Shown here: positions 1-64,000 of the stretch, in pieces
Numbering within the stretch: the stretch's first letter is position 1
Layout: every line of letters begins with the position of its first letter
Source of the DNA: a virus
Length of the DNA stretch: 64,000 bases
Reading direction: 5' to 3' (one strand)
IMG/VR virus record: IMGVR_UViG_3300015050_000678
Coordinates: 26,132-90,131 of that record
Notes under the pieces: generated by a model
Databases searched by the model: none
The model's input: the letters and a program-made list of their open reading frames with translations, nothing else
Told to the model about the DNA's origin: nothing
Made by a program: the position numbers and the translations under genes

Positions 1-279
1 ATTGATGGTAATAAATTAAATTACTCATTAGATAATTTAGAATGGTGTACTCATTCTCAAAACACAACACATTCTTATAAAATAGGATTACAAAAAACAA
101 GTAATAAAAGAATTTTAAAAATTAGTAAAAAAGTACTAAATATTAAAACTTTAGAAATTTATAATTCTGCAAAAGAAGCTGCATTTAAAAATAATTTAAA
201 TTATAATACTTTGATGTGTAGATTAAACGGTAGTATTACAAATAATACAAATTTAAAATATTTAGAAAATGAAAACTAA
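1..279 (+). CDS. HNH homing endonuclease, 3' part (5' end outside window)
   Basis: Frame 1 is open from base 1 and reads IDGNKLNYSLDNLEWCTHSQN (HNH motif) then a NUMOD1-like IYNSAKEAA..LNYNTL tail. Stop TAA at 277-279 overlaps the PolB start. Not in the supplied ORF track. Confidence 0.8.
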   Translation: MDGNKLNYSLDNLEWCTHSQNTTHSYKIGLQKTSNKRILKISKKVLNIKTLEIYNSAKEAAFKNNLNYNTLMCRLNGSITNNTNLKYLENEN

Positions 280-2104
280 GTGGCAAAAAGTAATATTTGA
301 TGTTGAAGTTTATCCAAACTGTTTTCTCTGTGCTATACAAGATGTAGATACTAAAGAGAAAATAGTTTGGGAAATTTCTGATAGAACAAATGAATATGAT
401 AATATTGTTAATTTCTTTAAGAATTTTAATCAATATTTAATTTCATTTAATGGAATACATTATGATAATTGTATTATAATGTATATTATCCACAATAAAC
501 TAGATAATGTTGAAGATTATCTACAAAAACTAAAAGATTGGTCAGATTATATAATACATAATGACTTTTGGTGGAATGATAGAGAATTAAGTAAGTATAA
601 ATACCATAATAAATGGATAGACATCGACTTATTTCTATATTGGAGTAAAATGCTTAGATTAAGTAAAAAATTAAGTCTTAAGGGACTTGCTATTCAACTT
701 AATTATCCTGTAGTACAGGAATTACCATTTGATCCAGCAATGAGCTTAAATCATGCTCAAATTGATGAATTAAGACATTACAATAGTGTACATGATTTGG
801 GTATTACTCAATTATTATATGACAACATGCTTAATGAAGTTAAATTAAGACAATATATTAGTGAAACTTATAATTTAAAGTGTTTTAGTTGGGATGCACC
901 TAAAATGGCATCTGAGTTGTTATTACAAGAATATTGTAAATTAACAAACCAGGAACCCAAATATGTTAAATCACTTAAATTTGAACATAAAAATAAATTA
1001 GAATTACCAGAAATTAACTTTCAAATGGATTGTTTTAAAGATTTATATAATGAAATGTCTGATTCTTTAAATGAATTTAGTAAAGAAATTATAATAATTA
1101 ATAACAATACAAGACTAAAACTAACTTATGGTAAAGGTGGTTTACATAGTGTAAATAAAAATGAATCTTATTTTGAAGATTGTGATAATTGCATTGTTAC
1201 AAGTGATGTAGCTAGTTTATATCCAAATCTTATTATTAATTATAATCTTTTAAGACAACCTGAAGTATTAAAATTATATACTAATGTTAAATCTGATAGG
1301 ATTGAAGCTAAAAGAAATAAAGATAAATCTAAAGATGCTCTATTAAAGTTAATTCTTAATTCAACATCTGGTATGATTGATAATCAATATTCTTGGTTAT
1401 ATTATCCAGAAGGAGCAATGAAACTTAGATTAATGGGACAATTAATTCTTTCATTAACTATTGAAAGATTAGTATTAGCTGGTTATCAAGTAATTAGTGC
1501 AAATACTGATGGTATTGAAGTTATTGTACCACAAGATAAATTAATGGATTATCGAGATATTGTTAATCAAGTTGGTAATGAATTTAATTTAGAATTTGAA
1601 CATGAAACATATAAAAAGATTATTTATATGAATGTTAATAATTATTTAGCTCAAACTGAATCTAAACTTAAACAAAAAGGTTTATTTGTTGAGAAACCCG
1701 AACTTGGAAATAGTGTAGATTATCTTATTATACCTAAAGCATTAAAAGCTTATTATATTGATAATATACCTATTAAAAAGTTTGTTGAATCACATACTAA
1801 TATATTAGATTTTTGTTGTAGTCAAAAAGTAGATAAGTCTTATCATATTACTTGGACTAATCCTCAATTTGAAACTAGTAAACAACAAAGATTAAATAGA
1901 TTTTATGCTTCAACTAAAGGTGGTTATATATTTAAATGTAGAAATGGTAAACAAAATCATTTATTAAAAGAATCTGGAGTAATGATTTACAATAATCATA
2001 ATCCTAATGTATTTCCTACAGATATTAATTATAAATTTTATATTGCACAAATTAATAAGATTATAATAGAGATAAATAATAAAAATCAATTAAATTTATT
2101 TTAA
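269..2104 (+). CDS. polB: Family B DNA polymerase
   Basis: Exonuclease motifs FDVEVY and FNGIHYD; polymerase motifs SDVASLYPN, KLILNSTSG and ANTDG. Ends in QLNLF. Confidence 0.93.
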   Translation: MKTKWQKVIFDVEVYPNCFLCAIQDVDTKEKIVWEISDRTNEYDNIVNFFKNFNQYLISFNGIHYDNCIIMYIIHNKLDNVEDYLQKLKDWSDYIIHNDFWWNDRELSKYKYHNKWIDIDLFLYWSKMLRLSKKLSLKGLAIQLNYPVVQELPFDPAMSLNHAQIDELRHYNSVHDLGITQLLYDNMLNEVKLRQYISETYNLKCFSWDAPKMASELLLQEYCKLTNQEPKYVKSLKFEHKNKLELPEINFQMDCFKDLYNEMSDSLNEFSKEIIIINNNTRLKLTYGKGGLHSVNKNESYFEDCDNCIVTSDVASLYPNLIINYNLLRQPEVLKLYTNVKSDRIEAKRNKDKSKDALLKLILNSTSGMIDNQYSWLYYPEGAMKLRLMGQLILSLTIERLVLAGYQVISANTDGIEVIVPQDKLMDYRDIVNQVGNEFNLEFEHETYKKIIYMNVNNYLAQTESKLKQKGLFVEKPELGNSVDYLIIPKALKAYYIDNIPIKKFVESHTNILDFCCSQKVDKSYHITWTNPQFETSKQQRLNRFYASTKGGYIFKCRNGKQNHLLKESGVMIYNNHNPNVFPTDINYKFYIAQINKIIIEINNKNQLNLF

Positions 2105-2105
2105 A

Positions 2106-2402
2106 ATGGAAAGATATGTAAAAAACATTAAAAAATGGTTTAATGAAAATTCTGAACTAGGTAAAATTTATGATACAAGTAAACCATTTCCTACACATTT
2201 AGATTATTGTAAAGATGAAACTTGGGAAAATGTGTTATTAGATGATAGATATCATTTAAATACATCAGGTTGGAAAACATGGTTTATACCTGCTACTGAA
2301 GAAGAGTATAATATACAAGAGAGTATAGATGTAATTAAACCGATTATTAATGAAGATTTATCATATTTAATTCCAATTTTAAAAAACCACAATATAATAT
2401 GA
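2106..2402 (+). CDS. Small modular protein with shared C-terminal tag (member 1)
   Basis: WFIPATEEEY motif; ends PIINEDLSYLIPILKNHNII. Confidence 0.8.
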   Translation: MERYVKNIKKWFNENSELGKIYDTSKPFPTHLDYCKDETWENVLLDDRYHLNTSGWKTWFIPATEEEYNIQESIDVIKPIINEDLSYLIPILKNHNII

Positions 2403-2716
2403 AACAAGAAGATTTAATAGTTGGTGCTTGGTATAGACAAACAGATAAAAATAATGTTTTTGGTAAATTAGAAACTTTAAAAGGTTTAACTAATAATTAT
2501 TTTCCGTCTAAAGAATATATTGTAGGTACTAACTATGATAATACAGGTAATTTTTTTGCGTGGAATATAGATAATTTAATACAAGTAAATTTAGAAGAAA
2601 TTCAAGAGTATTTACCAGATAATCATCCTGATAAAATGTTAACTTTTAAACAATTTGATAACTTAGAACCATTATTAAAAATATTAAATGAAATAAAATT
2701 AGATAAAAATGTTTAA
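2399..2716 (+). CDS. Small modular protein with tag variant (member 2)
   Basis: LEEIQEYLPDNHPDK segment; ends DNLEPLLKILNEIKLDKNV. Confidence 0.75.
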   Translation: MKQEDLIVGAWYRQTDKNNVFGKLETLKGLTNNYFPSKEYIVGTNYDNTGNFFAWNIDNLIQVNLEEIQEYLPDNHPDKMLTFKQFDNLEPLLKILNEIKLDKNV

Positions 2717-3284
2717 GAAAGATGAATATATAGTATGTTTAAATACCCCGGATTTGGATCCTTCTTTTCCAAAAAATTATATTTTTAAACAAAGAGAAGA
2801 TTTAGAACATCTTCGTTGTGAAAAAGATTTAACAAATTATCCTAATGGTTGGAGTTATATAACTTTTAATAATTTGGGAAAATATTCAGATTGGAGATAT
2901 GCAACTATTGAAGAAGCTCAACATTATGAACTTATCGGTAAACCTTATGATGTAACTACATTACCAGAGTTTATATTACCAGATAATTGGTATATTTTAG
3001 TTACTGAAGAAAATGCTACAGATGTTTTAACATGGAGATTTGAAGATAGTTATGAAATAAAAGATAATATTACTTTCTTAGATAAGATTGTAGGAATGGA
3101 TATTGATGGATGCAAAGGACATAATCCTAAAGATCAAATTAAATCAAAAGATGGTTATGACTTTGGTAATGAAATTACTTATAAACAATTTAAAAAATAT
3201 GTACTTAAAGTTGATGATAAACCAGTAGAAAAAGAAGACTTAAGTTATTTAATTCCATTTTTACATAATCTAAATATAACTTAA
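2709..3284 (+). CDS. Two-module protein with shared C-terminal tag (member 3)
   Basis: WRYATIEEA module plus LPDNW...EITYKQFKKYVL module; ends PVEKEDLSYLIPFLHNLNIT. Confidence 0.8.
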   Translation: MFKKDEYIVCLNTPDLDPSFPKNYIFKQREDLEHLRCEKDLTNYPNGWSYITFNNLGKYSDWRYATIEEAQHYELIGKPYDVTTLPEFILPDNWYILVTEENATDVLTWRFEDSYEIKDNITFLDKIVGMDIDGCKGHNPKDQIKSKDGYDFGNEITYKQFKKYVLKVDDKPVEKEDLSYLIPFLHNLNIT

Positions 3285-3285
3285 T

Positions 3286-3786
3286 ATGAAAGAAAAATAT
3301 AAATATGTTAAAATAATTAAAAAATCAGAAATTGAAACTGTTTGGTATAATGATAAAATTGGTAAAATAGTAAAAATTAATGCTAGAAAATTAGAAGATA
3401 GTTGTTTTAAAGTATTAGATTTTACTTGTAATAATCATTTAGGTGTATTTGTTTCACCTGATATGTTTGAATACTCAACAAAAGAAGATTATGATAATCA
3501 AAATCAATTTATATTACCTGAAAAGTGGTGTGTAAAAGATACTTTTGATGAAAAATCTAATGGGTTATACGAATATGCAAATATTAATGGAGCAAGACCA
3601 CCTTATGGAATTTCTAAAGTATCACATTATTATCATTTTCCATCTTTTAAAAACTGTACTACAGCAAGTAAAATAGAAGAAAATTATATTGAAATCACTT
3701 TAGATCAATTTTTAAAATATGTATTAAATAAAGAACCAATTAAAGAAGATATGACTGCGTTAATTAAATTACTTGAAGGATTATGA
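3286..3786 (+). CDS. Two-module protein with shared C-terminal tag (member 4)
   Basis: FEYSTKEDY plus LPEKW...EITLDQFLKYVL; ends PIKEDMTALIKLLEGL. Confidence 0.8.
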   Translation: MKEKYKYVKIIKKSEIETVWYNDKIGKIVKINARKLEDSCFKVLDFTCNNHLGVFVSPDMFEYSTKEDYDNQNQFILPEKWCVKDTFDEKSNGLYEYANINGARPPYGISKVSHYYHFPSFKNCTTASKIEENYIEITLDQFLKYVLNKEPIKEDMTALIKLLEGL

Positions 3787-4082
3787 CAATAGAAGAAGCA
3801 CAAGAAGAATGTAAAAGAAGATTTCCTATTGGTTGTACTTATAAAGATATTACTAATGGAAATATACATGTATTAAAAAATGATTATAATGTTTATAGTA
3901 TTATAAATCTTGATCTAGTACAAGCACATAATGGAGCAGGATTATTATATGATAATCGTAATGGTGAAAATATCTTTGCAAAATTAATTTCATATCCTGA
4001 AGGTTATGTAAGACCTGAAGAATCCGAACCAATAAAAGATGATCTTGAACCACTTGCTAAATTACTTAAAGAAATAACTTAA
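3783..4082 (+). CDS. Small protein with shared C-terminal tag (member 5)
   Basis: EECKRRFPIG N-terminus; ends PIKDDLEPLAKLLKEIT. Confidence 0.8.
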   Translation: MTIEEAQEECKRRFPIGCTYKDITNGNIHVLKNDYNVYSIINLDLVQAHNGAGLLYDNRNGENIFAKLISYPEGYVRPEESEPIKDDLEPLAKLLKEIT

Positions 4083-4083
4083 T

Positions 4084-4368
4084 ATGGATTTTAAAGATGA
4101 ATACGTAGAAATAATAATAGATGAAAGTTGTTTTAAACAAGGTGAAATATTAAAAAAGGAATATTATAATAATGGTACTAATGATTGGAGATTTGTATGG
4201 CCAGACGATTCCGGACAAGTATATAATAAATCATATAAAAATCATTTTATACCTTCAACATTGAAAAAATATAATAAATATTGGGGAAATCCAATTGAAC
4301 CAGAAACACCAATAAAAGATGATTTATCTGGATTAGTTAATTTATTTCAAAAACTTAATATAACATGA
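4084..4368 (+). CDS. Small protein with shared C-terminal tag (member 6)
   Basis: FIPSTLKKY motif; ends PIKDDLSGLVNLFQKLNIT. Confidence 0.8.
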   Translation: MDFKDEYVEIIIDESCFKQGEILKKEYYNNGTNDWRFVWPDDSGQVYNKSYKNHFIPSTLKKYNKYWGNPIEPETPIKDDLSGLVNLFQKLNIT

Positions 4369-4670
4369 AAAAAGAATTTGAATTACCTAAATATTGGTAT
4401 TTAAAAATAACACCTAATATATTAGATGAAGTTAACCATTTTAGAATAAATATTGCAAAATATTCTATGGGTAATATAGATGATAAACGATATCCTTTAT
4501 TATACGAAGATGGTTCTGGTGGATCTCCACCTACTAATAAGTACCAAGTTGAACTTAGTTTATCTGATTTTAGACAATATGTATTAAAAACTTCAGTTGT
4601 TGAACCAATTATAATTAATGAAGATTTAACTTATTTAGGCAAGTTTTTAAAAGATTTAAATATAACATAA
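4365..4670 (+). CDS. Small protein with shared C-terminal tag (member 7)
   Basis: LPKYW...ELSLSDFRQYVL; ends PIIINEDLTYLGKFLKDLNIT. Confidence 0.8.
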   Translation: MKKEFELPKYWYLKITPNILDEVNHFRINIAKYSMGNIDDKRYPLLYEDGSGGSPPTNKYQVELSLSDFRQYVLKTSVVEPIIINEDLTYLGKFLKDLNIT

Positions 4671-5737
4671 TGGAAGAAGTAATACACGTAGAAACACAAG
4701 AAGAATGGGATATTGTTACTGAACATTATAAGTTAGATTGGCATCGAATTTCTACATTTGATAATTATAAAAGTAAGACTTGTATAAAAGCACCAAATAA
4801 TCAATATGGAAGACTTGATTATTATTTAAGTGAGGGTTTAAAAGTAATTGAATTTAAAGAGTGGTATAAATTAATAAATAAAAATGTAAATATGAAAGAA
4901 AAAGGAATGGAAGAATTAATGTTAGATGTTTTGAATAAAACCTATGACAATCTATTATTAAGAAGAAAAACAGTTCCACTGTTTATGTCAAATCCTGGTA
5001 TGGGTAAGTCTACACTTATCAGAGAATTTGCTGAAAAAAAAGGTGTTAAAATGGTGAAAATAACACTTAGTACTAGAATGCCTAATGAAGTTACTGGAAT
5101 GGTAATGCCTGATTTAGCAAATAATGCAGCAGCATTGTTAGATAGTCATCAATTGACTAATTTAAAAGATGGTGATATTTTATTCTTTGATGAAGTATTT
5201 AATGGTGTTCTAAAACAAACATTAGATGCATTTCTAAATCTTTTAGAAGATAGAATGTTACTTAGTGGTAGAAAGTTAGCAGATGTAATGATTATTGCAG
5301 CAAGTAATCCACAAGGTTTAATTACTTTAACTCCTCAAATTAAAGAAAGATTTATTAGATATGATCTAAAGTTTGATGGGCCAGAATTTCAAGTATACTT
5401 GAAAGATAAATACGGTATGCCTGAATCTATTTCACATCATATAGTAACGTTAATTAATAAAGAAAAGTTTGAACAAGCAGCCTGGGATTATTTAACACCA
5501 AGAAGTGTAGAAAAAGCAATAAATCAAATTGGATGTGATTTACAAAGTCCATATAATGATTTACTTCTTCCATTTCTTAGTAGTGAGATAGAATCACCAA
5601 TTGATTTAAAAAGTCTTAGTATAAAACAAGGTGAAAAAGTAGAATATTTAAAATTTTTAAAATTAATAATAAAAAACAAAAATGATACAGAAAATCAAAA
5701 GCAAAAGAGTGGAGTTGCCTCCAATATTCTTAATTGA
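4670..5737 (+). CDS. MoxR/dynein-related AAA+ ATPase with extra ~74-aa N-terminal module
   Basis: Walker A SNPGMGKST, Walker B ILFFDE, sensor-1 AASN, arginine finger ERF. Possible internal start at ATG 4892. Confidence 0.85.
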   Translation: MEEVIHVETQEEWDIVTEHYKLDWHRISTFDNYKSKTCIKAPNNQYGRLDYYLSEGLKVIEFKEWYKLINKNVNMKEKGMEELMLDVLNKTYDNLLLRRKTVPLFMSNPGMGKSTLIREFAEKKGVKMVKITLSTRMPNEVTGMVMPDLANNAAALLDSHQLTNLKDGDILFFDEVFNGVLKQTLDAFLNLLEDRMLLSGRKLADVMIIAASNPQGLITLTPQIKERFIRYDLKFDGPEFQVYLKDKYGMPESISHHIVTLINKEKFEQAAWDYLTPRSVEKAINQIGCDLQSPYNDLLLPFLSSEIESPIDLKSLSIKQGEKVEYLKFLKLIIKNKNDTENQKQKSGVASNILN

Positions 5738-6617
5738 GAATGAGGAGGATTTTAAAGAGTTACCTAAAGGTATTCCTTATATCGTAGGTAAACAATCAGA
5801 ATTAAGTTTTATTACTATATTCTTGGAATTTCAAGTATTGTACAAATCTTGTATGAATACTCAAATTCCAATTAAATGGTTAGAATGCTTAAAGAAAATT
5901 GGATATAGTTCCAATAAAAGTTATGAATTACATTCAGGTGGATCTTATTGGGAATCTGGAACTGGTAATTATACATTAAGTATCGATAACTTTGTAGAAG
6001 ATCAATATTTTGTTGATTTTGATAGATTATCTGATTTAAAAGTTTTACCTAAATGGTTAGATGATATTAAAGAGTCTATTCAAACTAATATTATTGATGA
6101 GGTTACTTTTGATCCAACCGCTTTTAATAAGCAATTAGGTTTAAATGTGGGTTCTAGTGGCATCAAGCATAATATGAAAAATCTATTAATATTAGATATT
6201 TCATCATCTATGCCTAAATCAGTAGTATTAAGTATTACAAATTTAGCTAAATTAATGTCTAAGAAGTTTTACGCAGATGTAATTTTAACAGGTGTACGTT
6301 CATATCTAATAGATTATGAAGATGTACCTAACACTGACATTGTAGGTTCTGTAAAGGAATACGGTGGAGGTAATGAAGGTGAAATGTATATGGAAATTGT
6401 AGCACAACATAAAGAGTATAACACAGTTATATCTTTTGGTGATAATGATTGTCCAGATAATTGTCGCAATGGTAAAAACCTAGTAAACAACTTCCAAGTT
6501 GAGACATTGTATTCTTTACATACTGAAAGTTCTAGTAGTAATATTACAGGTTATGCTAAGGCTTTTAAACCAAAAACAACAAACGTAGTAAAAGATTGGT
6601 TAAACACAATCAAATAA
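5682..6617 (+). CDS. vWA-domain protein, probable partner of the AAA ATPase
   Basis: MIDAS motif LILDISSSM, then GGGNE and FGD; overlaps the AAA gene. Confidence 0.75.
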   Translation: MIQKIKSKRVELPPIFLIENEEDFKELPKGIPYIVGKQSELSFITIFLEFQVLYKSCMNTQIPIKWLECLKKIGYSSNKSYELHSGGSYWESGTGNYTLSIDNFVEDQYFVDFDRLSDLKVLPKWLDDIKESIQTNIIDEVTFDPTAFNKQLGLNVGSSGIKHNMKNLLILDISSSMPKSVVLSITNLAKLMSKKFYADVILTGVRSYLIDYEDVPNTDIVGSVKEYGGGNEGEMYMEIVAQHKEYNTVISFGDNDCPDNCRNGKNLVNNFQVETLYSLHTESSSSNITGYAKAFKPKTTNVVKDWLNTIK

Positions 6618-6659
6618 TAATAACATCAATAAATAATAACAATTAAAACAAAAAACAAA

Positions 6660-7148
6660 ATGGAATTTTTAACATCAAAAGGATTAGATTTAAACGCAGC
6701 AGGTTACTTAATTAGTAAAGACACTAAAAAACCAGTAAATCATGCAGAATTTGTAAAACAACAACAAGCAGCAGAATATACTGTTAAATTAGCAGAAGCT
6801 ATTAAAGATAAAAACTTTAAATCTGAAAAAGTAGATAACTTAGATGCTATTAAAGCTGAAGTTCGTGCTGCTATGAGTAATAATACAAGAATGTATGTTG
6901 CAGAACCAACTAAACCAACTAGTAAAGTACAAGATGAGTTAGTTAAATATGCATTAGATTTCTTAGATTTTGAAGATTCTAAATCTGAATCTGCAGAAAT
7001 CAACAAATTAATGAATGAATTTAACACAATTAATGATGTTGAATCAGTTGGAGATTATTTCTCTGAAGGTGTGGTAAAATTAAATGCAATTTATAGTATT
7101 AAAACTATTTTAGCTGCAATTAAAATTACTTACAGTAAATTAAAATAA
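6660..7148 (+). CDS. Hypothetical protein
   Basis: 162-aa ORF with an A-rich initiation region. Confidence 0.7.
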   Translation: MEFLTSKGLDLNAAGYLISKDTKKPVNHAEFVKQQQAAEYTVKLAEAIKDKNFKSEKVDNLDAIKAEVRAAMSNNTRMYVAEPTKPTSKVQDELVKYALDFLDFEDSKSESAEINKLMNEFNTINDVESVGDYFSEGVVKLNAIYSIKTILAAIKITYSKLK

Positions 7149-7157
7149 TCTAAATAT

Positions 7158-7218
7158 AATAGGTGTTCTCATGTGTTCGAGAGGAGAATTAAATGAACTA
7201 ATCAATGTCAGCCTATTT
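7158..7218 (+). other. Candidate structured intergenic element
   Basis: AATAGG/CCTATT outer stem enclosing a TTCTC/GAGAA hairpin; loop GTTC is complementary to downstream GAAC. Confidence 0.35.
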
Positions 7219-7236
7219 ATTTTTAAAACAAATTAA

Positions 7237-7455
7237 ATGAAAATATTAAAATTAATTATTGTAGTTTTATTTTTTACAAGTTGTAATGTTGGTTCAACAA
7301 AAATGTTATCAATATATCAAAAAGCTTACCCAAAAGGTACAGTTTATGTAACTTACACAAAAGATGTAATAGTTATAGATTCACTAAACAATGTTTGGTT
7401 TATTTTACCATTTAAATCAAATGGTAGTATTTCAAGTATAGTTAAAATAAAATAA
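7237..7455 (+). CDS. Small lipoprotein
   Basis: Signal peptide with a Bacteroidota-type lipobox (FFTSC). Confidence 0.65.
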   Translation: MKILKLIIVVLFFTSCNVGSTKMLSIYQKAYPKGTVYVTYTKDVIVIDSLNNVWFILPFKSNGSISSIVKIK

Positions 7456-7461
7456 AATAAA

Positions 7462-8199
7462 ATGAAAAAACAAGTTAACGATTTAATTGCAATATTAAAA
7501 AAACAAGATATACAAGGATGTATTACAGGTAGTTGTATGTTAGATTATTTTGAAGGTGCTGATGTAGATTTATTTTGTTATGATGAACAAAGTTTTACAG
7601 CATTATTATACTACATGAAGTACGATCCAATGTTTACAATTCTTGATCCATTAGAACTTCATAAATTTAATGATTACACTAAGAATGGAAAATCTTCATT
7701 AGATTCAATTGGATTAGTTACTATAAAGTTTAAGTATAATCTATGTATTGATGCCAATATAACTTTTAAAAAGTTTCATAAAACAATATTCGATGTTCTT
7801 AGTAATTTTGATTTAGATATAATTACTACAGGATATGATATTAAAACTGGTAAGATTATTTCATTAAGAGAATCTACTGATAAAGTAGGTACTTGGAATA
7901 AATGGAATAAAACATTTTATCAATCAGACTTTTGGTCTACAAAACGTCTATTAAGACAATTTGAACGTGTAGTTAAATACACGGAAAGAGGATATGATTT
8001 AACCTCAGTTACAGATAAATATATTTCAATAGTAGAAGAAATATTATTAACTGAAAACTTTTATAAATCTGAAAAGGGTACGAAATACTTTACTGATACC
8101 ATCGAACAATTTGAAGTTGTATTAAAAATACTTCAAGTTTGGAAAAGAGATTTAAAGATGACACCTGAACAAATATTAACATTAAGAACATTAATTTAA
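7462..8199 (+). CDS. Pol-beta superfamily nucleotidyltransferase
   Basis: ITGS-x9-DVDLF catalytic signature and a downstream FDLD motif. Confidence 0.7.
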   Translation: MKKQVNDLIAILKKQDIQGCITGSCMLDYFEGADVDLFCYDEQSFTALLYYMKYDPMFTILDPLELHKFNDYTKNGKSSLDSIGLVTIKFKYNLCIDANITFKKFHKTIFDVLSNFDLDIITTGYDIKTGKIISLRESTDKVGTWNKWNKTFYQSDFWSTKRLLRQFERVVKYTERGYDLTSVTDKYISIVEEILLTENFYKSEKGTKYFTDTIEQFEVVLKILQVWKRDLKMTPEQILTLRTLI

Positions 8200-8579
8200 T
8201 GAATTTAAATAAAACACAAATACAAGCATTAGCTACTAAATTTTATAATGAAATTAGTGCTAAAATAGATAAAGAAAATGCTATAAATTTTAAATCAAAA
8301 CTTGAAACATTTAGAGCAGATTACAATAAAGGTATTAAAATATTAGATAAAAATCCTTTTATTAAAAATATTGATATTAATATTGATAGTACACATATTG
8401 CTGAATTAAAAAGAAATATGACATTTGAACATTATAGTACTAATTATAATTTTAAATATGTAATTAAAGATAAAAAAGAAATTAAAAAATCAGATATTGA
8501 ATCAGATATAATTTTAGCTACAATTGATAGTCAATCAGTTGAAGATATTATGAAAGTATTAACTAACAAATATAAATAA
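8199..8579 (+). CDS. Hypothetical protein
   Basis: 126-aa ORF translationally coupled to the upstream gene. Confidence 0.65.
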   Translation: MNLNKTQIQALATKFYNEISAKIDKENAINFKSKLETFRADYNKGIKILDKNPFIKNIDINIDSTHIAELKRNMTFEHYSTNYNFKYVIKDKKEIKKSDIESDIILATIDSQSVEDIMKVLTNKYK

Positions 8580-8580
8580 T

Positions 8581-8760
8581 ATGTCAGAAATTGATAATTT
8601 ATTAGCAGAATTACGTAATATGAAAGCTAATACACCTAGTTTTAATCCTAAAGAAGTTTGGGATGGTATTGCAGAAAGAAAAGATTGGAGTTCATTAGGA
8701 TTCAAATCTAAAGAAGAATTTGAAAAATTCTTAAGTGATAACCCTTATGGTAATTTATAA
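8581..8760 (+). CDS. Hypothetical 59-aa protein
   Basis: MSEIDNLLAELRNMK...NPYGNL fills the gap exactly; below the ORF-track length cutoff. Confidence 0.65.
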   Translation: MSEIDNLLAELRNMKANTPSFNPKEVWDGIAERKDWSSLGFKSKEEFEKFLSDNPYGNL

Positions 8761-8761
8761 T

Positions 8762-9013
8762 ATGAGAAATTTTATAACAGAAAATAATCTATCTTTTGAA
8801 CAAGGTTCAAGAAATAGTACAGTGGTAACTTTAATTGGTTATGCTCAATTTAAAGGTTTAACATCTCAAGAATTAATTGATATTTTAAATCCAGAAATAA
8901 CTAATGATATTTTTATATTAGAAGAAATAAATCGTTTGTGGGATTACTGTAAAGTTAATAATTACAAAGCTTGGTGGAAATCTGAAGATTCAAAATTACA
9001 GTATACTTTCTAA
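8762..9013 (+). CDS. Stand-alone primase C-terminal (PriCT-1-like) domain
   Basis: EQGSRNSTVVTLIG motif. ATG 8762 preferred over GTG 8735 because it follows the upstream stop. Confidence 0.5.
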   Translation: MRNFITENNLSFEQGSRNSTVVTLIGYAQFKGLTSQELIDILNPEITNDIFILEEINRLWDYCKVNNYKAWWKSEDSKLQYTF

Positions 9014-9204
9014 TGAAACAATTATTATTAAATTGGTTACTTAAAGATATAACTAGATTTGAAGTTATTAATCATGATTGTACAAAATATGAAATTGGTA
9101 GATTAGTAGTTCATACTAAATCTAGATTTTTAAGTTATAATGGTAAATATGAAGTAATTGGTTCATTACAAGATGATAATAAAACTTTAAAAATATTTAT
9201 ATGA
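9013..9204 (+). CDS. Hypothetical protein
   Basis: ITRFEVINH...SLQDDNKTLKIFI; coupled ORF. Confidence 0.65.
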   Translation: MKQLLLNWLLKDITRFEVINHDCTKYEIGRLVVHTKSRFLSYNGKYEVIGSLQDDNKTLKIFI

Positions 9205-9641
9205 AATCATTTTTGCTCAAAGATAAGCGGCCCACAATCAAATGGGGTATGCTTAAAGATGAAACATACTTTGAAGGTGAAGTACCTGAAGGTTATGGAT
9301 TGGCGATTTCACCTCATGATCCATATATCATCTTAGATATTGATAGACATGGAGAAATAGATGGTTTTGATAATATACCAGAAGATATAACTAAAGAATT
9401 ATTGGGTCATTTTAGATATGCTACTAAAAATAATGGTAGCCATATTTGGTTTAGGTATTCTGGTACTAAAAAGTTACTTAATAAAACTTCAGGTAAAGGT
9501 CTGGATTTAAGAACTTCAAATGGTTATGTAAAATGGTACTTAGATAATGATATTAGAAGTTATATTCATTTAGTAATGGATACATCTCCTAAATTAAATA
9601 TATTCTTAGAATCATTGTTTCAAGGTGTAAAACAATTATAA
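9201..9641 (+). CDS. Bifunctional primase-polymerase (Prim-Pol) catalytic domain
   Basis: PTIKW, IILDID, TKNNGSHIWF and GLDLRTSNGYV motifs. Confidence 0.8.
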   Translation: MKSFLLKDKRPTIKWGMLKDETYFEGEVPEGYGLAISPHDPYIILDIDRHGEIDGFDNIPEDITKELLGHFRYATKNNGSHIWFRYSGTKKLLNKTSGKGLDLRTSNGYVKWYLDNDIRSYIHLVMDTSPKLNIFLESLFQGVKQL

Positions 9642-9642
9642 T

Positions 9643-9975
9643 ATGAAAAAATGGATATTACCTAAAGAATGGTATTTAGATAAAACAAGTGATTCAAATG
9701 AAATGAAAATTATTTTTGATTGGATGCAAACACAACTTGGTGGAGATCATTGGGAATTAAAGTATGCTTCTGAATATCATTTATTTTGGAAAAATAGAAA
9801 AAATTATCATCCAAATGGTACTAAAAACATGAATAGATTAAAAGATTGTACTTTAATTACATTTGAACAATTTCATAATCATGTAGTTTTAGGTGTAGAA
9901 CCATATAATGAACCAATTGAAAATGAAGATTTATCTTATTTAATACCTATTTTAAAAAAACACAACATAATATGA
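9643..9975 (+). CDS. Small protein with shared C-terminal tag (member 8)
   Basis: LPKEW...LITFEQFHNHVV; ends PIENEDLSYLIPILKKHNII. Confidence 0.8.
   Translation: MKKWILPKEWYLDKTSDSNEMKIIFDWMQTQLGGDHWELKYASEYHLFWKNRKNYHPNGTKNMNRLKDCTLITFEQFHNHVVLGVEPYNEPIENEDLSYLIPILKKHNII
9922..9975 (+). repeat. Dispersed repeat of 2349-2402 (tag-coding sequence)
   Basis: 49/54 nt identical; all 5 differences are at third codon positions and 4 are synonymous. Confidence 0.85.
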
Positions 9976-10232
9976 CAGAAGAACAAGTAAAAAGAATTTC
10001 AGAATTATATAAACTTAAATCTGAATTATTAGAAGATTTATCTAAACTTACAGGTAACGAATATTCATTTAAATTAGGTGTTCAAACTAATGAATTTTAT
10101 AGTGCATATGGACCAGCTATTCTTAAATGTTCTGATATTATATCTAAAGAAATAAAAGAAATTGTATTAATTAAAATACAATTAGAAATAGATAAAATTG
10201 ATTTAGAATTAAGTAATATTAAATGTGTATAA
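9972..10232 (+). CDS. Hypothetical protein
   Basis: 86-aa coupled ORF, predicted helical. Confidence 0.6.
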   Translation: MTEEQVKRISELYKLKSELLEDLSKLTGNEYSFKLGVQTNEFYSAYGPAILKCSDIISKEIKEIVLIKIQLEIDKIDLELSNIKCV

Positions 10233-10533
10233 TATGAAAGAAGAATTTCCAATAGGTACTTGGTATTTAAAAATAGATGATGAAAATAGAGATATAGTTA
10301 ATAATTGGAGAATTAATATTATTAAATACTCTGAAAGACCTTGTAAATATAAATATATATCTGAAAATGGAATAGGTGATGATATTGGTCCAAATGATGG
10401 GTTTAATACTGCAGAAATAACCACTTCTCAATTTAAAGAATATGTACTAAATATTAAAGAAGAACCTATACCAATTATCAATGAAGACCTAACATATTTA
10501 AAAGATATGTTAAATAAATTAAATATAAAATAA
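10225..10533 (+). CDS. Small protein with shared C-terminal tag (member 9), paralog of 4365..4670
   Basis: WYLKI...VNNWRINIIKYS...EITTSQFKEYVL; ends PIINEDLTYLKDMLNKLNIK. Confidence 0.8.
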   Translation: MYNMKEEFPIGTWYLKIDDENRDIVNNWRINIIKYSERPCKYKYISENGIGDDIGPNDGFNTAEITTSQFKEYVLNIKEEPIPIINEDLTYLKDMLNKLNIK

Positions 10534-10540
10534 ATAAAAC

Positions 10541-10753
10541 ATGGAAAATCAATTAAACAATGTAACTAAGGTTACTAAAACAGCTAAGACTGTATCTAAA
10601 GCAGAATTAACAGCAATGGTAGATTCTGGATCTAAGAAAGAACAAATTGCAGAATATTATGGATTAAATATTGCTCAAACAACTAAGTTGTTAAAATCAG
10701 CTAATTTAACTATTCGTAAATTTCATGCTCCAGCATTTAATTTGGTAGACTAA
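10541..10753 (+). CDS. Small HTH-like DNA-binding protein
   Basis: SKKEQIAEYYGLNIAQTTKLLK pattern. Confidence 0.5.
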   Translation: MENQLNNVTKVTKTAKTVSKAELTAMVDSGSKKEQIAEYYGLNIAQTTKLLKSANLTIRKFHAPAFNLVD

Positions 10754-10754
10754 A

Positions 10755-11831
10755 ATGTTACGTGAAGACATTCAAAAGTTAGCTTTAAATAAAACATTAA
10801 ATCAAAGAAGATGTAGTTTAGCTTTAAGTGGTGGTGCTGGAAAAACTTTAATAGGTTTACAACATATGTCACAGCAACCTAAAGGTTTTAAATTTTTAGT
10901 TGTAGCTCCAAAGAAATCTATATTTCAATCTTGGAAAGATGATGCTAAAAAGTTTAACTTTGAATATCTTCTTAAACAAATTACATTTTCTACTTATTTA
11001 TCTTTAACTAAACAATCATCTGAATATGATGTAATTTATGCAGATGAATGTCATAATTTAAAGTTATCTAAAAATGCTTGGTTAAGTAAATTTAAAGGTA
11101 AAATATTAGGATTAACCGGAACACCACCTAGAGATAATAAATCAGAAAGTGGTTTTATGGTAGATAAATACTGTCCTGTAATATATTCATATAATACAGA
11201 TGAAGCAGTAGATCATTCTATATTGAATGATTATAGAATAGTTGTACATTACGTACAATTAGATCAAATAAAGAATATTAAGGTTGTGAAACCTCAAGCA
11301 ACCTGGATGACTAGTGAAGTAGCAATATATAACTATTGGTCTGGAAGAGTGGAGAAATCCTTTGGTAAAATGAAACAAATAGCAGCTATACAACGCATGA
11401 AGGCTATGCAAGGTTTCTTAACTAAAGAATCTAAAGCTAAAAATCTTCTTAATGACATAGGACAATTTAGTAAATGTCTATGTTTTGCAAGTACTCAAGA
11501 GCAATCAGCTAGAATCTGTCCAACAACTTATCATTCAAAGAATAAGTTCTCAGAATCAAATTTAGAGTCTTTTAAAACAGGTAAATTATTAAAATTATGT
11601 GCTGTAGAACAACTATCAGAAGGAATTAACATACCTAATCTTAAATATGGAATAATTATGCACTCTTATGGCAATGAGAGAAAAGCTAGTCAAAAGATAT
11701 TTAGATTTCTTAGATTAAATCCTAATGAATGTAGTACTATTCATATACTATGTTATAAAGATACAATTGATGAACAATGGGTTAAATCAGCTTTAGAGGG
11801 ATTTAACCAAGATAAAATTATGTACTTATGA
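10755..11831 (+). CDS. Superfamily 2 helicase
   Basis: SGGAGKT, DECH, GLTGT and EGINIPNL motifs. Confidence 0.88.
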   Translation: MLREDIQKLALNKTLNQRRCSLALSGGAGKTLIGLQHMSQQPKGFKFLVVAPKKSIFQSWKDDAKKFNFEYLLKQITFSTYLSLTKQSSEYDVIYADECHNLKLSKNAWLSKFKGKILGLTGTPPRDNKSESGFMVDKYCPVIYSYNTDEAVDHSILNDYRIVVHYVQLDQIKNIKVVKPQATWMTSEVAIYNYWSGRVEKSFGKMKQIAAIQRMKAMQGFLTKESKAKNLLNDIGQFSKCLCFASTQEQSARICPTTYHSKNKFSESNLESFKTGKLLKLCAVEQLSEGINIPNLKYGIIMHSYGNERKASQKIFRFLRLNPNECSTIHILCYKDTIDEQWVKSALEGFNQDKIMYL

Positions 11832-12433
11832 TTGAAACAATTAGTGTAGACTTAAACAAATTATATGCTAATAAACTCAAACTAGAAGATTATTTCATTT
11901 TATATTGTTTAGTCAACCAAGAAGAAGAATTATTAGTCAAATACACTACTAATTGTAGAGGTATTGATACTAATGTTTTTCAAAGATTAAGAGATTCTGG
12001 ATTTATTGTCTTAACAAATGAAATTGATATAACATTTAGTACGATAAGTACAACATTAGAAGCTAAAAAGCTATTTAATGTAGGAGATAATCAACAATTT
12101 GATACTTTATTCAAAGAGTTATTATCTACTTATCCTAAAAGTGTTAAAAGAATTACTGGTGGTACAAGACCATTACATAATGATTTAGTTAGATGTAAGA
12201 AATTATATAAAACAACGATATTAGGACCATCTTCGTTTTTAAACATAGAATTACATAAAAAGATTTTATTATGCGTGCAAAAGTACTATAGGGATCATTT
12301 GAAAGACAATAAACAAGAATTTATGCAATTATTAGCAACATTTCTTTCCCAGAGAACCTGGGAACAATATTTAGATGAAGTTAGTAATATTCAAGAATTA
12401 CCTAAATCCAACGTAGATTATGACGCAATTTAA
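11828..12433 (+). CDS. Putative replication initiator/helicase loader
   Basis: wHTH-like N-terminus, F..L...YP and TFLSQRTWE motifs; overlaps the dnaB-like gene. Confidence 0.5.
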   Translation: MIETISVDLNKLYANKLKLEDYFILYCLVNQEEELLVKYTTNCRGIDTNVFQRLRDSGFIVLTNEIDITFSTISTTLEAKKLFNVGDNQQFDTLFKELLSTYPKSVKRITGGTRPLHNDLVRCKKLYKTTILGPSSFLNIELHKKILLCVQKYYRDHLKDNKQEFMQLLATFLSQRTWEQYLDEVSNIQELPKSNVDYDAI

Positions 12434-13478
12434 GCAGAGAATATTAAAAGGATTATCAGGAGAATATCAAGGATTAGCTAACGGATTTGATAGAATTAAT
12501 AAGTATATATATAATACACAACGAGGTTGTTACACTTTATTGGGTGGACTTTCAGGTAGTTCTAAAACAACACTTTGTGATTATATATTGTTAAATAGTA
12601 TGCAAGATGCTAATGCTAAAAATATACCATTTAATGTTACTTATTATTCTTGGGAAATTGATGAAATGAGTAAAAAAGCCAACTGGTTATCGGTATTAAT
12701 TTATAATAAATATGATATAGTCATATCTCCTCAAACTATTAAAGGTTTAGGTGATTCTAGATTAACAGAAAATGAACAAGAAATTGTTTATTCAATGTTA
12801 CCAGAATTAGAAGATTTATTTTCAAAAATAACTTGGCATTGGACACCAATCAATCCTACAGGATTATACACAGAGTGGTGGAAAACAATGTCAGCAAAAG
12901 GTAAGTTTACTACTGTACCTTATATTGATGAAGATGGAAATGCTAAAGATAGAATAACTGGTTGGGTAGCAGATAACAAAGAAGAATACAATATTGTAGT
13001 ATTAGACCATTTAGCACTTGGTAGATTAGAAAGAGGATTTACACTTAAACAGAATATTGATAAAATATCTGAGTATATTGTAGGATGTAGAAATATGTTT
13101 AATATGACATTTTATATTGTAGCTCAATTTAATCAAGGTTTAAGTAGTGTAGAGAGATTAAAGTTTAAAGGTGCTGACATTAGTCCACAACAAACGGATT
13201 TTAAAGATTCTACTTCTCCTTATCAAGATGCTGATGTAGTACTTGGTTTACTAAATGCCTATAAAATGGATTTAGAAACTAGTTTAAATTACAATATTAA
13301 AGTTGATGGATTTCCAGGTAATTTAAAAGGTAAATACAGACTTCTTAAGATAATTAAGAATAGATTAGGTCAAGATAATATATCCATTGGATTATATACT
13401 AAACCTGAAGCTGGTTACTTTGAAGAATTACCTAGAGAAATGACAACAGAAGATTATCAAAGATATTTAAATAAATAA
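12420..13478 (+). CDS. dnaB: DnaB-like replicative helicase
   Basis: GGLSGSSKTT, YSWE, VVLDH, AQFN, QDADVVLGL and KNRLG motifs. Confidence 0.85.
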   Translation: MTQFKQRILKGLSGEYQGLANGFDRINKYIYNTQRGCYTLLGGLSGSSKTTLCDYILLNSMQDANAKNIPFNVTYYSWEIDEMSKKANWLSVLIYNKYDIVISPQTIKGLGDSRLTENEQEIVYSMLPELEDLFSKITWHWTPINPTGLYTEWWKTMSAKGKFTTVPYIDEDGNAKDRITGWVADNKEEYNIVVLDHLALGRLERGFTLKQNIDKISEYIVGCRNMFNMTFYIVAQFNQGLSSVERLKFKGADISPQQTDFKDSTSPYQDADVVLGLLNAYKMDLETSLNYNIKVDGFPGNLKGKYRLLKIIKNRLGQDNISIGLYTKPEAGYFEELPREMTTEDYQRYLNK

Positions 13479-13479
13479 T

Positions 13480-14148
13480 ATGGGAAGAATTATATTAGCA
13501 ATCGGTAATCCTGGTTCAGGAAAATCAAGAGCTATTTTGAATTTAGATGAGAATACAACTCTATTAATTAAACCTAATAGAAAAGAATTACCTTTTAAAG
13601 GTGGTGCTGTGAAATACAGTGTAGAAAAAGGCAATGTTGTTAATTGTGGTACTTTTCCAGAGCTTAAAAGTTTATTGACCAAAGCTAATGCTGGAACCAA
13701 ATTTAAAACAATTGTTATTGAAGATTTTACTCATTTTTTAACTAATAGAGTTATGGCAGACTCTAAGATTAATGGTTTTCAAAAGTGGAGTGATTTGGCC
13801 CTTGATGTATTTCAAGGACTTATTAAAATGGAAGAACAATTACGTGATGATTTAAATGTGATAGTGATAGGACATACTGAAAGAAGTACTAATATGAATG
13901 GTGATACTGAAATTACTCTACAAACTGTAGGTAAATTATTAGATAACCAAATCAAAATACCTTCTTACTTTACTTATGTTCTACATGCTGATGTGAAAGA
14001 AGTGAATGGAAAAATGGAATATTCATTTTTAACTAATTATGATGGATTAAGATTAGCTAAATCACCGGAAGGTTGTTTAGAAAAATTTGAACCAAATGAC
14101 TATAAGTTAATATTGGATAAAATAGCAAAACATCAATTAGGGGAATAA
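13480..14148 (+). CDS. AAA_24/Sak4-like P-loop ATPase
   Basis: GNPGSGKS, IVIED, VIGH and AKSPEG motifs. Confidence 0.75.
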   Translation: MGRIILAIGNPGSGKSRAILNLDENTTLLIKPNRKELPFKGGAVKYSVEKGNVVNCGTFPELKSLLTKANAGTKFKTIVIEDFTHFLTNRVMADSKINGFQKWSDLALDVFQGLIKMEEQLRDDLNVIVIGHTERSTNMNGDTEITLQTVGKLLDNQIKIPSYFTYVLHADVKEVNGKMEYSFLTNYDGLRLAKSPEGCLEKFEPNDYKLILDKIAKHQLGE

Positions 14149-14186
14149 TATCTTCTATAAATTTAAATCATTAAAAATATAAAATT

Positions 14187-14777
14187 ATGTACGGTTTTGA
14201 AAACGCAGAAGTATCTAAAGGTAATTACAAAGAAACAATTAAACCAGGAATTAATCTAGTTAAAGTTGTTAAAATTGAAAACGGTTTAAGCTCTAAAGCT
14301 CAAGCTCCACAATTAACTATTACAGTAGAAGATGCACATGGTGCAGAATTAGCTAATAGTTATTCATTAAATACAACAATTAATCCTGGTAAAAAAATGT
14401 CTGGATGGGATGTAACTAAAAATGCAATCTTATCAATAGTTGCTGCAGCTAATTCATTAGATGAAGCTTCTGCTAAAGCTAAAATGCCTAATGCTAAATC
14501 TGCTGAAGAATTAGCTCAAAAATTAGCAATGTTAGTTGTTGGTAAAGAATTTAGATTAAAGGTTACTGGTGAAGAAAAGATTTCTCAGAAAGGTACTAAA
14601 TATGTAGCTTCATCATTTGGTAATGGTGTATTCTGTGAATCTAAACAAGTAGCTGAAACTGAAAGTAAGTTATTCTTTAATGCTGAGAAAAACATTAAGA
14701 AACTAGCTATTGAACCAGCTAGTACTACTACAGATACTACATTCAGTAGTCCTGCAGCTGATTCAGTTGTATTTTAA
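14187..14777 (+). CDS. Putative single-stranded DNA-binding protein
   Basis: Follows the Sak4-like gene; beta-rich body with a low-complexity tail ending DSVVF. Confidence 0.5.
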   Translation: MYGFENAEVSKGNYKETIKPGINLVKVVKIENGLSSKAQAPQLTITVEDAHGAELANSYSLNTTINPGKKMSGWDVTKNAILSIVAAANSLDEASAKAKMPNAKSAEELAQKLAMLVVGKEFRLKVTGEEKISQKGTKYVASSFGNGVFCESKQVAETESKLFFNAEKNIKKLAIEPASTTTDTTFSSPAADSVVF

Positions 14778-14781
14778 TAAT

Positions 14782-14879
14782 TAAGTAATAATAAAGTAAG
14801 GTACCCGTATTGCGAAGTAGGGCTAAGTTAGATACAATTTCTTCTGCAAGAAGTAGAATGCCTTACCTATTATTACTTA
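14782..14879 (+). ncRNA. Candidate multi-branched structured RNA
   Basis: 12-bp TAAGTAATAATA/TATTATTACTTA plus 8-bp GTAAGGTA/TGCCTTAC outer stems enclose a GCGA-tetraloop hairpin and a CTTCT/AGAAG hairpin. Confidence 0.5.
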
Positions 14880-14893
14880 TTAAATTTTAATCT

Positions 14894-15886
14894 ATGTTCA
14901 ACTTTGATAATGCAAGTTTACAAATAACAAAAGATGAAATACTTAAATATATTACAGAGTTACAAATATTAGAAAGATATTGTGCTAATTATAAAGAGAT
15001 AGATACTAGTTTTAAATCAGAATTTTATTCAGATAAAAATGCTAGTTGTAGAATATTAATTAGTGGAAATGGAATACCTTATTACAAAGATTATGGTAAT
15101 GGAGATTATTTTCTAGCATTTGATTATGTAAGTAGAAAGTATGGATCTAATTATCATGAAACTTGTAATATCATAGCTAATGACTTTGGATTAAAGAGAA
15201 CTAATTTAAATGTAACACCTCAATTATTATTGAGTAACGACACTCCTAAATTAGTTAAAACTAAATCTAATATTCAAGTAATTGTTAAACCATTTAGTTT
15301 AATAGATTATGATTATTGGTTACAATATGGTATTTCTTTAACTACATTACAATTCTTTAATGTTAAAGCTGTAAGTCATGTTTATCTAAATAAAGGAGAT
15401 AAACATTATGTATTTGAGTATAAAAATAGTAGTCCTTTATATTCTTATAAGTTCTTTAAAAATGCTACAGAATATCTTAAAATCTATAATCCTTATTCGA
15501 TTACTAAAGAAGGTAAGTGGTTAAGTAATGTAGGTTCAGATTGTTTGCAGGGTTATGATCAATTGCCAGCAACAGGAGATTTGCTTATTATTACTAAAAG
15601 CTTAAAAGATGTTTTATGTTTTTATGAGTTAGGTATATCAGCAGTAGGATTACAGGCTGAAACTAATAAGATGAGTAAGAAGTCTTTTGATGAGTTAACT
15701 AATAGATTTAAACGAGTTATTTTACTATTAGATAATGATGATCAAGGTTATAACTCAACTTGTGAATTCTTATTAACTTACGATATAGAGTTTTTATTTA
15801 TACCTACTGAAAAAGATATATCGGATTATGTCAAAAAATACAGCTTAAAAAAAGCTGAAAAATTAATTAAAAATAAATTATTATGA
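14894..15886 (+). CDS. dnaG: DNA primase (TOPRIM, crAss-type)
   Basis: YKDYG N-terminal motif; LLIITKSLKDV, LDNDDQG and KDISDY. Confidence 0.8.
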   Translation: MFNFDNASLQITKDEILKYITELQILERYCANYKEIDTSFKSEFYSDKNASCRILISGNGIPYYKDYGNGDYFLAFDYVSRKYGSNYHETCNIIANDFGLKRTNLNVTPQLLLSNDTPKLVKTKSNIQVIVKPFSLIDYDYWLQYGISLTTLQFFNVKAVSHVYLNKGDKHYVFEYKNSSPLYSYKFFKNATEYLKIYNPYSITKEGKWLSNVGSDCLQGYDQLPATGDLLIITKSLKDVLCFYELGISAVGLQAETNKMSKKSFDELTNRFKRVILLLDNDDQGYNSTCEFLLTYDIEFLFIPTEKDISDYVKKYSLKKAEKLIKNKLL

Positions 15887-16044
15887 AAAATATTTGGATT
15901 CTAAGTTTAATAGTGTGTATATTTACATGTGTGGTAACAATATTATGTATACTATCATATCATTTTATATTTGCTAGTATAAATTTCATATTAGCAATTT
16001 GTAACTTTTCTTTTGTTATAATTGGTTTAGAAAATAAAAAATAA
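15883..16044 (+). CDS. 53-aa membrane protein
   Basis: MKNIWILSLIVCIF...IIGLENKK with two hydrophobic segments; fills the gap between genes. Confidence 0.55.
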   Translation: MKNIWILSLIVCIFTCVVTILCILSYHFIFASINFILAICNFSFVIIGLENKK

Positions 16045-16045
16045 A

Positions 16046-16342
16046 ATGACAAATTTAACCTGGACAGAATTTTGTGATAAGTATTCTCCAATAAAGAATA
16101 CTTTAGAAAAAGATACTCCCGTAGATGGATTCTTATTCTTAGATAAAGATCAAATTAGTGATATTCCTTTGGGAAGAATATGGACATTAATTGAAGATAC
16201 GATAAAAGATGATATGTATATTACTAATGGAGCTAGAGTAATTAATGCTCATGGTTGGTTAGTAACTAGAGAATCATGGGAGTTAGATGAATTAACTGAA
16301 GTCAGACTTGTTGAAGCTGATATAAAACAAGAAGAAGAATAA
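16046..16342 (+). CDS. Hypothetical protein
   Basis: 98-aa ORF in the operon. Confidence 0.65.
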   Translation: MTNLTWTEFCDKYSPIKNTLEKDTPVDGFLFLDKDQISDIPLGRIWTLIEDTIKDDMYITNGARVINAHGWLVTRESWELDELTEVRLVEADIKQEEE

Positions 16343-16344
16343 TT

Positions 16345-16719
16345 ATGGAAATAGCAATAGATTTTGATGGGACTTGTGTAACTCACGCTTATCCTAAAGT
16401 AGGTAAAGATATTGGAGCTTTAGATATTTTAAAAAAGCTAATTGAAAATAAGCATAATCTAATACTTTATACAATGCGAAGTGGTAAAGAATTAGACGAT
16501 GCTATTAATTGGTTTAAAGAAAATAATATTAAACTTTACGGTATTCAATTTAATCCTACACAGAAAGATTGGACTAGTAGTAATAAGTGTTATGCTCAAT
16601 TATATATTGATGATGCAGCACTTGGATGTCCATTAAGTATAGATTTAACAATTTCAAATAGACCATTTGTAAATTGGGTAATAGTAGAATCTTTATTATT
16701 AAATAAAGGAATTATATGA
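16345..16719 (+). CDS. HAD-superfamily phosphatase
   Basis: IAIDFDGT, LYTMR and K...YIDD motifs. Confidence 0.85.
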   Translation: MEIAIDFDGTCVTHAYPKVGKDIGALDILKKLIENKHNLILYTMRSGKELDDAINWFKENNIKLYGIQFNPTQKDWTSSNKCYAQLYIDDAALGCPLSIDLTISNRPFVNWVIVESLLLNKGII

Positions 16720-17150
16720 TGGAGAAAATTAAAATTAGTTTTGAACCAAATGAGATTTGGAATAATGAAGACTTTAGACAATTAATTAAAGCCTTAAATG
16801 AGAATGATTATTCAGCTAAAGGATTTGAATATGAATTATGGATTATTACTACTAATAGTAGTTTAGCATATATCAATGCAATAGCTACACAGTATAATAT
16901 TCCTAATGATAGAGTATTAATGGCTTTAAATGATTCTACTAAAGTAGGATTAATTACATTAAATACAGATATTCATTTTGATGGAGATTATACAATAATT
17001 CATTCATTAGAAACTACTAAAACACATGGAATATTTGTTGATCGTAAGATTGCTTATAATGCTATGGGTTTAAAGTATATTAAAGATTTAGATACCTGGA
17101 CAGGTATTATAATAAGAGAAAGAGATGGTGAGAAGACTAAACCCTGTTAA
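16716..17150 (+). CDS. Hypothetical protein, possibly a degenerate HAD fold
   Basis: KISFEPN / LWIITT / IHFDGD spacing resembles the HAD motifs but DxDGT is absent. Confidence 0.4.
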   Translation: MMEKIKISFEPNEIWNNEDFRQLIKALNENDYSAKGFEYELWIITTNSSLAYINAIATQYNIPNDRVLMALNDSTKVGLITLNTDIHFDGDYTIIHSLETTKTHGIFVDRKIAYNAMGLKYIKDLDTWTGIIIRERDGEKTKPC

Positions 17151-17700
17151 AGCTAGATTTAAAGTTGGACCTAAACCTAAAAAGAAAGCAGTTCCTCATG
17201 GAGTACCCGTAGTTCATGATGGAGTTCAATTAAGATCTGGATTAGAGAAAATATGCTATCAGGCTTTACAGAAAGCTGGTATAACAGACTTTAAATATGA
17301 AGATGATATATTTGAACTACAAGGTAAATTTGAAGCAACAGGAAGTTGTTATCAGCTTTATAAAAGAATGATGTCTTATGATGAAGCTCAAGCTGCAGGA
17401 ATCAATGCTAGATTTAAAGATAAGTCTAAATCTAAATATGTATTTCAATTTGGTGAAGTAACTAATAAAATGAGAGCAATTACTATTAAACCTGATTTTA
17501 GTAGATTAGATAAAGATACTAAAACTGGTTATGTAATTGAAACTAAGGGAGATTACACGAATGAATATCTTCTTAAATTAAGATTGTTCAAATACTGGTG
17601 GACTATGAATGGTTGGACTATAGATTATTTTGCACCAAATAATTTAACTAATGTAAACAAATGTATTAAACTAATTAAAACTAAATATTATGGATTATAG
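17125..17700 (+). CDS. T7 endonuclease I-like Holliday junction resolvase
   Basis: RSGLE, KYE, KPDF and IETKG (PD-(D/E)xK). Confidence 0.8.
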   Translation: MVRRLNPVKARFKVGPKPKKKAVPHGVPVVHDGVQLRSGLEKICYQALQKAGITDFKYEDDIFELQGKFEATGSCYQLYKRMMSYDEAQAAGINARFKDKSKSKYVFQFGEVTNKMRAITIKPDFSRLDKDTKTGYVIETKGDYTNEYLLKLRLFKYWWTMNGWTIDYFAPNNLTNVNKCIKLIKTKYYGL

Positions 17701-18172
17701 AGAGAAGTATCATGTAGCTAGAAAGCTATTATTTATAACAATGCTAGGAATTACTGCATATTTTGTATTAAAAAATACAGTATTTAATAAAGAAGAACCA
17801 ACTCCTGAGTTAGCTAAACCTAGTAATGTAGTAGATACTGTAAGAATTGAAAGTTTTAGTGAAGTTAAATTAATACAATATATGGAAGTTTTAGAAATGA
17901 AACATCCTAATATTGTATTAGCTCAAGCTAAATTAGAATCTGGTAATTTTACTGCTCCAAGATTTATAAAACATAATGCTTTATTTGGATTTCAAACATC
18001 TGATACAAACATTATTAAATATAAATCTTGGAAAGAATCTGTTATACATTATAGGTGTATGCAAATGAGGAGATTAAAACCTAATGAAGATTATTATAGT
18101 TTCTTAGTTAGAATTCATTATGCAGCAGATAGTAATTATATTTATAAATTAAAACAATTTAAAGATGCCTAA
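17690..18172 (+). CDS. Membrane-anchored glucosaminidase (GH73-like) peptidoglycan hydrolase
   Basis: N-terminal TM segment; LAQAKLESG, NALFG and YAADSNY motifs. Confidence 0.75.
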   Translation: MDYREKYHVARKLLFITMLGITAYFVLKNTVFNKEEPTPELAKPSNVVDTVRIESFSEVKLIQYMEVLEMKHPNIVLAQAKLESGNFTAPRFIKHNALFGFQTSDTNIIKYKSWKESVIHYRCMQMRRLKPNEDYYSFLVRIHYAADSNYIYKLKQFKDA

Positions 18173-18398
18173 AATACATACAGCTAAATTACTTTTAGCA
18201 AATAAAGAAACATTTGATCTTGAGTATTCTACAGTTTCTAAAAATGATGCTTTAGAATCTATGATTGAATTTGCTAAACTTCATGTAGAAGCTGCTTTGA
18301 AAAATTGTTTAGATAAATATCACCATTCAATAAAAGAAGGTTATGATTTTGGAAGCAGTGAAATTATGAATTCTTACCCATTAACTAATATAAAATGA
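18165..18398 (+). CDS. Hypothetical protein
   Basis: MIEFAKLHVEAAL...IMNSYPLTNIK. Confidence 0.65.
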   Translation: MPKIHTAKLLLANKETFDLEYSTVSKNDALESMIEFAKLHVEAALKNCLDKYHHSIKEGYDFGSSEIMNSYPLTNIK

Positions 18399-18580
18399 GC
18401 CAAACTAAAAAACAACAAGAAGAGGTAAAACAAGCAATGCTTCAATCTCCACCTAAAAAATATGGAAAAGATAATTATCTTTTTGATATAGCAGGTTGTC
18501 CAGGATATGAAGGGTATATACCTGAAAATTTATCTCATGAAGTGTGTAAATATTGTGGACAAATTCATTATTATCATTAA
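18395..18580 (+). CDS. Small Cys/His protein (possible Zn ribbon)
   Basis: GCPG...CKYCGQIHYYH. Confidence 0.55.
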   Translation: MSQTKKQQEEVKQAMLQSPPKKYGKDNYLFDIAGCPGYEGYIPENLSHEVCKYCGQIHYYH

Positions 18581-18596
18581 CTAATATAAAATAAAT

Positions 18597-18755
18597 ATGC
18601 CTAAAGTAGATTATGCCGATTTAGAATCAGTTACAAAGTTTTTAGATAAATTAGCAAGTGCAAAATATGCAGTTGATCCTGCTAAATGTAAAGAATTATC
18701 TAAAATGATTAAAGATAAATACACTAAAATAAAACCACACTATGATAAAGATTAA
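18597..18755 (+). CDS. Hypothetical 52-aa protein
   Basis: MPKVDYADL...PHYDKD fills the gap. Confidence 0.5.
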   Translation: MPKVDYADLESVTKFLDKLASAKYAVDPAKCKELSKMIKDKYTKIKPHYDKD

Positions 18756-18978
18756 TAAAAATATTCCAGTACCTGCTTATTTATTAGAAAAAGGTAATAA
18801 TAGTAAATATCCATTTAGATTAATGGATGTGGGTGATAGTTTTTTATACAGAAAACCAATAACAAAACAAAATTTATTATTAGCACGAGCTATTGCTAGT
18901 AAGGTTAGTAAAAACCTCAATAAAGGTTTTAAATGTGGTCAGTTTAATAATACTATAAGAATTTGGAGAACAATATGA
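18742..18978 (+). CDS. Small basic phage protein
   Basis: IKINKNIPVP...KYPFRLMDVGDSF...IRIWR. Confidence 0.65.
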   Translation: MIKINKNIPVPAYLLEKGNNSKYPFRLMDVGDSFLYRKPITKQNLLLARAIASKVSKNLNKGFKCGQFNNTIRIWRTI

Positions 18979-19736
18979 TAGGATTAATTGATGCAGATTT
19001 TATACCATACATTGTGTGTTATAATAAAGTAGGTGAACCTGAAAAAACATTGGAAGAAGCTATTAGTTCAGCTAATAGTTATCTTTCAGGTTTAATTAAT
19101 GGTACTAGTATAGATGAATTTCATTTGTATTTTACTATCGGTTCCAATTTTCGTTATCAGGTATACCCTGAATATAAAGCTAATAGAAAGAATAATGAGA
19201 AACCACCTTTCTTTAATGAAGTAAGAGAATACTTAGTTAAAGAATATAATGGTATTCATGGTTATAATCTAGAAGCAGATGATATACTTAATATTTATAA
19301 GAATAAGTATATTAAAGAACAAGTAAGTTATATTGTAATATCTACTGATAAAGATATTAATAACTTAGTTGGATTAAATTATGATATTAAAAATAATGTT
19401 GCAAGACTAGTGGATAAAAATTATGCTGAAGAATATTTTTGGAAAAGTATGATTACTGGTGATACTGCAGATAATATTAAAGGATTACCTGGTAAAGGTC
19501 CTAAATTTGCAGATAGCTTAATTAATAATCCTATAGCATTATCTCAAAAAGTAAGTAATTCTCAATTAGTATTATTTCAATATATTGAGAAATTTGGTGA
19601 AGAAGTTGGAATTGATGAATTTTATAAAAATTATAAATGTTTGAAAATAAAAGATTTTGATGAAAATGTAACATTTATAAACCCTATAAAAAGCACTGAA
19701 GTTTATGCAAAAACGCTTAATGTGGCTAGAGAATAA
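18963..19736 (+). CDS. 5'-3' exonuclease (T7 gp6/PolI N-terminal-like)
   Basis: LIDAD, YKANR, EADD, STDKD and GDTADNIKGLPGKG motifs. Confidence 0.9.
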   Translation: MENNMIGLIDADFIPYIVCYNKVGEPEKTLEEAISSANSYLSGLINGTSIDEFHLYFTIGSNFRYQVYPEYKANRKNNEKPPFFNEVREYLVKEYNGIHGYNLEADDILNIYKNKYIKEQVSYIVISTDKDINNLVGLNYDIKNNVARLVDKNYAEEYFWKSMITGDTADNIKGLPGKGPKFADSLINNPIALSQKVSNSQLVLFQYIEKFGEEVGIDEFYKNYKCLKIKDFDENVTFINPIKSTEVYAKTLNVARE

Positions 19737-20271
19737 TGGCTATACTAATGAGAATGTAGTTACTCACACAAAGACTACAAGATTTCTGATGCCATTAATT
19801 GGTATATCAGAATTTAGTTTAGAACATATAAATCCTAAACTATTAATTAATGCACATTGTGCAAGTACTGATGATAAATTAATTTATATCATTCTAAATA
19901 AATTCCACTTTCCTGAAGAAGCTGAAAGTTATTTAGAATTACAAAATTTAAATGAACATTTTATTGATTACATTGATGAAGAACAAGAGTATATTTTAAT
20001 ATATAAAATACCTCAACATTTTGAAGATGATTATATAAAAATATTAAAAGGTGATTATTCATTAACTTCTGAACATTATAAACAAGTAATGATTAGAGTA
20101 TATGGAATTACTCAACATAAAGATAACCACCAAGCTACTGTTTATGATGTATTATATCCTACAGAATTTAAACGTAAACAATTAGCTGAAAGAGTGGAAC
20201 ATGATATTACAGAAATTATAGAAGTATGTAGTAAACCAGATATGGATTATGAAATATTTAAAACCAATTGA
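19705..20271 (+). CDS. Hypothetical protein
   Basis: 188-aa ORF; KGDYS motif. Confidence 0.65.
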   Translation: MQKRLMWLENNGYTNENVVTHTKTTRFLMPLIGISEFSLEHINPKLLINAHCASTDDKLIYIILNKFHFPEEAESYLELQNLNEHFIDYIDEEQEYILIYKIPQHFEDDYIKILKGDYSLTSEHYKQVMIRVYGITQHKDNHQATVYDVLYPTEFKRKQLAERVEHDITEIIEVCSKPDMDYEIFKTN

Positions 20272-20279
20272 ACAATTAA

Positions 20280-20504
20280 TTGAAAATTATGGAACATAAA
20301 GAAAGAGTTGAAGAATTAATGTTAAGTGGTAATATGAATAAGGAAAGAATGTTTCCTATTTTAAATAAAATTGATAGGATCTGGACTGCCAATTCAGAAC
20401 TTCAATTTTGTGAACTAGTTAGATTAATTGTTTTAGATAGTAGAACAGATTTAGATTTTACTAAAAAATTAGATGAATACATAGATGAAAACAATATTAA
20501 ATAA
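20280..20504 (+). CDS. Hypothetical protein
   Basis: 74-aa ORF; the true start may be ATG 20289. Confidence 0.6.
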   Translation: MKIMEHKERVEELMLSGNMNKERMFPILNKIDRIWTANSELQFCELVRLIVLDSRTDLDFTKKLDEYIDENNIK

Positions 20505-21300
20505 TTACACAATAGATGACTTTTTAAAACTTAAACCTATTATATATGAATATTGTTGTAATCTAACTCAAAAGAAGAATTCAACAACTTGGTATAGAGA
20601 TTTTGCTGCGGCAGATGATTTATACCAAGATTTATATATAAAAGCACATACTACTTATTTTAATAAACCTAAAGAACCAATTGTGTATGAAAGATTTGTT
20701 CAACGTATGAAAAATCTTACATTTTACACACACACTAATAATTTTTATAAAAAAGGAGCTAAACTTATAAATAAAACAAATCACTTTCAAGATACTTTTA
20801 AAAGTGAATTTTTATTTGAAAGTACACATTTTGAAGAACCTTTATATTTTGAAAATATCCAGGATCATCCAGATTATGCTTTTTATATGAAGAATCTTAA
20901 ATTTAATGAAAGATTGGCTATACAATATTTTTTAAATGGTTATACTAAAACAGAAGTAGCTAAAAAGTTTAATAAGACATATCCTTTTATACCAAACATT
21001 GTTAAAAAAATTGAAAGTAATATGTTAGCTGATAAATTTTCTAAATCTATTGTAAAACCTAGTGTAAAAAAAATAATTAGAGATAAAATAGAAATAGATG
21101 ATATTTCATTTTTAAAATCTAAAATATCTAATTTTGATATTATATTTAAAAACGATAAATTTGTTAAATTATATTCATTATATTTACAAGGTTTTGATCA
21201 TAAAATAATAGCTAAGAAATTAGATAAATCAGTATCTCAAGTTAATGTTGAGATTTATAGAATCAATAAGAAAATTAAACAAGATGATAGTACAAAATAA
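20485..21300 (+). CDS. Sigma-70/ECF-like protein with two region-4-type HTHs
   Basis: Region-2-like AADDLYQDLYIK; GYTKTEVAKKFN and GFDHKIIAKKLDKSVSQVNVEIYR HTHs. Confidence 0.6.
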   Translation: MKTILNNYTIDDFLKLKPIIYEYCCNLTQKKNSTTWYRDFAAADDLYQDLYIKAHTTYFNKPKEPIVYERFVQRMKNLTFYTHTNNFYKKGAKLINKTNHFQDTFKSEFLFESTHFEEPLYFENIQDHPDYAFYMKNLKFNERLAIQYFLNGYTKTEVAKKFNKTYPFIPNIVKKIESNMLADKFSKSIVKPSVKKIIRDKIEIDDISFLKSKISNFDIIFKNDKFVKLYSLYLQGFDHKIIAKKLDKSVSQVNVEIYRINKKIKQDDSTK

Positions 21301-21664
21301 ATATGAGGCCTCGAATGGTGTTCTTAAAGAGGTGTATCATTTTGAACAAGTTAAGGATGGGTGTAAACCTACTAAACAATCAGAAGGTAAATTATTCTAT
21401 GAAATAGATTGGGAATTTATAGAAGGGATGGCCACTAGGATGGCTTTAAATAAACAAAATGGTAAATATGATGTATTTGGATGGAGAGATAATGGTGTAG
21501 ATGTTAGTGAAATGAATCAAGCTTTAGTAAGGCACTTAATTGCTATATTAAAGGGAGAATTACAAGATGATGAACAACAATATTCACATTATTATGCTTT
21601 AGCATGTAACAGTATGCTAATAGTTAACTCTTTAAAAACTCAAAATAAACATGATACTAAATAA
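21245..21664 (+). CDS. dATP/dGTP diphosphohydrolase-like (DUF5664-type) protein
   Basis: GK..Y...KY....W...ALVRH...SH...LACN pattern; the start may be ATG 21284. Confidence 0.65.
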   Translation: MLRFIESIRKLNKMIVQNKYEASNGVLKEVYHFEQVKDGCKPTKQSEGKLFYEIDWEFIEGMATRMALNKQNGKYDVFGWRDNGVDVSEMNQALVRHLIAILKGELQDDEQQYSHYYALACNSMLIVNSLKTQNKHDTK

Positions 21665-22742
21665 AATACAACAACCAATTTATGATTGGTTATTATCAAA
21701 AAATAGTTACTTAAAATGTAGTCCCAAAGTAGTAGCTAAATATTATCGTAAAAAAGTAGACGTTAAACATATAGTTATTGCTTTAGAGCAAGCTAGAATT
21801 GAAAGTAAAGCTAGAGAATCTGCTAAAAGTTTAGTTGAAAAAGTTAATAATAAAATTACATTTAAAAATATTAATAAAGATAAAATTACTCCAATTGTAG
21901 GTGTACATCGTGGATCTAAAATAAGTAAAGTTAAAATTATTAATGATTTTAAAATATCTAAACCTGTAATTAGAGGGCATCGTTATTTAACTCCTGGGAT
22001 GTATATTGTAATAGGATGTGCACATGCACCATTTCATTTACAACCTGCATTTAAAGCTGTTCAACAATTATTAAGTGATAATAAATCCGACATTGTAGGT
22101 TTAGTATTAGATGGTGATTTTTTAGACATGAATTCACTCAGCTCTCATGATAAAGGTAGAAAACCTATTCCGGGTGTTACTTTAGATTGGGAGTATAAAG
22201 AATCTGAACAATTATTAGATAGTTTATTAGATCCTTTAGCTAGTAATATAGAAAAGATCTATATATTTGGAAATCATGAGGATAGGTATCATAGATATAT
22301 GTCGGATATTGATAATTCTAAATTGGGTAGTTCATTAGAAGGACCTGTTTCAGGATTAAATTTAGTAAGTAAGGGGTTTGATATTTATGAAAATTGGAAA
22401 GAAGATTTTGTAACATTAGGTCATCATTTAGATGTTTCTCATGGAGAATTTTTCAATGTACACAGTGCTAAAAAACACATAGATACCTATAGAAGATCTA
22501 TTTTATATTATCATACTCATAGAGTACAACAATATATTGAAGGTGCTGTAGGTGGATATAATGGTGGTTCTATGGCTGATTTTACAGCTCCTGTATTTGG
22601 ATATGCATCTAGAGCTATGAAAAATAGTTGGTTAAATGGATTTAATGCTGTTCACGTAGATGAACAAGGATTCTATCATATTCAGCAAATAGTTTGCTAT
22701 AACAATAGCTTTGTATTTGGTAATAAAATTTATAAATATTAA
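21651..22742 (+). CDS. Calcineurin-like metallophosphoesterase
   Basis: GCAH, GDFLD, GNHEDR, SHG and HTHR motifs. Confidence 0.85.
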   Translation: MILNKIQQPIYDWLLSKNSYLKCSPKVVAKYYRKKVDVKHIVIALEQARIESKARESAKSLVEKVNNKITFKNINKDKITPIVGVHRGSKISKVKIINDFKISKPVIRGHRYLTPGMYIVIGCAHAPFHLQPAFKAVQQLLSDNKSDIVGLVLDGDFLDMNSLSSHDKGRKPIPGVTLDWEYKESEQLLDSLLDPLASNIEKIYIFGNHEDRYHRYMSDIDNSKLGSSLEGPVSGLNLVSKGFDIYENWKEDFVTLGHHLDVSHGEFFNVHSAKKHIDTYRRSILYYHTHRVQQYIEGAVGGYNGGSMADFTAPVFGYASRAMKNSWLNGFNAVHVDEQGFYHIQQIVCYNNSFVFGNKIYKY

Positions 22743-22745
22743 ACT

Positions 22746-23105
22746 ATGAAAGGTATAACAACAAATAAAAGATGGCCTGGTAAAATTGTAGCTCAATTTT
22801 GGGATGTAACAACTAAACATAATAAAATTATAGGTGTTTTTAACACTAAAGAAGAAGCAGTTGATGCTAGAAATAATTTTATTGAAAACTTAACTAAATA
22901 TAATGGTAAAGTATTACCTAAAATTAAAACATCACCTAAAGGTATTCGTATTAATATAGGTAAAAAGAAAACTTCTTATAGATCAGAAATATGTATTGCT
23001 CATGGTGTACATAAAATTACAACTACTACTATTTATTTAGGTAGTTTTAATACTTTACAAGAATCTGTAGATGTTCGTAAAAAATTTATTGATAAATTAT
23101 ATTAA
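22746..23105 (+). CDS. Tandem AP2-like DNA-binding protein
   Basis: Two copies of the motif: IGVFNTKEEAVDAR and YLGSFNTLQESVDVR. Confidence 0.7.
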   Translation: MKGITTNKRWPGKIVAQFWDVTTKHNKIIGVFNTKEEAVDARNNFIENLTKYNGKVLPKIKTSPKGIRINIGKKKTSYRSEICIAHGVHKITTTTIYLGSFNTLQESVDVRKKFIDKLY

Positions 23106-23113
23106 TAAACACT

Positions 23114-23230
23114 TAACAGATAAAATAAAAACAAGATCGAGTTACACAATTTATTGTGAGTTATTCTACTGACTTGCCTCTTAAATGACAAAACTGTAGG
23201 TGTGGGTTGAGCTTGAACAACCCTCTGTTA
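23114..23230 (+). promoter_or_regulatory. Candidate structured leader upstream of the DGR target gene
   Basis: TAACAGA/TCTGTTA closing stem with CACAA/TTGTG and GGGTTG/CAACCC hairpins inside. Confidence 0.4.
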
Positions 23231-23248
23231 TACTTAAAATTTAAAATA

Positions 23249-23704
23249 ATGTTTAATTTATTAAAAAGAAAGAAAATGAATATTGAAATTAATGGTGTTA
23301 AAATAACTTTAACGAAAGAACAATTGCAAGAAATTGCAAATCAAACTCAACAAGATATATTTACAGCAACTACTTATCATGAAGTTTGTAAAAGATTAAA
23401 TGAAAAAGAATTAGAATTTAAAGATTTTGCTTTTTTAAAACACGAAGATGTTAAAAAAGCATTAAATTTTGCTAGAATTAAACAATTAGAAAGATATTTT
23501 AATCAAGGGTGGATTCCAAATTGGTATGATTCTTCAGAGTATAAATATTATTTATGGTATCAATTTAAAAATAGTGGTTGGGTTTTCGATAGTGTCGACG
23601 ACCGCGGCTACGGTTCTTATGCTGAGGTTGGTTTTTATAAAAATGAAAAAATTGCAAAACATATACAAGAATATTTCAATTCAGAGTACTTAAATGTACT
23701 TTAG
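23249..23704 (+). CDS. DGR target protein with C-terminal variable repeat
   Basis: ORF track starts at TTG 23207; ATG 23249 or 23276 is more likely. Reads W.PNW.D..EYKYY.W, then the VR-encoded SGWVFDSVDDRGYGSYAEVG. Confidence 0.8.
   Translation: MFNLLKRKKMNIEINGVKITLTKEQLQEIANQTQQDIFTATTYHEVCKRLNEKELEFKDFAFLKHEDVKKALNFARIKQLERYFNQGWIPNWYDSSEYKYYLWYQFKNSGWVFDSVDDRGYGSYAEVGFYKNEKIAKHIQEYFNSEYLNVL
23572..23633 (+). repeat. DGR variable repeat (VR)
   Basis: Ungapped 62-nt match to 23725-23786 with 14 mismatches, all opposite A in the other copy. Confidence 0.9.
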
Positions 23705-23724
23705 TTTATAGTAAATAACTCTAT

Positions 23725-23786
23725 TAGTAGTTGAGTTTTCAATAGTGTCAACAACCACAACTACAATTCTAATACTGAAGTTAGTT
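23725..23786 (+). repeat. DGR template repeat (TR)
   Basis: Non-coding, AAC/AAT-rich copy (GTC AAC AAC CAC AAC TAC AAT TCT AAT) starting 20 nt after the target stop codon. Confidence 0.9.
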
Positions 23787-23802
23787 ATACTTTAAATATT
23801 AT

Positions 23803-23810
23803 TATATTTG
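23803..23810 (+). promoter_or_regulatory. Possible Bacteroidota -7 promoter element
   Basis: TATATTTG matches TAnnTTTG; the -33 element is weak. Confidence 0.3.
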
Positions 23811-23929
23811 AATAAGATTAATTAAGTAAAATATTAAATAACTATAACTATTAGTAATTATTAACTTTTAAAAAAAATAAAATGTTAGTTTAATTTTTAC
23901 AACTAATATGTTGTAGTTATTTATCAAAT

Positions 23930-24135
23930 TGAACCAACAGGCTTAATTATACTCTGCTGAAGGCCCTTGAAATAGGATTTCCAGGTAAGTTTGAGGTGAT
24001 GCCCACTAAGTTGAGTGCCTTGTATGTGACTTAAGCATAATTACAAGTAGCTATATAAGATTAGTTTTCAAACAACTGATGAATTTCAGATTGTCTAATG
24101 CTTATATTAATCCAAGGAGCTCTAGCCGCTTGGTA
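23930..24135 (+). ncRNA. Candidate ~200-nt structured non-coding RNA
   Basis: No ORF, GC-richer than flanks, at least five stems seen by eye. Confidence 0.55.
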
Positions 24136-24154
24136 ACTTTAAAATTAAATAATT

Positions 24155-24307
24155 ATGAAAGATCCTATTAAAATATGTAAATGTACTCAGTGTAGAGGAT
24201 CTAAAAGAAAAAAGAAATCTTCTATAAAGAAGTTCTTTAAAAGAATGTTAAATAAGAAAAGAAGAACGTCATCTAATGGAGATGTTACTTCTTTTTGTTA
24301 TGCTTAA
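24155..24307 (+). CDS. 50-aa highly basic peptide with CxCxxC
   Basis: MKDPIKICKCTQCRGSKRKKKSSIKKFFKRMLNKKRR... Confidence 0.55.
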   Translation: MKDPIKICKCTQCRGSKRKKKSSIKKFFKRMLNKKRRTSSNGDVTSFCYA

Positions 24308-24324
24308 ATTAAAAAATAAATATT

Positions 24325-24582
24325 ATGAGTACAGACATTAAAGTAATAGAAGGAAGTTGTCACAATGATAAAAAAGGTACTTTTCATACTGAATATAATA
24401 CAGCTAAAGTTTATTTAACTAGGTTTTATAATGGTGAAGAAAGAGGTTCTAACATACAATTAACTGTTCAACAAAATGGTGAATATGGTACTAGTTATAT
24501 ACATTTAAATAAAGAACAAGTAGAAGAATTAGGAAAAACATTATTAGAATGTTTTGATTATGATAAATATCCAAGTGAATAA
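24325..24582 (+). CDS. Hypothetical protein
   Basis: 85-aa ORF. Confidence 0.65.
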   Translation: MSTDIKVIEGSCHNDKKGTFHTEYNTAKVYLTRFYNGEERGSNIQLTVQQNGEYGTSYIHLNKEQVEELGKTLLECFDYDKYPSE

Positions 24583-24601
24583 ATAACTAAAAAATAAACT
24601 T

Positions 24602-24847
24602 ATGAGTAATAAAATAATTTTAATATGTAATAATATTAAACCCTTTCCTATTAATGAAATAGGACCCAAATTACAATTAGATAAAGAATATACATTAGAA
24701 ACTATATTTTTGTGTGGTTGTGGTGAAAAACATTATGATGTTGGATTAGAAAATGACATTAATTTTGTAGAATGTTACAAATGTAGAGAAAAATTACCAT
24801 CAGATATTAGATGGTGTCACTCAAGTAGATTTACAACTAAAAATTAA
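24602..24847 (+). CDS. Small Cys-rich protein
   Basis: CGCGEKH...CYKC...WCHSSRF. Confidence 0.65.
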   Translation: MSNKIILICNNIKPFPINEIGPKLQLDKEYTLETIFLCGCGEKHYDVGLENDINFVECYKCREKLPSDIRWCHSSRFTTKN

Positions 24848-24851
24848 TATT

Positions 24852-25073
24852 TTGGCGGATATAACAAAATGTAATAACAAGAACTGTACATTAAGAAATG
24901 AATGTTACAGATTTACAGCACCAATAAATGAATTTAGACAATCTTATTTTGCTGAAACACCTAAACAAATAGAAGGTAATTGCAGTGAATTTTGGAATAA
25001 TAAAGGATATGCTGCTAATGATAAAACTTTAGAAACAATTAATAAACTAATTAAAAAGAAGTTAAATGGATAG
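24852..25073 (+). CDS. Small Cys-rich phage protein
   Basis: ADITKC....C.LR..CYRFTA; TTG start. Confidence 0.65.
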   Translation: MADITKCNNKNCTLRNECYRFTAPINEFRQSYFAETPKQIEGNCSEFWNNKGYAANDKTLETINKLIKKKLNG

Positions 25074-25251
25074 ACAAGAAGGATATTATTGGGTTAAAAG
25101 ATTTAATAGAACAAAACATGAAATAGCTTATTATTGGCTTGGAATACCAAATCCTTGGACATTAAATGGTTATACCGCACATTTTACTAAATCAGATTTT
25201 GAACATATTAATGAAGTAAGAATTAAACAACCTGGTGAATTACCAGATTAA
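25066..25251 (+). CDS. Hypothetical protein
   Basis: RQEGYYWVK; last gene of the + arm. Confidence 0.65.
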   Translation: MDRQEGYYWVKRFNRTKHEIAYYWLGIPNPWTLNGYTAHFTKSDFEHINEVRIKQPGELPD

Positions 25252-25259
25252 ATTAAATT

Positions 25260-25295
25260 AAAGTCCCCTAGAGTTTTTCTAGAGGACTTTTTTTT
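25260..25295. terminator. Intrinsic terminator between the convergent arms
   Basis: AAGTCC-c-CTAGA / TCTAG-a-GGACTT stem followed by a T run; A-rich on the other side. Confidence 0.8.
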
Positions 25296-25320
25296 ATTCA
25301 CCGCAATATGAATTAATATT

Positions 25321-28300
25321 TTATGGAGTTCTATCTACATATTTTGATTCATTAAATAATTCAGGTATATTTTGACCTAATTGGTTGTACCCTGGTATAA
25401 TAGAACCTAATTCTTTATAAAATTTATTCTCACCTTTATGTACACCACCTTTAACTTTATAGTCTCCTAAATAAGCACCATTTGGAATATCCCACATTAC
25501 TGTTAATAAACTATTAGCTAATTTAGTAACTGCAAATGGTGATTTAGACATTGCTGTAATGTTTTTAGGATTAGCTGCAAATAATAAATCTCCAGATACC
25601 TTATCTAATTGATTCATAGTTTCTTTATACCAAGCAGATCTCTTTCGCTTTTCATCATCATCCCAACCTAAAGCCGTTGCTCCAACTATTGTAGCTAATA
25701 ATATAGTAGCTTCCATCATAGTCTTTTTAAAGTTGTAAATTTCTAATTCAGTTAATTCACCTTTAGTATATCTATCAGCAGTATCTTTTAAATTCACTAT
25801 TAAATTCTTAACGGTTCTCCATCTACCTTCAGTATCTACCATTAAACGATCACTAAATTTATGTTCTCCAAATCTAGTTTCAATGGCTGCAGGTATCCAC
25901 TTTTTAAATTGAAAAGCCATTCTGGCCCAAACATTCTGATTTAATATCGCAGCATCTCTAGTAGAATATCTACCATGAATCTGTTCATTAACTCCCATAA
26001 TACGAGTAGACATTCTTAACATGTAGTCTTTAAACTCTGCTTGAGTACCAAAGTGTTTTAAAAACTCAAGTTTAACTTCACCTTTTTCATCTAACATTTC
26101 CCATAAACTAGTTTTACCATCTGGTTTAGTATGTAACATCATAGCAACCATAGTTCTGGTTTGTAAGAATACCTCACCAACTTTTTGAGGTAAATACATA
26201 TAATTCTTTAATTTTTCACCAGTTAATCCTTGTCTAATACTAATATTAGCAGCATATTCATAATCTGTTAACTCTTGAAGCATTGGGTATTTTTCAACTA
26301 AAGCATGCATTTTAGAATCTTTAGTAAATGTTTGATTAAAGAATAATCCTGTAGCTTTATTTAAATCTGTAAAGTTAAAGAATCTACCACCAGCTGCTTC
26401 AGTAATGTTACCAATTTCACCTACAAAACCATTTGTAAAGGCTGTAAAAGGATTTAATCCTATTCTAAGTAAACTATTCCATTTTAATCCAAAGTCAGCT
26501 AGTTCACCTGCTTTAAGCACTTTCTTACCTATTACTTCACCTTCTGTATTATATAAATCAGCAATTTTAACTTCATCCTTACCTTTAGTTTTCTTACCTA
26601 ATATCTGCATATTAATAAATCCATCTACCATTTCATAAATATTAGATTCATCTCCATCAATTAATTCGTTAGCTTTATGTGGATTAACAAACTTATTATC
26701 TGCTAAACTTCTTTGCATTAACCTAGCTTGAGGTAATATTTCAGATAATTCTTCATGTTCAATAGTCATTGCTGCAAACTTAAATAAACTTTCACCTAAA
26801 TCTTTAGATTTATTATCTCCAGTTAACTTAGTTAAATATTGTACAGGAATAACATCTCGTTCAAGACTTGCATCTTTAATAAAATCACTATTTTTAATTT
26901 CATAAACTTTCATTCCAGTAATATATTTAACTAATCCTTTAAATTTATTAGTTAAACCTTCTATTTTAATAATATCTGCTAAAGATTCAGCAAATACATT
27001 AGGAATAAAATCTTCCGGATGTTCTTTTAACCATTCAGTTTGTCTATTAATAGGTAATCTATCTAAAGACTCTTTAATTGTTTTTTGATAAAAAGTATAA
27101 AAAGATTTAAGTTCTGGTGTTTTTTGAATTTTAACATAATTAGGATTAGTAAATCTTTTTACATCAATAGGAACAAAACTACCTTTAGTTTCATCATATG
27201 TTGCAAATTTATAAATAGACTTATCTTTAGCTTTACGAGCAGTACTTAACATATCATAAAACTCTGTAGTATAAGGTCTAGTTAATACTGTAGTTTTACC
27301 TGTATCTTGAATAAATAATTCATATACTTCTTTAACAGACATGTTATTATCTTTAGCATACTTATGTATTTTCTCAGTTTCAGATTTAATAGTTTCATAA
27401 ACTTCACCTTGTTTACCTGAAATCTTTAATTGAGCTTCTTTAATTAACATACCAATAGATCTTGCAATTCTATTTTTAACATTAACTAATGCTCCAGTAT
27501 ATTTTTCAAATCCACCAATATCTTCAATTTCAGATTGTAGTTGTTCATAAGTTTTACCTTCTTTAATATTAGAAACATTCTCTACAGTATTTTGTACAAT
27601 ATGTGCAGCAACAGAAGAGAATCTTTTTTTAAGTTCAGAAACTCTTAATGCTACATCGGGTAAAAAATATAAACTATCTAATCTATCTAATAGTTCAGAA
27701 ATTCTAGAAACACTAGTTTCTCTATTACCAGTTTCATAAGCTTTAATTAATCCTTCAATACTATCTAAATCTATTTCAGCAAGTTCATATAAATATGATT
27801 TATTTTTACTTACTTCATATTTAGTTAATAAATCTTTCATATTAGCTTCCATAGCTTTAAATTTATCATACCTAGGAGTTCCCTTAGGAGTCTTAACTAA
27901 GATATTAGTAATATTACCAATACTACGTTTTAAGTTAACTACTTGTTCTTTAAAAGAATCTACAGGTTTAACATCAAGACTTTCAGCTTTTTTAATCTTA
28001 CTCTGCTCTTCAGCAGAAAGTTTAGTTAATTTGTAAACATATGCTGGTTTTTTATTATCAAAAAAATCTTTAACATGTTGTAATTTAATATCTTCTTTAG
28101 AGAACTTAGATCTAACTTCTGCAATATCTGATATATCAGAAGCTTTAGACATATTTGGATTAATTAATTCTACTTCATAATAAGTATTGTTAAACTTATA
28201 AACTCCTGTTGGATATTTAGTTTGTCTAATAGTTACTCTTTTTTCACCAGATTCTAAAGATTTAAAATTTTCTTTATTCATTGGGAATTTAGTAAGTATT

Positions 28301-28491
28301 TTGGGTACAAATTCTTTAATTGATTCTTGGACAACTTCTTTAATTCCTGATAAATCTGATACTGTAGGATAAGAATCTAATCCATGTTGTTCTTGCCAAA
28401 TACTTATTTTAGCCTCAACTACCAGTTCAGGTAATTTACTTTGCATTAATAAATGCTTAAACTCTTGACTATTTTTATTTATACAACTCAT
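25321..28491 (-). CDS. Large crAss-like virion/ejected protein with an ASCH-like N-terminal domain
   Basis: 1056 aa, helical, directly downstream of the RNAP cluster; LESGEKRVTIR motif. Confidence 0.6.
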   Translation of the reverse strand: MSCINKNSQEFKHLLMQSKLPELVVEAKISIWQEQHGLDSYPTVSDLSGIKEVVQESIKEFVPKILTKFPMNKENFKSLESGEKRVTIRQTKYPTGVYKFNNTYYEVELINPNMSKASDISDIAEVRSKFSKEDIKLQHVKDFFDNKKPAYVYKLTKLSAEEQSKIKKAESLDVKPVDSFKEQVVNLKRSIGNITNILVKTPKGTPRYDKFKAMEANMKDLLTKYEVSKNKSYLYELAEIDLDSIEGLIKAYETGNRETSVSRISELLDRLDSLYFLPDVALRVSELKKRFSSVAAHIVQNTVENVSNIKEGKTYEQLQSEIEDIGGFEKYTGALVNVKNRIARSIGMLIKEAQLKISGKQGEVYETIKSETEKIHKYAKDNNMSVKEVYELFIQDTGKTTVLTRPYTTEFYDMLSTARKAKDKSIYKFATYDETKGSFVPIDVKRFTNPNYVKIQKTPELKSFYTFYQKTIKESLDRLPINRQTEWLKEHPEDFIPNVFAESLADIIKIEGLTNKFKGLVKYITGMKVYEIKNSDFIKDASLERDVIPVQYLTKLTGDNKSKDLGESLFKFAAMTIEHEELSEILPQARLMQRSLADNKFVNPHKANELIDGDESNIYEMVDGFINMQILGKKTKGKDEVKIADLYNTEGEVIGKKVLKAGELADFGLKWNSLLRIGLNPFTAFTNGFVGEIGNITEAAGGRFFNFTDLNKATGLFFNQTFTKDSKMHALVEKYPMLQELTDYEYAANISIRQGLTGEKLKNYMYLPQKVGEVFLQTRTMVAMMLHTKPDGKTSLWEMLDEKGEVKLEFLKHFGTQAEFKDYMLRMSTRIMGVNEQIHGRYSTRDAAILNQNVWARMAFQFKKWIPAAIETRFGEHKFSDRLMVDTEGRWRTVKNLIVNLKDTADRYTKGELTELEIYNFKKTMMEATILLATIVGATALGWDDDEKRKRSAWYKETMNQLDKVSGDLLFAANPKNITAMSKSPFAVTKLANSLLTVMWDIPNGAYLGDYKVKGGVHKGENKFYKELGSIIPGYNQLGQNIPELFNESKYVDRTP

Positions 28492-29009
28492 TATCTACAG
28501 TTTGTTTCTAAGTTTAACATTCTCTGAGCTACTTCAGGATATTGTAATTGTAATTGTTGTAACTTTACAATAGGTGTTCTATTTTGAGTAGCATCTACAA
28601 TTTTAGATTCTGTCCTCTCAATTTTAGCTGACATATTTAATAATTTTTCAATCTTTCTTAAATTCCAGGTAAAATTATCACTTTGACCACGTTGTTTAAT
28701 ATTAAATATTTTATAAGTAACTTTTTTATCTTTAGAATAATTAATATTATTAAGCTTACTAATTTTACCTTTAAATAAGTTTAAAGCTAATCCGGATATT
28801 TCTTTTTTATAAGAAAAACCTACTTCTTCAAGCATTTTAGAAGGTGTTATTATAAGTAAAGCTCTTTTAATATCTTTATCTGCTAAAAATTCATCAAATG
28901 TTGGTATTTTATTAGGAAAATAAGAATCTAATAAAAACTTAGTTCTAATTTCCCCAAATTCTTCAGCCATTTGTTTAAATGCTGGTATTGAAAGGTTTAA
29001 ACAATCCAT
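28491..29009 (-). CDS. Hypothetical protein of the RNAP cluster
   Basis: Coupled ORF. It begins MDCLN and ends NCR, echoing the terminal Cys motifs of its neighbours (MSCIN; KNCKL). Confidence 0.65.
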   Translation of the reverse strand: MDCLNLSIPAFKQMAEEFGEIRTKFLLDSYFPNKIPTFDEFLADKDIKRALLIITPSKMLEEVGFSYKKEISGLALNLFKGKISKLNNINYSKDKKVTYKIFNIKQRGQSDNFTWNLRKIEKLLNMSAKIERTESKIVDATQNRTPIVKLQQLQLQYPEVAQRMLNLETNCR

Positions 29010-32000
29010 TATAATTTACAGTTTTTATAGTATTCTAAAGCTTCTTCTAGTGATATATCAGGATTATTTTCTAATTCTGTACCATACCATTCATTAAATT
29101 CTTTAGTTTCTGCTAAGTTAGTATTATTATTTGTACTTTCCAAATCCATAGATTCTTCAATAGTATCTTGTTCAGTAGGTTTAATTTCATTATAACCTTC
29201 ATATAAAGATTCAGAATTATCTGTAAATTCTTCAGATTCAACTTTAGGTGTAGGAATTAAATTCTTAGGTTTAACTTCTTTAACTTTAATTTCCATCTTC
29301 TCATACTTATTATTAGGAAATTCTGTTGAAACTTCATTGAAAGGATTGATTTCTAATCTTTTACCAGGTTGACCTAAATAAGTAGTTTGTCTATAAGTTA
29401 CTTGTCCACTTAAATCAGAAGCTTCTTTATCAAATTTATAAATAGGTGTAAAGTCTTTATTTAATTTAAATCTAATGTATTCAACTTTAGCAGTATCTTT
29501 TAAATCTAAATTTAATTCTATTTTTCTAGAATCAGTAGAATCTTTATCCACAACTAATGTTTTACCATCATCTACTAAAGTAAATAATTTTTTATCATTA
29601 TCATAAGTTTTAGTAAACTTTTTAGCAAAGTTTCTAATTAATTGATCAACAATTAAATCTACTCTATCTTTATTAATAAATTCAGATTTTAAAGTTGGTC
29701 TAACTTTAATTCTATTTTCAGTTAATCCTAAATCTTGTAAGATACTTGGATCAATATAACTTGAATAACTATTTAAACCTGTAAATAATCCAGTATTAGT
29801 AAACGAATGTTCAACTAATCTTTTAACTAATGGTTTATATACACCAGATGGTTCATTCCATAAAGTTAATAAGTCATTAATTAATAATTCTTTTTGATGT
29901 AATTCAATTTTACCATTACCTTTTAAAGATACAAATCTTTCATTAGAGTTTTTAATATTTTCTACATGAAGTAATTGAAATATAGTCATAGACTTTAATT
30001 TCTCTTGTACAGAAGTAGGAATTTGTTTACCAAATATTTTAAATGTAGCATCTTTATGAATATTACCACTAGTTAACATGGCCATATCATCCATAAATTC
30101 TTTTTCAGATACTCTATTTTCATCAATATAAATATCTTTAAATGTTGTTTCCGCATCTAAATACATTTGTATAAATCCATTAATAGTATTTCTATCTTCT
30201 GATTTTAATCTAGTAAAATCTACATCAGATTTACCATATACTTTCTTAGCAATTTCATTTTTAATTCCATTAAAAAAGTTAGATGCAAAATTGTAATGAT
30301 TTTCTAATACATTAAATTCAGCTTGTACAGTATCAATATAAGGTTTAATAGCATTAGAATTTAATAATTCTCCAATACCATCAATTAATGTACTTTCAGA
30401 AGTTAATGTTTTATATATTTCTAATTTACCATTAACATCTTCAAAATTAGGTCCAGTTTCTTTATTAATACTAAATAAGTTATTTAATTGACCTAATTCA
30501 GCAATAATCTTTTCATTATTAGCATACATATTTAATAATGAAATTTGTAATTGTAAGAATTTAAGTTTCTTATATTCTGGTAATGTTTTATAACCCACTG
30601 GTGAATTAGTTAACTTAACTGATTCAAAAGCTTTAGGATTACTTAAATTATCTAATGTTAAACCGGTAAATTGTGTTAATTCATTTAAATCAATAGAATC
30701 ATATTGCATTACATCTTTAGAAGTAGATTTACTTAAAAACTTATCTTTTAACTCATAGTATTCTTGACTAGTAGAATTTGCTTCAGCTCTAGCCATAACT
30801 TTATCAAATTCTGTAGTATAAATTTTATTGTAATCTCCAATAACAGTTTCAATACTTTTTCTAGTAAATCCTTTAGATTTTAATTGTTTATCATTATATT
30901 CTAAAGCTGTAGATAAATCTTTAATAGCTGGTTGTGAAGTAATTCTACTTGCTACATCTGTTCCTAAACCCAGTCTAGTAATATACGCCCATAATGGTAA
31001 AGTCTTTTCAGTAATACCAATTGAGGGTAACATTTCAGGTGTTTTTACAGCATCTAAAATTGTTGCTGTCATAGCGTTTAATTCTTCTACAATTTTAGTA
31101 CCATTATCAGATTTAATTTGATTTAAATTATTTCTATTAACAGTTTTACCGTTATTAAATATTTTAACACCTTGTTCTAACCAACCAGATTGAGTTTTTT
31201 TAGATTTAATATTTAAATTACCTTCAGTACACCAAGCGTGTCCAGAACTTTGTAATGCAGCAATACCTTTTAATCTAGAAATCTTATGGAATAAATCCTT
31301 AAGAGCTACTTGACTTAATGCTGTAAAATAATTATTAGATTTTTTCTTAGTAGATTTTCTTTCTAACTCTTCAGCAATATCAGCAATACCACCCGGACCA
31401 GATGGAGTAATTAAAGATTCTAACATATTTACAGATCTTAAAATCTGCATATAGTTATCTAATAATTTATTATCTCTAGCAGGTTTAACATTTTGTTCAA
31501 TTATAGATAATTTTTTAAAGTCTTCTAAGCTTAATGAAGAATCTTTATTTAATTCTCTATAAATAAAATATCTTTCTTCTACTTTAGATACATCATCTAT
31601 AAATATATAAGGTTTAATTTCACCATTAACCATTCTAGAATCTCTAGCAATAAAGAATATCTTATCAAAGTCAAAATCCGCACCAAACTGTTTAGTTACT
31701 TCATAAGGTAATAACATTACACCTTTATAATCATTAGGTAAAAAGTGTACTACTTTAACAGCCATCATTGAATGGGCCCCTTCAGTAGGTATACGATAAA
31801 CTAATAATTGTTTCATTTCTTCAGGAATATTATCCTTAATAGTATCATCTTCATTTAAAAACTCTTTCATCCATATTGGTGCTGCAGCTTCACAATAATC
31901 AATTGAATGATCATTATTAGGATCTTTAGCAATATATTTTAAAGAAGTTCTAATTTTATTTAATAAAGGATCTTTAGCAATATCTTCTTTAGATATTCTA

Positions 32001-35000
32001 GGACCAACTTGTAAACCAATAGCTGAAACTTGTACAGCACTACCACCAACAAATGATTGTCTAGTTACATTACCACTAAATATAGAAGATATTAATTGTA
32101 TGGTTGAAGAAGAACTAATTAAATCTAATGGATATTGAAAAGTACCATCAGCATTTTGTTGAAATACTTTCTCAATAATAGAAGTAGCATTTCTAGAAGT
32201 GATTGCTTCTTGAATCATTTTAGTTAAAGCAGGATCATTTGTAGAAAATCCTTTAACTACTTTTTGTAAAGCTTCTTCAATATTAGTTTTATCTAATAAT
32301 GCAATTTCAGCTTTAATATCTTTACCTAATTTTTCACCATACATTATATCATTTTCAACCATTCCATAAAACAACATTTTTAATTGTCTTAAAGAACTAT
32401 TTTCAGAATCTAACATATGATCTGGATTAGCTACCTGCTCACCAAAGCTACTTAGATCTAATTCTACAACACTTGTAGTTTCAGGAGTATTAATATTAGC
32501 TCTGTGTGGAGATAATGCTTTCATAGTAGACTCAAATGCTATTACTTGAGGATAACTAGAACTTTCATCCATTAATTTTTTATGTTCCGCTAATAATGGA
32601 TTATTTGCAACATATTCATCAGTTAATGCAAATACACTACATTTAACTTGAACAGGTTCATATCTATTCATTTCAGCATTCCATTGATTACTATAATAAA
32701 ATGGTTTTAATACTGATAATTTATCAGATTCTTGACCAAATACTTTTTGTAATTCATTGTATAAATCTACAGATACAAACATTTGAGCATCTGTAGCATT
32801 AATAGAATCTGATTTATTATATTCAGCATTAGCTAACTCCTGTATTTTAGGATTATTAGCCAACTTAGATAGTTCAGATAAAGCTTCTTTAGATTCTGTA
32901 GCAGTATTAACATCCGAAATAACATTAATTTTCATCTTACCACCTTGTAAAAACTTATAAGATTGATCAATTACTGAAGTATCTGCAAATTTTAACATAG
33001 AATATCCTTGGTAAAAACGTTTACCATTATCTGCAGGACCTTTGTAAAATGCTGGATCACCATTAACTAATAATGAACTAGATATATTAAATAAATAAGA
33101 ATTTAAAGACCATTCTCTAACTATTTTATCAATAGTATTTTCTACAAGAGTACTAGATATTTTATCAGATACTAATTTACCATTAACTTCTTGAATAATA
33201 TTTTTATCTAATAAAGTTTGTTTCTCAGTTTTAACTATATTCTCTAATTCTTGAATTAATGCTGCATCAACTTTTTGTAATAAACCAACTTTACTTAAAC
33301 TAATTCTTAAATCTTCAGTAGAATCTAAATTACTTTCTAAAAAATTATCTAACTCTGCTTTTAATTTAGAATCAATAGCATTAGTTAAATTAAATTGTAA
33401 ACCTAATTTCTTACCTAAATGGTAATTATTAACTAATCTTTCAGGAGTTTCTTTATTATCTCTAATATCTTTACTAACTTGTTTAATTCTAGTAAATTCG
33501 TTTAAAAATAATTGTCTAAATTCTTCTAAAAAAGTAGAACCTTCTAAGTTATCGGGTACAGTTAATTTATCATAACTAAAACCAAAAGATAATCCTTTTT
33601 CAGCAGGAATAATTGGAGCATATAATGCCGGAGAACTAATCATATTTGTTTCAGCTTGCTTATTAACAAACATATTAATAATCATTGCTGTATAATCATC
33701 AGAATCAATCTGATTAAACTTCTTACCTTCTACATTATCACCTTCCATTTTAAGACCATCCATCGCAAACATTTGTAAGTTATGTCTATTTTTAAATAAA
33801 AAGTTATTTTTAAATATAGGATCTCTTTCAAAATCTTGTTTTAATTCATAACCCAATACATCATTAGATAATTTATTAACTAATTTAGAAGCATAAGATT
33901 GATATTGTACTGCATATACTGTAGAATTTTCTACATTGTTAAATGATGAAGTAAATAATGCTGTTTGAGCATTAACTTCAAGTTTAACTAATTCGTTAAA
34001 TGTTTTTCTAGCATCACTAAACTTTTTACCAACCCACTTATTATTAGCATAACTTAATAAATCTCTAGTTAAGTTTTGTAAAGATGTAAATTTATTAACT
34101 GATGGTATATTACTAAAAGTTTCAATAGTACTATATGATAATCCAATACCTAATTTATTAGCTAAATCAAATACTCCATCAATATTTAAATCTTTACCTT
34201 GGTAAGAATCTAATAATGTTTTTACTTTATCAGGATTTATTTCATAAACACCCTCTTCAATATTAAATGTTCTAATATCATTAGTAACTAAATTGTTAGG
34301 ATCAATAATATTACTTGATTCCCATTTAGTTTTTAAATTTAATTCAACACCTTGTCTATTAGGATCTATCATTTTAAACTCAAAATTATCACCTACCTTT
34401 TTATAAGTAACTAATTTATAGTTTAATACTTGTTTATTAAAGTTAGCTGCAAATTGTTGTTTAAATTTAGATCTAACTTCTGTATTTTTAATATCTTCAA
34501 TACTAGTTAATACTTGTTGTAATACTGGTTTGTAAGGAGCTAAAGATTTTAATACTTTAGTTTGTTCTTCAAATGTAGTAGTACCAATTAATGTATTTTC
34601 TAATGTATGATAAATCTCTTCAAATGAATGAAATTTATTAAATCCATAAGCATCAGTATCTATCTTACCATCTTTTTTAATTACTGGAATATTAGATAAA
34701 AACAATTTAATCTCATGTGTAGCAGTTTTAATACCTGAAATACTAGTCATTTCTTTCCAACCTTTAGTTTCATTACCTTCCATATCAGAAGTAATCTCAG
34801 TATCTTTAGTATCTTGAACACCTTCAGAATCTTCTATTTTAGAATCTTTAGTAATTACATTAGGTAATTTAATCTTTCTAGTAGCCCAAATTTGTTTTTT
34901 AACATTCTCTAAGATTGCATCAAAATCTAAATAAACTCTACCAGCCATAGTCTTTACAGAACCTTCAGGAGAACTGTTATAAACTTCTAAATATTTATCT

Positions 35001-38000
35001 TTAATTGATTGTATAATTATACCAACATCAACTTTTGTTAATGGAGTACCATTAGCTACTTCTTGTGAAATAGCATCTAATATGTTATCTGAAATAGATT
35101 TAGTTCTTTCTAATTCATAACTTAATGGAGTATTATCTTTAATACCCATTGCTCTAACATAAGCTTGACCAAAATCTTTATAATTTAATGGTAGATTAGC
35201 TAATTTAGCATCAATACTACGTTTAGCAAACTTACCCTTAGTTATTTCAGAAAATAGTTTTTCAACTTGATTAACACTTGAATTCTTAAATATATTGAAT
35301 AAATCAAATATCTTTTTAAAGAAATCTAATATAGTTTGACCTAATGATTTATTAAATTCACCATCAGCATATTTACCAAAATCATCAGATAATTTTTCTT
35401 CATAATGTAATTGAGTTAATACTTCTTCAGATAAATTAAGATTACCTCTACCTTCTCTTAAGAATTGTAATCTTTCAGCATTAGGTTTATCATATTTATT
35501 AATAGCTTCAGTTAATACTTGACTGCGTTCATTATCTGATAAGATATTTCTAAATACACCATGAAATGCCTCATGGTACATAGTTTGATTAGTAGCACCA
35601 TTAAATAAGTATATTAGCATGTTACGAAACATACCATAAGTATCTTTTAAATTCTTACTTACTTCTTCAATTTGTTTAGCATCAGCTAAAGTTAATCCTG
35701 GTAAAATCTTTTCTAAAATAGCAATAGATTTCTTATCTACAGGTTTCCCTTCTAATTTAGTTCTACTAAAACTTAAACCTTCATCAAATGAATGATCTAC
35801 ATTTCTGTTAATTTCAACAGGTTTAGTTTCAGTAACATTATTTTCAGTTACCGATTTTATTTTAGATTCTTCTTTAACAAATCTAGATTTATCTTCTAAT
35901 TCTCTTGTAACAAATTCAAATAATAATCTTCTATATAAAATCCAGTTAGGATGTTCTGCACCCATATTTTTTATTCTAGATTCTAAGAATTCAATATACT
36001 CATTATTATTAAATAATTTTCTATCTTTTTCTGAATATACAAAATCATTATCAAATGCGTTTTTTTGATTGATATTTAAACTTTTAAAATTTTCAATTTC
36101 AGAATCTTTAAAAAGATGCATGTAAGATTTATATTGTTCTTTTAAATGTTCTAAATATATTTTACGTTTATTACTTTGAATTTCTGGTTTAACTTCTTCA
36201 GTAATATAACCTTCAGGATTATTTAACTCAATATAAGGTTGTACATAATAATTATTATTTGAATCTGTATAAGCATTAGTAACTAATACATTATTAGCTA
36301 ATAATTCTTGTTGATATTCAGTTTTATTTAAGTTATTTAAATCTAAGTTAAATCTACATGACTCTAGAGCTTTTTTTAATTCTACAATAATAGCTGGATT
36401 ATTTGATTTAATATCATTGAATTTAAAAGTATTACCTGATATACTTAATCTACCTATTTCAGTTTTATCTTTATTTTCAAATACTTTAATACCATTATGA
36501 TTTTTAAATTTATTTCCACTACTAATAAAAATATATTTATTTAAATCTTCTATTGTTTTATTATAATTAATAGACATACCATCACCTGATATATTATTAA
36601 TTAAAGTTTCAATAATAGTATTAGTAACTTTATCCGAATTATTAGTTTTACCTATAATTTCAGTAAACATTGGAATAATAGACCAACTATCATTTGCTGT
36701 TTTAACTGTTTGAAATACTCTACCTACACCTAATTTAGATGTCGTAGGATCATTAACATTTTCTACAGCATAAGAAATACCTGCAAATTGATTAGCTACA
36801 GCTTCTTGGTTAGTACTTAACTTTTTACCAACTAAAGATTCTCCATTATCATATAAAAATAATGGTTTATTGTCAACCATATCTTGAGATCTACTAGATA
36901 CTTTTTGATCTAATACTGGAAGATTATGTTGTATTTTAATTAATAATTTACCTTTACCTTTAACAGCTACCGTAGTTCTAATACTATCACTAGGTTTAGA
37001 TAAAATGTAAGCTCTAATATTCTTAAGTTCTTCTAATGAAGCTAATACTACAGGATCAGTTGATGTGGTTTCATGGGGTAATGCCATAAATCCTAATGTT
37101 ATACCACCAGGTACTTCAATAATAGATATATTTTCACCATCATGTCTATACATCACTTTAGATCCTTCTAAAGCATTTCTTCTATCACTTACAGCAATAG
37201 ATACATCTGGATTAGATTCTTCAATAACATAACCATCTGAATCTCTAGCCCATACTTTCTTACCAGCTTGAAATTCATAATGCTTCATCATTAAAGCATT
37301 AGGTTTTTTACTAGTAAATTCTTTATCTGAAATTTGATTAGATTTATCTAAAACTTCATCTTGATTATTAGATTCATCAAAAGCATTTGAAGCACCATTA
37401 GATAGTGTTTCAATTACTTCAATATCTTTAGGATCAATTTCCGAAGTTAATATTGTTGTTTCTTCAACTACATTAGATTGATTTAAAGCAGCTAATTCTG
37501 CATCATATTTAGTATTGATTTTACCAGATATAGTTTTTTCTCCTCTACTAGACATCCATTTATCTAAAGATTCTTGTGCTTCTTTTAAATAAATAGATAT
37601 AGGTGTTTTTGAACCTTCAAGTAAATCTTCAGGAGAATACATTCTTCCAATATAATCTAGTAAATCTGATAATTTATTAGATTCTTCTTGTTTACCTTCT
37701 TTAGATAATTTAATACTTTCATCAAGTAGTTTACCATAAGCTTCTGATACTATATTTCCATACTTAGATAATTCTTTTGTAGCTTCTAAATAATCAGTAA
37801 GTTGTTTATTTTTACTATTTAATTCATCTTGTCTTCTTCTTTCTATATCAGCTTTTTTAGCTTCTAAAGAATTGTTAGATTGTTGATTTTCGGTATTTAA
37901 TTTATTATTTAAATCTTCTGTGGCTTTAGTATTTTGTCTATTAGCCCACTTTTCATATTTATCTCCTTTTTCAGATTGAGATAAATCAGTATTATTTAAT

Positions 38001-40348
38001 GCTTCAACTACTTGAGATTCATCTGTTAATGTATTTAAATGTACATCTAAAAGATCTACTTGTGTATTAGATGTATTTATTACTTCAGTAGGAGTATTTT
38101 GAACTGGAGGGTTTTCTACAGGTGTTTCAACAGGTTTAGATTCTTCTTCTATATCTTGAGCTTCTTTTTTAGAAGCTATGTCTGCAAATTTACCCCATAA
38201 GTTTTCTGAAGCATTTAAAAATACTGCTTGATTCTTAGGATCTTTTAATGCATTATAAGTTAAAGTAAAATCTACTTCTCTATCTTTAAGAGATTCTAAA
38301 TCTTTTAACTTGGTTGCAATCTCATCTTTATGTTGGGGATTAATATCTGATTTTTCAATAAAATTAGTTACAATCTTCTTTTGTTCTTTAGACATTTTAG
38401 TAAAGTCTTTAGCAAAAGAATATGGTGTAATTAATAATCCTGGTATAATTGTAGATAATTGTTGTGCACTTTGAGGATCTTCTCCAAATAAAACATTACT
38501 TATTTGTTCACCTAACTCTTTAGTTCTAGCTTTAGAGTTATCTAAACCTTGAGCAGAATACATTAATAATTCTTTTACATCAGGGTGAGCATTAGGAAAT
38601 AACTTAGTTATTTGATTATAAGTTTCTTCAACTTTAGCAATCTTATCTAATCTCTCTTGTACATATTTTTGTACTGCACTTTTACCAGTAATTGCTTCAA
38701 TATTAGCTTTATTCTCTACATTGATTTCAATACCATAATTAGTTTTTAATTCTTCAATAGTTAAATTTTTAAAGTTATTTAGCTCTTGTTTAGTTTCATC
38801 TAATTTACCATTTTGTAATCTATTATAAACATATGAGAACATCATATCTTCATTAGCATTATGATAATTAAAATCATCATTAGCTGCTATTGCATCATCT
38901 TTAGCTTCAGTAATATTTGCTGATCTAACATAATTATCTAAAAACTTCTTTCTTAAGTCTTCAGCTTTATATTTATTTAAAGATTCCACAGCTTGAGCTG
39001 TAATCTTATCTTCAGGATTAGTTATAAATTCATCTTTAAATGCTTTACGTCCTTGAGTAGCTAATACAATACCTGGAGAAGTAATTCCTGCAGATAATGC
39101 ACCAATAATACCTGAATGCCATCCTTCTTGAGTACCATAAGCATCAGCCATACCTTTAGAAAATGAATCTAAGAAGTCTGCTGCATTAGGGTTATAATAT
39201 TTTTTAACATAATAATCTTCAGCAGTTTTACCAATAGCAAATTGTAGCATCTCTTGATTACCTTCAGATAACATTGGAGTACCAATTTTACCAGCTCTAT
39301 AACCTAAATTAGCATATTTACCTTTTTCAACAGCTTTGTAAGCTTGAGTAGCTTCATCAAATACGGTAGTCTTATTAGCAATTTTAGCAAAGTCATTAGT
39401 CTTATTACCAAACATTGTTTTACCAAAAGTTAACCAGTTGTCAGCCATAATTACTGGTAAGTTCATACCAAAGGTCATATCACCTGCTTGTTTTGCCATC
39501 ATATCTACATATGCTAACTCACCTTCAGTCATTTGTTTCTCATTACCAAAATCATCATGAGTTAGTTTATATCTAATATTTTTTTCAGTTTCACGAGCTT
39601 CAGCTCCAGCTTCACCAGTAGCGGATGTTAATGCTATAGTCCCTTGTCTAGCACCATCTTTAATTAATTTTTTAGTAGAAGCATTAGCAACATCTTTTAA
39701 ACCTTCAGTAACACCTTGTTGAGTTACTGATTCAATAATACCTGCCGCTTCAGCAGTACTTCCTGCTGCACCTAAAGCTTTACCTGCAATAGATAATCCT
39801 TTACTCCAAGCAGCACCAGTTAATGCAGCACCAATACTAGTACCTGCACCACCCATAATATCTCTAAAGATAGTATTTGCATGCCATAATTTAGCTAAAC
39901 CTTGATCTGTAGATTCTTCTTTATCTGAATAAAATGGATTACTTTTATCAACTGCAGCATTAATCTTATCTAATGTTTGAGTTAAATCATTATTGTAATA
40001 TGAATTAAAATCACCATTAGCTAATGCTGCTACAGTACCATAAAAAGGATTTATAATACCTTCTGCAGCAGTAGTAAGAGTTTTACCTGCCATACCAACT
40101 AACCCATTACCTGCTTTAGTCCAATTAGATTGTCTTTCTCCACGGAGATAATTATAATCTCCAGTTTTTAATTCATTCCAAGAAGTTTCTTGAGGTTTAT
40201 CATATTGTGAAGTTCCAAAATCAGAAGCCTGTAACCCAAAAGTATCTCCACTTTCAATATCTAATTGTTTAGATTGTTTTCCAGTTAAAGATTGTAATTG
40301 TTTATTTGGATCAAATGTAATTGGTGTAATTATAGGATTTTCTGGCAT
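29009..40348 (-). CDS. Giant virion-packaged DNA-dependent RNA polymerase (crAss-like)
   Basis: 3779 aa; catalytic GADFDFDK (~31661-31684), YRIPTEG and TDAQ motifs; zincin-like HEAFH (35561-35575). Confidence 0.9.
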   Translation of the reverse strand: MPENPIITPITFDPNKQLQSLTGKQSKQLDIESGDTFGLQASDFGTSQYDKPQETSWNELKTGDYNYLRGERQSNWTKAGNGLVGMAGKTLTTAAEGIINPFYGTVAALANGDFNSYYNNDLTQTLDKINAAVDKSNPFYSDKEESTDQGLAKLWHANTIFRDIMGGAGTSIGAALTGAAWSKGLSIAGKALGAAGSTAEAAGIIESVTQQGVTEGLKDVANASTKKLIKDGARQGTIALTSATGEAGAEARETEKNIRYKLTHDDFGNEKQMTEGELAYVDMMAKQAGDMTFGMNLPVIMADNWLTFGKTMFGNKTNDFAKIANKTTVFDEATQAYKAVEKGKYANLGYRAGKIGTPMLSEGNQEMLQFAIGKTAEDYYVKKYYNPNAADFLDSFSKGMADAYGTQEGWHSGIIGALSAGITSPGIVLATQGRKAFKDEFITNPEDKITAQAVESLNKYKAEDLRKKFLDNYVRSANITEAKDDAIAANDDFNYHNANEDMMFSYVYNRLQNGKLDETKQELNNFKNLTIEELKTNYGIEINVENKANIEAITGKSAVQKYVQERLDKIAKVEETYNQITKLFPNAHPDVKELLMYSAQGLDNSKARTKELGEQISNVLFGEDPQSAQQLSTIIPGLLITPYSFAKDFTKMSKEQKKIVTNFIEKSDINPQHKDEIATKLKDLESLKDREVDFTLTYNALKDPKNQAVFLNASENLWGKFADIASKKEAQDIEEESKPVETPVENPPVQNTPTEVINTSNTQVDLLDVHLNTLTDESQVVEALNNTDLSQSEKGDKYEKWANRQNTKATEDLNNKLNTENQQSNNSLEAKKADIERRRQDELNSKNKQLTDYLEATKELSKYGNIVSEAYGKLLDESIKLSKEGKQEESNKLSDLLDYIGRMYSPEDLLEGSKTPISIYLKEAQESLDKWMSSRGEKTISGKINTKYDAELAALNQSNVVEETTILTSEIDPKDIEVIETLSNGASNAFDESNNQDEVLDKSNQISDKEFTSKKPNALMMKHYEFQAGKKVWARDSDGYVIEESNPDVSIAVSDRRNALEGSKVMYRHDGENISIIEVPGGITLGFMALPHETTSTDPVVLASLEELKNIRAYILSKPSDSIRTTVAVKGKGKLLIKIQHNLPVLDQKVSSRSQDMVDNKPLFLYDNGESLVGKKLSTNQEAVANQFAGISYAVENVNDPTTSKLGVGRVFQTVKTANDSWSIIPMFTEIIGKTNNSDKVTNTIIETLINNISGDGMSINYNKTIEDLNKYIFISSGNKFKNHNGIKVFENKDKTEIGRLSISGNTFKFNDIKSNNPAIIVELKKALESCRFNLDLNNLNKTEYQQELLANNVLVTNAYTDSNNNYYVQPYIELNNPEGYITEEVKPEIQSNKRKIYLEHLKEQYKSYMHLFKDSEIENFKSLNINQKNAFDNDFVYSEKDRKLFNNNEYIEFLESRIKNMGAEHPNWILYRRLLFEFVTRELEDKSRFVKEESKIKSVTENNVTETKPVEINRNVDHSFDEGLSFSRTKLEGKPVDKKSIAILEKILPGLTLADAKQIEEVSKNLKDTYGMFRNMLIYLFNGATNQTMYHEAFHGVFRNILSDNERSQVLTEAINKYDKPNAERLQFLREGRGNLNLSEEVLTQLHYEEKLSDDFGKYADGEFNKSLGQTILDFFKKIFDLFNIFKNSSVNQVEKLFSEITKGKFAKRSIDAKLANLPLNYKDFGQAYVRAMGIKDNTPLSYELERTKSISDNILDAISQEVANGTPLTKVDVGIIIQSIKDKYLEVYNSSPEGSVKTMAGRVYLDFDAILENVKKQIWATRKIKLPNVITKDSKIEDSEGVQDTKDTEITSDMEGNETKGWKEMTSISGIKTATHEIKLFLSNIPVIKKDGKIDTDAYGFNKFHSFEEIYHTLENTLIGTTTFEEQTKVLKSLAPYKPVLQQVLTSIEDIKNTEVRSKFKQQFAANFNKQVLNYKLVTYKKVGDNFEFKMIDPNRQGVELNLKTKWESSNIIDPNNLVTNDIRTFNIEEGVYEINPDKVKTLLDSYQGKDLNIDGVFDLANKLGIGLSYSTIETFSNIPSVNKFTSLQNLTRDLLSYANNKWVGKKFSDARKTFNELVKLEVNAQTALFTSSFNNVENSTVYAVQYQSYASKLVNKLSNDVLGYELKQDFERDPIFKNNFLFKNRHNLQMFAMDGLKMEGDNVEGKKFNQIDSDDYTAMIINMFVNKQAETNMISSPALYAPIIPAEKGLSFGFSYDKLTVPDNLEGSTFLEEFRQLFLNEFTRIKQVSKDIRDNKETPERLVNNYHLGKKLGLQFNLTNAIDSKLKAELDNFLESNLDSTEDLRISLSKVGLLQKVDAALIQELENIVKTEKQTLLDKNIIQEVNGKLVSDKISSTLVENTIDKIVREWSLNSYLFNISSSLLVNGDPAFYKGPADNGKRFYQGYSMLKFADTSVIDQSYKFLQGGKMKINVISDVNTATESKEALSELSKLANNPKIQELANAEYNKSDSINATDAQMFVSVDLYNELQKVFGQESDKLSVLKPFYYSNQWNAEMNRYEPVQVKCSVFALTDEYVANNPLLAEHKKLMDESSSYPQVIAFESTMKALSPHRANINTPETTSVVELDLSSFGEQVANPDHMLDSENSSLRQLKMLFYGMVENDIMYGEKLGKDIKAEIALLDKTNIEEALQKVVKGFSTNDPALTKMIQEAITSRNATSIIEKVFQQNADGTFQYPLDLISSSSTIQLISSIFSGNVTRQSFVGGSAVQVSAIGLQVGPRISKEDIAKDPLLNKIRTSLKYIAKDPNNDHSIDYCEAAAPIWMKEFLNEDDTIKDNIPEEMKQLLVYRIPTEGAHSMMAVKVVHFLPNDYKGVMLLPYEVTKQFGADFDFDKIFFIARDSRMVNGEIKPYIFIDDVSKVEERYFIYRELNKDSSLSLEDFKKLSIIEQNVKPARDNKLLDNYMQILRSVNMLESLITPSGPGGIADIAEELERKSTKKKSNNYFTALSQVALKDLFHKISRLKGIAALQSSGHAWCTEGNLNIKSKKTQSGWLEQGVKIFNNGKTVNRNNLNQIKSDNGTKIVEELNAMTATILDAVKTPEMLPSIGITEKTLPLWAYITRLGLGTDVASRITSQPAIKDLSTALEYNDKQLKSKGFTRKSIETVIGDYNKIYTTEFDKVMARAEANSTSQEYYELKDKFLSKSTSKDVMQYDSIDLNELTQFTGLTLDNLSNPKAFESVKLTNSPVGYKTLPEYKKLKFLQLQISLLNMYANNEKIIAELGQLNNLFSINKETGPNFEDVNGKLEIYKTLTSESTLIDGIGELLNSNAIKPYIDTVQAEFNVLENHYNFASNFFNGIKNEIAKKVYGKSDVDFTRLKSEDRNTINGFIQMYLDAETTFKDIYIDENRVSEKEFMDDMAMLTSGNIHKDATFKIFGKQIPTSVQEKLKSMTIFQLLHVENIKNSNERFVSLKGNGKIELHQKELLINDLLTLWNEPSGVYKPLVKRLVEHSFTNTGLFTGLNSYSSYIDPSILQDLGLTENRIKVRPTLKSEFINKDRVDLIVDQLIRNFAKKFTKTYDNDKKLFTLVDDGKTLVVDKDSTDSRKIELNLDLKDTAKVEYIRFKLNKDFTPIYKFDKEASDLSGQVTYRQTTYLGQPGKRLEINPFNEVSTEFPNNKYEKMEIKVKEVKPKNLIPTPKVESEEFTDNSESLYEGYNEIKPTEQDTIEESMDLESTNNNTNLAETKEFNEWYGTELENNPDISLEEALEYYKNCKL

Positions 40349-40351
40349 GGT

Positions 40352-42343
40352 TTATTGTTTAGTTTGTTCAAATGCTCCTGCATAATTTCTTTGCAAGTAA
40401 TCTCTTTCTGATGCATGAATATCTCCAAGTGTCATAACTTCTGTTTGACCACTTTCAGTATCCACTCTTAAAACCTTATCATCTGCTTCATTAGTAGTAC
40501 CAAAACCTTTATGTTGATAAGCAACATAGTTATATTTTGGAGTACCTTTATCTGTTAAAATATCACTAGATTTAATACTTACAGGTTCATAACCATTTAA
40601 TTTTGTTAAATTTTCATTTAAATGGTTAGCTAACATTAAACCCATAGGATTATTACTAGGTATTGATTTAAAATTATCTTTTAAACTACCTACAATATTA
40701 TTTGCATAATCTCCAACTGTTTTATTATTACTATCAATAATTGTAGAATGACTTTGTTTTCCTTGTCTAGCTTTTAAAATATCTTGGGTTAAACCATGAG
40801 TATTTTTAGTCATAGCATTTAATGTAGCATCTCCTGGATTATAATCATAAGATTTATTTTTAGAATCCATTTTATAAGTACCTTCTTGTGGTGCAAAATA
40901 ATTAATACCTCTTATAGCACCATCTTTAGCAATTTCCTCTTTATTTTTAGAAATAACCTCACCTGTACTTTGATCAACTATTTTTGCTACTTCTAATATT
41001 GGTGATTTTTTAAATACTGTATTTCCATCAGAATCTGCTGTAACTTTTCCTAATAATTCATCAGATAAATTATTACCAAATCTAGATTGTAATCCTGCTG
41101 AAGTATTACCTTGTAATTGCATATTTTGACCATAATCAGCAAGTTGTTTTTGTAATTTAGTAAAATCAGTTTTAGATTTATCTGAAGATTGTTTAGGTAT
41201 TTCTAAACCTAAACCTCTAGCAGTACTAATTAAATCAGTATAAAACTTTGTAACTTGTTGATTATCTCCACCTAATTTTTTTCTTGGTTCATGATATTCA
41301 CCACCTTGTGTTACATAACCCATGTGTTGTTTTTCATTATTGATAATAGGTTTACCATTATCATCAAGAATATCTACATTGATACCTAACCAACCAAGAC
41401 CTGATTTGGGTGTAGCTGGTTCAGTTAATCCTTGAACTGGGTTTTGATATGTAGGCATTGGAGTATCAAATTCTTTTTTCTCTTTTCTAATATCATTAGA
41501 CATACCTGTAACTTGTACATCAGTACCACCACCAGTATTACTAAATACCTGATTAGATCCTGCATTATATAAATAATCAGAAACACGTTTATATAATTCT
41601 TGTGATGTAGCATTAGGATTTTGATACCTAATTAAGTCTAAAAAATCTTTACCTTTTTCTGTTTGAATAAAATCTTCAGCCTTACGATTAGCTAAATCTC
41701 TAACCCTAGTATCTTTAACATAAGTACCATGAGAATCTTTAGTATAAATATTACCATCTTCAGGATTTAATTTTGAATTTTTAGAATCATATCCCATCTT
41801 AGCAATATCTTTCATTTGATCTCTAGCTTCAGAGGCATGATCTTGAACTTCTCCCATACCACTAAATCTAAATGGTATTAATTCACCATTTTCACCAATT
41901 AATTGTTGACCTAATTGTTTATCTTTATAAACTGCATACTTATCACCTTTTTTAGATTTATCTTCTTTATAAGCTTTATAATTTAAATAAGAATTTTCTA
42001 ATTCTTGTCTAATAGGGTTATTAATAAAATCTCTCTTAACTTGTTCTAATTCTCTATTAGCATTAGGATCACCTGCAGCAATTTTAGCAGCTAAAGCATC
42101 TATCCTAGGATGAAATTCAGCATCTAATTCTTGCTTCTTTTGAATATTAGATAAACCTAATTGAGGATCATGGATTGCTGGAACATTTGCCATCAAATCA
42201 TTTAACTTATAAGTATCACCTATAGCTGTATCATATTTTTGTTGCATCTTAGCACCTAAAGCACCAATAGCCTCAAAAGGCATTGGTACTCTAGTACTTA
42301 CATATTGTTGTTGTTCTGAAGTATCAAATCTATTTGAAGGCAT
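40352..42343 (-). CDS. Putative ejected virion protein
   Basis: N-terminal NRFD...YVSTRVPMPFE; located upstream of the RNAP as in crAss-like genomes. Confidence 0.55.
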   Translation of the reverse strand: MPSNRFDTSEQQQYVSTRVPMPFEAIGALGAKMQQKYDTAIGDTYKLNDLMANVPAIHDPQLGLSNIQKKQELDAEFHPRIDALAAKIAAGDPNANRELEQVKRDFINNPIRQELENSYLNYKAYKEDKSKKGDKYAVYKDKQLGQQLIGENGELIPFRFSGMGEVQDHASEARDQMKDIAKMGYDSKNSKLNPEDGNIYTKDSHGTYVKDTRVRDLANRKAEDFIQTEKGKDFLDLIRYQNPNATSQELYKRVSDYLYNAGSNQVFSNTGGGTDVQVTGMSNDIRKEKKEFDTPMPTYQNPVQGLTEPATPKSGLGWLGINVDILDDNGKPIINNEKQHMGYVTQGGEYHEPRKKLGGDNQQVTKFYTDLISTARGLGLEIPKQSSDKSKTDFTKLQKQLADYGQNMQLQGNTSAGLQSRFGNNLSDELLGKVTADSDGNTVFKKSPILEVAKIVDQSTGEVISKNKEEIAKDGAIRGINYFAPQEGTYKMDSKNKSYDYNPGDATLNAMTKNTHGLTQDILKARQGKQSHSTIIDSNNKTVGDYANNIVGSLKDNFKSIPSNNPMGLMLANHLNENLTKLNGYEPVSIKSSDILTDKGTPKYNYVAYQHKGFGTTNEADDKVLRVDTESGQTEVMTLGDIHASERDYLQRNYAGAFEQTKQ

Positions 42344-42347
42344 ATTG

Positions 42348-42380
42348 TAAAGATATTAATTAATTAATTAGTAACCAAAA
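42348..42380 (-). promoter_or_regulatory. Bacteroidota-type promoter
   Basis: Minus strand reads TTTG-N20-TATCTTTA, ending 4 nt before ATG 42343. Confidence 0.4.
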
Positions 42381-44615
42381 TTATTTTTTTATTTTAAATC
42401 CTGATTTCTCCATAGCTTTTCTAAACTCAGGATTATTATAATATTGTGTCATCATATCTAAAGTTTTTTGATCCATTGAATCACCTTTAACATCTCTCAT
42501 TTGATTAGCAACATTACTACCCATTGAACCAATTGCTTCACCTTTACCAGATCTATTTCTAGCTCTATTTTGTGCATTAGCAATAACTTCATTCATAGCA
42601 ATTTGTGAATTAAATTGAGCATTCTGATTACCAATTTGAGAATTAGCATTATCATATTCTCTACGAACTCTACCAATATCAGCAGATGTTCCAGCTCTTA
42701 ATGCTTGAGTATTACCTAACAATGTTGCAGCATTACCACCAGCACCAGTTTTTAAATTACCTAATCCTTGTCTATATTGATATTCTTTATCTTTAATTGC
42801 TTGAGTAGGATCTAAATAACTAGGTTTAACTCTTTCATAAGTTTCAACTTCTGGTTTATTATATCTACTTAAATTATAAATATTACCTGCATTATTTGCT
42901 GCAAATGTAGCAACGTTATTAGCTAAATTATTCCAATCAAATTTATTTGATGGTGGTGGAGTATCTGGTGTACTTGATCCTGCATCTAATGCTAATTTAT
43001 TTAATCTATTAGCACTCCATTTATCTAAATCTGGTTTATTAAATGTATTATAAGGATCTGGTCCCATTACTTCATTAGGATCAAAACCACTATTTCTACC
43101 ATTATTACCTGGTATAATTACATCATCACCTTCTCCTTCTTGTGCCATTTTAGGAGTAAATTTAACACCGTTTCCAAATTTAGGTAAATTCATTCCACCA
43201 TATTTAAATCCAGTAGTCTTAACAACTTTTGGATCTACCATTTGAGTAGTACCATCCGCATAAGTTAATTTATTTCCACCACCTCTTAATAATTGATTAG
43301 TTTGCCAATTAGCAGTACTAGGAGTTTTATTTACAATACCTACAACACCACTTCCTGGTTTAAATTCTGCAAATTCAGAAGAAGGTAAACTACCAAAATT
43401 AGCAGTAGAATCTGTACCAACTCCACCACCTACATTACTAAATGTATCTGATGTTTTATTATAAGCATATTTCTTAGGGTCATAGTAGTTTAAATTTCTA
43501 CCAGATTGATTTCTTGGATCCGGAGCCCAACCTTGAGTTTTATAATAGTTATCAAATTGAGATCTATTATTAAATGTTGGTATAGATGGTACTGGTGGAC
43601 CACCAAATTGATACATTGGTAATTTAACACCACCCATAGCAAATTCACCTTCAGATTGTTCAGACATACCTTGAGGTTCCATCTGTTCATTATCTGTTGA
43701 AGGTAAGGTTACCCCCATACGTTTAGCATAAGCTTGAACTTTAGCTTGCTTAAAAGCTTCTTGATTTGCAAATAATGTTTCAGAATTTTTATTCTTAGCC
43801 ATAGACATAAGCATTGCAGTATGTTTAGAAATATTACCATGTTTATCAGATGATAAAATCTTATCTTCTTTATTAGTATTATTAGATTTATTTAAATCTG
43901 CAAATGTTTTCTTCGTTCCAGGCATCTTAAGTTTATCTGAGAATATTAAAGAGTTTTGAGGTATATCAGTTTTAATACCACCTGCAGCATGACTAGGACC
44001 ATTAAATTGTGTAAATTGACCATTAGGTGCTACAGAGTTTTCTTCTTTCTCTACTTCAGCATTAATTTGACCATTACCACCATTAGCATATTGAATACCT
44101 CCTGCACCATATTGAATAGTACCACCATACATTGCTTCTGGAATTTTTGTTTTTTGACCATTCATAAATCCTCCAGCCATTGATCCAACTTGACCTGCTA
44201 TATTACCTATTTGTCCAGATTTATCTCCTTCATTATAAATAGGATTACCTTGAGAGTCATAACCATTAAATCCTTGTTCATTCTGTGGTCCAAATTGATT
44301 ATATGCTCCACCAGTCATTTGTTGACCAGCAGAAATAAGTTGACCGGATCCTGGTACTACTGCATTTGCTACTATTGGAGCTGCTGCTTTAGCTACTGCA
44401 CCAGTAACATTAGTTACTTGATTAAATTTATTAGCAGAGTTACCTTGATAATTAATACCTTTACCTGCACCGATAGCATCAACCCCTAAAGCATTTAGTG
44501 ATGTATCAGCAATACCTAATCCATAATTTTTAAAAAAATTACCTACATTAGATTTATCTTTAGAGTCAAATCCTCCACCAAATTTATATTTGGGTATTTT
44601 ATTAGTCTTTTTCAT
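42381..44615 (-). CDS. Putative virion cargo protein with repeated [YF]xxGG motifs
   Basis: Gly/Asn-rich; AEVE..E and GPSHAAGG...IFSDKL motifs; about nine aromatic-x-x-GG motifs. Confidence 0.6.
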   Translation of the reverse strand: MKKTNKIPKYKFGGGFDSKDKSNVGNFFKNYGLGIADTSLNALGVDAIGAGKGINYQGNSANKFNQVTNVTGAVAKAAAPIVANAVVPGSGQLISAGQQMTGGAYNQFGPQNEQGFNGYDSQGNPIYNEGDKSGQIGNIAGQVGSMAGGFMNGQKTKIPEAMYGGTIQYGAGGIQYANGGNGQINAEVEKEENSVAPNGQFTQFNGPSHAAGGIKTDIPQNSLIFSDKLKMPGTKKTFADLNKSNNTNKEDKILSSDKHGNISKHTAMLMSMAKNKNSETLFANQEAFKQAKVQAYAKRMGVTLPSTDNEQMEPQGMSEQSEGEFAMGGVKLPMYQFGGPPVPSIPTFNNRSQFDNYYKTQGWAPDPRNQSGRNLNYYDPKKYAYNKTSDTFSNVGGGVGTDSTANFGSLPSSEFAEFKPGSGVVGIVNKTPSTANWQTNQLLRGGGNKLTYADGTTQMVDPKVVKTTGFKYGGMNLPKFGNGVKFTPKMAQEGEGDDVIIPGNNGRNSGFDPNEVMGPDPYNTFNKPDLDKWSANRLNKLALDAGSSTPDTPPPSNKFDWNNLANNVATFAANNAGNIYNLSRYNKPEVETYERVKPSYLDPTQAIKDKEYQYRQGLGNLKTGAGGNAATLLGNTQALRAGTSADIGRVRREYDNANSQIGNQNAQFNSQIAMNEVIANAQNRARNRSGKGEAIGSMGSNVANQMRDVKGDSMDQKTLDMMTQYYNNPEFRKAMEKSGFKIKK

Positions 44616-44677
44616 GGATATAACTTAATTAGTTATTGTATTATATAATATAATGTATTTCAGTGGTATAAACAAAC

Positions 44678-44709
44678 AATAATCCAAGTTTATGATAACT
44701 TGGATTATT
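44678..44709. terminator. Perfect 13-bp inverted repeat (terminator or operator)
   Basis: AATAATCCAAGTT-tatgat-AACTTGGATTATT. Confidence 0.6.
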
Positions 44710-44734
44710 ATAGTATTTTGTATAATTTTTAAAA

Positions 44735-47700
44735 TTATCTATCAGATATTCTAAATAATGTTTTAATATTGTGAACCACAAACCTTAATCCTAAGAGATT
44801 ATTATAACTTAGATCTATATTCACCCACTTATCTCTTAACCTATCACCAAATGTAGTTTTTGTAAGTTTAGATGGATCAAATATAGATGATGTGGATACA
44901 GGATAAACATCATAGTTAAATTTATTTCTAGGTATCTGTAAATTAAATCCTTGTTCAACTTTTCTAATGTTACCTCCTTTAGTAATATCTAAAGGAACCC
45001 AATCAGTATTTTGATATTCATTATATAATCTAACTTGATTAAATGTAGAATCTTTAACATTAACATCATCTGGATAACTTGGTAAAGTTATTGAACCAGG
45101 ATATATATTTAAATCATCTGACCATTCAATATTATCATTAATTGCTTCTGTCATCATTGTTAAATTATCAAACACTTTAGTATATAAAGGTTGTTCATTA
45201 ACAATAAGTTTTAAAGTACTTGGGTATATAATATCATAAAATTTAGAATAAGTACCATAATTATGTAAAAATATCTTTTTATTATTTGAGGTATTATTTA
45301 CTACAGATAGCAAATACTTATTATTGTTTATATACATATTAGGTACAAAAGAATACATTGACACAAAAACATTTAAATATTCTGAAAAACTTATTGTATA
45401 ATTTTCATCAGAAGTATTTGATACTTCATTTAAATTATTTTTAATAGTAAATAAAAATTCATTATTTTGATAATCATAAGTTGTAAGTAATCCCTTACCT
45501 ATAATTGGATTATCATAATTAATAATATTATCATGTAATCTTTTAATAATAAAATTACGTTGTCCTTTTGTATCACTAATTGGTGTTAATGTTTCTCCAT
45601 TAAATGTAAATATCTTTTTTTGTCTAATATCAATAAATGCTATTGTATTTTGAGATTTATATACTGACCATTGATGTCTAGTACCAATATCTAAGGCTTT
45701 ATAAAAATGTTTTTGAATTATAGATATACTAGATCCTAACTTAATAGGTGCTCCAGATGTAATATCATTAACCATTGATACAGGATTAATCATCAACATC
45801 CCAAATCCTTTTTCTTGTATAAAATATACATTTTGATTTAAAGATATTAATGAAGTAATTCCACCATAATTACCTTCTACATCATAAAATTGATTTATAG
45901 GGTATACTGACCAAGAATCAGAAGTCTCATTATCATATTTAACTTCTGAAATATATATTCTATTTCTCCACTCATCATTTACAATAAAATCTACAGGTTT
46001 AGGAATAAATTTAGTAGTTGTTTTTTCATTACTATGATAATTTTGATAAACATAATCATCTATCGCGGTTGGATAATACCATGTACCACTTGTTAAATTT
46101 TTATCAAAATGTGAACCTCCTCTAACTGCTTGATTGTTAACATTAGTACAAGGAATATAGAACATATTAGACATTCTAGCATTAGCAACACTAGTTGTTG
46201 CACCAAGTACTGAACCTGTTTGAGTTGGACTTGGTGGATCATTTGGATAGTATCTATACTCTGTACCTGTACTATCTTTAATCATTTTTTGTAAATCCCA
46301 ATTATTGATAAATACATCACCATTAAAAACATTAGAAGTTACTATTTTATTATTTACTAAAATATTATTATTTCTAATTAATGGTATAAAACTACCACAA
46401 GCAATATATTCATTACTTGATCTATTTGTGTATGTATTACCTCCATATTGTTTAGGATTAGGTCTGTAATATAATGCCATTAGTTTTTCACCATTTGTAT
46501 CATCAGCACCAAAAGTAGTACTTGAACTAATACTGTTAGCACCATCATATGTAGTTAACATAGTAGCGGCTCCTTGACCTGGTATTGTACCATCGCCACC
46601 AGGACCAAATACATTCATATAATTATTATAAGCATTAAATCCTGTTTCAACAGCAGTTAATGTTGATCCTGCATTACAAAATAACCCTTTTGATATTGTT
46701 CTATTAACATTAACATTACTTCTTGAATATGTAGTATTATCATAATAAAACAACATATAAATTGGTGTTTCTTCAGCATCAAAACCTGTAACAAATCTTG
46801 ATCCATCAAATAATGGACTACCATAATATAATTGAGTATTTGTACGACTACTATTAGTTAAATATGCTTGTAAATCATAAAAAGCAGTTCTATATCTACT
46901 TAAATTACTAGGACCTCTAAAATTAATAGGTTTAACTTTAGACCTAATTAACATTTTATCACCTGCTTGATGTGTAAATTCTCCAAGCATATAATCAAAA
47001 CAATCAAATGTTAACATTCTATCTGAAACTGTACCATCATTATTAGTAGTAGCTTGAGCTAAAGTTTCAATACTATCTTCGTTTGGCCAAGGTCTATATG
47101 GAAATCCAAAATTAGGTATAGGTAAAACTGTAGATGCAGGATAAAATTCAGCAGTATCTTTATACATACCTCCACCTAAATTAGCAAAATCAACAGTTGA
47201 TTCTTTATATGTATTTGTTAACATACCATAACCCAACATTGTTCTATTTTCTCTAGTTCTTTCAACTCTAACTATTTGATAACCACCAATTAAATTAGAT
47301 ATTGCTGAAACATCTACTTTAAATTTAATATATAATGATCTACCATATATACTGTTAGTACCAGCATAAAAAAATGAATTTCTAAAATCAGATATACCAG
47401 CAGCTATTTCTAAAGCTGTTAGATTATTACAAGTATCATTATAACTAGGCATTTTAATATCACCTATCCATTCTGTAAAATATGGAACTCCTTGTAAATC
47501 AAAGAATTGAATACCAAATCTATAAATTTCTTCTTGTTGAAATCCTTTTAATAAAGAAGTATAATATGGATTTTTAGAAGTACCTACACCATTAATTGGG
47601 TATGTTTGATTATCTGAATCTGTTGTCCCTAGAATTAAATCTGAAGGATTAGGTACTCCAGATATACCTATTGTTTTATAACTATACGGTGGTCCACCAG

Positions 47701-49459
47701 CTGATACAGTATCTAAAAACCAATCATTACTAACAGAACCTGCTACTGCTAAATTTGTAAGTAAAATATTTTCAGTACCAAACTCATAACTAATATATTT
47801 ACCAGAACCACCTAAAATAGAAGTACCAGGTTTATAATAACATTCACGAGTAGTATCAATATCTCCTGTAGAATTATAATATTGATTAATATTATCATCA
47901 GAACGAGGAGATGCTATAGCAGTAGTTAAATTTAATGTTGTTTGTACTCCATTATTTGTTACTAATATATCTTCAGTATTTGAAGTATGTGCTCTAAATG
48001 CTCTAGCATCAAATATTTCACTAATTTGTTTTTGTTTAACCAATTTAACATTACCCCAAAATAATCTATTATCTTTAGTTTCAACAGTTTTAGCATGTGT
48101 AAATCCAGAAGATAATGTTAAATATTCTTCTACAGTAATTGTATCTAGATCTGCTAAACTAGCAAGTGTAAATATATAAGGATTTGTTGTAGATATACTA
48201 TCTGGTGGTATTGAATAAATAATTGGTAAATCTGTTTTATAAGATCTATACAAAACAAAAAATTCAATAGTATCCCAAGAAGTATCTATGTTCCAAATAT
48301 TCCATCTGATACCTCTACCAGAAGAACCCATACTTACTGCTGATTCATATGACATAAACCCTGTAGCACCTGTACTACTCTCATCTCCTTGAAGATTAAC
48401 AATATTAGATGTTTGTGAAAAATTACTTATAGAACCTGTTGTTTTTTTTAATCTATAACATACTTCATAAGTACCTTGTGTTAATGAACCACTTGTAAAC
48501 GATGTTAATAATGGTATTTCAAAAGATGTAGCTGGAAATACAGATAATTGTGTAGGATCTAAAGCCATTAATTGGGGATCACTTACAAGAACTGTTCTTA
48601 TTGCATTATAAAAATCTGTCCAATATAATCTTTGAATACCTCTACTTTCATATCTTCCTAATATTGCACTTGGTGCAATAGGATGAAATTTAGTAAAATC
48701 TAATTTATTATTATAAATTAATGTTAATGTAGAGATTCTTGTAATATCATCAATTGTCAATTTCCAAATAGTACCTAAGTTACTAAATGAATCATTTGGA
48801 TGAGGATTAATTTCAGTATCATCATCTATAGCAGTTAATAAATAAATATCATCATCAATGTATCCAGAACCTATTAATATTAAATTACTAGATCCTATTA
48901 AATAAGATACTTGTGTAGTACTTCTAGTATTTGTAAAATCTACAAATGAAATTCTAGTTATTGCTGTAATAGGATTACTTAATGTTATAGAAATAACTAA
49001 TGTTACAGGTATACTTGTTACTAATGTATATACTGGTTGTTGATAAATAACTACATAATCATCTAAATAACTTACTGCAAATACAGGAGTAGTTGGTGTA
49101 CCACTTGTTGATTCAAAACAATTAGGTAATGCTTTTAATAAATTATAAATATCTAATCCAGTAGTAGCAGAATCTACATTTAATGATACTGTAGTACTAC
49201 CATTAATTGTTATAGTAATAATACCAGAATCAGTAGCTCCAACAGTTCCTGTAGGTGTTACTATTAATTTATAACAATCTTTTAGTATTGGAAAAGTAAT
49301 TGAATGTTCATTACCTTTAATATTAACCAATGATCCATTAGAACTTCCCAATGTAGTTATACCTCTAAAATTGAGAGCTTGTACATATGAATTATTGTTA
49401 TGTATTACTTTAGATATATCTGAAGACATACCTTGTGAGAATGATGATATACTTTCCAT
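44735..49459 (-). CDS. Tail stabilization/muzzle protein (P22 gp10-like)
   Basis: 1574 aa; FSQGMSSD, RLYWTD, EIYRFGIQF, YGGITSL and RLRDKW segments; gene position. Confidence 0.75.
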   Translation of the reverse strand: MESISSFSQGMSSDISKVIHNNNSYVQALNFRGITTLGSSNGSLVNIKGNEHSITFPILKDCYKLIVTPTGTVGATDSGIITITINGSTTVSLNVDSATTGLDIYNLLKALPNCFESTSGTPTTPVFAVSYLDDYVVIYQQPVYTLVTSIPVTLVISITLSNPITAITRISFVDFTNTRSTTQVSYLIGSSNLILIGSGYIDDDIYLLTAIDDDTEINPHPNDSFSNLGTIWKLTIDDITRISTLTLIYNNKLDFTKFHPIAPSAILGRYESRGIQRLYWTDFYNAIRTVLVSDPQLMALDPTQLSVFPATSFEIPLLTSFTSGSLTQGTYEVCYRLKKTTGSISNFSQTSNIVNLQGDESSTGATGFMSYESAVSMGSSGRGIRWNIWNIDTSWDTIEFFVLYRSYKTDLPIIYSIPPDSISTTNPYIFTLASLADLDTITVEEYLTLSSGFTHAKTVETKDNRLFWGNVKLVKQKQISEIFDARAFRAHTSNTEDILVTNNGVQTTLNLTTAIASPRSDDNINQYYNSTGDIDTTRECYYKPGTSILGGSGKYISYEFGTENILLTNLAVAGSVSNDWFLDTVSAGGPPYSYKTIGISGVPNPSDLILGTTDSDNQTYPINGVGTSKNPYYTSLLKGFQQEEIYRFGIQFFDLQGVPYFTEWIGDIKMPSYNDTCNNLTALEIAAGISDFRNSFFYAGTNSIYGRSLYIKFKVDVSAISNLIGGYQIVRVERTRENRTMLGYGMLTNTYKESTVDFANLGGGMYKDTAEFYPASTVLPIPNFGFPYRPWPNEDSIETLAQATTNNDGTVSDRMLTFDCFDYMLGEFTHQAGDKMLIRSKVKPINFRGPSNLSRYRTAFYDLQAYLTNSSRTNTQLYYGSPLFDGSRFVTGFDAEETPIYMLFYYDNTTYSRSNVNVNRTISKGLFCNAGSTLTAVETGFNAYNNYMNVFGPGGDGTIPGQGAATMLTTYDGANSISSSTTFGADDTNGEKLMALYYRPNPKQYGGNTYTNRSSNEYIACGSFIPLIRNNNILVNNKIVTSNVFNGDVFINNWDLQKMIKDSTGTEYRYYPNDPPSPTQTGSVLGATTSVANARMSNMFYIPCTNVNNQAVRGGSHFDKNLTSGTWYYPTAIDDYVYQNYHSNEKTTTKFIPKPVDFIVNDEWRNRIYISEVKYDNETSDSWSVYPINQFYDVEGNYGGITSLISLNQNVYFIQEKGFGMLMINPVSMVNDITSGAPIKLGSSISIIQKHFYKALDIGTRHQWSVYKSQNTIAFIDIRQKKIFTFNGETLTPISDTKGQRNFIIKRLHDNIINYDNPIIGKGLLTTYDYQNNEFLFTIKNNLNEVSNTSDENYTISFSEYLNVFVSMYSFVPNMYINNNKYLLSVVNNTSNNKKIFLHNYGTYSKFYDIIYPSTLKLIVNEQPLYTKVFDNLTMMTEAINDNIEWSDDLNIYPGSITLPSYPDDVNVKDSTFNQVRLYNEYQNTDWVPLDITKGGNIRKVEQGFNLQIPRNKFNYDVYPVSTSSIFDPSKLTKTTFGDRLRDKWVNIDLSYNNLLGLRFVVHNIKTLFRISDR

Positions 49460-49460
49460 A

Positions 49461-50162
49461 TTATCTTAAATTTCTACGTTCTGCTGATTCAATATTTCTA
49501 AATCCATTGTTATACTCTCCTTGTTTAGGAATAAGTCTAACCCAAACTCGCTTGAGGCGTTCCATTTGTGAACTATCAGGCATATTAGCTGAACCTCTAG
49601 CACTATTCACATAGAATAACCAATCTACTTTAGATTCTTGATATACTTTATCTGGAATTAAACCTTTTCTAAACTGTATTCTATCCAACATATAAGTACA
49701 ATAAGCTTTTAAAGCTTTATCAAAATATACATCATCTGGAACTAAAGGATAGCCTTCATTATCTACAGGTATACCTAAGTATACAATACATAAATCACCA
49801 GATTCTAATGATGTATTTATAAAACCATCAGATATATAAAAATTATAATCTGTACAACAAGTTGGTACAGTATTACATTCTGGACATTGATAATTATTAG
49901 CTGCAGATTTAGTAGACCAAGATAACGGTTTACCATTAAATGTTATATCTTTAGGAAATGCAAAACCACAAGGTAGTTGTACTCTATGATTAACTACTGT
50001 TAAAACAGCAGACTTTTCTTCCATTTGAGAATAAGAACCAATAAGACTTAACCCTTCAGCAATCCATTCAATAATTGAAGATTCACCTAATTCTGTATTT
50101 ATATCTAAATCTCTATATAGACCTGCTATAATTGATTTAGATGATTTAAAATTTACTATCAT
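49461..50162 (-). CDS. Tail ring/tubular protein
   Basis: IEWIAEGL, LPCG and PVDNEGYPLVPD; gene position. Confidence 0.65.
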   Translation of the reverse strand: MIVNFKSSKSIIAGLYRDLDINTELGESSIIEWIAEGLSLIGSYSQMEEKSAVLTVVNHRVQLPCGFAFPKDITFNGKPLSWSTKSAANNYQCPECNTVPTCCTDYNFYISDGFINTSLESGDLCIVYLGIPVDNEGYPLVPDDVYFDKALKAYCTYMLDRIQFRKGLIPDKVYQESKVDWLFYVNSARGSANMPDSSQMERLKRVWVRLIPKQGEYNNGFRNIESAERRNLR

Positions 50163-50650
50163 TGTTTACGGGATAATTGTGAATAATAATCAAATCCTGG
50201 AGTACTTTTAATATGTACAGGAATTGCTCTTGATGCTTCTCTACAGGGTTGAAATTTATAATACTTTTTACCTGTTAATTTTAATTTAGTTTTATCCCAC
50301 TTCCATTTATATCTAAATGGTTGATCATAATAAACTAACATTCCTTGTTTCTTAGATTCACCGTAATTTACTCTCCATCCTTTAATGTTATCTATATCAA
50401 AGTCTACATCATATTTTACAATACCTAAATAACCTAAGTTATAAGGCATTTTAAATGAACCTGCTTCAGTAACTATTTTAGATTGTAATGACTTATTAAA
50501 TGCTCTAACTACTTTATAATAGATTGCATAATCTACTGGAATTCTTTTGTTATTAAAAGAAGCTCTACAATAATCTTTATAAAAATCTTTAGTACATAAA
50601 TCTTTTTTATACTTACCTTCTGTTCTTTTAGTTACTTTGAATTCTATCAT
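50159..50650 (-). CDS. IHF/HU-like protein
   Basis: FKMPYNLGYLGI and YKFQPCR; basic; syntenic with the crAss tail-module IHF homolog. Confidence 0.6.
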   Translation of the reverse strand: MIEFKVTKRTEGKYKKDLCTKDFYKDYCRASFNNKRIPVDYAIYYKVVRAFNKSLQSKIVTEAGSFKMPYNLGYLGIVKYDVDFDIDNIKGWRVNYGESKKQGMLVYYDQPFRYKWKWDKTKLKLTGKKYYKFQPCREASRAIPVHIKSTPGFDYYSQLSRKQ

Positions 50651-51327
50651 TTTTTACCTAATTGGTTTTGAGATAATCCATCATTACTTGTGTCATGTGG
50701 CATTTGTAAGAATGGTTGTACCTTAGTTTGCATTATAATATTAGTAATATCATTGGCCATTTTTAAAGAACAAGGATACTTACTATCCCAACTAAAACAA
50801 GGTGAACTTCCACAACTAGAAAATCCAGCTAATTCTTCCGGGTTTTCAAAGATAGCAAATATATTTATATATTCCAAAAGTAAATCAGAAGTAATATAAA
50901 TATATCCATCTTTTAAATACCATTGATGTTTAGTACCTGTATACTTATTAAATCTATTATATTTAACTTCAAAAGGATTAGATTTAGATATAACATCTCC
51001 AACCGGTGTTGTTATTCTAAGTATTAAGTTATCTGAAGAAGTTTCAACTGTTGAAGGTATTTGTAATTTAGTTTTAAGTATATAACAATCAGTTGTTATA
51101 AAACAACAATCTGAAGCATCTACTAACTCTAATTCCATACAAGATAAGTCTTGTACCCAAATATCTGAAATATCTTGACGTTTAGATATAGATTGAGAAA
51201 TAAGCATTGATCTTATTTCATGAAACCAAAATGCAAATTGTTCATCACTAATTCTAAAAGAGTAATTATTCTCCCCAGAATCAGCTATATTCCTAACATC
51301 TGCAACTCCTTTTCTTAGTGTAAACAT
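50647..51327 (-). CDS. Tail ring/structural protein
   Basis: Q.L.C.ELELVD...CC, IFENPEE and YP motifs; gene position. Confidence 0.6.
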   Translation of the reverse strand: MFTLRKGVADVRNIADSGENNYSFRISDEQFAFWFHEIRSMLISQSISKRQDISDIWVQDLSCMELELVDASDCCFITTDCYILKTKLQIPSTVETSSDNLILRITTPVGDVISKSNPFEVKYNRFNKYTGTKHQWYLKDGYIYITSDLLLEYINIFAIFENPEELAGFSSCGSSPCFSWDSKYPCSLKMANDITNIIMQTKVQPFLQMPHDTSNDGLSQNQLGKK

Positions 51328-51329
51328 AA

Positions 51330-51932
51330 TTATTTCTTTTTATTTCTTGGTGTCCAACCTTTTAATCTATATTTAAATCCAATCATTGGTTGTTTGTTAA
51401 ATGGATCATAACCTAAACTATAAGTACATTTATCTATACTTAAATCAATTGTTGGTACAATGTTTTTAACACCAACAATAACTCCAGCATGTATCTCATA
51501 TTTGTAAGGTCTATAAACTAAACTATCTATTTTAACTACTGTACTATCTTTTATAATTAATGGTACTTTAAGTTTATAAGAAGGTTTAAATGAATTCAAT
51601 GTTTTACCTTGTGTTACAATTTTACTATACATTTTAATATTAGAATCTTCAATACTATCATTGTATACAAAAAATCTATTCATTTCTAAACTATCTATTG
51701 GTTTAGGTTTATATAAGTTAGTATCAATATATACAGGATAAGGTACTAGTTTATCTTTAAATGATATGATAGTATCTTTAGGAAATATAGTATCTCTATA
51801 ATTAATTATTGTAACTATTTTACCAGGAATAATTTCTTTAGAAGACCCACACTGCTTACCCAAATAGAAAATAATAGCAATGATAATTATTGCACATATT
51901 AATTCTATTTTATCTTTTAATTTATTTATCAT
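51330..51932 (-). CDS. Putative spanin-like membrane/lipoprotein
   Basis: N-terminal TM ending LGKQC; DT-rich linker; amphipathic beta-strand C-terminus. Confidence 0.45.
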   Translation of the reverse strand: MINKLKDKIELICAIIIIAIIFYLGKQCGSSKEIIPGKIVTIINYRDTIFPKDTIISFKDKLVPYPVYIDTNLYKPKPIDSLEMNRFFVYNDSIEDSNIKMYSKIVTQGKTLNSFKPSYKLKVPLIIKDSTVVKIDSLVYRPYKYEIHAGVIVGVKNIVPTIDLSIDKCTYSLGYDPFNKQPMIGFKYRLKGWTPRNKKK

Positions 51933-53740
51933 ATTCCGTAATAATTTTTAATACTTGTTTGGATAGAATACCTATCACTTAATGTAGGTGATCCAGCTTT
52001 TACAATAACATCTTGACAGTAACCAATAAAACCATAAGCAGAACTTTCTCCCATTAAATTAGTAATATTAAAATTATTTGTTGTTAATGTGTTTGTTTGA
52101 TCTAATAATCTGGTTCCATTTTTATAACTTTGAGCATCTAAAATATCTCTATACCATTCATGTAAATCTTGATGATTTAATACATAATCAGTACCTGATT
52201 GAGCATAACCTCCAGCACCACCCAAATTATGATATATAGTACCACCTACTGAATTATAAAAACCATATCCTGCTGTTCCACCAAAAAATTCCCTAGCATT
52301 AGCTGTCCAATATAAAACTGCACTTAGTGAATATTGATTACCTAAATTTATTTGATTAGTTAGTAATAATGTTTTGTCACCACTTACTGAGTAAGAACTA
52401 GGTTTACCATTAGTTAAAATCATTGTTCCTGCAATTCCAGCTTGTGGTCTATTACCTACCGTATTATACGCATGGTTATTATTTCCACTTCTGTCATATC
52501 TAATTGACCAATAGAAATCTCGTCCAGCAGCCCAAGTTTGAACTGCTGTAATATCAATATCAAATTTATTAGATCCTGTACCTCCTATAAATCCTACCTC
52601 AAAAGTATCTAAACCATTTAATGTAGCTACTTGACCACATTTAGTTCCTGTCCAAGGAGTACCATCAAAATATTCACCATTACGCATGGCTAATATTAAA
52701 GCACATCCTTTTGGTATATTATTATAATAAGTAACATCAACCTTTTCAATTTTATAAGAAACTAAAGGAGTATTATTACCACCTATAAAATGCAATGCAT
52801 TATTATAAGTTAGTGAACCTGCTGCGTGTGTATGAGGTTGTGTAGTTGGATTTCCAAATATATCTACAAGTTTAGTCCATGTAATTGCATCACTTGAATA
52901 GTATATTAATTGATGATTGCCTGACGCATTTCCACCAACTGGACTATAACCAATACTCATCCAAATTTTATTGTCAAATACATCACCACTAGGCCAAGCA
53001 CTTTTAAATTCAACAGGAAGTGTAGCTATGTTTGTCCAAGTAACTCCATCAATACTTTTATATACCGAATCATTATAATTAGCAATATTACCTGGTGCAG
53101 AAGTTGTTGTAAATATAGCACCACCAATAAAATATAAATATCCATTTAATGAATACAATTTACCTGTAGACATTGTATTTGGAAATGATGCTATTGTAGT
53201 AAAATTAATACCATCTACTGTTTTGTAAACATTAGTATTATCAATACCACTACTTCTCTCTTCACCACCAACTATATAAAATTCATTGTTATGTAAACAT
53301 CCAGCAGCAATATTCAATCCGCTTAAACCCCAATCTGCTGTCATTTGTTGCCAAGTTCCTGCACCATCACAAGCCCATACTGCAGTAATATCTACACCAT
53401 ATAATGGATCACCACCAAATATCCAAGCTTGATAACCTAACCATGAACCACAATTTAAAGCAAAGTGCATATCGTGCCAAGGAGCATCAGTTAATTGAGT
53501 AAATGTAACACCATCAACAGTTTCGTATTGCTCATTAGTGCTTGGTGTAAAATTAGCTCCACCAGCAGGATTCCAACCACCAAAAAATCTAATTTTATTA
53601 TTTACTTTTTGCATCATTGGACCATCCCTCCAAGGAGTAATAGCATTATTCTTCAACATTTTCATGTTGTAATAACCATTAATAGTTGTTCCTATCTGAT
53701 TAGCTAATGATGTAAAATACCATTGATTATTTGGAGTCAT
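51929..53740 (-). CDS. Kelch beta-propeller plus lectin-like (LamG-type) protein, probable receptor binding
   Basis: Repeated FFGG/IFGG/IVGG/FIGG Kelch motifs, SxDGxTW boxes and YDRSGNNNHA. Confidence 0.65.
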   Translation of the reverse strand: MTPNNQWYFTSLANQIGTTINGYYNMKMLKNNAITPWRDGPMMQKVNNKIRFFGGWNPAGGANFTPSTNEQYETVDGVTFTQLTDAPWHDMHFALNCGSWLGYQAWIFGGDPLYGVDITAVWACDGAGTWQQMTADWGLSGLNIAAGCLHNNEFYIVGGEERSSGIDNTNVYKTVDGINFTTIASFPNTMSTGKLYSLNGYLYFIGGAIFTTTSAPGNIANYNDSVYKSIDGVTWTNIATLPVEFKSAWPSGDVFDNKIWMSIGYSPVGGNASGNHQLIYYSSDAITWTKLVDIFGNPTTQPHTHAAGSLTYNNALHFIGGNNTPLVSYKIEKVDVTYYNNIPKGCALILAMRNGEYFDGTPWTGTKCGQVATLNGLDTFEVGFIGGTGSNKFDIDITAVQTWAAGRDFYWSIRYDRSGNNNHAYNTVGNRPQAGIAGTMILTNGKPSSYSVSGDKTLLLTNQINLGNQYSLSAVLYWTANAREFFGGTAGYGFYNSVGGTIYHNLGGAGGYAQSGTDYVLNHQDLHEWYRDILDAQSYKNGTRLLDQTNTLTTNNFNITNLMGESSAYGFIGYCQDVIVKAGSPTLSDRYSIQTSIKNYYGI

Positions 53741-53741
53741 T

Positions 53742-54146
53742 TTATGTAAAGTTTTTAGTTATATTCCAATATAAAGTTGAACCATTGTAATAAAAACTTA
53801 CAATATCAATACTTGTTGCAGCAGTAGATAATGTAAGTACACCAGCTCCACCTGTACCAACTTTTGAATTACTTGGTAATGTTAAAGTATAACTACCTAT
53901 ACCACCTTGGATAACTTCTAATGTACCATAGTCACCTTCAGATAAACCTATTAATTTTAAAGTTCTATTTGCAGTTAATGTAAGTTTAGCATTATAAGCT
54001 CTACTTACATCCCAACTAACAATAGAACCATCTATTAAAATAGTTGGTTTTTGATAAGTTATTAATTCATTAATTTTTGTAAAAAAATGTTTAGCATCAT
54101 TTATAAACGCACCTGTTACAAATATACTTTTTAATTTAGGAATCAT
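53742..54146 (-). CDS. Tail-fibre-associated domain protein
   Basis: VIQGGIGSYTLTLP...TLSTAATSIDIVSFYYNG. Confidence 0.55.
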   Translation of the reverse strand: MIPKLKSIFVTGAFINDAKHFFTKINELITYQKPTILIDGSIVSWDVSRAYNAKLTLTANRTLKLIGLSEGDYGTLEVIQGGIGSYTLTLPSNSKVGTGGAGVLTLSTAATSIDIVSFYYNGSTLYWNITKNFT

Positions 54147-54147
54147 T

Positions 54148-54336
54148 TTATTTAGTTTTAATTGTTGTTACATAACCTCCTATTGCAATAATTGCAGAAA
54201 GTACTAATTTAGGATATTCTTTTGATATATCAAAAGTTTTCCAGTCAATAGTTAACCATGCTGTAGATACAGCTACTGAAATACCCATTATTGTGGACAT
54301 ATGATCAGCCCACCACTTCTTTTTTACTGTTGTCAT
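54148..54336 (-). CDS. Putative holin
   Basis: 62 aa with two TM segments; adjacent to the lysin candidate. Confidence 0.55.
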   Translation of the reverse strand: MTTVKKKWWADHMSTIMGISVAVSTAWLTIDWKTFDISKEYPKLVLSAIIAIGGYVTTIKTK

Positions 54337-54773
54337 AATTTCTTATCTATTACTTGAATTTCAAATTCTTTATATTTACTCATTTCTGTCATAAGTCTAG
54401 CTAGAGCTTTCATAGATGTACCACCTTGTAATATATCTACACCTCTAGTTCCTACTAAAATACAGCCATGGGTATCTTTTGCAAAATTTCCAGAATGTAT
54501 AAGCACTCCAGTATAACCTTCAATACCACTTAATCTTGGTAATAATTTTTTAAATCTTGGTGACATATTAATAATTACAGGATAGGTTCCAGCAGGTATT
54601 GCTGTTTCACCATACAATTTAACTTCACCAGAATCATTTAGATCACCATCTCTATTATTATCTCTACAAACATCTTCTAATGTATCACATATGAATACGT
54701 CATTTAAATATAATTTACCAATAGTAGTTTTGTTTGTATAAGTATCTCTATTTAATTTTAAAATTGCTTTCAT
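54333..54773 (-). CDS. DUF5675-type protein (putative endolysin)
   Basis: TIGKL, CDTLE, TAIPAGTY and LIHSGN...DTHGCILVG motifs. Confidence 0.75.
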   Translation of the reverse strand: MKAILKLNRDTYTNKTTIGKLYLNDVFICDTLEDVCRDNNRDGDLNDSGEVKLYGETAIPAGTYPVIINMSPRFKKLLPRLSGIEGYTGVLIHSGNFAKDTHGCILVGTRGVDILQGGTSMKALARLMTEMSKYKEFEIQVIDKKL

Positions 54774-55039
54774 TTATCTTCTTCTATATTAGTATTATTT
54801 GGTAATATTGCAGTAGGAGGATTAAATAATAATTGTTTAGGTCTTTTTTCATCATAACCATTTTCAAGTGCTGATATTCTAACTTCTAATCCATTATTTT
54901 CATAATAAATTTTTTGTTTAATTAAAGCAATATCTGTTTTTATATCTGAGGCCCAATTAAAAGCAGTGATTATAAATCCACTTATTGTTAATATCCCTAT
55001 TACTTTAGCTATTGTTATTGTGTTTTTTTGAGGAGGCAT
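54770..55039 (-). CDS. Membrane protein with coiled coil (lysis-associated?)
   Basis: One TM segment followed by a heptad pattern. Confidence 0.5.
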   Translation of the reverse strand: MPPQKNTITIAKVIGILTISGFIITAFNWASDIKTDIALIKQKIYYENNGLEVRISALENGYDEKRPKQLLFNPPTAILPNNTNIEEDK

Positions 55040-55467
55040 TATAAGATAGTAGTATTAATTAATTTTTTATTTAAAATATTTTCAATGTTTAATTTATCAT
55101 AATCTTTTATATCAATTGTTATAATATATAACAAACATAAATTTAAACTAATAGGAATATCTGAAAGACTATAATTACCATCAGTATCAAAATTATTAAC
55201 CGATACCACTTTACCAAGAGAGGTAAGTGGAGAATATCCTGAAGGTTTCCCTTTATCAAGAGTTTCAATAATTGCATTACCATCTTCCCAAAATTGATCC
55301 AATAAGATTGTTGAATTAATTGGTTTTTGGATTTTTCCTGTTGTACTATTGATGGTCTGGAAATATAAAATTTCATAATTATTATTTTCTATTGCTATAT
55401 TATCTGTAACTATATTTCTGTTTAAAACAGTAAATATTTTTCTTTTTTGAAACATAACATTAATCAA
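55039..55467 (-). CDS. Hypothetical protein
   Basis: 142-aa coupled ORF. Confidence 0.6.
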   Translation of the reverse strand: MINVMFQKRKIFTVLNRNIVTDNIAIENNNYEILYFQTINSTTGKIQKPINSTILLDQFWEDGNAIIETLDKGKPSGYSPLTSLGKVVSVNNFDTDGNYSLSDIPISLNLCLLYIITIDIKDYDKLNIENILNKKLINTTIL

Positions 55468-55801
55468 ATTTTTTATTTAAGTACGCTTTCATTATAATAT
55501 AAGCACAATAAGAATCAAAACTATTTATTTGTTTTTCTTTCATTGCATTAGTATCATTTAATAAACCTTTCCAATAATCATATTCACCAATTCCTTCTAA
55601 ACTATTAGAATTATCCAAAGTTACTAAAATAATATCTTTTGTCAAAATATTTGTTGCAATAAATTCATTAGTATCTTTATTGTAATAATTTAAATTACAA
55701 TCTAATAATATTGTTTTATTAAGTTTATTATCAACAAACTTAATAAACTCTATTTCTCTTTTAAGTCCTGATTTAGGACAAATATCTGTAACTACTATCA
55801 T
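55460..55801 (-). CDS. Hypothetical protein (possible fibre chaperone)
   Basis: Follows a fibre-like gene; IGEYDYW motif. Confidence 0.5.
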   Translation of the reverse strand: MIVVTDICPKSGLKREIEFIKFVDNKLNKTILLDCNLNYYNKDTNEFIATNILTKDIILVTLDNSNSLEGIGEYDYWKGLLNDTNAMKEKQINSFDSYCAYIIMKAYLNKKFD

Positions 55802-57273
55802 TATTCATGGTATGCGTTAGGTGATATTACAAATTGTAATACTTGAGATGCTGTTGCTGCTCCAGATAATATCTTACCCATTACACCTATAAATTCTCCT
55901 GGATTAACAATGATAGGAGCTTCAAAATCAAATTGACAAGAAGTACCTTGTTGTCCCACTACAGCATTAATTGGTAAACTAATAACACCTATTGGTTGTG
56001 GTCTTCTAATTTTAGTTGTACCAGTAGCAAATGAAGCTGATTCTGTAGCAGCTAGAGATACTGATGTAGAACCCCAAGCTACAGCCAAAGCTAATGTTGT
56101 TGGAACTGTTGCTGAATTTGCAGCACCAGCATTTACTATATCAACTTGAATACCTCTTAAATGCATTACTCTACCTGTTTGATTTACACCACCTAAAGGA
56201 TTTTGATAACTAGCAATAACTACATCTGTAGCAGAAGTAGCAGCAGCATTCATTTGAAATATACCTCCTAAAAAAGCACCTAATGCAGCAGTAGTATTTG
56301 TTGCAGCAGCAGCAGTAGGTAATGCAGTATTAGCCCATTGTACTTGTGGAACACCATTTGTATAAGTACCACCATCTAACGCTTGTAAACCTAAACCAGA
56401 TCTTGCTAATTGACCACCCCATGATTTATTAGTAGCGATATCCATTAATGTTACTGTAACATCACCAATTTTTACAATCATATTTGGTGACGAACCTATG
56501 ATACCATTATTATATTTTTGTATAAACAATGGTAATGATGTAGATAAAAATGCTTGTCCTTGACCTGCTGGTATAACTTGTTCACCATATAATACATCAT
56601 CAATCCAATATTCAATTTCTCTTTCACCTATAACTATCGTATACTTTGAAGTTGCATTCAATGTTAATTCTGAAACTGTCGCTATTAATGTTATTTTATT
56701 AGTAACTCCAGAATTGTATCTTATACAACCCATTAATCCACCAGAAGTTAATTCAAACCAAACTCCATCTATTGGTTCAGCTGCTCCAGTAGCTACACCT
56801 AGTCCTGCTAAGAATACTTCATTAACTGTTGGTAACATTGTGAAAGTTCCAGCAAGCTCTACACAAACAGGTGCTGTCCCTATTAAAGGAAAATAACCCC
56901 AAGTTTGTAAATAAGCATAATTACCAGATACAGTAGATGTACCAGCAGCATTTACATTTAAAAAACCTGCTGACTGAGTCATAGTCATTGTAGTAAATGC
57001 ATGTTTCCACAAACCTGTATTTTGAGTACTTGAATTAAATGTATGACTAAGTAATACCGTGTCCATACCAACCCTCTGTCTAAAATCTTGAGATGTTTCT
57101 GATGATTTTAAATATGCTACACCAGTTTTAGTCCCTGGATCATTTTCTGCAAATGTTCTAACCGCACCTACATTTGTAGGATTTGTTGCTACATTAGTTT
57201 CTAACACTACTTTAGCAGCATTGTTAATATTTACTTCTTGTTCATAAACGGAACCTTTAATTCTTAAACTCAT
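55801..57273 (-). CDS. Putative tail fibre/spike protein
   Basis: 490 aa, Ala/Thr/Gly-rich, with a lectin-like central region. Confidence 0.55.
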   Translation of the reverse strand: MSLRIKGSVYEQEVNINNAAKVVLETNVATNPTNVGAVRTFAENDPGTKTGVAYLKSSETSQDFRQRVGMDTVLLSHTFNSSTQNTGLWKHAFTTMTMTQSAGFLNVNAAGTSTVSGNYAYLQTWGYFPLIGTAPVCVELAGTFTMLPTVNEVFLAGLGVATGAAEPIDGVWFELTSGGLMGCIRYNSGVTNKITLIATVSELTLNATSKYTIVIGEREIEYWIDDVLYGEQVIPAGQGQAFLSTSLPLFIQKYNNGIIGSSPNMIVKIGDVTVTLMDIATNKSWGGQLARSGLGLQALDGGTYTNGVPQVQWANTALPTAAAATNTTAALGAFLGGIFQMNAAATSATDVVIASYQNPLGGVNQTGRVMHLRGIQVDIVNAGAANSATVPTTLALAVAWGSTSVSLAATESASFATGTTKIRRPQPIGVISLPINAVVGQQGTSCQFDFEAPIIVNPGEFIGVMGKILSGAATASQVLQFVISPNAYHE

Positions 57274-58325
57274 TATATTATTTCTTTATAAGTTATTTTA
57301 TATCTTCCCCAAGTTAAATTGTGTGCGACTGCGATAATATCAAAACTTACACCCACATTTATATTATAAGTAGATGCCATTATGTTTTCTAAATAAACAT
57401 CTTCTCCTGTATGATCTACTCCATCATTTTCTACAAAACATTGAATTTTAGTTGTACTAGTAACCCATGATGCCAATACTGTTGTAACAACCAAATCATT
57501 TTCAGATAATACACCATCTTTACCAAAATCAATATTTACAGTACCAGAATGTAGTAATGGTTGATAACCACTCAAATCTACATAACTAGAAGGTAATTCC
57601 ATTCTAGCAACTGTATTATCTTCAATACTTAAATCTACAGTAGGATTTGAACCACCACCAGTATTAAAAGTATACCACTCTACCATTAGTAAATCAGTAT
57701 TTAATAATGTAGTAGAAGTTGCTAATGCTGTATCTACAGTATATTCTGCACTTACTCCTGTTAATACATTAGAGTAACCACTAGTAGCTAATAATGTAGG
57801 TGAACTACCCGTAGAATTAGTTTTATAAAGTAGAGCATATAACTGAGTTACTTTGGTTCCTCCTGTTTGAGTTGCATGAATATGAAATTTAACAACACCT
57901 GATGGAATAAATGTAATGCTTGGACTTCCTAAATTAGTAATAAAAGTAGTTAGTTTAGTCCCGCTAGGCACGGAAGGTGTTCCAGGAATAACTTGTAGCA
58001 CTCCTACAGAAGGAGTTTTAGTCATTGTGTAATAAGTACCAACTATAGTAGAAAGTGTCTTATAATAGAAGTATGCAGTTAATCCACTAGATGCTTGTAT
58101 AATTTGATTATTAACTGCTTCTGTAGTAGGTAATGTTGCATTATCAATAACTGTAAAATCTGTTACTACTTGACTATCATCAACTTTAGCATCTAAAACA
58201 GATTGTAAATCAGTTTGACTAGACAATAAACCAGTTATGGTTCCCCATACAGAAGAACCTCCACTACCACTAGCAGCCATTGCACTAGTAAATATTTTAA
58301 ACTTTTTAAATAAACTATTACTCAT
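57273..58325 (-). CDS. Putative tail fibre protein
   Basis: WGTITGLLSSQTDLQSVLDAK fibre motif; Ser/Thr-rich. Confidence 0.6.
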   Translation of the reverse strand: MSNSLFKKFKIFTSAMAASGSGGSSVWGTITGLLSSQTDLQSVLDAKVDDSQVVTDFTVIDNATLPTTEAVNNQIIQASSGLTAYFYYKTLSTIVGTYYTMTKTPSVGVLQVIPGTPSVPSGTKLTTFITNLGSPSITFIPSGVVKFHIHATQTGGTKVTQLYALLYKTNSTGSSPTLLATSGYSNVLTGVSAEYTVDTALATSTTLLNTDLLMVEWYTFNTGGGSNPTVDLSIEDNTVARMELPSSYVDLSGYQPLLHSGTVNIDFGKDGVLSENDLVVTTVLASWVTSTTKIQCFVENDGVDHTGEDVYLENIMASTYNINVGVSFDIIAVAHNLTWGRYKITYKEII

Positions 58326-58330
58326 AGTGT

Positions 58331-58684
58331 TTATTTATAATACTGAATGTGTAAAGTATGTGTACCAGCACCTACTTGTATTGCTCTAAAGTTTTCTAAA
58401 TTAGAACGACCAGTTACATCAAATGCATCTAAGTTACTTCTAACAATACCATCAGTTGTTGTAGGTGGTACTTTATCACCTATTTCTAGATAACGTATAG
58501 CAGGTGTAGTAATACTTGATTCTACACTAATCATTGCATATGTTGCACCAGTAGGTACAGTTAAACTAACTACAGATCCTGCAACTGTTAATTTTTGATA
58601 AGCAAAAGCTAATAAATTATATTTATTTAACCTTACTAATTCTGCAAGAAAACTCTTGCTTTGATTACCGAATAAACCACTCAT
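58331..58684 (-). CDS. Structural protein, beta-sandwich-like
   Basis: LTVPTGAT.A.I.VE...IRY...PTTTDG. Confidence 0.55.
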   Translation of the reverse strand: MSGLFGNQSKSFLAELVRLNKYNLLAFAYQKLTVAGSVVSLTVPTGATYAMISVESSITTPAIRYLEIGDKVPPTTTDGIVRSNLDAFDVTGRSNLENFRAIQVGAGTHTLHIQYYK

Positions 58685-58697
58685 TTTATTTTATATT

Positions 58698-59318
58698 TTA
58701 TATTAATTGACAAGGGCATATTTCACAAGCCTCCATTAATTTATTCATAATTATTTCAAACTCTACTTCTGTTAAACAATTTGAAAGTGTTGTACAAGTA
58801 CCTAATTGTATTAAATCACCAACTAATGATGTTATACTTCCTGTACCAGAATCATAATATAATATCATACTTTCAACACTACATTGTAGTGTAAATGTTA
58901 CAGATGTTGAAGTTGTACCATCAACAGAACCAATATCAACTTGATTGTGAGATATATATACATTTAACTCTATTAGTTTTAATATTAATAATTCTAATAT
59001 TGTAGAAACACCATCACCAATAAAAGGATAATTAACATCATTTATAATAATTTCATATACTCTAGATAAAGTTGTTACTTTATTTAAATAAAAAAAAGAA
59101 GGATTAGCTGTTGTAAAATTAATTATTGTATTATTATTTATTGCTGTATTATTATAACATCGTGCAGCATTAAAATAATCATTCATTAGTTTTAACTTAA
59201 CTACTTCAGAATCTGCACAACTATCTCCAATAGATAATAATTTAGATACCTTTACAGCATATCTACCAATACAACATAAACTGTTAGTTAATACTAAATT
59301 TATATTTTCATCAGTCAT
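58698..59318 (-). CDS. Cys-rich tail-associated protein
   Basis: CC, NCLTE and CEICPC motifs. Confidence 0.55.
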   Translation of the reverse strand: MTDENINLVLTNSLCCIGRYAVKVSKLLSIGDSCADSEVVKLKLMNDYFNAARCYNNTAINNNTIINFTTANPSFFYLNKVTTLSRVYEIIINDVNYPFIGDGVSTILELLILKLIELNVYISHNQVDIGSVDGTTSTSVTFTLQCSVESMILYYDSGTGSITSLVGDLIQLGTCTTLSNCLTEVEFEIIMNKLMEACEICPCQLI

Positions 59319-59322
59319 ATTC

Positions 59323-59766
59323 TTATCCTAAAATTACAACTCTAAATATACCTATAGCACCACCTGTTGTTAATGTCATATTTCCAGTACTCCCATCTAC
59401 TTTACAATTAAATGTATAAGTACCTAATGTAGGAGTATTTGTTAATAATTGCCAATATGATGAACCTTGTAATACAACAAAATACCACATTTGTACATGT
59501 ATATCTACAAATAAATTTAATTCTGTACCACTAACAACACAACCATTAGGAGTAACTTCACAAGTTGCTCTTTCTAAATAACTTACAGTTAAAGTTTGTT
59601 CAACATCACTAGTTGTAAATGTTTTAATTAATTTATAAGCACTAGTTCCATTGGTACCATTGGTCCCATTTGTTCCGTTAGTACCATTTGTTCCATTAGT
59701 GCCTGGTGGACCTGTTGCCCCAGTTTCACCTATTGGTATTTCTAAAGATTTGCAATCATCACACAT
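59323..59766 (-). CDS. Collagen-like repeat protein
   Basis: GETGATGPP(GTN)6GTS. Confidence 0.7.
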   Translation of the reverse strand: MCDDCKSLEIPIGETGATGPPGTNGTNGTNGTNGTNGTNGTSAYKLIKTFTTSDVEQTLTVSYLERATCEVTPNGCVVSGTELNLFVDIHVQMWYFVVLQGSSYWQLLTNTPTLGTYTFNCKVDGSTGNMTLTTGGAIGIFRVVILG

Positions 59767-59792
59767 AGTATATAATATAAGGTTTTAATTTG

Positions 59793-60362
59793 TTATTTGC
59801 AAGTTTTACATGCACTATTTAAGCATAATTTTGTAAGTATTTTTAAAATACTAGCAAACACTGTAGAATCTCCACATTGTGCTGCTTTTTTTAAAGATTC
59901 TAACATTGACCACGCAGTAAGGTAATTTTTTTGAGATACATTATCATTACAACAATCACATGATTCTACATAAGGTAACATCTTAGTTACACAACATTCT
60001 GAATTACAAAAGAAGTATTGATAAATTGTTTTAGTATATATTACATCTGGTTCTCCCGCAACAGTTACAGTATATGTAAAAGTATATTTACCATCACTTA
60101 ATGTTGTTAAAGACGATATTAAATAACCATTAAGAGTAAGGTCTTTTACAGGGAATCCTACAGCAAATAAATCAATTGTTGTAATTACACCTAATGGATC
60201 TGTTACAGTTAATACTGCACTAGTAACAACGGTTGTATCTATATTAGGAGTACCATAACCTGTTAAGTTATTTATAGCATTATATGTACCAGTAAGTTCT
60301 TTAAAGGTATAGTCTTTACAATTACTTGCTTGACAGATTGAAAATTTTAGAGCTAATGCCAT
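59793..60362 (-). CDS. Cys-rich tail hub-like protein
   Basis: TGTYN..NN.TGYG; CCV, CDCC and CKTCK motifs. Confidence 0.55.
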   Translation of the reverse strand: MALALKFSICQASNCKDYTFKELTGTYNAINNLTGYGTPNIDTTVVTSAVLTVTDPLGVITTIDLFAVGFPVKDLTLNGYLISSLTTLSDGKYTFTYTVTVAGEPDVIYTKTIYQYFFCNSECCVTKMLPYVESCDCCNDNVSQKNYLTAWSMLESLKKAAQCGDSTVFASILKILTKLCLNSACKTCK

Positions 60363-60389
60363 TTGTTATTATATTGTTTTAAATAAGTA

Positions 60390-60429
60390 AAGCCCCTGGA
60401 AACTTTCAGGAAGAAAAAACCAGGGGCTT
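60390..60429 (-). terminator. Hairpin/terminator
   Basis: 10-bp stem AAGCCCCTGG/CCAGGGGCTT followed by a T-rich tract on the minus strand. Confidence 0.6.
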
Positions 60430-60491
60430 ATTATACTAATTAAGGCTTTAAAGTTTGACACATCAGAATGATGTGGTGATCAGTCTAAGAA

Positions 60492-61748
60492 CTAGACTGC
60501 GAATGTTAAGACTGCTGCAGATGGTGTAGCTGCTAACCAAGTATTTAACTTAGATAACAATGATGCACCTTCTGTAGAACCAGTTGCAATTGCTGTATAA
60601 GCAGCACCTGCATCAATAGCTGGAGTTGCAATATATACTGATTTACGAGCTACAGATACTAAATCTGCACCGGATGTAAATGAGTTGTCAGCAAATTCAA
60701 GAATTAAGATACTATAGAAGTATTTAACTTTTACTGCAGATCCACCACCAATTGCTGGAACTACTGTTGTTAATACAGCTACTGTCGTACTAATAAAATA
60801 TTTTACTTCATACATTATACCATTTAATTCTACTAATTCACCTACACGGATCATAGCTGCTACTGTAGCAGAAAAAGTTACAGTATCTTCACCTACAACA
60901 CCAGTTACAGTTGGAACAATTGCTGCAGTTAAATAACCAGTAGTAGCTACGTTAAATTCTACATTTTGTGTTGGCCATAATCTACGGTTAGATAAACCTT
61001 CATATTGATAATCAAAGTTTTCTTTGTTATAAATATAGTTATAAGTTCCTTCTCCATAAGAGTTAGCTTGAATTTGTGTACAAGTTGTAGTAGCACCAAA
61101 CCCTGTAGCATCTTCTACATGAACTGAGAAGTATACACGATTTTCTTTATAAGTTGAACTACGGAATTGGTTAATATCTAATGCTGTAATTTCTACACCA
61201 TAATTAGCTGCTCCTGTTAAACCATAAATACCAGTACCATCACCTACTACTACTGCAACAACTAATGTTTTAAATCCACCATTGTTGATTTGAGCAGCTG
61301 CCTGAGTAGCAATTGTTAATTGTGTAGCTGTAGCTGCTGATAAAAAGTTACCTCTTAATACTTCAGGACGTTCAGAATACAAAGATTTATCATTTTTAAA
61401 TCTGATATTAAATGTGTAATCAGTTGAAGGATTAACTTCAATTGTACCTGTAGCTGTTTTACGGTTATAACCAATTGCCCATACTTCACGAGTTGCTGGA
61501 GAATAACGTTTACCACGAGCAGAAGTTACAGATCTACCATTGATAGACATTGATTTTTTAAATGATCCATCAGCAAATGTTTCAGAAACTGTAATAGATT
61601 CTGAAGCACCACCAGCAGCATAAGCTGAAGCTAAGATGGTTTGGTCTTGACCAAATACTCCTAGTTTACCTGGAGTTAATGTATTAACAGTAGTTTCTAA
61701 TGCTGTACCGTTTCCTACAAAAGTGTTTGTTACTTTATGAATTGACAT
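60492..61748 (-). CDS. Abundant structural protein (capsid auxiliary-like)
   Basis: 418 aa, Ala/Thr-rich, downstream of the capsid gene; YGEGT motif. Confidence 0.55.
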   Translation of the reverse strand: MSIHKVTNTFVGNGTALETTVNTLTPGKLGVFGQDQTILASAYAAGGASESITVSETFADGSFKKSMSINGRSVTSARGKRYSPATREVWAIGYNRKTATGTIEVNPSTDYTFNIRFKNDKSLYSERPEVLRGNFLSAATATQLTIATQAAAQINNGGFKTLVVAVVVGDGTGIYGLTGAANYGVEITALDINQFRSSTYKENRVYFSVHVEDATGFGATTTCTQIQANSYGEGTYNYIYNKENFDYQYEGLSNRRLWPTQNVEFNVATTGYLTAAIVPTVTGVVGEDTVTFSATVAAMIRVGELVELNGIMYEVKYFISTTVAVLTTVVPAIGGGSAVKVKYFYSILILEFADNSFTSGADLVSVARKSVYIATPAIDAGAAYTAIATGSTEGASLLSKLNTWLAATPSAAVLTFAV

Positions 61749-61783
61749 TGTTTTTTAATTTTTAAGATTTATTAATTGTATTA

Positions 61784-62203
61784 TTAGTTGATTACTTGAA
61801 AGTGAATTTTAACTACATCATTTAATGCTGCTGAAATATGCACATTTAATAGACGTATTTTAAATGATCCTGCTGCTACTGCTTCAATAAGTGCTACCGG
61901 AAATCCAGTTTTACCATTTGCATATTCTACTTGTACTTTAACTACAGATGCTGCAGTTACTTTAGAATTAGTTACTGTAAATGGACCTGCTACAGTACTT
62001 GCTGCAGTGGTTAATGATACAGTTGTAATTACTCCTTTAGTTGCATTAGTAGTAACTGCCGTAGTAATATTAGTACCCTGTGTTACTGTTCCTAATGTAC
62101 CATTAATATAATTGATCATTTCATCAATTTTACTAGATAGTATTTTAACATTTGGAATCTGAGCTCCTAAAAAGTATTTAGGTGAGATTGTTAGTATTGC
62201 CAT
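61784..62203 (-). CDS. Putative head fibre/decoration protein
   Basis: GTVTQGTNITTAVTTN...GVITT...FTVTNS.V motif. Confidence 0.55.
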   Translation of the reverse strand: MAILTISPKYFLGAQIPNVKILSSKIDEMINYINGTLGTVTQGTNITTAVTTNATKGVITTVSLTTAASTVAGPFTVTNSKVTAASVVKVQVEYANGKTGFPVALIEAVAAGSFKIRLLNVHISAALNDVVKIHFQVIN

Positions 62204-62214
62204 TGTTTAATTTG

Positions 62215-62892
62215 TTATTCGTTAGTGTTATTTATTAATGGGTTAAATGTTTGTGAACGCTTACCCTCTATTCCCTCTAATGCTATTGACACTGCTTGAT
62301 CTACTATTTCAGAATGTGTATGCTCAGATAATTCAAAAGTAGTTCCTAAAGTTATACTTACTCTTTGAGGTTCTTTAACATATCTCATTCTATAACTTAC
62401 TATTATACAAGATGATAATAATTCAACTCTACCATTCTCCATTAACCTTAGAACTTTAGCTTCATTAGGTTTTCTGAATGGATCTAAAATAACTTTAGAG
62501 AATTCAGAGTGACTTATTGGTACTACTTCAACTAGTTGTGTTACATTTGTTCCACACATGTTACAAGTAATATTACATCTTTCTTGAACAGTAAACCAAT
62601 GATCTGTAGGAAGAATTAAAAATCTAGCAGTAGGATCAATATTATCTGAAGCATAAGCTAATGGTGTTAATATTGAATTAACTGTTATATTTTTTAAATC
62701 TTCAGTACGTTTCTCAGTTTCTTCAAAAGACTGTCTTTTATTATTAGTAGGTCCATAACGCTGTTTAACAAATCTATCTTGAGCATTATTTAGAATTAAA
62801 TCTATTTCTTCAGGTAAAAAATTAGGTACATTTAAAGTATCTAACTTATCACATCTAAATTTAAATTCTTGATGTAGCTCTAATATTGTCAT
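62215..62892 (-). CDS. Head-tail ring/adaptor protein
   Basis: EEID..LN.AQ, SFEETEKRTEDL and ELSEHTHSEIVD.AV motifs; gene position. Confidence 0.65.
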   Translation of the reverse strand: MTILELHQEFKFRCDKLDTLNVPNFLPEEIDLILNNAQDRFVKQRYGPTNNKRQSFEETEKRTEDLKNITVNSILTPLAYASDNIDPTARFLILPTDHWFTVQERCNITCNMCGTNVTQLVEVVPISHSEFSKVILDPFRKPNEAKVLRLMENGRVELLSSCIIVSYRMRYVKEPQRVSITLGTTFELSEHTHSEIVDQAVSIALEGIEGKRSQTFNPLINNTNE

Positions 62893-63692
62893 TACTCAGC
62901 TTTAGTTTTCTTAGGTTTTAATTTACTTTCTAATGCTAATTTAATAGCTTGGTTTTTCATATCTGATAAATAACTTACAACCTCATCAGTTGAACTACCT
63001 AAAAGATCTTCACCATTATAGAAGTAAGTTCCTTTTTGTTTAAGTATATCTTTCTCAATTAATGCTTTTACTAAAGCTCTAGTTGGAGTATCTTTAGCAG
63101 TAGCTAATCTAATAAATTCTTTAAAGTCTTTTTTAACTTCTTTAAACAATTCAGTTTTAACCATTGTTTCAGACATTGAATCTACACCTTTTTTACCATA
63201 GATTCTTAATAGACCTCTTCTTTCTTCTACTGTTGTGTTATGAAAAGCTTCCATAGCAGCAAACTCGAATTCCATTTTAGCATCTTCAATTTTAGAAGCA
63301 GCTTCTGGATCATATATATAAAATCTTGCTGTTGAATTACCAACTACATCATGCTCGGTATTTGCTATCCAATCATGTTGTTGCAACATTTTAAATTTTA
63401 ATTCATCATAACCTGTTACAATATTAAATATTGTTAACTTGTCATTTCTCAATCTTACTTCCATATCTGACCAAAAATCAGTATTTCTTTTACTTAAAGT
63501 ACCTTTTGGTAAGTTTAACTCTTTTTCATAATGTTCTTCATCAGCTACTGACAATCCGGTTTTATATAAACCATTTTGACTAAGTTGTGCTCCCATTATT
63601 ACAGTTAAAGTCTTATTGTAATAAGATTGACCTGAAAACTTATTTCTTATGATAGGTCTAATAACATAAGATTTTATTCCTTGTTCTTCCAT
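62892..63692 (-). CDS. Conserved crAss-like protein downstream of the major capsid gene
   Basis: 266 aa; position next to the MCP. Confidence 0.6.
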   Translation of the reverse strand: MEEQGIKSYVIRPIIRNKFSGQSYYNKTLTVIMGAQLSQNGLYKTGLSVADEEHYEKELNLPKGTLSKRNTDFWSDMEVRLRNDKLTIFNIVTGYDELKFKMLQQHDWIANTEHDVVGNSTARFYIYDPEAASKIEDAKMEFEFAAMEAFHNTTVEERRGLLRIYGKKGVDSMSETMVKTELFKEVKKDFKEFIRLATAKDTPTRALVKALIEKDILKQKGTYFYNGEDLLGSSTDEVVSYLSDMKNQAIKLALESKLKPKKTKAE

Positions 63693-63721
63693 TTGTTTTA
63701 ATAATTTGCCTTATTAGTTTA

Positions 63722-63765
63722 AAAATAAAGAGTGTTTGAGGCACACTCTTCAAAGCCTTTATTTT
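63722..63765 (-). terminator. Terminator/attenuator after the major capsid gene
   Basis: AAGAGTGT/ACACTCTT hairpin followed by TATTTTT on the minus strand. Confidence 0.6.
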
Positions 63766-63768
63766 AAT

Positions 63769-63999
63769 CTAGCTAATGCTAGAAGCATCTAAAATTAATT
63801 GAGCTGCATCACTTGGGTCACGTAACATGATACCACATTCAGTCATTGCTTCAAATGTGTAACCATCTACAGAAGTAGCAGATGAACCATTTTTCTTAGG
63901 TCCATAAGGGCCATACATTCCTTCAATGTAAGTTGTTACCATCTCACGATCTTTAGAATATACTTTTTGGATATTTGGTTCTCCTTTGTTATAAGACTT
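63769..63999 (-). CDS. Major capsid protein, C-terminal 76 aa (rest outside window)
   Basis: Reads ...EPNIQKV...YIEG...SVDGYTFEAMTECGIMLRDPSDAAQLILDASSIS*, resembling crAss-like MCP ends; gene position fits. Confidence 0.7.
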   Translation of the reverse strand, partial: KSYNKGEPNIQKVYSKDREMVTTYIEGMYGPYGPKKNGSSATSVDGYTFEAMTECGIMLRDPSDAAQLILDASSIS

Positions 64000-64000
64000 A

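Follow-up and report, generated by a model that had tools for sequence, protein, structure and literature searches.

Nine small proteins of a crAss-like phage share a C-terminal peptide that may dock exchangeable modules on a MoxR-like ATPase

In the 90,131-bp complete genome of a freshwater crAss-like phage, we found exactly nine ORFs whose products end in the motif [ED][DEN]L.[YPAG]L...L (T1 to T9; Table 1). All nine are present on the + strand of the window (the 64-kb stretch of the genome analysed here) where the original prediction had placed them, and their tails read as it quoted them. The nine genes lie within the early/replication block, among genes for a polymerase, a Prim-Pol, helicases and a DnaB-like protein. 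T1 to T7 and the gene for a MoxR-like AAA+ ATPase are tightly packed, with overlaps of 1–8 nt or gaps of 1 nt, and the T7 stop codon and the ATPase start codon have one base in common; T8 and T9 are found 5 kb from the ATPase gene. For T9, ATG 10234 appears more likely to be the start codon than GTG 10225 because the database protein P0004 is 99 aa long and homologues start with MKEE.

Table 1. Positions in the window of the tail-bearing genes, the ATPase gene and its partner gene.
Gene	Length (aa)	Position	Strand	Features
T1	98	2106..2402	+	Non-A, B-like body, P-I linker and tail; core 2352-2399
T2	105	2399..2716	+	B2 module (G.WY...EIQEYLPDNHPDK) and subtype-ii tail 2657-2713, without P-[IV] linker
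T3	191	2709..3284	+	B1 module, domain A, linker, tail 3234-3281
T4	166	3286..3786	+	B-like module, domain A, subtype-ii tail 3745-3783
T5	99	3783..4082	+	Non-A body, subtype-ii tail 4038-4079
T6	94	4084..4368	+	Non-A body, weakly T1-like; tail 4318-4365
T7	101	4365..4670	+	Domain A, tail 4620-4667
MoxR-like AAA+ ATPase	355	4670..5737	+	Pfam AAA_5, E 4e-11; bpMoxR 29 bits (cut-off 27)
vWA-like partner	311	5682..6617	+	Conserved D.S.S motif, synteny
T8	110	9643..9975	+	Domain A, tail 9925-9972; dispersed copy, 3' of Prim-Pol-like gene
T9	99	10234..10533	+	Domain A, tail 10483-10530; start ATG 10234, GTG 10225 possible

In all six frames of the window, a regular expression for the tail matched only at these nine places, each 3–9 residues from the stop codon, a result that is circular by construction because the expression was built from the nine tails themselves. 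An HMM of the nine tails was run on the 620 ORFs of the window and the 905 of the whole genome; the nine scored E 5e-14 to 9e-7 and the best non-member in these sets reached only E 0.035–0.05, in agreement with the prediction that other genes in the window lack the tag. With an independent profile, A4, which also includes 22 tails of other phages, eight of the nine window tails were found at E ≤ 8e-9 and T2 at just E 0.009. The tails of T2, T4 and T5, together with tails from other phages, form a subtype (ii) that reads D.LEPL.K.L. T2 is also the sole exception to the P-[IV] linker, which precedes the other eight tails as had been noticed. Outside the window, two possible degenerate tails (genome positions 24724-25068, + strand, and 11004-11426, – strand) were picked out by eye or at E 0.47 only.

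The tail is C-terminal wherever we found it. In a search of 1.84 billion proteins, all 51 significant matches were at the C-terminus of proteins of 46–194 aa, and the same was true of 94/94 matches in 88 related loci; the strictly C-terminal matches that the original prediction expected of such a profile search were thus obtained. Tail genes number 6 and 8 in the corresponding region of complete relatives. Across phages the tail is much better conserved than the bodies; it starts with a near-invariant acidic pair, and the L, Y/P and L residues are kept. The tail system matched no family, fold or literature description. A C-terminal position common to many early proteins would suit a degron that times their turnover, but the last 3–6 residues are variable (NII, NIT, EGL, EIT, KNV, NIK) and the core stands 3–9 residues from the end, which makes this reading very unlikely. 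The ssrA tag is an end-recognised degron, and we rejected a tag of this type since the tails have no conserved extreme C-terminal residues. We also rejected a sliding-clamp-binding motif, the consensus of which is an extended peptide of the QL[SD]LF type: the tails have no leading Q, only some end in LF, and they are modelled as a helix.

The tail is conserved as a peptide and not as DNA. Synonymous sites in the nine tails of this genome are randomised (70/205 observed, 68.7 expected); they are as different as codon usage predicts, and so the tail block is kept as a peptide. In the 13 core codons common to T1 and T8, 4 of the 39 bases differ, all at third positions as first reported, and one of the four differences turns N into K. 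The DNA that T1 and T8 have in common is limited to the last 65 nt (86% identity) and their bodies are otherwise unrelated. This limit would fit a DNA recombination site for cassette shuffling in which the peptide is incidental, as would two adjoining genes at one related locus (L013) with 59 nt of common tail DNA (95%), and a pair of loci (L006 and L009) with nearly identical tail and linker DNA and bodies that are about 54% identical. The synonymous-site counts argue against such a site, and we find it scarcely credible as the reason for the conserved block; recombination at the block may well happen, yet it does not explain the conservation. Because the tail is always C-terminal, is carried by at least four module types and has randomised synonymous sites, the original view of a portable, position-specific peptide under selection is supported.

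The tail sequence is amphipathic, with a hydrophobic face at i, i+3/4 and i+7, and would form a conserved helix of about 13–16 residues. AlphaFold2 modelled T9 and T3 with domains at pLDDT values mostly above 80, then linker blocks at 64–68 and a short terminal helix. In T9 (mean pLDDT 83), the tail helix is formed by residues 87–95 and the linker has residues with pLDDT below 50; in T3 (mean pLDDT 79), residues 181–187 form the tail helix after a low-confidence linker. These models support the helix that had been read from the hydrophobic spacing, as they place a separate helix beyond a flexible linker, and both have the layout of an SspB-like tethered adaptor, in which a flexible linker joins the body to a short peptide at the terminus. 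MinD and FtsA have C-terminal membrane-targeting helices of like architecture, a flexible linker and then a short amphipathic helix. Membrane helices are generally cationic and conserve charge and hydrophobicity only, whereas the tail keeps an acidic pair and specific L, Y/P and L residues, and membrane targeting is therefore highly improbable. The helix could also be a homo- or hetero-oligomerisation element through which the paralogues form mixed multimers, consistent with six to nine co-expressed carriers per genome, with the amphipathic face and with two conserved tail subtypes. At about three turns, however, it is short for a stable bundle, and oligomerisation leaves unexplained the alternation of fused and free modules described below; we consider it quite unlikely.

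Ahead of the tail, the nine bodies are combinations from a small pool of shuffled modules (A, B1, B2 and others). A tail-less profile of domain A matched five of the nine proteins, T3, T4, T7, T8 and T9 (E 3e-11 to 8e-29), and did not match T1, T2, T5 and T6. T3 and T4 are two-module proteins, and T1 and T6 are 36.7% identical over 30 aa. The bodies had been described as largely different, which is only partly right: five share domain A, and two of these (T7 and T9) are 41% identical across their whole bodies. In structure comparisons, no known fold matched domain A (best Z 2.6, rmsd 3.8, 55 aligned), and module B1 resembled SH3-like barrels only weakly (best Z 3.8, rmsd 3.1, 63 aligned).

In other phages, T9 orthologues have a hypervariable, G-rich loop of variable length (11 to 21 aa; two loci are out of frame). 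Like the targets of diversity-generating retroelements (DGRs), the loop is a short hypervariable segment with near-identical sequence on either side, is poor in A-rich codons, and is found in a phage lineage that contains a VR/TR pair with adenine-specific differences. Unlike those targets, it varies in length and is out of frame in the two loci. We found no template copy for the loop in the loci examined and added parts of two genomes (G003 and G005), with the loop-bearing records being incomplete, and no RVT_1 match to a reverse transcriptase in six records, three of them at least 97% complete. The loop is thus unlikely to be a DGR variable region, though a distant template may lie in the missing parts of those records; it may mark a diversification process other than a classical retroelement.

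The ATPase encoded next to T7 has a G.GKS motif about 110 residues in, and Pfam profiles place its core in the MoxR class; it had no PDB sequence match at E ≤ 1e-3. Its core starts at a conserved helix preceding Walker A, and residues 1 to about 73 correspond to a module (type C) that other phages have as a separate protein with a tail. The partner gene is found 3' of the AAA+ gene in 61/63 distinct loci, and the loci without it end shortly past the AAA+ gene or have an AAA+ ORF truncated where the contig stops. Passages in two reports describe NorQ and NorD as a MoxR AAA+/VWA couple in which the C-terminus of the partner touches the ATPase ring, a precedent for C-terminal docking on a MoxR ring (PMC9976466, PMC13036017). 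The phage genes resemble this couple in that a partner gene whose product carries a D.S.S motif comes directly after a MoxR-like ATPase gene (AAA_5, bpMoxR). Unlike in NorQ–NorD, the phage partner had no match to Pfam or PDB profiles or sequences, so its vWA assignment rests on motif and synteny. The phage also differs from known MoxR systems in having 6–9 small tail-bearing proteins and variable N-terminal modules.

In relatives, four module types are fused without a tail to the N-terminus of the MoxR-like ATPase. The start of the core could be recognised in 116 of 120 AAA+ homologues; 28 of these proteins start at the core helix itself, and in 86 the core is preceded by an N-terminal module longer than 50 aa. 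When extensions of more than 30 aa were compared by BLASTP (E ≤ 1e-3) with the tail-stripped bodies of 181 tail-bearing proteins, 51/87 matched. Module C is found both ways in tail-bearing P0153 and the window ATPase (32% identity, E 1e-7), B1 in L021:9686-9997 and P0231 (43% identity, E 1e-17), B2 in window T2 and the N-terminal module of the AAA+ homologue P0172 (33% identity, E 3e-9), and A in P0009 and P0249 (E 2e-8). The comparison for B1 is particularly direct: at L021, a gene for B1 with a tail stands about 240 nt upstream of a short ATPase gene, and P0231 is a B1–ATPase fusion in the same order. This alternation of fused and free modules, as read from the sequences, is new here.

An AAA+ gene and a tail match occur together in 35 loci; in 33 of these, all tail genes are on the ATPase strand, and most tail genes stop only a few nt from the ATPase ORF. 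The original prediction called for a check of co-occurrence between the tail and the AAA+/vWA pair. In the close clade this was found, with at least one tail match near 22 of 26 distinct AAA+ ORFs (L021 is one of the four misses, with a tail match just below threshold), but in a more distant clade (L052-L088, AAA+ 38–46% identical) 35 distinct loci had the pair and no tail matches. The machine therefore appears not to require the tail; in the distant clade either it works without this tail or the tail there has diverged past the profile. The tail-less pair is also consistent with docking of the modules on one conserved host hub, for example a replication, transcription or proteolysis factor, in which case the ATPase fusions would reflect a common host target. 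Such a hub would suit genes within the early/replication block and a tail far better conserved than the bodies, as for a slowly evolving partner. However, it leaves two things unexplained, namely that the tail is missing from precisely those modules that are fused to the ATPase, and that a tail gene adjoins the ATPase gene; we regard it as unlikely.

Because body domains are fused to this ATPase in relatives, the helix can be read as a plug for interchangeable modules on the AAA+ protein. Of the partners first listed for the tail (the AAA+/vWA machine, a host complex or protease, the membrane, or the tagged proteins themselves), the fusions and the adjoining tail gene favour the machine as what the tail would bind. 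We put at somewhat less than an even chance the explanation that free modules are tethered by the tail to the AAA+/vWA-like machine. The nine genes would then code for a set of small early proteins that each combine one or two modules from a common pool (A, SH3-like B1, B2, others) with a flexible Pro/acidic linker and, after it, the amphipathic helix. The helix would be a docking peptide that holds the modules in trans on the ATPase or the ATPase/vWA-like complex, and in related phages the same modules would arrive in cis as the tail-less N-terminal fusions. On this inference, the ATPase complex would be bound by the tail and steered to its targets by the modules, which would act as interchangeable domains for recognition or as adaptors. 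Fusion and synteny are also expected if modules and ATPase merely share one target, and the window ATPase, which already has a module fused in cis, would not need trans-tethering to gain one. The distance of T8 and T9, the tail-less distant clade and a vWA assignment without profile support also count against docking on the ATPase. In an improbable extension, modules would plug into the MoxR machine in cis or in trans and the loop at the T9 locus would be diversified by a G-biased process independent of reverse transcriptase, giving adaptable binders that would steer the ATPase to shifting host targets such as defence proteins.

Tethering peptides are known from AAA+ adaptors: SspB has a C-terminal ClpX-binding peptide, and p97/VCP cofactors have short common motifs. 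In the phage proteins, as in these adaptors, a body for recognition would be joined through a flexible linker to a short peptide for docking at the terminus, and many bodies with one peptide would serve a single AAA+ machine. In contrast to these systems, the phage ATPase is of the MoxR class and not a Clp/p97 unfoldase, and there is no sequence similarity. For SspB and p97 systems, we know of no report in which the free modules also occur fused to the N-terminus of the ATPase.

crAss-like phages are abundant, yet functions have been assigned to only a minority of their early genes. Here, nine unannotated genes and hundreds of relatives resolve into a defined three-part system: a pool of small modules, one conserved candidate docking peptide and a candidate receptor, the adjoining MoxR-like ATPase complex. 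The tail is a simple sequence handle with which such proteins can be picked out from metagenomes. If the docking explanation is true, these proteins would form the first known repertoire of adaptors to a MoxR-class ATPase and would offer a way in to what the phage MoxR machine acts on.

All nine ORFs that the original prediction had listed with a common C-terminal tail are present on the plus strand at the positions given in the table. When we scored a profile of the nine tails on the 620 ORFs of the window, the nine matched at E ≤9e-7 and the next best ORF at 0.035, in agreement with the claim that other genes in the window lack the tail; among the 905 ORFs of the whole genome, the nine again had E ≤9e-7 and the next best had E 0.05. 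With a profile that included 22 tails of other phages, eight of the nine matched at E ≤8e-9 and T2 at E 0.009. A second tail subtype (D.LEPL.K.L), also seen in other phages, is present in T2, T4 and T5, and a P-[IV] linker precedes the tail in eight of the nine proteins, as predicted. Outside the window, two other small ORFs with degenerate-looking tails, ending in ..LLNIK and ..QQLNIK, are found at genome positions 24724-25068 (+) and 11004-11426 (-); these were seen by eye or at E 0.47 only and were left out of the nine. ORFs of the HNH/NUMOD-like homing-endonuclease type lie around the polymerase gene (window 1-279; genome 20408-20935 and 25850-26407).

Positions of tail-bearing ORFs, of modules found both free and fused to the ATPase, and of hypervariable inserts (L, related phage loci; P, database proteins)
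Feature	Location (for modules, free with tail)	Strand	Fused counterpart	Description
T1-T7	window 2106-4670	+		ORFs ending in tail
T8	window 9643-9975	+		ORF ending in tail
T9	window 10225/10234-10533	+		ORF ending in tail
Module C	P0153; L006:3534-3818		window ATPase N-terminus	32% identity, E 1e-7
Module B1	L021:9686-9997		P0231	43% identity, E 1e-17
Module B2	window T2		P0172	33% identity, E 3e-9
Module A	P0009		P0249	E 2e-8
Hypervariable G-rich insert	L003:10148-10193			T9 orthologue
Hypervariable G-rich insert	L007:10113-10158			T9 orthologue
Hypervariable G-rich insert	L008:9452-9497			T9 orthologue
Hypervariable G-rich insert	L009:1449-1494			T9 orthologue
Hypervariable G-rich insert	L010:487-532			T9 orthologue
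Hypervariable G-rich insert	L011:7954-7999			T9 orthologue
Hypervariable G-rich insert	L012:807-852			T9 orthologue
Hypervariable G-rich insert	L013:1107-1152			T9 orthologue
Hypervariable G-rich insert	L016:10134-10179			T9 orthologue

Selection on the tail peptide, proposed from the sequence, was borne out, as silent sites in the tails differ to the extent that codon usage predicts: 70 of 205 same-residue codon pairs (from 36 tail pairs) have different codons, compared to the 68.7 that codon usage in the genome would give. This randomization of silent sites speaks against both recent gene conversion and a DNA-level signal; a DNA recombination block is one of five rival explanations that we considered for the tail. 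T1 and T8, whose bodies are of different types, have only their last 65 nt in common (86% identity), which is direct evidence that the linker and tail move together between bodies.

To see how widely the tail occurs, we scored the 34-position profile that includes tails of other phages on 1.84 billion representative proteins and found 51 matches at E ≤1e-3, all in proteins of 46-194 aa. The tail is strictly C-terminal, as had been supposed: all 51 matches end 0-8 residues from the C-terminus, and in 88 related loci all 94 tail matches (E ≤1e-3) end ≤10 residues before the stop. Among the 51, we found no long or named-domain protein with the exception of P0151, a database protein in which an HNH-like N-terminus is joined to a T6-like end with the tail. 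Tail genes lie in the same genome region in relatives, with 8 and 6 in complete genomes and 3 in a half-complete one.

The window (bases 26132-90131) belongs to a 90,131-bp contig with a 123-bp overlap between its ends, indicating that the phage genome is complete. GC content is approximately 25%, and the DNA polymerase shares approximately 30% identity with crAss-like phage polymerases. GenBank phages gave neither a DNA-level match to window positions 1-12000 nor, with tblastn, a match to T3. Sequencing runs with related DNA come from freshwater, aquatic and lake metagenomes in 4 studies and share ≤0.13 of words; their contigs are short patches of close relatives and gave no signal on expression or within-sample variation, and the run search listed no RNA runs matching the phage.

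The bodies had been described as largely different. This holds only in part: the bodies are shuffled modules and not nine unrelated proteins. Domain A, searched with a tail-less profile, is found among the nine only in T3, T4, T7, T8 and T9 and is absent from T1, T2, T5 and T6, which have other bodies. T3 and T4 carry an additional N-terminal module, and domain A is present in 45 of the 51 database tail matches. Upstream of the window, a 469-aa ORF at genome 21279-22688 (+) is a chain of several small modules that lacks the tail and contains a clear copy of the T2 body. For T9 (84-row alignment; mean pLDDT 83), AlphaFold2 models domain A with confidence as a small alpha/beta domain; pLDDT drops to <50 within the linker after it, and residues 87-95 then form a helix. 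The T3 model (mean pLDDT 79, from 11 alignment rows) comprises, in order, the beta-rich module B1, domain A, a linker of low confidence and a helix at residues 181-187. Both models thus place the helix beyond the linker, as a separate element. Neither Foldseek against the PDB for T9 nor a search of BFVD for T3 gave matches at E ≤1e-3, and wide fold searches gave best Z scores that are not trustworthy (2.6 for domain A of T9 with VIA-align; 3.8 for B1 of T3, among assorted, tied SH3-like barrels). Pfam and PHROGs searches of the nine proteins gave nothing above noise and the ESM Atlas gave T9 a best feature score of 0.78 with no named family; across these three resources and GenBank phages, we found no name for the tail proteins.

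In T9 orthologues on other contigs, the loop that immediately precedes the last helix of domain A is hypervariable and lies between near-identical flanks (median identity 94.7% on the N-terminal side). The 46 proteins have 46 different loops of 11-21 aa, and loops of equal length have a median identity of 25%. Gly makes up 28.5% of loop residues, and Leu, Val, Trp and Arg are also abundant, with Lys, Asn and Thr each ≤0.5%. The corresponding DNA is a G-rich insert of approximately 30-75 nt whose conserved flanks are AT-rich; GC content of these genomes is approximately 26%. Loop lengths break the frame at two loci (L015 and L019), and the loop is an ordinary A-rich one in window T9, L006 and L018. 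In the T9 orthologue (L006:10001-10291) of L006, a complete 90.8-kb relative, the loop region has an in-frame TGA that could reflect mutation, sequencing error or stop-codon recoding. We rejected a classical DGR as an explanation for these loops: a search of six records, including the window's complete genome, found no reverse transcriptase (RVT_1), the DNA searched yielded no template copy, adenine-specific or otherwise, and no loop repeat is found within the loci. As a positive control, the same scan recovered a VR/TR pair in the window (23572-23633 and 23725-23786; 62 nt) in which the copies differ at 14 positions; the second copy has an adenine at every one of them, and there are 0 other mismatches. 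Since this pair differs only at template adenines, an adenine-directed, G-biased process may exist in the lineage; we found no connection between the pair and the G-rich loops.

The gene 3' of T7 encodes a MoxR-like AAA+ ATPase (Pfam AAA_5 and bpMoxR), and in the window T1-T7 and the ATPase gene are packed with overlaps of 1-8 nt or gaps of 1 nt. In phages with a 266-aa ATPase, a tail-bearing gene of 148-150 aa stops a few nt upstream of the ATPase start. The next protein is highly conserved (approximately 311 aa, with a D.S.S motif), and its gene comes after that of the ATPase at 61 of 63 distinct loci; we call it vWA-like, an assignment that Pfam and PDB profiles do not confirm. Co-occurrence of the tail with this pair had been anticipated, and it was found in part: a tail gene adjoins the ATPase, but in a distant clade of 35 distinct loci (ATPase 38-46% identical) the pair is kept with 0 tail matches. 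Inspection by eye of three distant-clade loci (L058, L060 and L072) revealed no replacement tail like this one. Small early proteins of L058 and L060 have other recurrent C-terminal endings (e.g., ..WF.KFKNK and ..LLEIYKK.KGL), a hint that small phage proteins may more generally share C-terminal peptides. At another related locus, the ATPase gene (L002:8753-10228) matches over 1476 nt for approximately 350 residues, and the 208-aa ORF spans just the C-terminal part, which suggests an insertion or frameshift.

To relate the modules to the ATPase, we compared the N-termini of ATPase homologues with the bodies of tail-bearing proteins. The start of the core is recognisable in 116 of 120 homologues; 28 of these start directly at the conserved core helix, and in 86 the core is preceded by an N-terminal extension >50 aa. 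We compared the 87 extensions >30 aa with a limited set of 181 small tail-bearing proteins from which the tail had been removed: 51 have a BLASTP match at E ≤1e-3 and 36 have none. Four module types occur both ways, free with the tail and fused to the ATPase without it. For example, at locus L021 a gene for B1 with the tail is followed approximately 240 nt on by a short ATPase whose first element is the core helix, and in P0231 B1 is joined to the ATPase core through a short linker. Taken together with gene adjacency, this comparison shows that modules encoded as separate polypeptides beside the ATPase gene carry the tail and that covalently attached modules lack it. Domain A was not detected in the N-terminus of the window ATPase, where the module is of type C. 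We also rejected homology of the tail to an ATPase segment (first core helix, LLPFL or C-terminal helix), with an hhalign probability of 0.8% and tail-core HMM scores of ≤0.8 bits on the 120 ATPases compared to 1.4 bits on reversed sequences, although in two pairwise BLASTP alignments the match continues from the tail into the ATPase core helix.

The alternation between fused and free modules leads us to read the tail as a substitute for the covalent link. On the simplest reading of the gene fusions and synteny, it would tether free modules to the ATPase or its vWA-like complex. The same alternation is the observation explained least well by the recombination block and by the four other rivals, in which the tail binds a conserved host hub as its receptor, assembles the paralogues with each other, targets the membrane or acts as a degron. 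The tethering reading has limits of its own: the window ATPase already has its own fused module, T8 and T9 are encoded 5 kb from the ATPase, and the 35 distant loci keep the pair without a tail match. We ran one complex prediction on the AAA+ core (residues 70-355) with the vWA-like protein, Mg and the tail profile. Replacing the vWA-like chain as a control gave a score as high as that of the complex, and the prediction weighs neither for nor against binding. Literature searches found no listed paper that combines crAss-like with MoxR, none with the tail motif strings and nothing relevant on crAss-like early small-protein paralogues. Tethering by the tail would resemble the logic of the AAA+ adaptors SspB and p97 cofactors, which carry a terminal tethering peptide. 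Within the MoxR class there is a precedent: according to PMC13036017, the NorD C-terminus contacts the NorQ ring. The new evidence from our analysis is the link of tail-bearing modules to the ATPase, and this comparative evidence suggests that the tail may serve in adaptor tethering to an AAA+ machine.

Follow-up and report, generated by a model that had tools for sequence, protein, structure and literature searches.

A diversity-generating retroelement cassette without a reverse transcriptase in the complete genome of a distant crAss-like phage, probably a recent relic of a modular system

The cassette described here lies in IMG/VR virus record IMGVR_UViG_3300015050_000678, a sequence of 90,131 bp with a G+C content of 27% that is scored as complete on the basis of its 123-bp direct terminal repeats and a CheckV value of 100%. 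The window, by which we mean the whole 64,000-nt stretch of DNA that was analysed, corresponds to bases 26132-90131 of this record, and positions are those of the window unless the genome or another record is named. The large terminase (TerL) of the phage shares 32-35% identity with its counterparts in gut crAss-like phages and closer terminases are encoded on 109 IMG/VR contigs, which indicates that the phage is a distant crAss-like phage. The sequencing runs that share words with the record (5 runs, with small shares of 0.06-0.09) carry the labels freshwater, lake, aquatic or viral metagenome. This run search covered the contigs of the five runs; contigs from four of them, all from relatives, were compared with the window, and window stretches without run-contig cover were given no evidential weight. 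A blastn search of positions 22700-24400 against 50,697 phage records returned no match, and neither did Rfam (at gathering scores) or ARAGORN on the window. The locus of the diversity-generating retroelement (DGR) cassette and its neighbours comprises the following features:

22746..23105, + strand: ORF of 119 aa similar to the C-terminal portion of HNH homing endonucleases (phrog_99, E 5.4e-8; positions 216-277 in a profile of 383), a neighbour outside the DGR
23231..23826, + strand: 596-nt island comprising the whole cassette, absent from the close DGR-less relative G001 (locus L096)
23249..23704, + strand: target gene P0001, an intact ORF of 151 aa from a small phage protein family (phrog_11581, E 1.1e-6)
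23572..23636, + strand: variable repeat (VR), target codons 108-129 (TR/VR alignment, A-aware scans)
23725..23789, + strand: template repeat (TR), non-coding, beginning 20 nt past the target stop (TR/VR alignment, A-aware scans)
23794..23806, + strand: 13-nt AT-rich word AAATATTATTATA at the putative deletion junction, which flanks both sides of 1.6 kb of extra DNA in the contig of the closest relative
23794..23835, + strand: putative spacer RNA remnant, the 3' 42 nt (40/42 nt identical to L101 5530-5571)
23871..24158, + strand: higher-GC conserved non-coding stretch, a neighbour outside the DGR, belonging to no Rfam family

The first-pass annotation of this DNA had reported a gapless pair of repeats differing exclusively at template adenines, and this alignment was reproduced. 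VR 23572-23633 and TR 23725-23786 form a gapless 62-nt alignment with 14 mismatches, every one at a TR adenine, and all 40 non-A positions are identical; the hypergeometric probability that 14 mismatches all fall on the 22 adenines of the 62 positions is 1.1e-8. In A-aware scans the pair grew by 3 nt, so that its 65 nt hold 16 mismatches at adenine sites and none at the 41 non-A positions, and the confinement of differences to TR adenines expected of a DGR is thus present (16/16). Two further DGR features, the location of the VR within a coding target and the placement of TR adenines mostly at codon positions 1 and 2, are present as well: in the VR frame the TR is AAY-rich and reads AAT or AAC at 6 codons. 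The target stop codon occupies 23702-23704 and the TR runs from 23725, matching the 20-nt interval given in that annotation. Neither a second VR nor a further TR copy was found in the genome, where the next best place shows 17 mismatches at the 41 non-A positions. A 21-nt core of the TR had no match in IMG/VR and one chance match, in a GC-rich coding region, in GTDB genomes. The whole-genome A-aware scan also flagged two other pairs (genome positions 18022-18057/13431-13466 and 20505-20538/16893-16926), which we took for A-rich chance matches.

Thirteen of the 14 mismatches in the 62-nt core are A>G and the remaining one is A>T. In the clade of RTs discussed below, 142 TR/VR pairs hold 1,967 changes, of which 55% are A>G, 30% A>T and 15% A>C, giving a probability of 0.003 for a share of at least 13/14; an A>G share of 0.9 is reached by 2 of these 142 pairs. 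We considered this bias as the mark of a different mechanism and rejected that idea, as the value is extreme yet inside the range of the clade. The bias is partly forced, as the TR carries TGA at the site where the VR has to retain its conserved Trp codon, a feature common to relatives.

A search of 5.8 billion proteins recovered 10 homologs of the target protein P0001, at 35-81% identity. In the alignment of these 10 homologs, residues ~114-127 differ in every sequence while the flanks are nearly invariant, and these hypervariable residues are exactly the codons templated by TR adenines. Furthermore, among the run contigs of relatives, the piece covering the VR departs from the window at 22 letters in 171 nt and the piece covering the TR at 5 letters, plus 1 gap, in 183 nt, which indicates that the DGR has been active in the lineage. 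P0001 is also homologous to targets that lie next to an RT, namely the second target (T2) of record G020 (E 6e-18) and that of record L101 (E 6e-11), both of which have their own TRs, so that homology to the targets of complete DGRs is another DGR feature present here. It is nearer to this downstream-type target T2 (E 6e-18) than to T1 (~5e-5), and our TR is homologous to TR2 of G020 (79% over 71 nt).

Searched alone against IMG/VR, P0001 returned no relative, and the alignment of its family, searched against IMG/VR and JGI metagenomes, returned only N-terminal-module proteins (L001, L005 and L006) and a DGR-less homolog (L004), with no TR/VR pair in any of these four. The structure model of P0001 (pLDDT 85) matched no solved fold in Foldseek against the PDB (best E 0.74) or in VIA-align against 48,161 chains (best Z 3.6), scores that argue neither for nor against a C-type lectin or Ig fold, and its matches in BFVD are uncharacterised phage proteins only.

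The absence of an RT, an RT remnant or Avd, previously noted for the 64 kb of the window, was found to hold over the complete 90,131-bp genome in searches with PF00078, PF05635 and tblastn. The PF00078 search gave no candidates in the complete record; applied to a related phage as a positive control, it recovered the RT there at 67.5 bits. No candidate came from PF05635 (Avd) either, and tblastn of three RTs of the clade against the whole genome yielded nothing better than E 0.41. A six-frame scan of the genome for [YF]xDD located 17 sites, none of them in an RT-like context, and Pfam searches of 26 ORFs out of 107 (larger ones that lie beyond the structural block) identified 20 families and no RT. 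An RT hidden by reassignment of TGA, TAG or TAA in the low-coding stretch at 10-16 kb of the genome was considered and rejected, the longest frame there being 184 aa. Hence an RT encoded in the genome of the TR, as is usual for a DGR, is absent, and the possibility raised in the first-pass annotation of a split autonomous DGR, with an RT elsewhere in this genome, is not supported. The accessory protein Avd is absent too (PF05635); as avd is also missing from about a quarter of known DGRs according to PMC5758913, Avd is not strictly defining.

The five longest close relatives in IMG/VR (TerL 87-90% identical; four of the five at least 96% complete) carry neither the target nor an RT. The boundaries of the cassette are sharp against one close DGR-less relative, G001, where the matches to window positions 23203-23230 and 23827-23939 adjoin each other with nothing in between. 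A further 47 terminase-family records yielded one with an RT, the complete 94,209-bp genome G020, whose TerL is 65% identical. Its RT, of 315 aa, is flanked by two P0001 paralogs, each with its own VR and TR. The 63,452-bp record L101 has the layout target 1, TR1, RT, target 2, TR2, and in both G020 and L101 each TR lies 17-22 nt past the stop of its own target. The DGR of L101 directly follows a metallophosphoesterase gene, and the same gene precedes the cassette here. The comparison with relatives that had been proposed at the outset thus places an RT at this spot in L101 and G020, the relationship expected if an RT had been deleted from our locus.

The order of DGR modules in these related freshwater phages is target-VR-TR-spacer RNA-RT-target-VR-TR-spacer RNA, with no room for avd between target, TR and RT. 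A single RT serves two or three separate TR modules in these relatives, and the DGR of this phage group is therefore modular: every target comes with its own TR and spacer RNA, and a single RT is surrounded by two or three such modules.

To characterize the spacer between TR and RT, we used 80 IMG/VR loci whose RTs are 55-70% identical to P0038, a 315-aa RT recovered in the search with the RT of G020. At least one clean TR/VR pair is found in 76 of the 80 loci, and in 75 the TR ends 90-154 nt before the RT start, most commonly 103-107 nt. Across 66 distinct sequences, a good alignment was obtained for the 100 nt preceding the RT start. In these sequences 96.3% of cells in the predicted spacer helices pair, compared to 35-46% with slid partners, and compensatory changes occur at 10 of 11 spacer pairs; none of 500 shuffles reached the score of the spacer, a control that related sequences can pass without structure. 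Taken together, these alignments show the TR-to-RT spacer of this RT clade to be a conserved, covarying structured RNA. The spacer of one clade member (L103 2412-2491) resembles the whole Rfam RT-17 motif (RF03020) with E 0.002 and 34.4 bits, a sub-threshold score below the RT-17 gathering value of 40.4. The motifs RT-1 to RT-19 were found beside bacterial RT genes, a role in DGRs was proposed for them by Weinberg and colleagues, and the related RT-10 motif was placed between BPP-1's TR and RT (PMC5737381).

A covariance model of this element (R1), built from the 66 spacer sequences with crAss-type loci left out, matches after all nine modules in the RT-bearing crAss-type loci (L183/L101, L188, L189/G020 and L190), with E values from 1.6e-8 to 0.0019. 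No R1 match was obtained near our TR: the genome-wide best is 16.5 bits (52723-52800), and a search of 23000-24500 with filters off reached 7.5 bits at most. R1 places the second element of L101 at 5463-5570, and the 42 nt at 23794-23835 correspond to L101 5530-5571, its end. Our spacer is thus missing its 5' two thirds, including hairpin 1 and the conserved A-run, and the structured TR-RT spacer RNA is, as a DGR feature, absent here save for these last 42 nt.

In BPP-1, cDNA synthesis requires nearly the whole spacer downstream of the TR and is primed from the 2'-OH of Sp A56 (PMC6182149). By analogy, a TR whose spacer is truncated should have lost its use for templating, even if an RT acted in trans; the requirement for the spacer is carried over from BPP-1, which is Avd-dependent, whereas our RT clade is without Avd. 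We put the spacer element forward as a candidate site of priming or recognition in a large clade of Avd-less DGRs from Bacteroidota phages.

The contigs of the sequencing runs provide a closer view of the junction. A 2,441-nt contig of run X2 matches window positions 23173-23806 and 23794-23927, with 1,600 nt of its own sequence between the two matches, inserted 20 nt past the TR. The closest ortholog of the target, P0002 (79% aa identity), has a single Logan contig on record, 2,441 nt in size, and for the RT P0038, too, a single Logan contig of 2,441 nt is listed. That P0002 and P0038 share this contig rests on equal contig size and single-contig counts and is circumstantial, as sizes can agree by chance: 1,315 nt is given for P0003 and for the RT P0025 alike, and these two cannot share a contig that short. 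A spacer of ~100 nt, an RT of 948 nt and a second target-VR-TR module, by the measures of L101, add up to ~1.6 kb. In the relative represented by a contig of run X4, the loose end of the contig shows a sequence resembling hairpin 1 directly past 23806.

A query with the downstream-type target yielded 69 loci with target homologs, eight of which (L183-L190) are modular and crAss-type and were studied in detail. In the other 61, an RT lies within 4 kb in 29 and none does in 32; 28 of these 32 are also without a clean pair. Among the eight, a full RT is kept in five: L183, L184, L188 (with three modules), L189 (which is G020) and L190. L185 and L186 retain remnants of the RT C-terminus, of 43 and 32 aa respectively, beside an otherwise clean target-VR-TR, and in L187 two modules stand 76 nt apart, the RT and the first spacer having been excised. 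L186 belongs to a complete genome with terminal repeats (G054; 96,910 bp), in which PF00078 finds no match and whose target contains an in-frame TAA; this nonsense codon indicates that RT-less cassettes do decay.

With the window included, four of nine crAss-type loci are without a working RT and have clean, A-only pairs, two of them in complete genomes. The R1 spacer follows three of five modules in the RT-less or RT-remnant loci, compared to nine of nine in the RT-bearing ones. In this small sample, the RT losses follow at least three different deletion patterns.

The first-pass annotation had left open whether the cassette is served in trans or was recently amputated. The presence of an RT at the locus in L101 and G020, the 1.6 kb of extra DNA in the closest relative and the loss of the spacer favour amputation, and service in trans is kept as a lesser reading. 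We regard it as probable, at about 60%, that the cassette is a recent DGR relic, in which a deletion carried away the RT and the spacer, probably along with a second module, and left the VR frozen. The ancestor would have carried a modular DGR like those of the related freshwater phages. A deletion of ~1.6 kb between two copies of the 13-nt AT-rich word would then have taken out the RT gene together with the 5' part of the spacer that follows the TR, and probably a second target module, so that the TR flank now runs into the last 42 nt of the spacer further downstream. Such a deletion would explain why the RT is missing, why the spacer is truncated, why a 13-nt repeat marks the junction and why the closest relative has 1.6 kb more. 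The loss looks recent, since TR and VR agree at 41/41 non-A positions and the target is intact, and the cassette probably bears the marks of a DGR that worked until recently. Two observations run against a relic: no decay is visible here (0/41 non-A mismatches and an intact target), and four RT-less or RT-remnant loci of nine are many for a dead end.

Both observations would be less awkward if the module were still diversified, served in trans by the RT of a co-infecting related phage, a reading that we hold to be rather unlikely. A foreign RT might copy this TR or, more plausibly, cDNA from the near-identical TR of a relative might home into our VR, a route that requires neither our TR nor our spacer; public runs hold RT-bearing relatives whose TR is nearly identical, and a run X4 contig that spans 23624-23806 with the TR differs at 5 letters, plus 1 gap, across 183 nt. 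One RT already serves two or three TR modules in relatives, and avd, TR and brt of BPP-1 work from a plasmid in trans and DGRs act on remote targets, as described in PMC5758913. The 41/41 agreement at non-A positions and the clean A-only modules of the four loci, with the spacer kept after three of five modules, would be in keeping with such service. Against it, our copy is without the 5' two thirds of a spacer that is found after nine of nine RT-bearing modules, a loss that by analogy to BPP-1 would block priming; the nonsense codon in the target of one RT-less relative is what decay rather than maintenance would produce; and the lack of the cassette in the five closest TerL relatives indicates that the locus is dispensable. 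A broader form of the idea, in which target-VR-TR units are semi-independent modules that persist without their own RT and are diversified by the RT and TR RNA of co-infecting relatives, seems to us distinctly unlikely. If it were true, the four loci of nine would be users of a shared enzyme and not relics, and the modules would be an analogue, at the level of phage populations, of non-autonomous retroelements.

It is also conceivable, if improbable, that the RT was never in this genome and that only target, VR and TR were acquired by recombination with a DGR-bearing relative. The discreteness of the 596-nt island relative to G001, the lack of the cassette in the five closest TerL relatives, the proximity of P0001 to T2 rather than T1 and the match of the right flank to the flank of the second module of L101 would all fit such an import. 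The contig of the closest ortholog, however, has the same two flanks with 1.6 kb between them, for which a single deletion is the simpler account, and the end state of an import (no RT and a truncated spacer) and its consequence would equal those of the relic. An assembly artefact or a rare deletion variant, with a real population that carries the RT, appears very improbable. The modules are repeated, with TRs and spacers in direct orientation, and among the run contigs compared the junction at 23794-23806 is without independent contig support. On the other hand, the junction word is only 13 nt, and the k-mers usual in assembly are longer than this; the record closes on its 123-bp terminal repeats with a total size usual among its relatives (85,961-91,443 bp in four that are at least 96% complete); and other records show different, independent losses of the RT.

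We compared the cassette with known systems. It shares with the DGR of BPP-1 (mtd-VR, avd, TR, spacer, brt) A-specific differences between TR and VR and a VR at the 3' end of the target, and our relatives share with it a non-coding structured spacer between TR and RT. Unlike BPP-1, our genome has neither RT nor Avd, the cassette has a short TR of 65 nt and lacks a GC-rich IMH-like stretch shared by the VR and TR ends, and the 151-aa target is without a detectable C-type lectin or Ig fold. The modular DGRs of G020, L101, L188 and L190 resemble ours in their homologous target and TR, in the placement of the TR 17-22 nt past the stop, in having A>G as the commonest change and in occupying the same locus past the metallophosphoesterase gene; they keep the 315-aa RT, a spacer after every TR and two or three modules, whereas ours is a single module with no RT and a truncated spacer. 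As the encoded RT, the defining feature, is absent, this is not a working DGR, and the most fitting place for the cassette is among the modular DGRs without Avd, as a degenerate member of that variant.

A DGR in a crAss-like phage has been described before, in gut crAssphage LMMB, where, as reported in PMC7290462, the cassette holds all essential elements including the RT, unlike ours, and the target is tail-related. The remote-target DGRs of Treponema and Legionella (PMC5758913) combine one RT with several VRs, and the Stenotrophomonas SKA14 DGR (PMC6642488) has two TRs; unlike ours, both kinds are reported with the RT in the same genome. With respect to Rfam RT-17 (RF03020), to which the L103 spacer is a sub-threshold match, the window holds only the 42-nt tail of the element. 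DGRs, DGRs of crAss-like phages, remote targets and a DGR with two TRs are thus already in print. To our knowledge, DGR surveys start from the RT gene, and RT-less cassettes consequently go unseen. We found RT-less or orphan DGR cassettes described nowhere in the parts of the literature searched.

Here a complete phage genome shows an RT-less cassette and its relatives show how it probably arose. The phages compared form a natural series, from a full DGR through an RT-less cassette to no cassette, which could be used to measure the rate at which hypermutation systems are lost and to test the use of RT-less modules in trans.

The two conserved neighbours of the cassette also occur in relatives that have no DGR. 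The higher-GC non-coding stretch at 23871-24158 was considered as an RNA belonging to the DGR and rejected as such, being present at 69-75% identity in the DGR-less G001 and G003, and the HNH-like 119-aa ORF at 22746-23105 is found at 92% identity in the DGR-less relative G003.

The relatives of this phage that carry a complete DGR organize it in modules, and four such loci (one in the related genome G020, together with L183, L188 and L190) share the same layout: each target gene has its own TR, located 17-22 nt past the stop codon, each TR is followed by a copy of the structured spacer, one per module, and a single RT lies amid two or three target modules, with the avd gene absent. The spacer between TR and RT is a covarying structured RNA in a large clade of Bacteroidota-phage DGRs, as seen in the 66 loci of alignment A6, L103 (2412-2491) among them. 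Comparison of the L103 spacer with the Rfam family RT-17 yields a sub-threshold score of 34.4 bits (threshold 40.4).

Cassettes devoid of a full RT were also identified at two loci of other phages, in coordinates of each locus:

L186 3715-4521, RT-less cassette (record G054, 96,910 bp, complete)
L187 3254-4497, two target-VR-TR modules, RT-less (record G055, 33 kb)

Record G054 is another complete genome of a phage whose cassette has no working RT. Its RT is reduced to a 32-aa remnant, the TR/VR pair is clean over 64 nt, the spacer is partially matched (25.8 bits) and the target is split by an in-frame TAA into ORFs of 86 and 87 aa. In L187, the RT and the first spacer have been cleanly excised, leaving just 76 nt between the two modules, and, as the TR/VR alignment reads, the second VR is one codon short, the gap facing an AAC in the TR of that module.

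The TR of the cassette under study (window 23725-23789) presents a TGA at a conserved Trp codon of the VR, as do those of L183, L185 and L188, with L190 presenting TAG instead. Since this stop codon sits at the VR Trp site, faithful copying of its adenine would truncate the target, and in this clade a VR that works has to have an A>G change here.

The cassette is flanked by two features in the window:

22746-23105, 119-aa ORF, match to HNH homing endonuclease families at their C-terminal end (phrog_99, positions 216-277 in a profile of 383)
23871-24158, higher-GC non-coding stretch, 69-75% identity in DGR-less relatives

The upstream ORF, probably a truncated endonuclease gene, matches only the C-terminal part of these families and shows 92% identity to its counterpart in G003, a relative that has no DGR. 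The middle of the downstream stretch (~23928-24098) is swapped for unlike sequence, of 78 or 242 nt, in contigs of other relatives. No Rfam match was found for 23871-24158, which may represent a separate small RNA or a region with a regulatory role.

The N-terminal module of the target ('NGVKITLT..QL.EI', P0001 residues 8-35) also occurs in a 142-aa protein of another phage (L001 9977-10405) that is otherwise unrelated to P0001, suggesting that modules are shuffled between small phage proteins.

Upstream of the window, ORFs above 70 aa are scarce over ~3.8 kb (genome 10,300-14,100, L002/L003). A tRNA lies beyond this region:

genome 14,607-14,684, tRNA-Gln(ttg)

An A-aware repeat scan returned two further pairs (genome 18022-18057 / 13431-13466 and 20505-20538 / 16893-16926), both with 15 A-site mismatches within 34-36 nt, which are probably chance matches between A-rich sequences.
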